A DNA stretch of 25,030 bases from Anatilimnocola sp. (GCA_031394445.1 JANNTN010000590.1:1-25030); one strand, 5' to 3'. Counted from the first letter of the stretch, positions 1 through 25,030 are shown. Numbers and translations are program-made. Notes: generated by a model from the letters alone, not told the origin.

Positions 1-1
1 C

Positions 2-3000
2 AATACGGGCTTTAAGAAATGGGAGAAAGTTGCCCGGAATCTTGAGGCGGGGCGGATGCCGCCGAAGGAGGCCGAGCAGCCGACGGGAGAGCAACGCGAG
101 CAATTGGTCAAGCTGGTGCGCGGCGAGTTGAAGGCCGCGGCGGAGCAGAATGCGGGCGATCCAGGGAATGTAGTTTTGCGACGGCTGACGAGCGCGGAGT
201 ATGCGTATGCGATTCAGGATTTGACGGGGCTCGACTTGAATCTGGACCGGGAGTTTGTGAGTGATGCGGCGGGGGGCGAAGGCTTCACGAACGTTGGCAC
301 GGTGCAGTTTTTGGATGATTCGGGCTTGGAGCGATACCTGCAGGCCGCGAAGAAAGTTGCGGATCACGCAGTGATTGGTTCGGGGCCGCTGCAATTCTTC
401 AGCGATCCGGGGAAAACCGGGTTGGAGCTGTCGGCGATCAATCGCATTCGGCAAATCTACCGCGATTACGGTTTTCGCACGGCGGCAGGCGAAGGGGGCG
501 TGCCGTTTGGGCTCGATCGGTATCTGAAGGCTTTTTTTGCGGCGTGGCGGTACGAGCATCGCGCGGCCTTGGGGCTGAAGAATGCGTCGCTCGGGGTGTT
601 TGCCAAAGACGAAGGGCTGTCGCCGCGATTCGTTGAGCATGTGCATTCGGTTTTGACGTCGCAGTCGGTTTCGTTTCCGACGGCGGAGATTGTGGCGAGG
701 TGGCGGCAATTGCCGGTGCCCACGGTGGCAAATGATCGAGCGGATGAAGTGCGTGCGCAGTGCGATGAGCTGTATCGCTTCATGAGTGATTGGCAGGTGC
801 GACTGGCGCGGGCAGTGGGGGACGATGAGGAAGCACCGATCCTCTCTGAGAATACGATACAGGTACGGCAAAAGCATTCGTTCGTCGCGCGGTTCGCCTG
901 GATGGAGCCGCCGGCGAAGACGCGGGTGCAGTTTGCCGTGCTGTCGGGCGATCCGAGCCGGAATGTGGAGTCGGTGGTTGTGTGGAAGAATCCGCGGATG
1001 CGTTTTCGCCGGCTGAGTCGCCGCCGCGACGACGCGCAGCCGATCACGGATTTCCTCACGGCAGAAACTGTGAAGGCGTTTGCCTTTGGCCAGCATCCGC
1101 GTGGTGGGGAAATTGGCCCGCAAGATTTTGTAACCGTCGGATCCCAGTCGCGGATGTTCGACTTGGAAGTGCCCGAGGGAGCGCGGGGGCTGGAGGTTAT
1201 GGTCGATGTGGAATTGGATTTGACCCACGGCGAAGACTGCGTCGTGCGGGCGTCGATCATTGAAGGGGACGAACCGACGAAGGTGAAAACGAACTCGGCG
1301 CTGTTGGCCGATCCGAACGGTAAGCCGTTTGAGGATTGGAAGGCCGGGGTGATTCAATTCGCTCGGCTCTTGCCGCAGGTTTCGCAGCGCGAGGCGGCAC
1401 CGTCGGACCGCGACCCGATTCCGTTTCCGTTCGAGAACACCTACAACACGCCGGAGCGAAATTATTTTCACACGGCGGTCAAATATCACCGCGACGACGC
1501 GTTCCTGTACGAGTACTTGCTCGACAAGGCGGCGCGAACGCGGCTCGATCAGGCGTGGAGCGATCTGTTAGGGTCGTTTGAGTATCACGACATTTTGCTG
1601 CGGTTCACGGTGGAGAAGTACAAGGCCGATCTCGGAGGCCGGACGATTGCGAATCTCGACAAAGCGTGGCTCGATCATTTACCGCCGGACGCAGGGCAAT
1701 ATCTGCGGCGTTTGCACGACGATTATTCGAAGATCAAGAACGAAATTCATTTGGCTCAGCCGGGGCATGTGGTCGAAGCGTTACATTTTTTTGCCAGCCG
1801 GGCGTGGCGACGGCCGCTGACGGAGAATGAGAAATTGCGACTGGCGGAGTTTTATCAGGAACAGCGCGAGGAGCAGAAGCTCGATCATACGCAGGCGATG
1901 CGGGCATTGCTCACGCGAGTGCTGGTTGCGCCGGAGTTTTTGTATCGAGTGGAACGAGCGAGCGACGCGAAGACAACTGCGGCTTTGACGAACAACGAAC
2001 TGGCTAGTCGGCTGAGCTTTTTCATTTGGTCGTCGCTACCTGACGACGAACTGCGGCGAGCGGCATTGGCGGGAGAGTTGAGTGATCCGGCGCAACTGTC
2101 AAATCAGGTCCGCCGAATGTTGGCCGATCCGAAGGCCCGACGCTTCGCAACGGAGTTCTTTGGGCAGTGGCTCGGCTTCTATCAGTTTGACCGCTATCGG
2201 GGCGTCGATATTGAGAAATTTCCAGAGTTCAACGAGCGGCTGCGAGCGGCAATGTACGACGAGGCGATCAGTTTCTTTGAGCATGTGGTGCGTGCTGATC
2301 GACCGGTGCAGGAAATCTTGTTTGCGGATTACGCCTTTTTGAATGACGAGCTGGCGAAGCATTATGCGATCGAAAACGTGAGCTTGTCATCGGCCTCGTC
2401 TCGTGTTGAAAACACAGCGTCGAGCCACCGCGGCGGGCTGATGGGCTTAGGCGCGGTGCTGGCAGTAACATCCGCGCCGCTACGTACAAGCCCCGTCAAA
2501 CGCGGCGATTGGATTCTTCGCCGAGTGCTCGACACGCCCGTTCCCCCGCCGCCGGCCAACGCGGGCTCCATCGCCGCTGACGATTCGCCCGCCGACGGCA
2601 AGACGGTCCGCCAGCGGCTGGAGGCGCATCGCTCGGATGCGGCCTGCGTCAACTGCCACTCGCGCATCGATCCGTTAGGCTTTGCCCTGGAGCATTACGA
2701 CCCTCTCGGCCGCTGGCGCGAGACGTACCGCAATGGCGACACGATTGACGACGCGATTAAGTTCGGCAGCGGTCCGCCGATTGCCGGGCAAGAGGGGCTG
2801 CGCGTCTATTTGCGGGATCACCAGGATCAGTTTTATCGCACGTTGATTACCAAGCTGCTGGCTTATTCGTTAGGTCGCGGTGAGTTGGTATCGGATCGAG
2901 CGCTCGTCGAAATAATGTCGGCGAAAGTGCGAGCGGGCGAGGGAAATATTGCCGATTTGGTTGTCGAGATTGTGCAGAGTCGGCAGTTTCGGGAACGCAG

Positions 3001-3046
3001 TAATACAGGATATGAACTGAAGCAAGCAAAGGTAGCAAAGGAATGA
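2..3046 (+). CDS. PSD-family protein with DUF1587/DUF1595/DUF1592/DUF1588/DUF1585-type regions; 5' end lies outside the window
   Basis: The frame is open from nt 2 ([24 protein letters not shown] precedes the first Met at 56), so the N-terminal cytochrome-c-like module is upstream. Hallmark strings: [98 protein letters not shown]1552 partner gene follows 70 nt downstream. Confidence 0.85.
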
Positions 3047-3116
3047 TTGCGTTTATCTGCTTAGCTTCCTTGGCTCCCTTCTGTTCAAGGGTTTGGTGAC
3101 TGGTGGAGGCTTTGAT

Positions 3117-4460
3117 ATGCAAGACGCGGTTGAACGCACAGTTGGCATTTCTCGGCGTAGCTTCCTGCGCGGGGCAAGCTTCGCGCTGACATTGCCCTGG
3201 CTGGAGTCGGTGCAGGCGGGCAATGCAGGGGCGGTGGAGGCCAATCGACCGCCGGTGCGGTTTGCCTGCATCTATTTTTCCAACGGCGTGGAGCCGATTC
3301 ATTGGTTTGCAAAAGGCGAGGGGAAGGAGATGGAGATTGGGCCGGGATTGGCCCCGATGGAGCCGTACCGCGAGGACATGGTGTTCTTGAAGGGGCTGTT
3401 TAACGAGGAAGCTGTTAAGCACAAGAGCGCGCACCTGGGCCGGATCCCGAACTTGCTTTCCGGGGCGTGGGTCAGCACCGATCAAAACGAAATCCGCTGT
3501 GGCAAAACGATGGATCAGGTGCTGGCCGAAACGGTCGGCAAGCAGACGGCGCTGACTAGCTTGGTGCTCGGTGTGGAACCAACGGAATTGCGCCTGGAAG
3601 ACGGCCTGTCGATGATTTACGGCTCGTGTATCTCTTGGACGAGCCCGACGAAGCCGGCGACGAAAGAGATTTATCCCGCGCGGGCTTTCGACGCGATTGT
3701 CGGAGGCGGCGACCGGCGGCTCGATCGCAGTGTGCTCGATCAACTCACCGAAGACGCCCGCCGGCTCAAACGCCAAATCAGCGACTCGGACCAAACCAAG
3801 CTCGACGAATATCTCGAATCGATTCGCAGCATCGAGCGGCGGATCGACGCCGCGACGAAGGACGAGCGGCTAGAGGGCTGGCGGCCCACGCTGGCTCAGC
3901 CGAATATGCCGCGGCCGAAGGACGATCTGCCGCAAAACGTACCGGAGCACATGCGGCTGATGCTCGATCTGATCGTGCTGGCGTTTCAAATGGACAAAAC
4001 GCGCATCGCGACATGCATGCTCAACAATGACCTCTCACAGATGAACTTTGGCTTCATCAACGGCGTGCAAGGTGCCCTGCATCTCGACCTGACGCACAAC
4101 GGCCGCGAGCCCGATCGTGAAGCCATGTATCTGAAGACCAACCAATACCACGTCGAGCAACTCGCCTACCTCATCAAGCGGCTCAAGTCGATCGACGAAG
4201 GGGGCCAATCGCTTCTCGACAACTCCCTCCTCATGTTCTGCTCCAACCTCTTCGACGGCGACCGGCACCAAGCCGACGAAATGCCCATCCTCCTCGCCGG
4301 CCGCGGCGGCGGCACCCTCCAAACCGGCCGCGTCCTCGACTACCGCGACCGTGGCGACGAAAACCGGCGGGCCTGCAGTTTGTATTTGTCACTCATGGAG
4401 CGGATGGGGGTTCCCCTCAAACAATTCGGCGATGCTGATAAGGCGCTTGCCGATTTGTAA
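3117..4460 (+). CDS. DUF1552 domain protein with twin-arginine-like signal; partner of the upstream DUF1592 protein
   Basis: ATG at 3117 is preceded by GGAGG (3105-3109). TAT-like N-terminus: [17 protein letters not shown]. The long ORF has coding-like composition. Adjacency to a DUF1592 gene is the canonical planctomycete pairing. The GTG at 3093 in the ORF track is less likely to be the start. Confidence 0.85.
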
Positions 4461-4461
4461 G

Positions 4462-4776
4462 ATGCCCACGCTCTTGAAATATCGCCTCACTGCTCCGCCG
4501 GATGCGTTTGACATTCCGGGCAAGCCGCGGGAGCAGGCGTTTGTGTTCATGACGGCCGACCACGCCGCGGATGATTCGCTGATTGAATATGAGGGTTCGG
4601 AGCGACTCGTTAATCAAATTCGCGAGCGAGTGCTCCGCAGCTATGGGTTTCGAGCCAGGCTGATCGACGAATACACCAGCCCGCGCGATCTGGCCAACGC
4701 GATGTACGGCCGGTTGCTCAAACCGTATGAACCGGAACTGTTGGAAGGGCAGGCTCTGTTTTCGACTGACGAATAG
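4462..4776 (+). CDS. hypothetical protein (104 aa), probably translationally coupled to the DUF1552 gene
   Basis: ATG at 4462 lies 1 nt after the TAA of the upstream gene (tgTAAgATG). The longer track ORF from 4351 overlaps the DUF1552 C-terminus and is unlikely. I recognise no family motif. Confidence 0.45.
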   Translation: MPTLLKYRLTAPPDAFDIPGKPREQAFVFMTADHAADDSLIEYEGSERLVNQIRERVLRSYGFRARLIDEYTSPRDLANAMYGRLLKPYEPELLEGQALFSTDE

Positions 4777-4802
4777 GTCGTTGTCACGCTTGCGGGATTT
4801 CA

Positions 4803-4949
4803 AGTGTGGCCCCGTTGGGGGCAGCAGGTGATTCGTGTAACGGGTACAGCATTGAGTGACTTGGGCCGAAGGCCCTACACTCGATAGCCCAGGCCAACGG
4901 CCTGGGTGCTGTGTCGCACATCATTTCTACACAAGGCCCAACGGGCCGT
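4803..4949. repeat. Cluster of GC-rich REP-like hairpins upstream of the RAYT gene
   Basis: Hairpins are gcccc-gttg-ggggc (4809-4822), gggcc-gaa-ggccc (4863-4875), cccaggcc-aac-ggcctggg (4888-4906) and ggccc-aac-gggcc (4935-4947). Segment 4932-4949 is the exact reverse complement of 5434-5451. Confidence 0.8.
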
Positions 4950-4969
4950 AACGCCGTTGATTCGCCAAC

Positions 4970-5425
4970 ATGCCTCAATCATTATCTAACGTCCTGATCC
5001 ATCTCGTCTTCAGCACCAAGCATCGGCATCCGTTCCTAAAAAGGCGAGAACTACGTGATGTGATGACCGGCTATCTGATCGGAACGTTGGAGAATTTGAA
5101 GTGTCCCTCGCTACAGGTTGGCGTCGTGGAAGATCATGTTCATATTCTCTGCAACCTGCATCGCACGATCGCCATTGCAAAGCTTGTCGAAGAGATCAAG
5201 ACGAGTTCGTCGGTCCGAATTAAAGAGGAGGGGCCCGAGTTGCATGATTTTCATTGGCAAAATGGATACGGCGTGTTTTCGGTGAGCCAGTCGAACGCCC
5301 CAACGGTTAAGGCCTATGTGGCCAACCAGGAAGAACATCACCGCAGAATGACATTTCAGGATGAATACCGAGCGATGTTAAATCGGCATGGCATCGAGTT
5401 TGACGAACGGTATGTCTGGGATTGA
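4970..5425 (+). CDS. IS200/IS605-like Y1 (HUH) transposase of the REP-associated tyrosine transposase (RAYT) type
   Basis: The product is 151 aa with an HUH motif in VEDHVHILC and a Tyr-containing motif WQNGYGVFSVS. The N-terminal LIHLVFSTKHR and C-terminal YVANQEEHH are typical of this family. It is a single gene with no tnpB, flanked by inverted palindromic repeats. Confidence 0.85.
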   Translation: MPQSLSNVLIHLVFSTKHRHPFLKRRELRDVMTGYLIGTLENLKCPSLQVGVVEDHVHILCNLHRTIAIAKLVEEIKTSSSVRIKEEGPELHDFHWQNGYGVFSVSQSNAPTVKAYVANQEEHHRRMTFQDEYRAMLNRHGIEFDERYVWD

Positions 5426-5433
5426 ATCGAGTC

Positions 5434-5522
5434 ACGGCCCGTTGGGCCTTGAGGCGAAGGTTTTGTTGCGTCGTTGACCCAGGGCGTTGCCCTGGGCTTT
5501 CGAGTGTGGCCCCTTTGGGGCC
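5434..5522. repeat. Cluster of GC-rich REP-like hairpins downstream of the RAYT gene
   Basis: Hairpins are ggccc-gtt-gggcc (5436-5448) and cccagggc-gtt-gccctggg (5478-5496). A direct copy of the upstream agtgtggcccc... unit lies at 5503-5522 (compare 4803-4822). Confidence 0.8.
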
Positions 5523-5538
5523 GAGAGCAGTACGTCGC

Positions 5539-6393
5539 CTACCGGCGTGCGAACATCTGGACACGCTTGCCGTTGACTTCGCAAACGTAGAGCGTGCCTT
5601 TGGAATTGACGGCCATGAAGTGGGGCAACAACAAAGTTTCGGGAGTGCCCCAACTGGCGATGATTTTGCCGTCGTTCAGATTGACGTGATAAATCTTGTG
5701 CACGTCGCCTTCGGCGGAAAGCAACTCGTTGCCAACGACGAGGAGGCCGAAGGGATTGCCGAAACCGTCCCAGGTGGCGAGGTGCTTGCCGGCGGTGTCG
5801 AAAACTTGCACGCGCTTGTTACCGCGGTCGCCAACGAAGATGCGGTCTTGCTTGTCGATCGCAAGATCATGAGCGGTGGCGAACTGGCCGTTTTCCTTCC
5901 CCTTCTTGCCCCACTCGGAGACATACGCCCCTTCGGCAGAGAGCTTGGCGATACGGCCATTGCCGCTGTCGGCGACGTACATATTGCCTTGCGAGTCGAA
6001 CACCACGTCGTCGGGGGCGCGAAAGCCGTCTTTGCCGGCGGCCGGTTTGCCTTCGGTGCCGAGCGTAGAGAGCAGGCGGCCTTCACTATTGAACTTGCGT
6101 AGTACATGATTGCCGTTGTCGGTCGTCCAAATGTTCCCATTGCGATCGAGACGCAGTCCGTGGGGCACTTTGAATAGCCCCGTGCCCCAGCCGCGAATGT
6201 ATTTGCCTTCGCTATCAAAAGCGACAATCGGCGGCTCACCGCGATGCAGGACGTAGATATTGTCCTTGGAATCGATATCGACCGCAGACATCGCGCCGAC
6301 TTCGACCTCCGCCGGAAATTTTATAAAGCCGGTGGATGTGTAAGGGTCGGCTGCCAACGCGGCGGCCAGAATCGCGAGGGTGACAGAATTCAT
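5539..6393 (-). CDS. Secreted NHL-repeat beta-propeller protein
   Basis: Signal-like N-terminus MNSVTLAILAAALAA. Repeated NHL-type units: IYVLHRG, GNIWTTDNGNHVLRKF, GNMYVADSGNGRIAKL, RIFVGDRGNKRVQVF, TLYVCEVNGKRVQMF. The start overlaps the stop of the upstream gene (TAATG at 6391-6395). Confidence 0.85.
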   Translation of the reverse strand: MNSVTLAILAAALAADPYTSTGFIKFPAEVEVGAMSAVDIDSKDNIYVLHRGEPPIVAFDSEGKYIRGWGTGLFKVPHGLRLDRNGNIWTTDNGNHVLRKFNSEGRLLSTLGTEGKPAAGKDGFRAPDDVVFDSQGNMYVADSGNGRIAKLSAEGAYVSEWGKKGKENGQFATAHDLAIDKQDRIFVGDRGNKRVQVFDTAGKHLATWDGFGNPFGLLVVGNELLSAEGDVHKIYHVNLNDGKIIASWGTPETLLLPHFMAVNSKGTLYVCEVNGKRVQMFARR

Positions 6394-7514
6394 TATTTGG
6401 GCTCCTTGGGCACATCGATCCAGCGGCGCTCGTCATGAGACTTTAGCACACTGTCGGCAACGACTTGCGAGTTGAGGCCGTCGTAAAAGCTGGGAATGGC
6501 TTCGCGCTGTTCGCAAATCGCGCTGACAAATTCCCACACGAGATCGTAGCGGAAGACGGTAGCCGGTTTGCCTTCGCTGGGATTACGCGGGCTGTCTTGC
6601 GGCTTAAGAAATTCGGCCGGCACATCGACAGGGGCGAGATCCTGGCCCGTTTTGCCGACCATGATTTGATTGGGCATGTGCAGGCGATAGACGGCGGTCC
6701 CTTCGGAGCCGTTAATCTCGGCCCATTCGTGGCCAAAGCCGTCGAAGCCGTAGCCCTTGGCGAGCGTGGTCCCTTCCCAGACTCCGGTCGCGCCGCTCGC
6801 GAATTCGCCGATCAAGCTCGACCAATCATCGACTTCGCTGGGAGCGCACTCCTTGCCGTCCACCGTTTTTGTGCGCGGGGCAAAGCGGGCCGTCGCTCCG
6901 CAGATGCTCTTGATCGGTCCCATCAGGTCCATCGCAAAATCGATACGGTGAATCGTCATATCGAACAGATCCCCCGCGCCAGCCGTATTTTTATATTGAC
7001 GCCAGCCCCAACTGGTTTCCGGCCAATCGAGAAATCGCTGGCTGCGAAAATGACGTAAGTCGCCAAGTGCTCCGCTGGTTGCCAGATGCCGCATGTAACG
7101 CATCGACGGGGCGAAGCGATACGTAAACGCCGTCATGTGAACGACCTTGGCATCGCGGCACGCGTGGTACATGTCGCGCACTTCGCCGGCGTTCAGGCCC
7201 AGCGGCTTTTCGCACATCACATGCTTGCCGTGCTTGGCCGCGGCGAGCGTGATAGGCCGGTGCGTAAAATTCGGTGTGGCGATGATCACGGCGTCAATGT
7301 TGGGATCGGCGCAGATGGTTTCGTAGTCGGTCGTGATGTTGTCGCAGGACCAATCGGTGCGGCGCTTTTCGGCCAGCTCGCGGCTGTTGTCGCAAACGCC
7401 GCCCAAGCGCGCGCGGGGATCGATGCGGATCGCGGGGACGTGGTGATAATCGCTGACCGCGCCGGCACCAATGATGGCGATGCGGACAGGGTTATCGACT
7501 GAGTGCTTCGGCAT
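6393..7514 (-). CDS. Gfo/Idh/MocA family NAD(P)-dependent oxidoreductase
   Basis: Rossmann N-terminus VRIAIIGAGAVSDYHHVPA. EKP motif in HVMCEKPLG. ATG at 7514 is preferred over the TTG at 7556 given in the ORF track. Forms an operon with the NHL gene through a 1-nt overlap. Confidence 0.85.
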   Translation of the reverse strand: MPKHSVDNPVRIAIIGAGAVSDYHHVPAIRIDPRARLGGVCDNSRELAEKRRTDWSCDNITTDYETICADPNIDAVIIATPNFTHRPITLAAAKHGKHVMCEKPLGLNAGEVRDMYHACRDAKVVHMTAFTYRFAPSMRYMRHLATSGALGDLRHFRSQRFLDWPETSWGWRQYKNTAGAGDLFDMTIHRIDFAMDLMGPIKSICGATARFAPRTKTVDGKECAPSEVDDWSSLIGEFASGATGVWEGTTLAKGYGFDGFGHEWAEINGSEGTAVYRLHMPNQIMVGKTGQDLAPVDVPAEFLKPQDSPRNPSEGKPATVFRYDLVWEFVSAICEQREAIPSFYDGLNSQVVADSVLKSHDERRWIDVPKEPK

Positions 7515-7834
7515 AAGGAAAAGTCGAATGAGAGGATCGCGGGAGTGTCGGAGCAACAGTTTCGCAAATCGCCGGTCAGAGGCCAGCGGGCTTATTTATT
7601 TGGCGAAAGGTGGCGGCCAAGATTGGAAGAAAATCGAACGAAAGCCAGCCAAATGCGTGTTTTCTTACCAAAATTTGAGGCGAAAAGGGGGCCAAAATGA
7701 AATTTTGCAGTAACCCCCCGACAGAGGGTGTTCTGGTGTTCAGAGACCCGATACATTGATTTGACCTAGCCGACTCGAAGGGATGGAATCGAGGCGGCTA
7801 AGTGGCTTGGACCTCCAACACTGAATTGTGATTT

Positions 7835-8608
7835 ATGTGCCTTTTGGCTGTGCAGTATAAGAGTGTTCCCGAAGCACCAATTTTGGTGGCCGCGAATCGG
7901 GAAGAAGAATATGAGCGGGGCTCGTTGGTGCCTTCGATTCAGCCCGGCAAGCCGCGAGTGCTGTCTGGCATCGATACGCGAGCCGGCGGAACCTGGCTGG
8001 GCGTGAATCAAGCCGGCTTGTTCGTCGGTGCGGCGAACCGCCCGCGACTGATTGTGCCAGCGGCGCCAAAGTCGCGTGGCTTATTGTGCCGCGACTTGCT
8101 GCGGGCCAATTCGGCTCGGCATGCGGTCGATATGGCGATGGAAGAGTTGACGGCCAACAAATACGACGGCGTCAACTTCATCATTGCGGACTACGAATCG
8201 GGCTGGGCCGTGCATGGCGGCGATGATCCGCACGTGGTTGAGTTGGTCGAAGGGTTGAACATCATCAGCAGCTTCGATTTGAACGATATGCGGGACGAAC
8301 GCCAGAAGTTGGCTCGCCGGCTGTTGACGCTGCAGATGCTCGATTCGGCGGTGAAGTTTTTGGCCGTGTCGAGCAAGGCCTTTGCCCGTCCGCCAGCCGC
8401 GCCCGATCGACCGGGCATGGTTGTGCGTGGCAAAGAGCGGGGCACGGTTAGCTCAACGCTGATCGCGCTGGGCAAAAAACCGCGCGATGCGATTTTTCAA
8501 TACGCCAATGGCTCGCCGGAGACGGCGCGGTACGAAGATTACTCGCCGCTGTTGCGCGATATTCTCAGCCGTGGGTTGCGGGAATCGCGAACGAAGGTGA
8601 AGGCGTAG
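7835..8608 (+). CDS. NRDE-family (DUF833 / TANGO2-like) protein
   Basis: N-terminal MC... followed by VAANREEEYER (the NRDE-motif position), then GGTWLGVN. The length of about 257 aa is typical of the family. Confidence 0.7.
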   Translation: MCLLAVQYKSVPEAPILVAANREEEYERGSLVPSIQPGKPRVLSGIDTRAGGTWLGVNQAGLFVGAANRPRLIVPAAPKSRGLLCRDLLRANSARHAVDMAMEELTANKYDGVNFIIADYESGWAVHGGDDPHVVELVEGLNIISSFDLNDMRDERQKLARRLLTLQMLDSAVKFLAVSSKAFARPPAAPDRPGMVVRGKERGTVSSTLIALGKKPRDAIFQYANGSPETARYEDYSPLLRDILSRGLRESRTKVKA

Positions 8609-8767
8609 TAGGTAACGTGAGCGGTGAGTGTCAATAGCACCTATCGCTACTCACTTCCCTCTTCAAGACTTATCCCATCAAGAAACAACGAGCGGCGAGA
8701 AGCTTTGTGCGAAAGCATCTCGCCGCTGGTTCGCTTGCTGTGGGTCGAAAGAAGCGTGAGCGGGTTA

Positions 8768-9136
8768 TTACGCCTGAATCTCTTGGGCGGGCGTGGCCAG
8801 AACTGACTCGGCTGATTCCGAGTTGGCAGCGGTCGGCGAAATGCGAACGTAACCGAGGCCGCGAACGACTTCGAGAATTTCGCTGCAGGTGGGGAACATG
8901 CGGCCGTTGGCGCGTTTGTAGGATTCGAGGGCCTGCATGAACAGGATCTCCTCGTCGTTGTATTCTCGCTCGCAGGTGGTGGGGTCGATCTGGCGGCGGC
9001 GCTGAACCTTTTCGCGGCGTTCTTGGCCACGGCGCTCGACGGCAATGGGTTTGCTGTCCTTTCTGCGGTCATCTGCGCGGCGATCCGACTTGGCACGCCG
9101 TTCGAGATCAGCTTCAACCGTTTGATTCTTAGCCAT
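8768..9136 (-). CDS. hypothetical small protein with a highly basic Arg/Asp/Glu-rich N-terminus and a compact C-terminal domain
   Basis: ATG at 9136 (MAKNQTVEADLERR...). The longer track ORF from 9280 adds a low-quality N-terminal extension. The C-terminal part is EILFMQALESYKRANGRMFPTCSEILEVVRGLGY. No family assigned. Confidence 0.5.
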   Translation of the reverse strand: MAKNQTVEADLERRAKSDRRADDRRKDSKPIAVERRGQERREKVQRRRQIDPTTCEREYNDEEILFMQALESYKRANGRMFPTCSEILEVVRGLGYVRISPTAANSESAESVLATPAQEIQA

Positions 9137-9346
9137 GTGCCACCTTGGGAATGCTCGTAAGGGGAAGGGATTGGCGAGACTTTGCCGGCGACGAAAGGTT
9201 TCATCGTCTCGCCGGTCAGCGAATTTCGACCGGTTGGGTAAAATGTACGGCTGTGCTAAAGAGTAGGGATAAACGGGCACTTTGACGGCGTTCTGATTAC
9301 GGTCGTGCCGGTTATGACGCCCCGATTCCTGACCACTGCCCCTCTT

Positions 9347-10570
9347 TCACTCGGCCACTACCTCAAAACGCCGAACATCCAGCACGTTCCGCCCCGATTT
9401 TTGGTAAGGCCGTGGTTCCGGCTGAGCGAAGCCGTTGAGATCGACGGAGCGGGCCCGCAACTCGTATTTGCCGGGGGCGAGGTTTTTGGCAGTGAGCGAC
9501 CAACCCACGACACTATAGGACAGCGGCCACGACTTGGGTTTTCCATTTTGAGGATCGAAGCCAAAAACGTCCGCGGCTCGCACATCTTCTGGAAGCGAGT
9601 TGGCCCAATTGGTCGGCGCGGCGTCGAGAGTTGCCGAGGTCCATTCGGCCGATTGCCAGGCGGGATCGTCGTCGCGCAAATTGCCCATGCCGGCGGGTCG
9701 AATCCAGCATTCGACGCGTTCCAAACCCGACAGGCCACACATGACGTTGCCGGTGATCCTGAGAGGCTGCTCGGCTTTGACCTTCTCGGGAACATTGTCC
9801 AAGTAGGCGGCCGTCTTCATGCGCGATTCGGGATCGTTGTTTTGCTCCGCATAGGTGTCGTTGATTTGGTAGTCGCTGGTTAGCACGATGTTTTGCAGCC
9901 ACTTGATGTTTTTGAAGCCGTAAGCCCACGGCACGACCATGCGAACGGGGCCGCCGCGCTGGAGCGGGAGCGGCTCGCCGTTGAGCCGAAAGGCGAGAAA
10001 TGGTGGCGGCTCGCCGGGCGGGCTTTCCATCACTTGCGTGTAGCTGAGCGAGGAGCGAAACATGGGGCCAGTTCCGCGGTGGCCCCAGTAATAGATGCGG
10101 CGGATGTCGGCGAATTTTCCGGTAAGTGCCAGAACATCGCGGAGCAGCACACCTTCCCACAATCCCTGGCCCAGCGGCTGCGAAATATTTAGGCACTGCA
10201 TCCCCTTGAGCACGCGAACGGTTTTCTTTTTTGCCAATTCGTGCAAGGTGTCTAATGTGATCGGAGTGCCTGCGGCGGCGGTGCGGGCCTCCGGAACGAT
10301 AGCCTTGGCCTCGCCGGCGATATCGAGTTGCCAGGTTTCGGGCGTGAGCTTCGCCTCGGCCAGTTGCGCCTCGCTCAGCGTCGATGGATGCGGCTTGGCC
10401 CGGCTGACATCGCGAAAGTCCTTGGCGTTCGTCAACAGTGGGCGGGCGGGTGCTGGCGGATCTGGATTTGGTCCTGCTTGTGCAGACACGGAACGCGTTT
10501 TGACCGCGCTGAGCGCCCCGATGGCGACGCCAACACCTGTTTTTAGCGCGGTCCGACGATTAAGGGTCAT
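9347..10570 (-). CDS. TAT-exported molybdopterin-dependent oxidoreductase (sulfite-oxidase fold)
   Basis: Twin-arginine signal MTLNRRTALKTGVGVAIGAL. Candidate Mo-ligand Cys in KGMQCLNISQPLGQGLWEGVLLRDVL. GGPVRMVVPWAYGFKNIKWL is typical of the Oxidored_molyb domain. The C-terminal part resembles a beta-sandwich dimerisation domain. Confidence 0.75.
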   Translation of the reverse strand: MTLNRRTALKTGVGVAIGALSAVKTRSVSAQAGPNPDPPAPARPLLTNAKDFRDVSRAKPHPSTLSEAQLAEAKLTPETWQLDIAGEAKAIVPEARTAAAGTPITLDTLHELAKKKTVRVLKGMQCLNISQPLGQGLWEGVLLRDVLALTGKFADIRRIYYWGHRGTGPMFRSSLSYTQVMESPPGEPPPFLAFRLNGEPLPLQRGGPVRMVVPWAYGFKNIKWLQNIVLTSDYQINDTYAEQNNDPESRMKTAAYLDNVPEKVKAEQPLRITGNVMCGLSGLERVECWIRPAGMGNLRDDDPAWQSAEWTSATLDAAPTNWANSLPEDVRAADVFGFDPQNGKPKSWPLSYSVVGWSLTAKNLAPGKYELRARSVDLNGFAQPEPRPYQKSGRNVLDVRRFEVVAE

Positions 10571-10743
10571 GCGAATGTTCCAGGCGGTGAGGGGGCGTTT
10601 ACTGGGCGGGACAGGAAGAAAAGTAGGGGAAACTCTTGCTTCTGCCGCGTGGCCGGTTATTTTAATCGCTTAAGCAGGTATTCCCACAGTTTTCCTGAAC
10701 CCATCGAAGCGAAGGCTTCGTGGAAGATAACGCGGAGGATAAC

Positions 10744-11115
10744 ATGGAGTACAAGGTCAAACTAGCAAGCCTTCCCGCGAGAGTGGCGTTTAGTGAACGG
10801 CTACACGAGCGTTGTAGTTACAACGCGGAGCGTGGCGAGTTGAGCTTTCGCGGGTTCATGACCAAGTGCGCGTACGACGAGATTTCCGCGCTCTCTGACG
10901 ACTTGGATTATCACCGGGCCATTGAACAGTTGTTTGTGATGACCTCGGCGGAGATCGCGCCGCCGCCGCGAAGTTTTCCCCTGGCGGCAGCGCTGGCGAT
11001 GGCGGTAGCGGCCGTGGTTTTGGTCGCGGCGATTATTATTGGTGTGTGGCGGCACGGGAGCAGCGAGCCACCGGTCAGCGCTCCGGCGAATGCCACAGTC
11101 TCGACGGGATCGTAG
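10744..11115 (+). CDS. hypothetical membrane-anchored protein
   Basis: ATG at 10744 has GGAGGA at 10734-10739. A hydrophobic helix (LAAALAMAVAAVVLVAAIIIGVW) lies near the C-terminus. The GTG at 10720 in the track overlaps a hairpin and is less likely to be the start. Confidence 0.5.
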   Translation: MEYKVKLASLPARVAFSERLHERCSYNAERGELSFRGFMTKCAYDEISALSDDLDYHRAIEQLFVMTSAEIAPPPRSFPLAAALAMAVAAVVLVAAIIIGVWRHGSSEPPVSAPANATVSTGS

Positions 11116-11234
11116 GTTTTCGCGGCTGTAATGCCGGGTTTGCGCCGTGACGGGTGGCTTTACAATCTTAGGGGTTGAATGTTTCAACCCCGGCGACGGC
11201 TGGTTGCGCGTCGCATCAATCAAGGAGTTCTTTC

Positions 11235-11708
11235 ATGTTGGTACGGATGCTGGCGGCAGCGGTGTTTTCGCTCTCCCTTTTTCTTTCAGGAATGACAATC
11301 ATGGCTGATGACAATGTGCCCCTGCCCAAGCTGCCCGAAGGCGCGGGCAAGACGGATGCGGACGCGCCGAAGACGTTCACCAAGACAGCGTCGGGGTTGC
11401 AGTATCGGGTTTTGCGAAACGGTGCTGGCAAGAAGCCGACGGCAGCGAATCGTGTGAAGGTCAACTATCACGGCTGGCTCGATAGCGGCAAGGTTTTCGA
11501 CAGCTCGTATCAGCGGAATGAGCCGATCGCGTTTGGCTTGAATCAAGTAATCAAGGGCTGGACCGAAGGCATGCAACTCGTCGGCGAAGGCGGAATGATC
11601 GAGTTGCAGATTCCCTCGAACCTTGGTTACGGTGCCGGCGGCGCAGGCAGCGACATCCCGCCGAATGCAACGCTGCACTTTTTGGTTGAGCTCTTGCAAG
11701 TGCAGTAA
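11235..11708 (+). CDS. FKBP-type peptidyl-prolyl cis-trans isomerase, secreted
   Basis: AAGGAG at 11222-11227 precedes the ATG at 11235. Signal-like MLVRMLAAAVFSLSLFLSG. FKBP core: VKVNYHGWLDSGKVFDSSY...FGLNQVIKGWTEGMQLV...IPSNLGYG...IPPNATLHFLVELL. Confidence 0.9.
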   Translation: MLVRMLAAAVFSLSLFLSGMTIMADDNVPLPKLPEGAGKTDADAPKTFTKTASGLQYRVLRNGAGKKPTAANRVKVNYHGWLDSGKVFDSSYQRNEPIAFGLNQVIKGWTEGMQLVGEGGMIELQIPSNLGYGAGGAGSDIPPNATLHFLVELLQVQ

Positions 11709-11749
11709 ACGAGGAGTGCGTTAGTGAGTGGTGAGTAGTAGAGTGGCGG

Positions 11750-13177
11750 TTACGCAAATAAATCGCGGACCGCCCTGCCCTTTCCATCCTCGGTGGCATA
11801 GAAGGGCCGGCGTTCAACATCAAACGCGGTGGCGGGATTGATCCCCATCGCGGTGAACATGGTAGCGTGCAGGTCCATCACGGAAACGGGATTTTTCACT
11901 GCGACGAAGGGCCGTTCGGCTGCGGTTTCGCCGTAGAGCAGGCCGCGTTTCATGCCGCCGCCGAAGAGCAGCACCGATGAACCGCCGGTGAAGTGACGGT
12001 GCAGGCCGTAGTGCTTCAGTTCTTGGAGCGTATCGACTTTGAAGGTCGTCTGGTCCTTGGCTTCGGAGCCCGGGACGCCTTCGATAATCATGTCGCGGCT
12101 GAATTCGCTGGCGAGGACGACGAGCGTGCGATCGAGGAGGCCGCGGGCTTCCAGGTCGAGGATGAGTTGTGCGATCGGCCGGTCGATTTCTTTGTGCAGC
12201 CGATCGACCGTTTCGTGGCCGCTGGCGTGAGTGTCCCAGTGGATGAACGGGATGTATTCGGTCGTGACTTCGATGTAACGCGCCCCGGCTTCGACGAGGC
12301 GGCGTGCCAGCAGGCACCCCTGACCGAAACGGCCAGTGTTGTATTTCTCAAAACTCTCCTTAGGCTCCAGCGTGATGTCGAAAGCGTCACGCTCCTTGGC
12401 TTCGAGCAAGCGCTGGGCATTATCGAGCGAGCGGAGCATGGACTCTTGCTGGTGATCGCTCATGTATTCGCGATGCGGCGAGCGATCAACGAGTTGCTTG
12501 AAGAACTTGTATCGATTCGCAAAGCGGCCAGGCTGCATTCCCGGCGGCGGGCGGACCGCTTTGGCGGCCTCGTCGGGATACGGCAAATTCATCGGGCCAA
12601 ATTCGCTGCCGAAAAAGCCGGCGGTGGTGAACGCCTTGATCTCTTCGTTCTCGCCGATACCTTCCAGCCGTTGGCCGACATTGATGAACGGCGGTATCAC
12701 CGGATTTTTCGGCCCCAGCACGCGGGCCATCCACGCGCCGACATGCGGGCAGGCGACGGTCTGCGGCGGCACGTATCCCGTGTGCCAATGATACTGATGC
12801 CGCGAGTGCAAAATGTGCCCCAGGTCTGGCAGCACATGCGAGCGAACAAGCGTCGCCCGGTCCATGACGCTCGCGATGTTTTCCAGGCCCGACGCGATCT
12901 TGATGTTATCGACAGCCGTGTTGATCGCCGGAAACGTGCTCGCCACCTGCTCCACCGGCAGCCCCACCTCAAACGGCATGTACTTCTTCGGGTCAAGATT
13001 ATCCGGTGCAGCCATGCCGCCCGCCATCCACAGCACAATCACCGAATCCGCCGTCGGTTTGGGCTGCACAATCTTCCCGCCCGCTTCGTTAGCCGCAATC
13101 AAACGCGGCTCGCCCGCCATCCACGCAGCGGTGGAGGCGGCAGCGATCGATTTCAAGTATTCGCGGCGGGAGAGCAT
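11750..13177 (-). CDS. DUF1501 domain protein (sulfatase-fold, TAT signal), the usual downstream partner of PSCyt/DUF1549/DUF1553 proteins
   Basis: N-terminus MLSRREYLKSIAAASTAAWMAG. The product is about 475 aa. Motifs VLWMAGGMA, HWDTH and VVLASEFSR are typical of the family. Confidence 0.85.
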   Translation of the reverse strand: MLSRREYLKSIAAASTAAWMAGEPRLIAANEAGGKIVQPKPTADSVIVLWMAGGMAAPDNLDPKKYMPFEVGLPVEQVASTFPAINTAVDNIKIASGLENIASVMDRATLVRSHVLPDLGHILHSRHQYHWHTGYVPPQTVACPHVGAWMARVLGPKNPVIPPFINVGQRLEGIGENEEIKAFTTAGFFGSEFGPMNLPYPDEAAKAVRPPPGMQPGRFANRYKFFKQLVDRSPHREYMSDHQQESMLRSLDNAQRLLEAKERDAFDITLEPKESFEKYNTGRFGQGCLLARRLVEAGARYIEVTTEYIPFIHWDTHASGHETVDRLHKEIDRPIAQLILDLEARGLLDRTLVVLASEFSRDMIIEGVPGSEAKDQTTFKVDTLQELKHYGLHRHFTGGSSVLLFGGGMKRGLLYGETAAERPFVAVKNPVSVMDLHATMFTAMGINPATAFDVERRPFYATEDGKGRAVRDLFA

Positions 13178-13261
13178 TTCAGTTCAACATTCCGGGTTCA
13201 AAGTTCAAGATTCTGCATTCAGTTTCCGAGATGGGGGGCGGAAAGTCTAGTTGGAGGGTGG

Positions 13262-13279
13262 AATGGTGAGCTCACCATT
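13262..13279. repeat. Perfect 18-nt palindrome aatggtgagctcaccatt followed by a T-rich run
   Basis: Read directly from the sequence. It lies 85-102 nt upstream of the DUF1501 start codon, and ttcattttttc follows on the plus strand. Confidence 0.6.
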
Positions 13280-13347
13280 TTCATTTTTTCTACTACTTTT
13301 GGGTATGAGGGGTGGTGCTAAGTCGTTGGTGTGTAAGGGGCAAGTGT

Positions 13348-13395
13348 GGTGAGTGGTTGGTGAGCTTTTGGCGCTTTGTGGTGAGCTTTGGTGAG
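13348..13395 (+). repeat. GGTGAG-rich short-repeat tract (4 copies)
   Basis: GGTGAG occurs at 13348, 13359, 13380 and 13390, plus one copy inside the palindrome at 13265. Similar GTGAG tracts occur at 8617-8630 and 11723-11746. Confidence 0.6.
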
Positions 13396-13632
13396 TGTTC
13401 GGGTGCGTTGATGAAGTAGAGCGACTGCATGATGGGCGCGCAGCTTGGGCCTGGTTGGCGGAAAGCTTCGTGAATCTGTCGAGAGGCCGGGCCTCTATTA
13501 TCTCCATTGCAATTTCGCGAAAAAACCGGACGGAAAAATGGCGAATTGGCGCGGAATTTCGGAAATTTCTTGGGGGTGCCGGAACCAAGGAGGGGACCAA
13601 GAAAACACGAACGGACGGCTGTCGACAATCGC

Positions 13633-16374
13633 TCAGCGACTTGCCCCATCCGCAAAGGCGTCGATGTCCAGTTTTCCTGAGAGCAAGAAACGCAAGAAGC
13701 TTAGGTTCTTGTTCCGGCAAGTCTGAGCGATGCTGAGTAATAAGAGGTAGTCTTGAAGCCCTCTTTCGCTGAACGATGCCTGGATGATTTTCCGGCGGGA
13801 GGCGAAGGGCTTAATGGCGTTCTCCGCGTTGTTGTTGTTCCAGGGAATGCCGTCGTGATCCAGAAAGACGAATAATTTGTCCTGATACTTCAGCATCCGT
13901 TTCTGGCAGTTCTGTGCCACTCCCGACCCGAAAGCCTGCGCCGACAGATAGCTGAAAAAGCCAGCAACGTCCTCCTTATGCTTGTTGAGGTAATACTTCT
14001 TGAGGCCAAACCTGTCGATCGTGTCAATGACGGGCTTGAGGACCGCCACCAATCGATTAGCAATCTGCTTTAGTTCGTCGTCAAACGGGCTGTGGAAGAT
14101 GTCGTCATTGATGTCTCGCATCAAGTGAATGAGGCATTTCTGTTGCGGGCATTTGAGGGCATCGTAAACGGCATAGAAGTCCGAGACGAGGACACCGGTG
14201 AACTCGTCAAGCATTTCTTCCAGAATGGTCCCTTCCCGCGTCGGGGTGTACACGTAAACAACCTCTTCAAGGTTGGTAAAGGTCCAAACATAACCGGAGT
14301 GTCCCTTGACGACGCCCTTGGTTTCGTCGGCGTGAATTAGCGATCCCCGCCGAAGTTTGTCCTTCAGCCGTTGGTAGGTAGTCCGGTGTTGTTTCGCAAC
14401 CACGGGTGTGATCTGGGAGAGAACCGTGCGCTCAAAGGAGAAACCGAAGAGGTCGTTGAGACTCTGGGCAATGTCCCGCCCCGACTGACGAAGGGAAACG
14501 TGGTGATAGATTGCCCAGTTGCACAGATTCCTGCCCAGATGAAATCGTGCCTCGAGGTAGCCTGGGGCCAAGAGGGGCTTGCGGCACTGCAAGCACCTGT
14601 AGCGCGCGGAGCGGTAGTTGACAATCCACCGCTTAACGCCGGACGTGGTGAACTTCAAGTCGGCCACGACCTTACAGCACCGGCCTTTTTTTTCATTGCA
14701 GATATCTGACCCCGCACAATCTGGGCAGACCGTTGGCCCGTCAAACTCAACATCTTGGTTCGGTTTGAGGCTTTTCTTGCCGGCTTGTTTTTTCCGGCGC
14801 AGACTCGCTCGTACTGACGGCGATGTGCGAAAATAGACTTTTTCTCGCTGGTAGTCCGAATAAGCGCGCTTGTTAATTTCCATCAGTTCCGGGCAGAAGA
14901 ACTTGTTGTTGCGAAAATGACCACCTTCCAACGAATCAAGGTCCGTTGCGGCACCAACCATTGGTCCATTACCTTCCGTTTTACTTGCGGCACCATCGCA
15001 GACTGAGAGGACGAACTCCATCACGCGCCGGAGCGCCAGGCAGTCTTCCAGGTTGTAGCGAAGCAAATGCTTTTTTAAGGTTTCGTTTCTGCTTGCTTCC
15101 CAGGCCAGCCGCCAGGCCAGGCTTTGGATGCCCGAAGCGTTGGTTGCGGTCCAGGTCGCTCCCAGGAAACGTCCGATGTCTTTGAGCCCGTTTGAGCGGG
15201 TTGGGAAGTAAATGCGTGAGTAGATAGCACCCAGCACGTTGCACGAGCGGGCGCGGATGTGGTCGATAGCAGCCGCTCCCTGCTCTTCGGATAGTCGGCG
15301 CATGCGGTCGAGGAAGCGCAACTCGTACTGGCCGTAATGGTAGAGCGTGAAATCTTGGAAGCTGTTGATGACTTGGCTACAGGCGTCCCAAATCGCTTTT
15401 TCCTGAGTTCGGTCGTCAGCCCAGAAGGAATGGGGCGTCGTACAGTCGCCCTCCACGGCGACAAGGCCAATGAGATAATCGAAGTCTCGGTCGGGGACGC
15501 CCTCGATATCGAGGTAGAGGGCAACGGAGGAGCGCGGAACCGTCGGGCTGTCCAGTACATAAACCTTCTTGTCGCGGATGGCGACGGCCTGGAGGGCGAG
15601 GTCGTGTTTGCGGGCCTTTTCTGGTTTTCGCTTACCGCGCCGGCCGGGCCGGTAGGTGTAGGCGAACTGAGTGACCGTGGTGATGCCACGGCTCCTTTGC
15701 TTCTCGATTTCCTTATCCGACAGGCCACGCAACAAGCTCAGGTCGTCAGTCTGCTCCGCCAGATGCTGGCAATCGGCCCGGAACTCACAAATGTTGCAGT
15801 GCGGGTTTAGTCTCACGCGCGGCGCTGCTGCGTCCTTGGCCTGGACATCCTGAATCTTTGCCACCAATTTCCGCACGTCACCGACCAGTGGCTCGATTTT
15901 GCATTTGAGCACTCTAAAGCCGGTTCCATGAATGATCTTGCCAATGGTTGGCAACACGCCCTGAACCGAGGACAAAGCGATCGCGTTGAAAGCGAGGAGC
16001 AGCTTGTCAAACCGCGAGACTTTCTCATTCAGCGTGAAAAGAACCGGGCTATAAGCGGCACCACCACGATGAGCCGTCGTTTTCATCAATTCCAGGGCCT
16101 GGATCTGTGAAGAAATTCCATTGGCCGCGGCATTGGCGTTGATGATGACTTGGGGCCGGCACTTGAGAGTCATCTCTAACGAAGGTGGGCTCTGTACTAC
16201 GTCGTGCTCACGATACTTGGCCAGGAACGTCTCCAGAGCCTGCCGCAAATAGGCACGTTCCAGGTCATGCTGGATCGTCTCAATTTCCGCTGGTTGTCCT
16301 TGAGCACCGGATGCGCGTAGAAACGCTTTGCGATCGCAGTGAAGGAAGTTGACGAAGATGTCGTTGGTGACCAC
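13633..16374 (-). CDS. Fusion protein: TM0106/Cas4-like RecB-family nuclease module + RNase-H-fold 3'-5' exonuclease-like domain + IS66-family zinc-finger/DDE transposase
   Basis: One 913-codon ORF with a GTG start and no upstream ATG/GTG/TTG before the in-frame stop. N-terminal part: FLHCDRKAFL plus NPHCNICEFRADC (Cas4-type Cys set), LSLLRGLSDKEIEKQRSRGITTVTQFA, YLDIEGVP, LYHYGQYELRFL, RYNLEDCLAL. C-terminal part: CPDCAG...RYRCLQCRK (IS66-type zinc finger), IHADETKG, GYVWTF, VLVSDFYAVYD, QKCLIHLMRDI, WNNNNAENAIKPFASRRK. Confidence 0.75.
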   Translation of the reverse strand: MVTNDIFVNFLHCDRKAFLRASGAQGQPAEIETIQHDLERAYLRQALETFLAKYREHDVVQSPPSLEMTLKCRPQVIINANAAANGISSQIQALELMKTTAHRGGAAYSPVLFTLNEKVSRFDKLLLAFNAIALSSVQGVLPTIGKIIHGTGFRVLKCKIEPLVGDVRKLVAKIQDVQAKDAAAPRVRLNPHCNICEFRADCQHLAEQTDDLSLLRGLSDKEIEKQRSRGITTVTQFAYTYRPGRRGKRKPEKARKHDLALQAVAIRDKKVYVLDSPTVPRSSVALYLDIEGVPDRDFDYLIGLVAVEGDCTTPHSFWADDRTQEKAIWDACSQVINSFQDFTLYHYGQYELRFLDRMRRLSEEQGAAAIDHIRARSCNVLGAIYSRIYFPTRSNGLKDIGRFLGATWTATNASGIQSLAWRLAWEASRNETLKKHLLRYNLEDCLALRRVMEFVLSVCDGAASKTEGNGPMVGAATDLDSLEGGHFRNNKFFCPELMEINKRAYSDYQREKVYFRTSPSVRASLRRKKQAGKKSLKPNQDVEFDGPTVCPDCAGSDICNEKKGRCCKVVADLKFTTSGVKRWIVNYRSARYRCLQCRKPLLAPGYLEARFHLGRNLCNWAIYHHVSLRQSGRDIAQSLNDLFGFSFERTVLSQITPVVAKQHRTTYQRLKDKLRRGSLIHADETKGVVKGHSGYVWTFTNLEEVVYVYTPTREGTILEEMLDEFTGVLVSDFYAVYDALKCPQQKCLIHLMRDINDDIFHSPFDDELKQIANRLVAVLKPVIDTIDRFGLKKYYLNKHKEDVAGFFSYLSAQAFGSGVAQNCQKRMLKYQDKLFVFLDHDGIPWNNNNAENAIKPFASRRKIIQASFSERGLQDYLLLLSIAQTCRNKNLSFLRFLLSGKLDIDAFADGASR

Positions 16375-16653
16375 AAGATTTGAAATCCAAAAAAAGTGGA
16401 CGAGAAAATCTATTATGGCCTTTCGCTGACGCAGTCGCCCACGGCGGATGGGCGTTGAATGGATGGTAGAGTGGCTGCGAGTTGCATGCTCCGGACCTTT
16501 GGCTCGCTGTTGTTAACCGATTTCGCTTTCTTCGTCGTGTTCTGGCAAGAATTCCACGCCGTCGTAGATTTCGGCGAGGGGGAGTTCGATGCCGATTTCA
16601 GGCAAGCGTCTTTGCGTTGATGGCACGTCCGGGGGCCTAAAGACGCGGGCACA

Positions 16654-16772
16654 AGCCCGGCTGAAGCCGGCTGGTTGTTGTGATGGGGGATAAATCGTGG
16701 TTGATCGTAACGGCCGCACCACACCCCACCAGCTAAAGCTGGTGTCTGACAGGGGAGCCGGCTGAAGCCGGC
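16654..16772. repeat. Three short hairpins sharing a GC-TNAA-GC apex
   Basis: Hairpins are ccggc-tgaa-gccgg (16657-16670), caccagc-taaa-gctggtg (16727-16744) and gccggc-tgaa-gccggc (16757-16772). They lie directly downstream of the DUF1553 stop codon. Confidence 0.65.
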
Positions 16773-16798
16773 AGCCCGCCCATTCTCTAGTATTGCAT

Positions 16799-19402
16799 TC
16801 ACCGCACCAGTTGAAATTCGGGCAGCATGATGAGGGACCAGAGGAGGTCTTGGAGGGATTCGCTGGTGGGAGTGGGGCTGAGGAGGGTTGTAGCGGCGGA
16901 GAGTTCGTCAGTGGTGGGTGGACGAGAGAGGGCGGTGAGGTAGAGACGTTGGATGAGGGAGGCGGTGGTTTCGCCGGGGGCGGGCTGCCATTTGGCGGTA
17001 CTTTTTTCGATCGTGGTGGCGAGAGTTTCTCCGTTGGCGAGGCTGATGGCTTCGAGGGTGGTGAGTTCGCTGGGGCGCATACTGACGATTTGGTCGCGAT
17101 TGGGGCGGCCGAGGGCACGCATCAGGTCGTTGCTCTTGAGCAGCGAGGCGCGGACCATGCGGATGGGGCCGGAGGAGCCTTGGTGAAGGAGTGAGGGGAG
17201 AGTATCGCCGACGCGGGCGGTCCAAGCAGGGATGGGAGTGATGAAGGTGGCGGGTTGCCATTCGATCGTGGAGTCGGCCGCTTTGGCGGCGCGACGTTTG
17301 GCTTTGGCGGCCTTGGCGGTTGCGGAGGAGACGGGAGTGGAAGATTTCTCGCCCCTCGCTGACGCGTCGGGTTGTTGTGTGGAGTCCCTCGCTGACGCGT
17401 CGGGTTGGTTTGCAGGTGGAGCGGGGAAGCGGCCGCGGGCATCGGGGAGAGTGGTGGTCCATTCCCAGTCCGAATCGGTGGCGATGGTCTGTTCGGTGCC
17501 GTCGGTGAGTTTGATGGCGGCGGCGAAGATGAGGCCGGCGGCGTTGGGAGTGTTGCCAGTGTTTTTGGCAACGATGAGAATTTCGTTATCACCGGCTTTC
17601 AATTGGGCATCGAGCGAAACGAGTTCGACGGTTTCCCAGTTGTCGTCGTTGCTCACGAGTTGGCCGTTGACGAATAGCCGGTATTCGTTGTCGCAGGTGA
17701 TGACGGCGACGGAGCGGGCGGGGGCGGTGGGAAGCTTAAATTGGCGGCGGAAGGAAAGGGATTGGTTGGCGGGGGCGGAAGTGGAGGCGTCGGACCAGAT
17801 CCATTGGGCGGAAAACTCCTGCGCCTGCGGCTGCGGGTTAAACGAGGAGATTGGCCGGCCGGAGGCCCACCCCACGTGGGCGCGGATGACTTGGGCGTCA
17901 GTTTTGGTGGGGGCGGCGTCGGTCAGTTGCCAGACGGTATCGACAAGCTGCTCCGCGGTCATTCGGCGGGCGTGAGGTCCGCGAAAGACATACGCGTCGT
18001 TATCGGGCTCGTCGTTCATCGACGGCGTTTGAGCCCGGTAGATGTCGGAAGTGGCGATGAGCGCGATAGTGTGCTTGAGGTCGTAGCCGTGAGCCGCGAA
18101 ATCAGCCGCGAGCCAATCGAGCAGGTCGCTGCTCCAGGGCTCGGTGTGCATGGCGTCGACCGGATGCACGATGCCGTGCCCCATCAGGCGATGCCACAGA
18201 CGATTTACGATAGTTCGCGTGAAGCGGCCGTTTTCCGGGTGCGTCATTAATCCCGCAAGCTGCTTCAACCGCTCTGGCTGCGGCGCCTCGGCGTCAATCT
18301 GGCCCAATTCAGGAAAAATCCATGCGGCTTGTGCATTCGCGCCCGTCGGTTTATCGCAGCGATGAATCGCCAACGGCTGCGTCGCATAAATTGCGGCCAG
18401 CCCATACGCCTCGTTCAGCTTCCAACGATCGATGAAGCTGTCGTGGCACGACGCACACTTCATGTTGATCCCCAAAAACGCCTGCGAGATGTTTTGGGCG
18501 AATTGGACTTCGATTGTCTGGCTGGCGTTAACCGTGCCGCGCCATTTGATGCCTTGAGAAAAACCTTCGGAGTCGGCGGTCGGCGAAATCAGTTCGCGAA
18601 CCATCTGGTCGTACGGTTTGTTATCGACGAGCGAGCGGTAGAGCCAACTCGTGATTTGCTTGCGGCCACCGGTGATGAAGCCTGTGCCGGCGTAATCGTT
18701 TCGCAGTAAGTCGTTCCAAAACGTGAGCCAGTGCTCGGCATAGGCGATGTCGTCGGCGAGCAGTTCGTGGACGAGTGCGTCGCGCTTGCCGCTGCTTGGA
18801 TCAACACCAAACTTCTCCACCCGCTCAGCCGGCGGCAATAGGCCGGTCAGATCGAGCGAGAGCCGACGAACAAGCGCCGCATCGCTGGCCGAAGCGGGGC
18901 GAACAATTTTCTGTTGGGCAAAATACGCATCGACCAAGCGGTCGATCGGATTCGTTCGTTCAGCGACCACCGGCGGCAGTTCGACCTGTCGCGGCTTGAG
19001 CGGCGGCTCATACGCCGGCGGCTTCAGGGCAAAGCCTTCTTGCCACGGCAGGCCGCCATCAATCCAATTTTTCAGTAGCGCAACTTCCTTCTCACTAAGC
19101 CGTTGACCTTCCGGCGGCATTTGTTCGTCTTTATCGCGCGACAGCACACGCCGCATCAATTCACTCTTCGCACTATTGCCGACGGACACCGCCACCCCCC
19201 CCTCCCCACCCGCGACCAAAGCCGCGCGGGTATTCATCGAGTAGCTCCCCTTTTTGGTGTCCCCCGTGTGGCATTGGCCGCACTGTTTGCGAAGGATCGG
19301 CACGATATCGTGGGCAAAATCGATCGGTTCGGCGGCGAACGCGGCAGATGCGAGGCAGACGACACCAATTGCGGCGGCGAGGCGATGGGGAGAGGATGGC
19401 AT
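16799..19402 (-). CDS. Planctomycete cytochrome-c (PSCyt) / DUF1549 / DUF1553 protein with an inserted beta-sandwich domain
   Basis: Signal-like MPSSPHRLAAAIGVVCLASAAFA, starting from the ATG at 19402; the track start at 19465 is an alternative. Heme motif CGQCH with QMPP. DUF1549-like NPIDRLVDAYF and LIRRLSLDLTG-type string. DUF1553-like MKCASCHDSFIDRW, IVNRLWHRLMG and RPNRDQIVSMRPSELTTLEAISLANG. Confidence 0.85.
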   Translation of the reverse strand: MPSSPHRLAAAIGVVCLASAAFAAEPIDFAHDIVPILRKQCGQCHTGDTKKGSYSMNTRAALVAGGEGGVAVSVGNSAKSELMRRVLSRDKDEQMPPEGQRLSEKEVALLKNWIDGGLPWQEGFALKPPAYEPPLKPRQVELPPVVAERTNPIDRLVDAYFAQQKIVRPASASDAALVRRLSLDLTGLLPPAERVEKFGVDPSSGKRDALVHELLADDIAYAEHWLTFWNDLLRNDYAGTGFITGGRKQITSWLYRSLVDNKPYDQMVRELISPTADSEGFSQGIKWRGTVNASQTIEVQFAQNISQAFLGINMKCASCHDSFIDRWKLNEAYGLAAIYATQPLAIHRCDKPTGANAQAAWIFPELGQIDAEAPQPERLKQLAGLMTHPENGRFTRTIVNRLWHRLMGHGIVHPVDAMHTEPWSSDLLDWLAADFAAHGYDLKHTIALIATSDIYRAQTPSMNDEPDNDAYVFRGPHARRMTAEQLVDTVWQLTDAAPTKTDAQVIRAHVGWASGRPISSFNPQPQAQEFSAQWIWSDASTSAPANQSLSFRRQFKLPTAPARSVAVITCDNEYRLFVNGQLVSNDDNWETVELVSLDAQLKAGDNEILIVAKNTGNTPNAAGLIFAAAIKLTDGTEQTIATDSDWEWTTTLPDARGRFPAPPANQPDASARDSTQQPDASARGEKSSTPVSSATAKAAKAKRRAAKAADSTIEWQPATFITPIPAWTARVGDTLPSLLHQGSSGPIRMVRASLLKSNDLMRALGRPNRDQIVSMRPSELTTLEAISLANGETLATTIEKSTAKWQPAPGETTASLIQRLYLTALSRPPTTDELSAATTLLSPTPTSESLQDLLWSLIMLPEFQLVR
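17353..17407. repeat. Tandem duplication (period 33 nt) of a 22-nt unit ccctcgctgacgcgtcgggttg inside the DUF1553 CDS
   Basis: Copies at 17353-17374 and 17386-17407 are identical, and each contains the palindrome gacgcgtc. They encode ...QPDASARD...QPDASARG... in frame. Confidence 0.85.
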
Positions 19403-19510
19403 TATCGGTTGGCAAAGTGAGGGCGTGGCAGGATTCAATGTCGTCAACCGCCGCGTCGGGATCAAGGCGCTGTTTCAGTCCGCCAGCCGCAATATATTCG
19501 CGACGATTGC

Positions 19511-20362
19511 ATGTCGAATCCCACCGCAACCACCGGCATCCTCCTCGTCGGCCACGGCACGCGCGACGAAACCGGAACGCGGCAGTTTTTGGAATTGGTC
19601 GAAATGCTGAAGGTCCGGCTCGCCCCGGCGGCGGTCGAGGCGGCGTTTCTGGAGTTGCGGGAGCCGGGGATTGGAGCCGGAGTGGAACGGCTTTTGGCGC
19701 TGGGGATTGGCCGGCTGGTGACGGTGCCGCTTTTGCTATTCGCCGCCGGCCATATTAAGCGAGACGTACCGACGGAGGTGGAAAAGGCGCTCGTGGGACT
19801 GGGCCGCGGCGATTTACAACACGAGCAGGCAGGGCATTTGGGGTGCCATTCGGCGCTTCTGGAGCTATCGCGGAGGCGGATGGAGGATGGAGCGGAGAGG
19901 AGTCAGGCGTCAGGAGTCAGGGGTCAGGAAGGAGAGTCACGAAACCGGCAAACGTGCCTTCTACTCGTCGCCCGCGGTAGCAAAGACGACGAAGCATCAG
20001 CCGAAATGCATCGGTTCGCGGCTTTGCGAGGGCAAACAGACACTAATTTAGACGTCGAGCCCGCCTTCCTCTCGCTGGCTAAACCAAGTTTCGACGACCA
20101 GCTAATAAAAATAGCCGCCGCGGGCTACCGCCGGGTCATCGTCCAGCCCCACTTTTTGTTCGAGGGGGAACTTGTAGAGCGAATTCGCTGTCAAATAGCT
20201 GAATGTACGCGGAATCGTTCTGAAACCGACTGGATTGTGGCTCCGCCGCTGGCCGATCGGCCGGGGGAAGCGGGCTTGGCAAGCGAATTGCTGGCGAGAG
20301 TTATTCTGGACCGCTGCCAGGAAGCCGGGATTCGTGTTGTCGTAAGCGGGGGGGATGACTAG
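19511..20362 (+). CDS. cbiX: Two-domain (long-form) sirohydrochlorin chelatase CbiX
   Basis: N-terminal half: ILLVGHGTRDETG...VPLLLFAAGHIKRD. Second half: LLLVARGSKDDEA...VQPHFLFEGELV. The two halves are joined by a low-complexity linker. Confidence 0.8.
   Translation: MSNPTATTGILLVGHGTRDETGTRQFLELVEMLKVRLAPAAVEAAFLELREPGIGAGVERLLALGIGRLVTVPLLLFAAGHIKRDVPTEVEKALVGLGRGDLQHEQAGHLGCHSALLELSRRRMEDGAERSQASGVRGQEGESRNRQTCLLLVARGSKDDEASAEMHRFAALRGQTDTNLDVEPAFLSLAKPSFDDQLIKIAAAGYRRVIVQPHFLFEGELVERIRCQIAECTRNRSETDWIVAPPLADRPGEAGLASELLARVILDRCQEAGIRVVVSGGDD
19902..19929 (+). repeat. Heptanucleotide tandem repeat GTCAGGN x4 inside the cbiX inter-domain linker
   Basis: gtcaggc gtcagga gtcaggg gtcagga, read directly. 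It encodes ...SQASGVRGQE.... Confidence 0.85.
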
Positions 20363-20478
20363 AATTCCGCGCTGGACTACTTGCTTCTGCCGTGGCGGGA
20401 GTGAAAAATCGAAAACCGTTCGGCAATCAGCACTTACGCCGTTCGCCGGCCGCTCATCTACTTGTCAAAGGGAATGGA

Positions 20479-22626
20479 ATGCGCCGTTTAGGAAACTCTT
20501 TGGCCTCTGTTTTTCGCGCCCGCAGCCTCATTTGCATCGCCTTGGCGGGAGCTGGCCTCTGGGCCGTGGCCGTCGGGCTGCTGCCGCTGGGACCGAAGCA
20601 GAGTGTCGCCGTCGAGGCTAAGCCGGTGAAGGAAATGACCGGCCCAACCGCGAACGACCGCACGGTGACGCGGCTGGTCTCGATGATGATGAAGCGGGAG
20701 CATTTGACCAAGCATCCGCTGGACGACGAAATTTCGCGCCGCGGCTTGGATTTGTTTTTGAAGAGCCTCGACGGGCGCAAACTGTATTTCTACCAGTCCG
20801 ACATCGATGAATTCCACCAAAAGCGCAGCGATCTGGACGATATGGTCAGTGGTGGCGATGTGAGCTTTGCTTACACGGTGTTCAATCGGCTGCTCAAGCG
20901 AGTCGATGAGCGCGTGGCGACAGTGAATCAACTGCTGAAGGGTGAGTTCGATTTCACGCCCGACGACGTTCTGGTTGCCGATCCGGACAAGCTGACCTAT
21001 CCCAAGACGCCGGAAGAAGCCCGCGAGCGGTGGGAGAAGCAACTGAAATACGACGTGCTCGTGCTCAAGGCCGATAAGTCGAACAAGGAAGACATTCGCG
21101 AGCGGTTGCTGCGGCGGTATCAGAGCATCTCCAAGCGGATGCATCAGACCGACAGCAACGAATTGCTGGAAATGTTTTTGACGTCCATCACGTCGAGCTT
21201 CGACCCGCACAGCACGTACATGGCCCCGGTTTCTTCGAAGAATTTCGACATTGTCATCAGCTTGAATCTGCAAGGCATTGGCGCCCAGCTCAAGTTGACC
21301 GACGGCTACACAGTGATCGACAAACTGATTCCCGGCGGCCCAGCCGACAAGAACGGACAGCTCAAAGCGGGCGACCGCGTGGTCAGCGTCGGCCAGGGTG
21401 ACAGCGGCGATTTTGTCGATGTCCTTGATATGAAGCTGAATGACGTCGTAGAGAAGATTCGCGGCAAGAAGGGCACAACCGTTCGGCTCGTCGTCATGCC
21501 CGAAGCCGGCGGCGCGACGAAGACGGTCAAAATCGTCCGCGATCAGATTGAACTGAAGGATTCGGAAGCCAGCGGCACGATCATTGAAGATGGCAAGAAG
21601 CCGGATGGCTCGCCGTACAAGCTGGGCATCATCAATTTGCCGAGCTTCTATATGGATATGAAGGGTGCCCGCGACGGGAACGAAGATTTCAAGAGCTGCA
21701 CGCGGGATGTGAAGCGAATCATCGACGACTTCAACAAGAAGGGAGTCGATGCCCTCGTGCTCGATCTGCGAAAGAACGGCGGCGGCAGTCTGACTGAGTC
21801 AATTTCGCTGACGGGCCTGTTCATCGAGCAAGGGCCCGTGCTGCAAGTGAAAGATCCGGACGGCCGGGTGCAGCAATACGACGATACCGACAAGGGAATT
21901 GCCTGGCGCGGGCCGCTGGTCGTGATGATCAGCAAGTTCAGCGCGAGTGCCAGCGAAATCTTGGCCGGTGCGATTCAGGATTACCACCGCGGCTTGATCA
22001 TTGGTGATTCCTCGACACACGGCAAAGGCACCGTGCAAACAATGATGGACCTGGGTCCGCAGTTGTTCCGCATTCAGAACCCGCCGGATCTGGGCTCGCT
22101 GAAGCTCACCGTCCAACAGTTCTACCGTCCGAGCGGCGATAGCACACAAAAGCGTGGCGTTCTCTCGGACATCACGTTGCCCTCGCTCACCGATCACTAC
22201 GACGTGAGCGAGAGCGATCTCGATTATCCAGTCGCGTTCGACAAGGTGCCGGCTGTCCCGTTCCGCAAGTACGACGCAACCTATGGCGTGTCGCCGGCGA
22301 TGGTCAGCAAGCTGAAGGATCAATCTTCGCAGCGGATCGATAATTCGACCGACTTCGGCAAGCTGAAGAAGAACATCGTGCGTTACGAAGAGCAAAAGGC
22401 GAAGAAGGAAGTGCCGCTAAACGAAAAGAAGTTCACGGCCCGCCGCGAAGAATTCGACTCGGAGAAGGAAGAGGAAAAAACCTTTGACGAGCACGCCCAA
22501 GGCACGACGGAAGTCTTCAAGCGAGACTTCTACGGCAACGAAGCCCTGGCGATCACGCTCGACTACCTTCGCGAGCTCGGCAAGGAAAAAGTCGCCAACG
22601 CCCGCACCCCCGGTGCCCCGAACTAA
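20479..22626 (+). CDS. S41-family carboxy-terminal processing (tail-specific) protease with PDZ domain
   Basis: The ATG at 20479 gives MRRLGNSLASVFRARSLICIALAGAGLWAVAV (signal or anchor). PDZ: GIGAQL...IPGGPADKNGQLKAGDRVVSV. Catalytic region: DLRKNGGGSL, SASASEILAGAIQDY, GDSSTHGKGTVQ. Confidence 0.9.
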   Translation: MRRLGNSLASVFRARSLICIALAGAGLWAVAVGLLPLGPKQSVAVEAKPVKEMTGPTANDRTVTRLVSMMMKREHLTKHPLDDEISRRGLDLFLKSLDGRKLYFYQSDIDEFHQKRSDLDDMVSGGDVSFAYTVFNRLLKRVDERVATVNQLLKGEFDFTPDDVLVADPDKLTYPKTPEEARERWEKQLKYDVLVLKADKSNKEDIRERLLRRYQSISKRMHQTDSNELLEMFLTSITSSFDPHSTYMAPVSSKNFDIVISLNLQGIGAQLKLTDGYTVIDKLIPGGPADKNGQLKAGDRVVSVGQGDSGDFVDVLDMKLNDVVEKIRGKKGTTVRLVVMPEAGGATKTVKIVRDQIELKDSEASGTIIEDGKKPDGSPYKLGIINLPSFYMDMKGARDGNEDFKSCTRDVKRIIDDFNKKGVDALVLDLRKNGGGSLTESISLTGLFIEQGPVLQVKDPDGRVQQYDDTDKGIAWRGPLVVMISKFSASASEILAGAIQDYHRGLIIGDSSTHGKGTVQTMMDLGPQLFRIQNPPDLGSLKLTVQQFYRPSGDSTQKRGVLSDITLPSLTDHYDVSESDLDYPVAFDKVPAVPFRKYDATYGVSPAMVSKLKDQSSQRIDNSTDFGKLKKNIVRYEEQKAKKEVPLNEKKFTARREEFDSEKEEEKTFDEHAQGTTEVFKRDFYGNEALAITLDYLRELGKEKVANARTPGAPN

Positions 22627-22644
22627 GGTAGCGGACGCGGAAGT

Positions 22645-22725
22645 AGGTGCGGCCTGCCGGGCAGCACCTCGAAACCTCGTTCCCACGCTCTGCGTGGGAA
22701 CGCAACCTGCCGACGCTCTGCGTCG
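22645..22725 (+). repeat. REP-like hairpin cluster between the convergent protease and pyrB genes
   Basis: Hairpins are aggtgc...gcacct (22645-22669), gttcccacgc-tct-gcgtgggaac (22679-22701) and cgacgc-tct-gcgtcg (22711-22725). None is followed by a T-run. Confidence 0.8.
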
Positions 22726-22733
22726 TTCTTGCT

Positions 22734-24152
22734 CTACGATGCCGCCACTTCCTTCTTAGCCTTCGCCACCTTGCGCGGCCCATAACCGGCGGCCACCGCT
22801 TGGGCCTCATCGGCAAAAAACACCCGCTCCTCGGCGTCCATTTCCTGACCCGCCGTCAGATCGAGGCTGTATTTGTGCGCCGTGCGGCTGCCAATCGCCA
22901 GCGGAACATGCTCCACGTCGCAAAACGCACAGCGTAGCGTCGGCGGAGACTCTTGAATCACCTGGAAACGCGATTTCAGATACCGCCGCTCGGCTGGCGA
23001 CCGCGAAATGCACTTGGGATTGCTGCATTCGATCCCATCCGGCTGAGTGTACGTCGGATAACGCCCCGCGGCCTGCTGGGGCAGATTCGCAAACGTCGGT
23101 TGCAGCTCCAGCAGCGCGGCAATCAGGGCCATCCGAACGGGCACGCCGTAAGCGGCCTGCTTGAAATACATGCTCCGCTTGTCTTCGTCGATGTCGTAAC
23201 TCAATTCATCGACACGCGGCAGCGGATGCATCACGTTGGCGTCACGATACGACTTCTGCTTGAGGAATTGCGAATCGACCGCCGGATAATTGCCGGCAAA
23301 GCCGCTCGCTAATCGTTCCAATTGCAGCCGCGTGGAGTAGAGGGCATCAACAGTCTTCAAGCCTTTGACGGGTGTCCGCTGGCTCACATCGAACAGAGCC
23401 AGTTGGTGCGGCTCATCGGGCGTGAGATAGACGACATCGACATCGGGGGGCAGGCCGTCCTCATCGATGTTGTCTTTGGAGAGCGGGACACAGTGATAGT
23501 CGCGGGCCAGGCGGCTGGCCACATGCTCGGGCAGCTCAAAGCCGGGAGCGGCGCGGGGAATAATCCGGGCCTTCAGGCGGGCCAATGCATACACCAGCGA
23601 ATGCACTGTGCGGCCGTTCAGCAGATCGCCCCAGATGACAACATTGAGATCTTTGATCGAGTGGATCGAGCGCGGGCGGCCCTTCTCGAATTGTGCCGCG
23701 CGAAGCGTGTACAGGTCGCACAGCGTTTGCGTGGGATGCTCGTGGCTGCCGTCCCCCGCGTTAATGACGGGAACCGCGGCAAAGTCGGCGGCGATGCGGG
23801 CCGCCCCTTCGAGCGGATGCCGAATCACAATGATGTCGGCATAGCTGGCGACCACGCGGACCGTATCGGCGATCGTTTCCCCTTTGGAAGCCGACGTCTG
23901 GTTGCCATCCGCCGAGCTCAGGCACCGGCCCCCCAGTCGCAGCATGGCCGATTCGAACGATAGCCGCGTTCGCGTGCTCGCCTCAAAAAACAGTGTGGCC
24001 AGAATATTCTTGCTAGCCAGCTCGCTATTGCCTGAGATGCAATACGGCCGGCCCGGGGTGCTCATCTCATCAAGAAAGCGGTCGGCCAATTGAAAAACGG
24101 CCTCCATCTCGTCGATGGATAGATCGTCAATGCTGATAATGCTGCGGGGCAT
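22734..24152 (-). CDS. pyrB: Aspartate carbamoyltransferase catalytic chain with a C-terminal PyrI-like zinc-domain extension
   Basis: Catalytic motifs: STRTRLSFE, HEHPTQ, VMHPLPRVDEL. The C-terminal roughly 120 aa contain CSNPKCIS...LRCAFCD, the Cx4C...Cx2C pattern of the PyrI zinc domain. Confidence 0.85.
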   Translation of the reverse strand: MPRSIISIDDLSIDEMEAVFQLADRFLDEMSTPGRPYCISGNSELASKNILATLFFEASTRTRLSFESAMLRLGGRCLSSADGNQTSASKGETIADTVRVVASYADIIVIRHPLEGAARIAADFAAVPVINAGDGSHEHPTQTLCDLYTLRAAQFEKGRPRSIHSIKDLNVVIWGDLLNGRTVHSLVYALARLKARIIPRAAPGFELPEHVASRLARDYHCVPLSKDNIDEDGLPPDVDVVYLTPDEPHQLALFDVSQRTPVKGLKTVDALYSTRLQLERLASGFAGNYPAVDSQFLKQKSYRDANVMHPLPRVDELSYDIDEDKRSMYFKQAAYGVPVRMALIAALLELQPTFANLPQQAAGRYPTYTQPDGIECSNPKCISRSPAERRYLKSRFQVIQESPPTLRCAFCDVEHVPLAIGSRTAHKYSLDLTAGQEMDAEERVFFADEAQAVAAGYGPRKVAKAKKEVAAS

Positions 24153-24224
24153 GGGGAGACGCTCGTTCTCATCAGCTTACTGGTGGCTGCATAGCTTCGC
24201 GAGTGGACATCTGTAGGGTCAACT

Positions 24225-24271
24225 GGTTCCCAAGCTCCGCTTGGGAACCCACGGCTCGAAGCTCCGCTTCG
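24225..24271 (+). repeat. Second copy of the two-hairpin REP-like module, upstream of pyrB and of the GGDEF gene
   Basis: Hairpins are ggttcccaagc-tcc-gcttgggaacc (24225-24249) and cgaagc-tcc-gcttcg (24257-24271). Architecture and orientation match 22679-22725. Confidence 0.8.
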
Positions 24272-24343
24272 TATTCGGGCCGTCAGGTGGAACCATCGTG
24301 CGCAGGCCCACCGATTCCCCGGCACCCAAGCTATAATCTCCCT

Positions 24344-25030
24344 ATGAGTCGTCCGGTCCGAATTTTGCTTTCGACACAGAATTCCCAGCGCCGCCAAAGC
24401 TGGAGCGAGGCGCTGCAAACGGCCCGTTGCCAGATCGTGGAGGGTAACGGCCAGGCGTCGGACGATGTTGACGTGTTGGTGATCGATCAGCCGTTGTCGG
24501 AATCCAATGTCGCCTTGGACGACGAGCGTTTGACGAAGGGCCAGGTAGGAATGGTCGCCGTCGGGGTTGGACTGCCGGCTGATGTGTCATTACCCACTGA
24601 CCATTCCTCTCGCGAGCTCCGCCTCGCCTGCCTGCTCTTGGCCGAAATCGTGCGGCTGCGGCGTCAACGCGAAGCCAGCCGGCGGCAAGAACGCGTCTTA
24701 ACGCATCTCGCGCTCTCCGATTCCCTCACCGGCCTCCCCAACCGTCGCGCCTGGGATCAGCAGATCGCCGAACGCCTGGCCAATGGCCAAGACGACAAAC
24801 CGCTTTGCGTCGTCTTGCTCGATATCGACCAATTTCACGACGTCAACGACATACTCGGCCACCAGGAGGGGGACGCGGCGCTCCGGCGGATCGCCGATCG
24901 CCTCAGCAACACCCTGCGCCGTGCCGGATACGTCGCCCGGCTCGGCGGCGACGAATTCGCCGTACTGCTCGAAGGCGTGAACGACACCAAGGCCGCCGCC
25001 GCAAAAAGTTGTCGCATCTGCTCTTCTTAA
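24344..25030 (+). CDS. GGDEF-domain protein (diguanylate cyclase-like) with a degenerate receiver-like N-terminus; it ends abnormally early at the window edge
   Basis: ATG at 24344 (MSRPVRILLST...). The track start at 24203 would translate the REP hairpins. GGDEF-domain strings: LTGLPNRR, DIDQFHDVND..GHQEGD, RLGGDEFAVLL. The TAA at 25028-25030 comes only about 20 codons after the GGDEF motif. Confidence 0.7.
   Translation: MSRPVRILLSTQNSQRRQSWSEALQTARCQIVEGNGQASDDVDVLVIDQPLSESNVALDDERLTKGQVGMVAVGVGLPADVSLPTDHSSRELRLACLLLAEIVRLRRQREASRRQERVLTHLALSDSLTGLPNRRAWDQQIAERLANGQDDKPLCVVLLDIDQFHDVNDILGHQEGDAALRRIADRLSNTLRRAGYVARLGGDEFAVLLEGVNDTKAAAAKSCRICSS

Follow-up and report, generated by a model that had tools for sequence, protein, structure and literature searches.

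IS66 is among the most widespread families of insertion sequences, and its mechanism is among the least understood. We know of no account of why most of its members need TnpA and TnpB, or of what happens to the second strand and to flanking DNA. IS66 elements have terminal inverted repeats of about 14-30 bp with GTA/GTG-type starts, and their canonical transposase, TnpC, has a coiled-coil N-terminus. Elements of the ISBst12 group of IS66 have a single ORF, imperfect terminal inverted repeats and 8-bp direct repeats (PMC12898284). A second family of relevance here consists of the canonical TM0106 proteins (TIGR03491/COG2251), in which a Cas4-like Fe-S domain, a helix-hairpin-helix (HhH) and a PF13482 exonuclease are followed by an AAA_11/AAA_12 helicase (SF1 Dna2/NAM7-type) or by nothing. 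In this study we considered a stretch of 25,030 nucleotides from Anatilimnocola sp. (GCA_031394445.1 JANNTN010000590.1:1-25030; "the window"), for which a fusion of these two kinds of protein had been predicted.

One ORF joins a TM0106-type module to an IS66-type transposase

The ORF listing of the window contains one unbroken minus-strand ORF, 13633..16374, that begins with GTG and encodes 913 aa, as originally predicted, and all motifs on which the prediction was built were found in its translation in the expected order: FLHCDRK (aa 10-16), CNICEFRADC (193-202), DIE (289-291), HYGQYE (346-351), YNLED (440-444), CPDC (550-553), CLQC (594-597), ADET (682-685), SDFYAVYD (731-738), CLIHLMRD (747-754) and NNNNAENAIKPF (846-857). 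In profile searches both halves exceeded curated cutoffs. TIGR03491 (TM0106 RecB-like) matched aa 6-454 with profile positions 5-461/462 (214 bits, cutoff 97.45), and NF033517 (IS66 transposase) matched aa 530-897 (197 bits, cutoff 180), while the Pfam families RNase_H_2 (PF13482) and DDE_Tnp_IS66 (PF03050) were found at aa 286-453 (4e-24) and aa 635-874 (3e-33; 116 bits, cutoff 23), respectively. An AlphaFold2 model of the 913-aa protein (mean pLDDT 84) gave, in Foldseek searches, Cas4/Dna2-like, DnaQ-like and DDE transposase folds, independently of the profiles. The proposed three-part layout, a TM0106-type module and an IS66-type DDE transposase in one polypeptide, is real, and the N-terminus of canonical TnpC is indeed replaced in it. 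The prediction had also called this layout undescribed, and we found no paper describing it; its only trace in the literature was a table row in PMC3469429 with four Solibacter usitatus genes that carry pfam03050 and COG2251.

The first 205 residues (15760..16374, minus strand) were assigned to a Cas4-like Fe-S domain from alignments, a Cas4 profile alignment and Foldseek matches to Cas4/Dna2/SSO0001. Its four Fe-S cysteines (C13, C193, C196 and C202) were invariant in family alignments of 26 and 80 sequences. The fold and the cysteines of the predicted Cas4/RecB-like nuclease are thus present, but its catalytic residues are not. In the profile alignment to Cas4 8d3l, PVEYK lies opposite P-V-L-F-T of the window protein; where canonical TM0106 proteins have ADFL, YEVIDTK and QLAFY, the window protein has IQAL, YSPVLFT and LLLAFN, with Gln92 at the motif-II Asp position. 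Moreover, ExK and QxxxY are replaced throughout the fusion family (PVLFT, LLLAFN), whereas canonical helicase-fused TM0106 proteins retain motif II D, (D/E)xK and QxxxY. Because both (D/E)xK and QxxxY are gone, the domain is very probably not a nuclease, and we predict a pseudonuclease that serves as a DNA-end-binding module. An identity with CRISPR Cas4 was rejected, as TIGR00372 (Cas4) scored 12.5 bits against a cutoff of 65, covering the Cys-cluster region only, and ExK is absent; the PADLOC Cas4 models reached E~2e-3 over aa 122-203 only. Among the neighbouring window genes that were characterised, neither a cas gene nor a CRISPR array was encountered.

Alignment and model place an HhH-like segment (DDLSLLRG...GITTVTQ) and a basic low-confidence linker at aa 206-283 (15526..15759, minus strand). 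Here S213, L214, G230 and Q236 are invariant in the family alignment, and in the model residues 220-228 and 234-238 form helices and 248-253 have low pLDDT. The exonuclease-like domain that had been proposed from DIE, HYGQYE and YNLED was recovered at aa 284-460 (14995..15525, minus strand) as a PolB/DnaQ-like 3'-5' exonuclease (RNase_H_2), supported by the PF13482 match, the alignments and a Foldseek match to the DnaQ domain 8h18. Its DEDDy set is intact (D289, E291, E351, Y440 and D444) and invariant or nearly so in the 26 and 80 sequences. This predicted exonuclease is the sole credible catalytic activity of the protein beside the transposase.

The two modules are connected by a linker (aa 461-540; 14755..14994, minus strand), delimited by alignments and model, that was covered by no known family in Pfam and NCBIfam profile searches. 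It carries a family-specific motif, AY(S/F)DYQR(E/D)KV, in which Y508 and Q509 are invariant in the family alignments, and pLDDT is low at 464-490 and 529-538. Next come, both of IS66 type, a zinc finger (CxxC...CxxC) and a helical DNA-binding region (aa 541-676; 14347..14754, minus strand; NF033517, alignments, model), modeled as a beta-ribbon (558-594) and helices (604-676). In 80 sequences C594 and C597 of this finger are invariant and C550 and C553 are at least 90% conserved; Pfam zf-IS66 was not detected in the fusion protein at E<=1. The DDE catalytic core (aa 677-913; 13633..14346, minus strand) had its best Foldseek matches in ISCth4 transposase complexes, agreeing with PF03050 and the alignments. 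Its triad D683, D732 and E851 is invariant in both alignments, and the core region has a conserved CxQQKCxxHxxRD motif, so that the predicted C-terminal IS66-type transposase stands.

Altogether, these data show that the protein consists of five parts, namely a Cas4-like Fe-S domain that lacks the catalytic residues, an HhH segment, a DEDDy exonuclease, a zinc-finger/helical region and a DDE core. The dN/dS ratio was ~0.16 over the whole protein, 0.15-0.28 for the Cas4-like domain, 0.07-0.11 for the exonuclease and 0.06-0.12 for the DDE core, and these estimates show every module to be under purifying selection. We read the fusion protein as belonging to a large and so far uncharacterised branch of IS66-superfamily transposases, in which the N-terminal half of a TM0106-type helicase-nuclease stands where TnpC usually has its coiled coil.

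The window copy interrupts a host gene pair

The fusion gene lies between a host DUF1501 gene (11750..13177, minus strand; PF07394 6e-69, orthologues), which forms the downstream border of the insertion site, and a PSCyt1/PSCyt2(DUF1549)/PSD1(DUF1553) gene (16799..19465, minus strand; Pfam matches), which forms the upstream border. In 50 of 80 orthologous loci the gap between these genes is 18-360 bp, and in the two closest loci it is 46 and 55 bp, compared to 3,621 bp in the window. Comparison with these loci shows that the normally adjacent pair is split by an apparent insertion of ~3.57 kb, of which the fusion gene is the only long ORF. The empty-site comparison and the base composition (GC 0.53-0.56 across the insert vs 0.59-0.62 in the flanks) delimit a candidate element of 3,572 bp (13222..16793) consisting of the fusion ORF with arms of 419 bp on its 5' side and 411 bp on its 3' side, its exact limits being inferred from an 8-bp repeat. 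This candidate target-site duplication, TGCATTCA, occurs just twice in the 25-kb window, at both insertion edges (13214..13221, and 16794..16801, where it overlaps the PSCyt stop codon; chance P~0.045). Excising the element in silico leaves a PSCyt-DUF1501 spacer of 41 bp, consistent with the empty-site lengths.

No convincing terminal inverted repeats of the window copy were found at exact-seed or 14/20 sensitivity, and a weak gapped inverted repeat (P~0.12) is missing from relatives. The arms have no IS66-type end and no similarity to the inverted repeats of three IS66-associated relatives described below (L005, L006 and L042). In the clade of the window copy, sequence shared across contexts extends beyond the ORF by no more than 17 bp on the upstream side and 8-27 bp on the downstream side. 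Clade comparison also revealed, immediately downstream of the fusion stop codon, a GTTCGT(C/G) motif accompanied by a degenerate repeat of itself (13606..13630, minus strand); the motif occurs six times at +3 to +32 of the stop in five clade members, with 0.07 occurrences expected per 600 nt, and is possibly a protein-binding site. The accessory genes had been predicted to be absent, and this holds for the window: tnpA, tnpB and tnpC are missing from it, and tblastn detected no tnpA or tnpB homologue, even at E<=5 in the arms. It does not hold for the whole family, since three relatives sit with tnpA/tnpB, with or without tnpC.

A proposed end-trimming transposase

The reading that we prefer, with our confidence split evenly, is that the fusion protein is the transposase of a mobile element, a hitherto uncharacterised form within the IS66 superfamily that has an end-trimming module built in. 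It would then be the recombinase of a compact mobile unit little larger than its own gene. The C-terminal half would bind DNA and carry out the DDE strand transfer, cutting the target with a stagger of 8 bp; this stagger is proposed because it is seen in IS66 relatives and because a candidate 8-bp duplication flanks the window insertion. The N-terminal half would act as an end-processing device, in which the Fe-S pseudonuclease would grip a single-stranded or frayed DNA end and pass the 3' tail to the DEDDy exonuclease, which would remove overhangs or flanking DNA, either ahead of strand transfer or following it. Such trimming could replace helper functions that canonical IS66 elements get from TnpA/TnpB.

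In assessing mobility we counted on the positive side the insertion polymorphism, the GC dip, the 8-mer at the edges, the decayed copies, the three relatives nested in IS66 elements and the single-ORF precedent of the ISBst12 group. Counted on the negative side were the lack of convincing inverted repeats, the conservation of the ORF only, the mostly single copies, the restriction of repeat-and-duplication signatures to elements that also carry tnpA/tnpB, and locus L163, where the gene sits between a pafA-like gene and recX with no direct or inverted repeats around it. The window duplication, which may be due to chance at P~0.045, and the TnpC of L006/L035 and L042 were also entered there.

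Some relatives reside inside canonical IS66 elements

A scan of about 50 loci for inverted repeats and target-site duplications found such signatures only in three independent elements, L006/L035, L005 and L042, in which the fusion gene lies within IS66-type inverted repeats flanked by perfect or near-perfect 8-bp duplications. These are also the only loci where tnpA/tnpB adjoin the fusion gene. L006/L035 (5,560 bp, 21/21 inverted-repeat match) is present as two copies that are 99.9% identical and have different duplications. In L042 (5,138 bp, duplication GTTGAATC) the fusion ORF occupies the space between the tnpC stop and the right inverted repeat with tens of bp to spare. Both also encode canonical TnpC, which could have moved them. 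L005 (3,510 bp, duplication GCCCGTTG) has no other DDE transposase; with its truncated tnpB it may be a defective derivative.

This raises the alternative that the fusion protein travels with canonical IS66 elements as a hitchhiker or serves them as an accessory factor, and would recognise their ends via its IS66 DNA-binding region. It might aid or modulate TnpABC transposition, for instance by trimming intermediates, or parasitise the elements by lodging at their tnpC-distal end, with the solo copies being stranded remnants or recent escapes. In keeping with this, the fusion gene is tnpC-distal in all three elements, in either orientation, and their inverted repeats are related (GTACGCGCCCGGCGG, GTACGC[CG]TCCGG and GTA[CG]CTGTCCGG). 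We nevertheless regard this alternative as unlikely, because among about 55 distinct loci no more than about 4 have the IS66 association, several solo copies are lodged between housekeeping genes, and the window has neither tnpA/B/C nor an IS66-type end. Most solo copies likewise lack IS ends, GTAAGCG/GTA-type inverted repeats included. An inhibitor or mere accessory protein would, moreover, have no need of the invariant DDE triad.

The fusion family is widespread, patchy and often decayed

The homologue search returned more than 100 full-length proteins of ~910 aa with both domains (41-77% identity) from separate assemblies, and the N-terminal module retrieved 697 representative clusters at E<1e-30. 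The fusion architecture is not rare. The family occurs in at least 10 phyla; the 60 genome loci span Planctomycetota, Cyanobacteria, Bacteroidota, Burkholderia, Nitrospirales, Verrucomicrobiota, Cloacimonadota and others, and two cyanobacterial plasmids carry the gene. Its distribution over phyla and plasmids is patchy, and 71% amino-acid identity between fusion proteins from hosts of different phyla indicates recent horizontal movement of the gene. Most genomes show a single copy (one MAG has two). Decayed copies are abundant: about 12 of the 60 loci are internal fragments and about 10 are frameshifted, i.e. about one third, a load typical of mobile-element turnover. Database labels are generic ('IS66 family transposase' or 'predicted RecB family nuclease'), and none of the members examined bears an ISfinder-style element name.

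The original prediction had offered a domesticated DNA-targeting module as an alternative, a reading that loses weight through the polymorphic insertion, the scattered occurrence over phyla and the abundance of decayed copies. In this view the protein would have a cellular, plasmid-maintenance or defence/repair role and spread by ordinary horizontal transfer instead of self-transposition, the IS66-derived half being a DNA-targeting or DNA-joining module for the exonuclease. Such a role would suit the mostly single-copy gene, the lack of conserved non-coding ends, the strong purifying selection on all modules and the toxin-antitoxin genes near some copies; in addition, the canonical TM0106 module, fused to an SF1 helicase, is found beside WYL regulators on plasmids, a defence-like context. 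We still judge it improbable, since the window copy is a lineage-specific 3.57-kb insertion holding nothing else, copies occur inside IS66 elements, and both the one-third share of broken loci and the cross-phylum identity count against it. Furthermore, no conserved synteny or neighbour gene was found across about 50 loci, and the family was absent from the phage and viral collections searched. A known PADLOC anti-phage defence system was rejected as an identity, with weak Cas4 hits as the only model matches and no conserved defence neighbourhood.

A bolder and considerably more doubtful idea is that of a selfish element of a new kind, which would mobilise little besides its own ORF and would not depend on sequence-defined inverted repeats. 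The protein would act in cis: ends of DNA close to the fusion gene would be caught, held by the Fe-S pseudonuclease and shortened by the DEDDy exonuclease, and the DDE domain would insert the trimmed segment with an 8-bp stagger. Among transposases it would be the counterpart of the CRISPR 'trimmer-integrase'. Through its IS66-type DNA-binding region it would tend to settle within canonical IS66 elements, as the hyperparasite of a transposon. Such behaviour would account for conservation that is confined to the ORF, for arms that vary and are unrelated, for the small number of inverted repeats and duplications, and for the three nested IS66 cases. If true, ORF-only mobility or IS66 hyperparasitism would constitute a new transposition strategy.

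Finally, an artefact, in which sequencing error or a chimera merged a TM0106 nuclease gene with an IS66 transposase gene or the window copy is an inactive relic, might be suspected given the metagenome-type contig and the frameshifts of some Nanopore-based MAG relatives, but is effectively refuted by an identical protein assembled independently from a Logan run, the homologues of the same length and domain order in independent assemblies, the invariant motif of the linker, the presence of all family-invariant residues in the window protein, and the closest relatives of the N-terminal module in 1.8 billion representatives, which are all IS66-fused or contig-truncated fusions.

Discussion

Having exchanged the N-terminus of its transposase for a predicted DNA-end-binding Fe-S domain and a proofreading-type exonuclease, this lineage, with hundreds of 50%-identity clusters, is a natural experiment that hints at end processing as the function missing from our picture of IS66, and it offers a single-polypeptide system that can be purified and tested. 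It also presents a Cas4-fold domain that apparently turned pseudonuclease inside a recombinase, and the TM0106 module as a portable cassette with either a helicase or a transposase as partner. The family is invisible in IS and nuclease censuses alike because pipelines label its members 'IS66 family transposase' or 'TM0106/RecB family nuclease'.

With IS66, both canonical and ISBst12, the fusion protein shares the CxxC...CxxC zinc finger and the DDE triad, and its last ~385 aa score above the thresholds of the NCBIfam IS66 equivalog and of DDE_Tnp_IS66. Like ISBst12 elements, the window gene is a single ORF that lacks tnpA/tnpB; a candidate 8-bp duplication accompanies it, and some relatives lie within bona fide IS66 inverted-repeat and duplication limits. 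It differs in its low identity to canonical TnpC (about 22-27%), in the absence of IS66-type terminal repeats at the window copy, and in the 460-aa Fe-S/exonuclease module that stands in place of the coiled coil and doubles the protein size. With canonical TM0106 proteins it shares the domain order, the cysteine cluster and the exonuclease motifs; identity is only 22-29%, the fusion branch has lost motif II D, (D/E)xK and QxxxY, and the helicase position is taken by the transposase.

TnsA of Tn7 is an active endonuclease that cuts 5' ends. TnsA+TnsB, to which the locus had originally been likened, similarly combine a PD-(D/E)xK fold with a DDE transposase. The analogy fails, however, because it needs an active PD-(D/E)xK partner and the whole fusion family has lost those residues, its extra activity being a predicted 3'-5' exonuclease. 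Inactivated nuclease folds are used for DNA handling in RecC and in the Fe-S 'iron staple' domain of AddB. There too a RecB/Cas4 fold is kept for DNA-end binding or strand guidance, with conserved Fe-S ligands; these proteins belong to helicase-nuclease repair complexes and not to a transposase, and are likened here by function, not by sequence. For CRISPR adaptation, one preprint (bioRxiv 10.1101/2023.01.23.522648) describes an integrase coupled to end trimming, the 'trimmer-integrase' concept. Cas4-Cas1 fusions or complexes and Cas1-Cas2/DnaQ likewise couple an integrase physically with an Fe-S domain of Cas4 fold, a DnaQ-like 3'-5' exonuclease or both. The best Foldseek matches of our N-terminal module were Cas4 in Cas4-Cas1-Cas2 complexes, and a Cas-associated DnaQ domain was matched as well. 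As an analogy this likeness is functional only: CRISPR trimmer-integrases use Cas1, whereas the fusion protein uses a DDE transposase together with a catalytically degenerate Cas4-like domain.

A single ORF joins a TM0106-type module to an IS66-type transposase

The fusion ORF of the original prediction is confirmed: the ORF listing of the window contained one uninterrupted frame of 913 codons at 13633..16374 on the minus strand, with a GTG start, and all of the motifs cited for it were present in the translation. In profile searches, the nuclease-type half and the IS66 half both exceeded the curated thresholds. TIGR03491 (the TM0106 RecB-like putative nuclease model) matched end to end at aa 6-454 with 214 bits (cutoff 97), and NF033517 (IS66 family transposase) matched at aa 530-897 with 197 bits (cutoff 180), while Pfam placed RNase_H_2 at aa 286-453 (4e-24) and DDE_Tnp_IS66 at aa 635-874 (3e-33). 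In an AlphaFold2 model (mean pLDDT 84) based on an alignment of 80 sequences, well-folded blocks were separated by low-confidence linkers (∼248-253, 464-490, and 529-538). When the model was compared with the PDB using Foldseek, the C-terminal half matched DDE transposase complexes (ISCth4, E 8e-8), and the N-terminal half matched a DnaQ domain as well as the nucleases Cas4 (8d3l, 4r5q, 4ic1) and Dna2. A PDB sequence search with the N-terminal half alone gave no match; a profile was required.

Exonuclease and DDE sites are intact and the Cas4-type catalytic residues are lost

Conservation was read from alignments of 26 and 80 family members with 33-77% identity. Invariant or nearly so were the Cas4-type Fe-S ligands (C13, C193, C196, and C202), the DEDDy 3'-5' exonuclease set (D289, E291, E351, Y440, and D444), the zinc finger (C550, C553, C594, and C597), the DDE triad (D683, D732, and E851), and a CxQQKCxxHxxRD motif. 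The DEDDy exonuclease is thus intact, as are the IS66 DDE core and the zinc-finger/helical DNA-binding region. The same level of conservation was seen for a linker motif that is unique to the fusion family, AY(S/F)DYQR(E/D)KV..R at aa 504-516 (∼14827-14865), in which Y508 and Q509 are invariant. This motif lies outside both the TM0106 and the IS66 models, and may be an inter-module interface or an extra DNA-binding element.

In both alignments, no conservation among family members was found in the region of the Cas4/RecB catalytic residues. When a profile of the N-terminal domain is aligned to 8d3l, a Cas4 structure of type I-C (E 1.8e-4), Cas4 'ICDVVEF' falls opposite the family 'idalerv' (that position being Gln92 in the window protein), 'PVEYK' falls opposite 'PiLFi' (P110-V-L-F-T114 in the window protein), and leucines replace the Q-motif. 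Canonical, non-fused TM0106 proteins from plasmids keep 'ADFL', 'YEVIDTK', and 'QLAFY' at the same columns, and the loss of (D/E)xK and QxxxY is therefore specific to the IS66-fused branch. Judged from these alignments, an Fe-S pseudonuclease is the best reading of the Cas4-like domain. The earlier view of this domain as a nuclease was not borne out, since both motifs are missing when compared with Cas4 8d3l and canonical TM0106 proteins, and with these residues the basis for the proposed analogy to TnsA/TnsB of Tn7 is gone. Selection acts on all parts of the protein (dN/dS ∼0.16 overall): purifying selection persists in the Cas4-like domain (0.15-0.28), and the exonuclease and DDE domains are more constrained (0.06-0.12). 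Per-domain dS was very uneven between the window ORF and its relatives (for L160, a related locus, 0.31 in the Zn/HTH region and ∼1.0-1.3 elsewhere), a tentative sign of recombination within the family.

The window copy is an insertion between normally adjacent host genes

The fusion ORF is flanked by a PSCyt1/DUF1549/DUF1553 gene (16799-19465, minus strand) and, on the other side, by a DUF1501 gene (11750-13177, minus strand). For an empty-site comparison, metagenomes were scanned with the DUF1501 protein, which yielded 80 orthologous loci. The gap from the end of the PSCyt-type gene to DUF1501 was 18-360 bp in 50 of these 80 loci, and 55 and 46 bp in the two closest ones (87% and 86% amino-acid identity), compared with 3,621 bp in the window. 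Similarity to the empty sites ends at the PSCyt stop codon and returns at the DUF1501 start, the closest orthologous spacers being too diverged for a base-precise junction, and GC content is 0.53-0.56 across the insert versus ∼0.59-0.62 outside. The only two copies of the 8-mer TGCATTCA in the 25-kb window lie at 13214-13221 and 16794-16801 and bracket 3,572 bp, whose excision restores a 41-bp spacer of the kind seen in the relatives; an 8-mer common to both junction zones would arise by chance with a probability of ∼0.045. An 8-bp direct repeat is a product of the IS66 family, as shown for ISDge4 (single-ORF ISBst12 group; PMC12898284). The window copy is thus an insertion, polymorphic among orthologous loci.

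The 419-bp 5' arm and the 411-bp 3' arm of the insertion resembled nothing else found. An Rfam search of the insertion gave no RNA, and a promoter and terminator scan gave background levels. The predicted absence of tnpA and tnpB held, as the arms contained neither decayed tnpA/tnpB/tnpC remnants nor IS66-type inverted repeats (IRs). Within the 5' arm, the GC-rich palindrome CCGGCTGAAGCCGG is present in two copies (16657-16670 and 16758-16771) and nowhere else in the 25-kb window; both resemble REP-like hairpins, one of them with a terminator-like score on the plus strand. The same arm holds an open stretch ending in IELPLAEIYDGVEFLPEHDEESEIG and a stop (16513-16600, minus strand), which may represent what is left of the C-terminus of a small gene brought along with the insertion. 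In the 3' arm, GGTGAG(C/T)-type repeats form a low-complexity run (ggtgagtggttggtgagcttttggcgctttgtggtgagctttggtgagtg, 13330-13400).

Evidence for element ends in the window

Apart from the TGCATTCA repeat, evidence for ends of the window element is poor. When the window and ∼37 loci were searched for IRs with exact seeds, only in locus L006 was the ORF bracketed by any; this method missed the imperfect IRs of locus L005, which were later recovered by a sensitive scan. A weak IR adjacent to the 8-bp repeat of the window (P∼0.12) was not seen in relatives, and GAGA[A]TGGG was rejected as a terminal motif, being missing from 13 relatives. For IRs at the ORF extremities (-120..+90 vs -90..+120), z-scores were ∼0 in 32 members. 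Among copies of the window's clade in different contexts, conservation begins 0-17 bp upstream of the start codon and stops 8-27 bp past the stop codon. One copy lies between a Pup-ligase gene and recX with spacers of 98 and 25 bp, and has no direct or inverted repeats there.

Several features were seen downstream of the fusion gene. GTTCGT(C/G) is found once or twice directly after the stop in the window (13606-13630, minus strand) and in four related loci (L160, L156, L001, and L002), with 6 occurrences within +3 to +32 of the stop versus 0.07 expected per 600 nt. It has no inverted partner upstream, and could serve for binding or mark a one-sided element end. The protein P0073, identical on 12 contigs, has a single common context that is uninformative on mobility. 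Ten of its contigs were fetched from 12 metagenome assemblies (L061-L070), and all 7 for which the downstream edge was retrieved stop ∼346-348 bp past the fusion-gene stop while the upstream side assembles for kilobases, which suggests a repeat or polymorphism boundary just downstream of the gene. In locus L047, the 5' region of a full fusion gene recurs as an inverted 1,053-bp duplicate lying 160 bp past the stop of that gene (5548-6600 and 8924-9975, 99.7% identical). We rejected transposition as its origin in favor of a local rearrangement, because the outer junctions carry no target-site duplication (TSD) or IS-like termini.

Fusion genes nested in canonical IS66 elements

The sensitive scan, which looked for imperfect 20-nt IRs adjoining 8-bp direct repeats, gave clear signatures in three element types only, and their IRs are mutually related. 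The first is 5,560 bp long (L006 5697-11256, with a second copy in L035 of the same MAG, 99.9% identical) and has perfect 21-bp IRs, GTACGCGCCCGGCGGATCACG, at its two termini only, with a TSD that differs between the copies; here, the fusion gene is convergent with a canonical tnpC-tnpB-tnpA. The second (L042 4530-9667, 5,138 bp; IRs 14/16, TSD GTTGAATC) carries tnpA-tnpB-tnpC-fusion on one strand, with tens of bp to spare around the fusion ORF between the tnpC stop and IRR. The third (L005 5126-8635, 3,510 bp; IRs 17/20, TSD GCCCGTTG) carries the fusion gene, tnpA, and a C-terminally truncated tnpB, without a canonical tnpC. The tnpC-distal end of canonical IS66 elements is therefore recurrently occupied by the fusion gene, which has moved along with such an element at least once. 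These cases fit a fusion protein able to use IS66-type ends, and also one that is cargo or a parasite of such elements; that the protein is in general a helper or hitchhiker of canonical IS66 elements we consider unlikely.

In the L035 copy, tnpC is interrupted by a further ∼1.5-kb insertion with a 13-bp duplication (L035 9519-11037), and the L006 element itself sits inside an IS1595-family transposase gene. Mobile elements are therefore heavily nested at these loci.

A widespread and inconsistently named family

A search of 5.8 billion proteins gave 904 matches to the fusion protein. Almost all of the best 120 were ∼910 aa long, with 99-100% query coverage and 41-77% identity, and carried both Pfam domains, so that full-length homologues are abundant among them. 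Matches of ∼450 aa that looked like standalone N-terminal modules were contig-truncated fusion fragments, and odd-length matches (integrase, AAA_30, Transposase_29) were read-throughs instead of alternative architectures. Searched alone, the N-terminal module retrieved 3,320 representative clusters at E<1e-3, of which 697 passed E<1e-30, and its closest relatives were all IS66-fused or contig-truncated versions of the fusion. As predicted, full-text literature searches found no published description of this layout, save for a table row in PMC3469429 that lists, without comment, four Solibacter usitatus 'transposase IS66' genes with pfam03050 and COG2251; this row was the only literature trace found. 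Family members are named 'IS66 family transposase' (NCBI), 'TM0106 family RecB-like putative nuclease' (RefSeq plasmid), or 'predicted RecB family nuclease' (IMG), and none of those examined bears an ISfinder-type element name.

Scanning one genome per species gave 60 loci, patchily distributed over Planctomycetota, Cyanobacteria (Nostoc, Fortiea, Pseudanabaena), Bacteroidota, Burkholderia, Kuenenia, Nitrospirales, Verrucomicrobiota, Cloacimonadota, Desulfobacterota, Elusimicrobiota, and others, with full-length copies on two cyanobacterial plasmids. Copies in hosts of different phyla share up to 71% amino-acid identity. Decay is common, with internal fragments or frameshifted copies making up about one third of the genome loci and extra fragments lying near some intact copies. 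The family was absent from viral and phage collections (PHROGs, viral contigs, phage records), no PADLOC defence model matched, and no conserved neighbour gene was found across ∼50 loci; apparent shared neighbours were chance DUF1501/PSCyt paralogues, plus IS66 genes in 3-4 loci. This pattern is not that of a textbook IS, whose ends would be recognisable. It fits a horizontally mobile, often decaying gene better than a conserved host function; we consider domestication for a host or plasmid function improbable. An artefact is a negligible prospect, since an independent assembly from a Logan run yielded an identical protein.

Proposed mechanism

Our best model, to which we give about an even chance, is that the fusion protein would be the recombinase of a compact mobile unit with built-in end processing. 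The DDE half would perform 3'-OH strand transfer with an 8-bp stagger, and the N-terminal half would act as the end-processing device, the exonuclease trimming the DNA end or single-stranded tail that the pseudonuclease grips. Such trimming could stand in for the TnpA/TnpB helper functions of canonical IS66 elements. A bolder version, in which an ORF-sized unit would move in 'trim-and-integrate' fashion, independently of IRs, and would preferentially nest in IS66 elements, seems to us a long shot.

Comparison with known systems

At the protein level, the fusion belongs to the IS66 transposase superfamily and, going by model score, to TIGR03491 as well. However, the window copy is unlike an IS66 element in having no tnpA/tnpB and no IRs, and the protein differs from TM0106/Cas4 nucleases in lacking their catalytic residues. 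Where the fusion protein has its transposase, canonical TM0106 proteins have a C-terminal SF1 helicase (AAA_11/AAA_12). Those of Pseudomonas luteola, Sphingomonas changnyeongensis, and Aminobacter plasmids (L165-L167) are nuclease-exonuclease-SF1 helicase fusions of ∼1,110-1,136 aa, and in two of the three (Sphingomonas and Aminobacter) a divergent WYL-domain regulator gene adjoins, an arrangement that looks like an uncharacterised defence or repair module. The nearest functional parallels to the IS66-fused protein are CRISPR adaptation integrases coupled to Cas4 or DnaQ trimmers. Altogether, the fusion family is best described as a large, unrecognised sub-lineage of IS66-type transposases in which the N-terminus has been replaced by one that bears an exonuclease.
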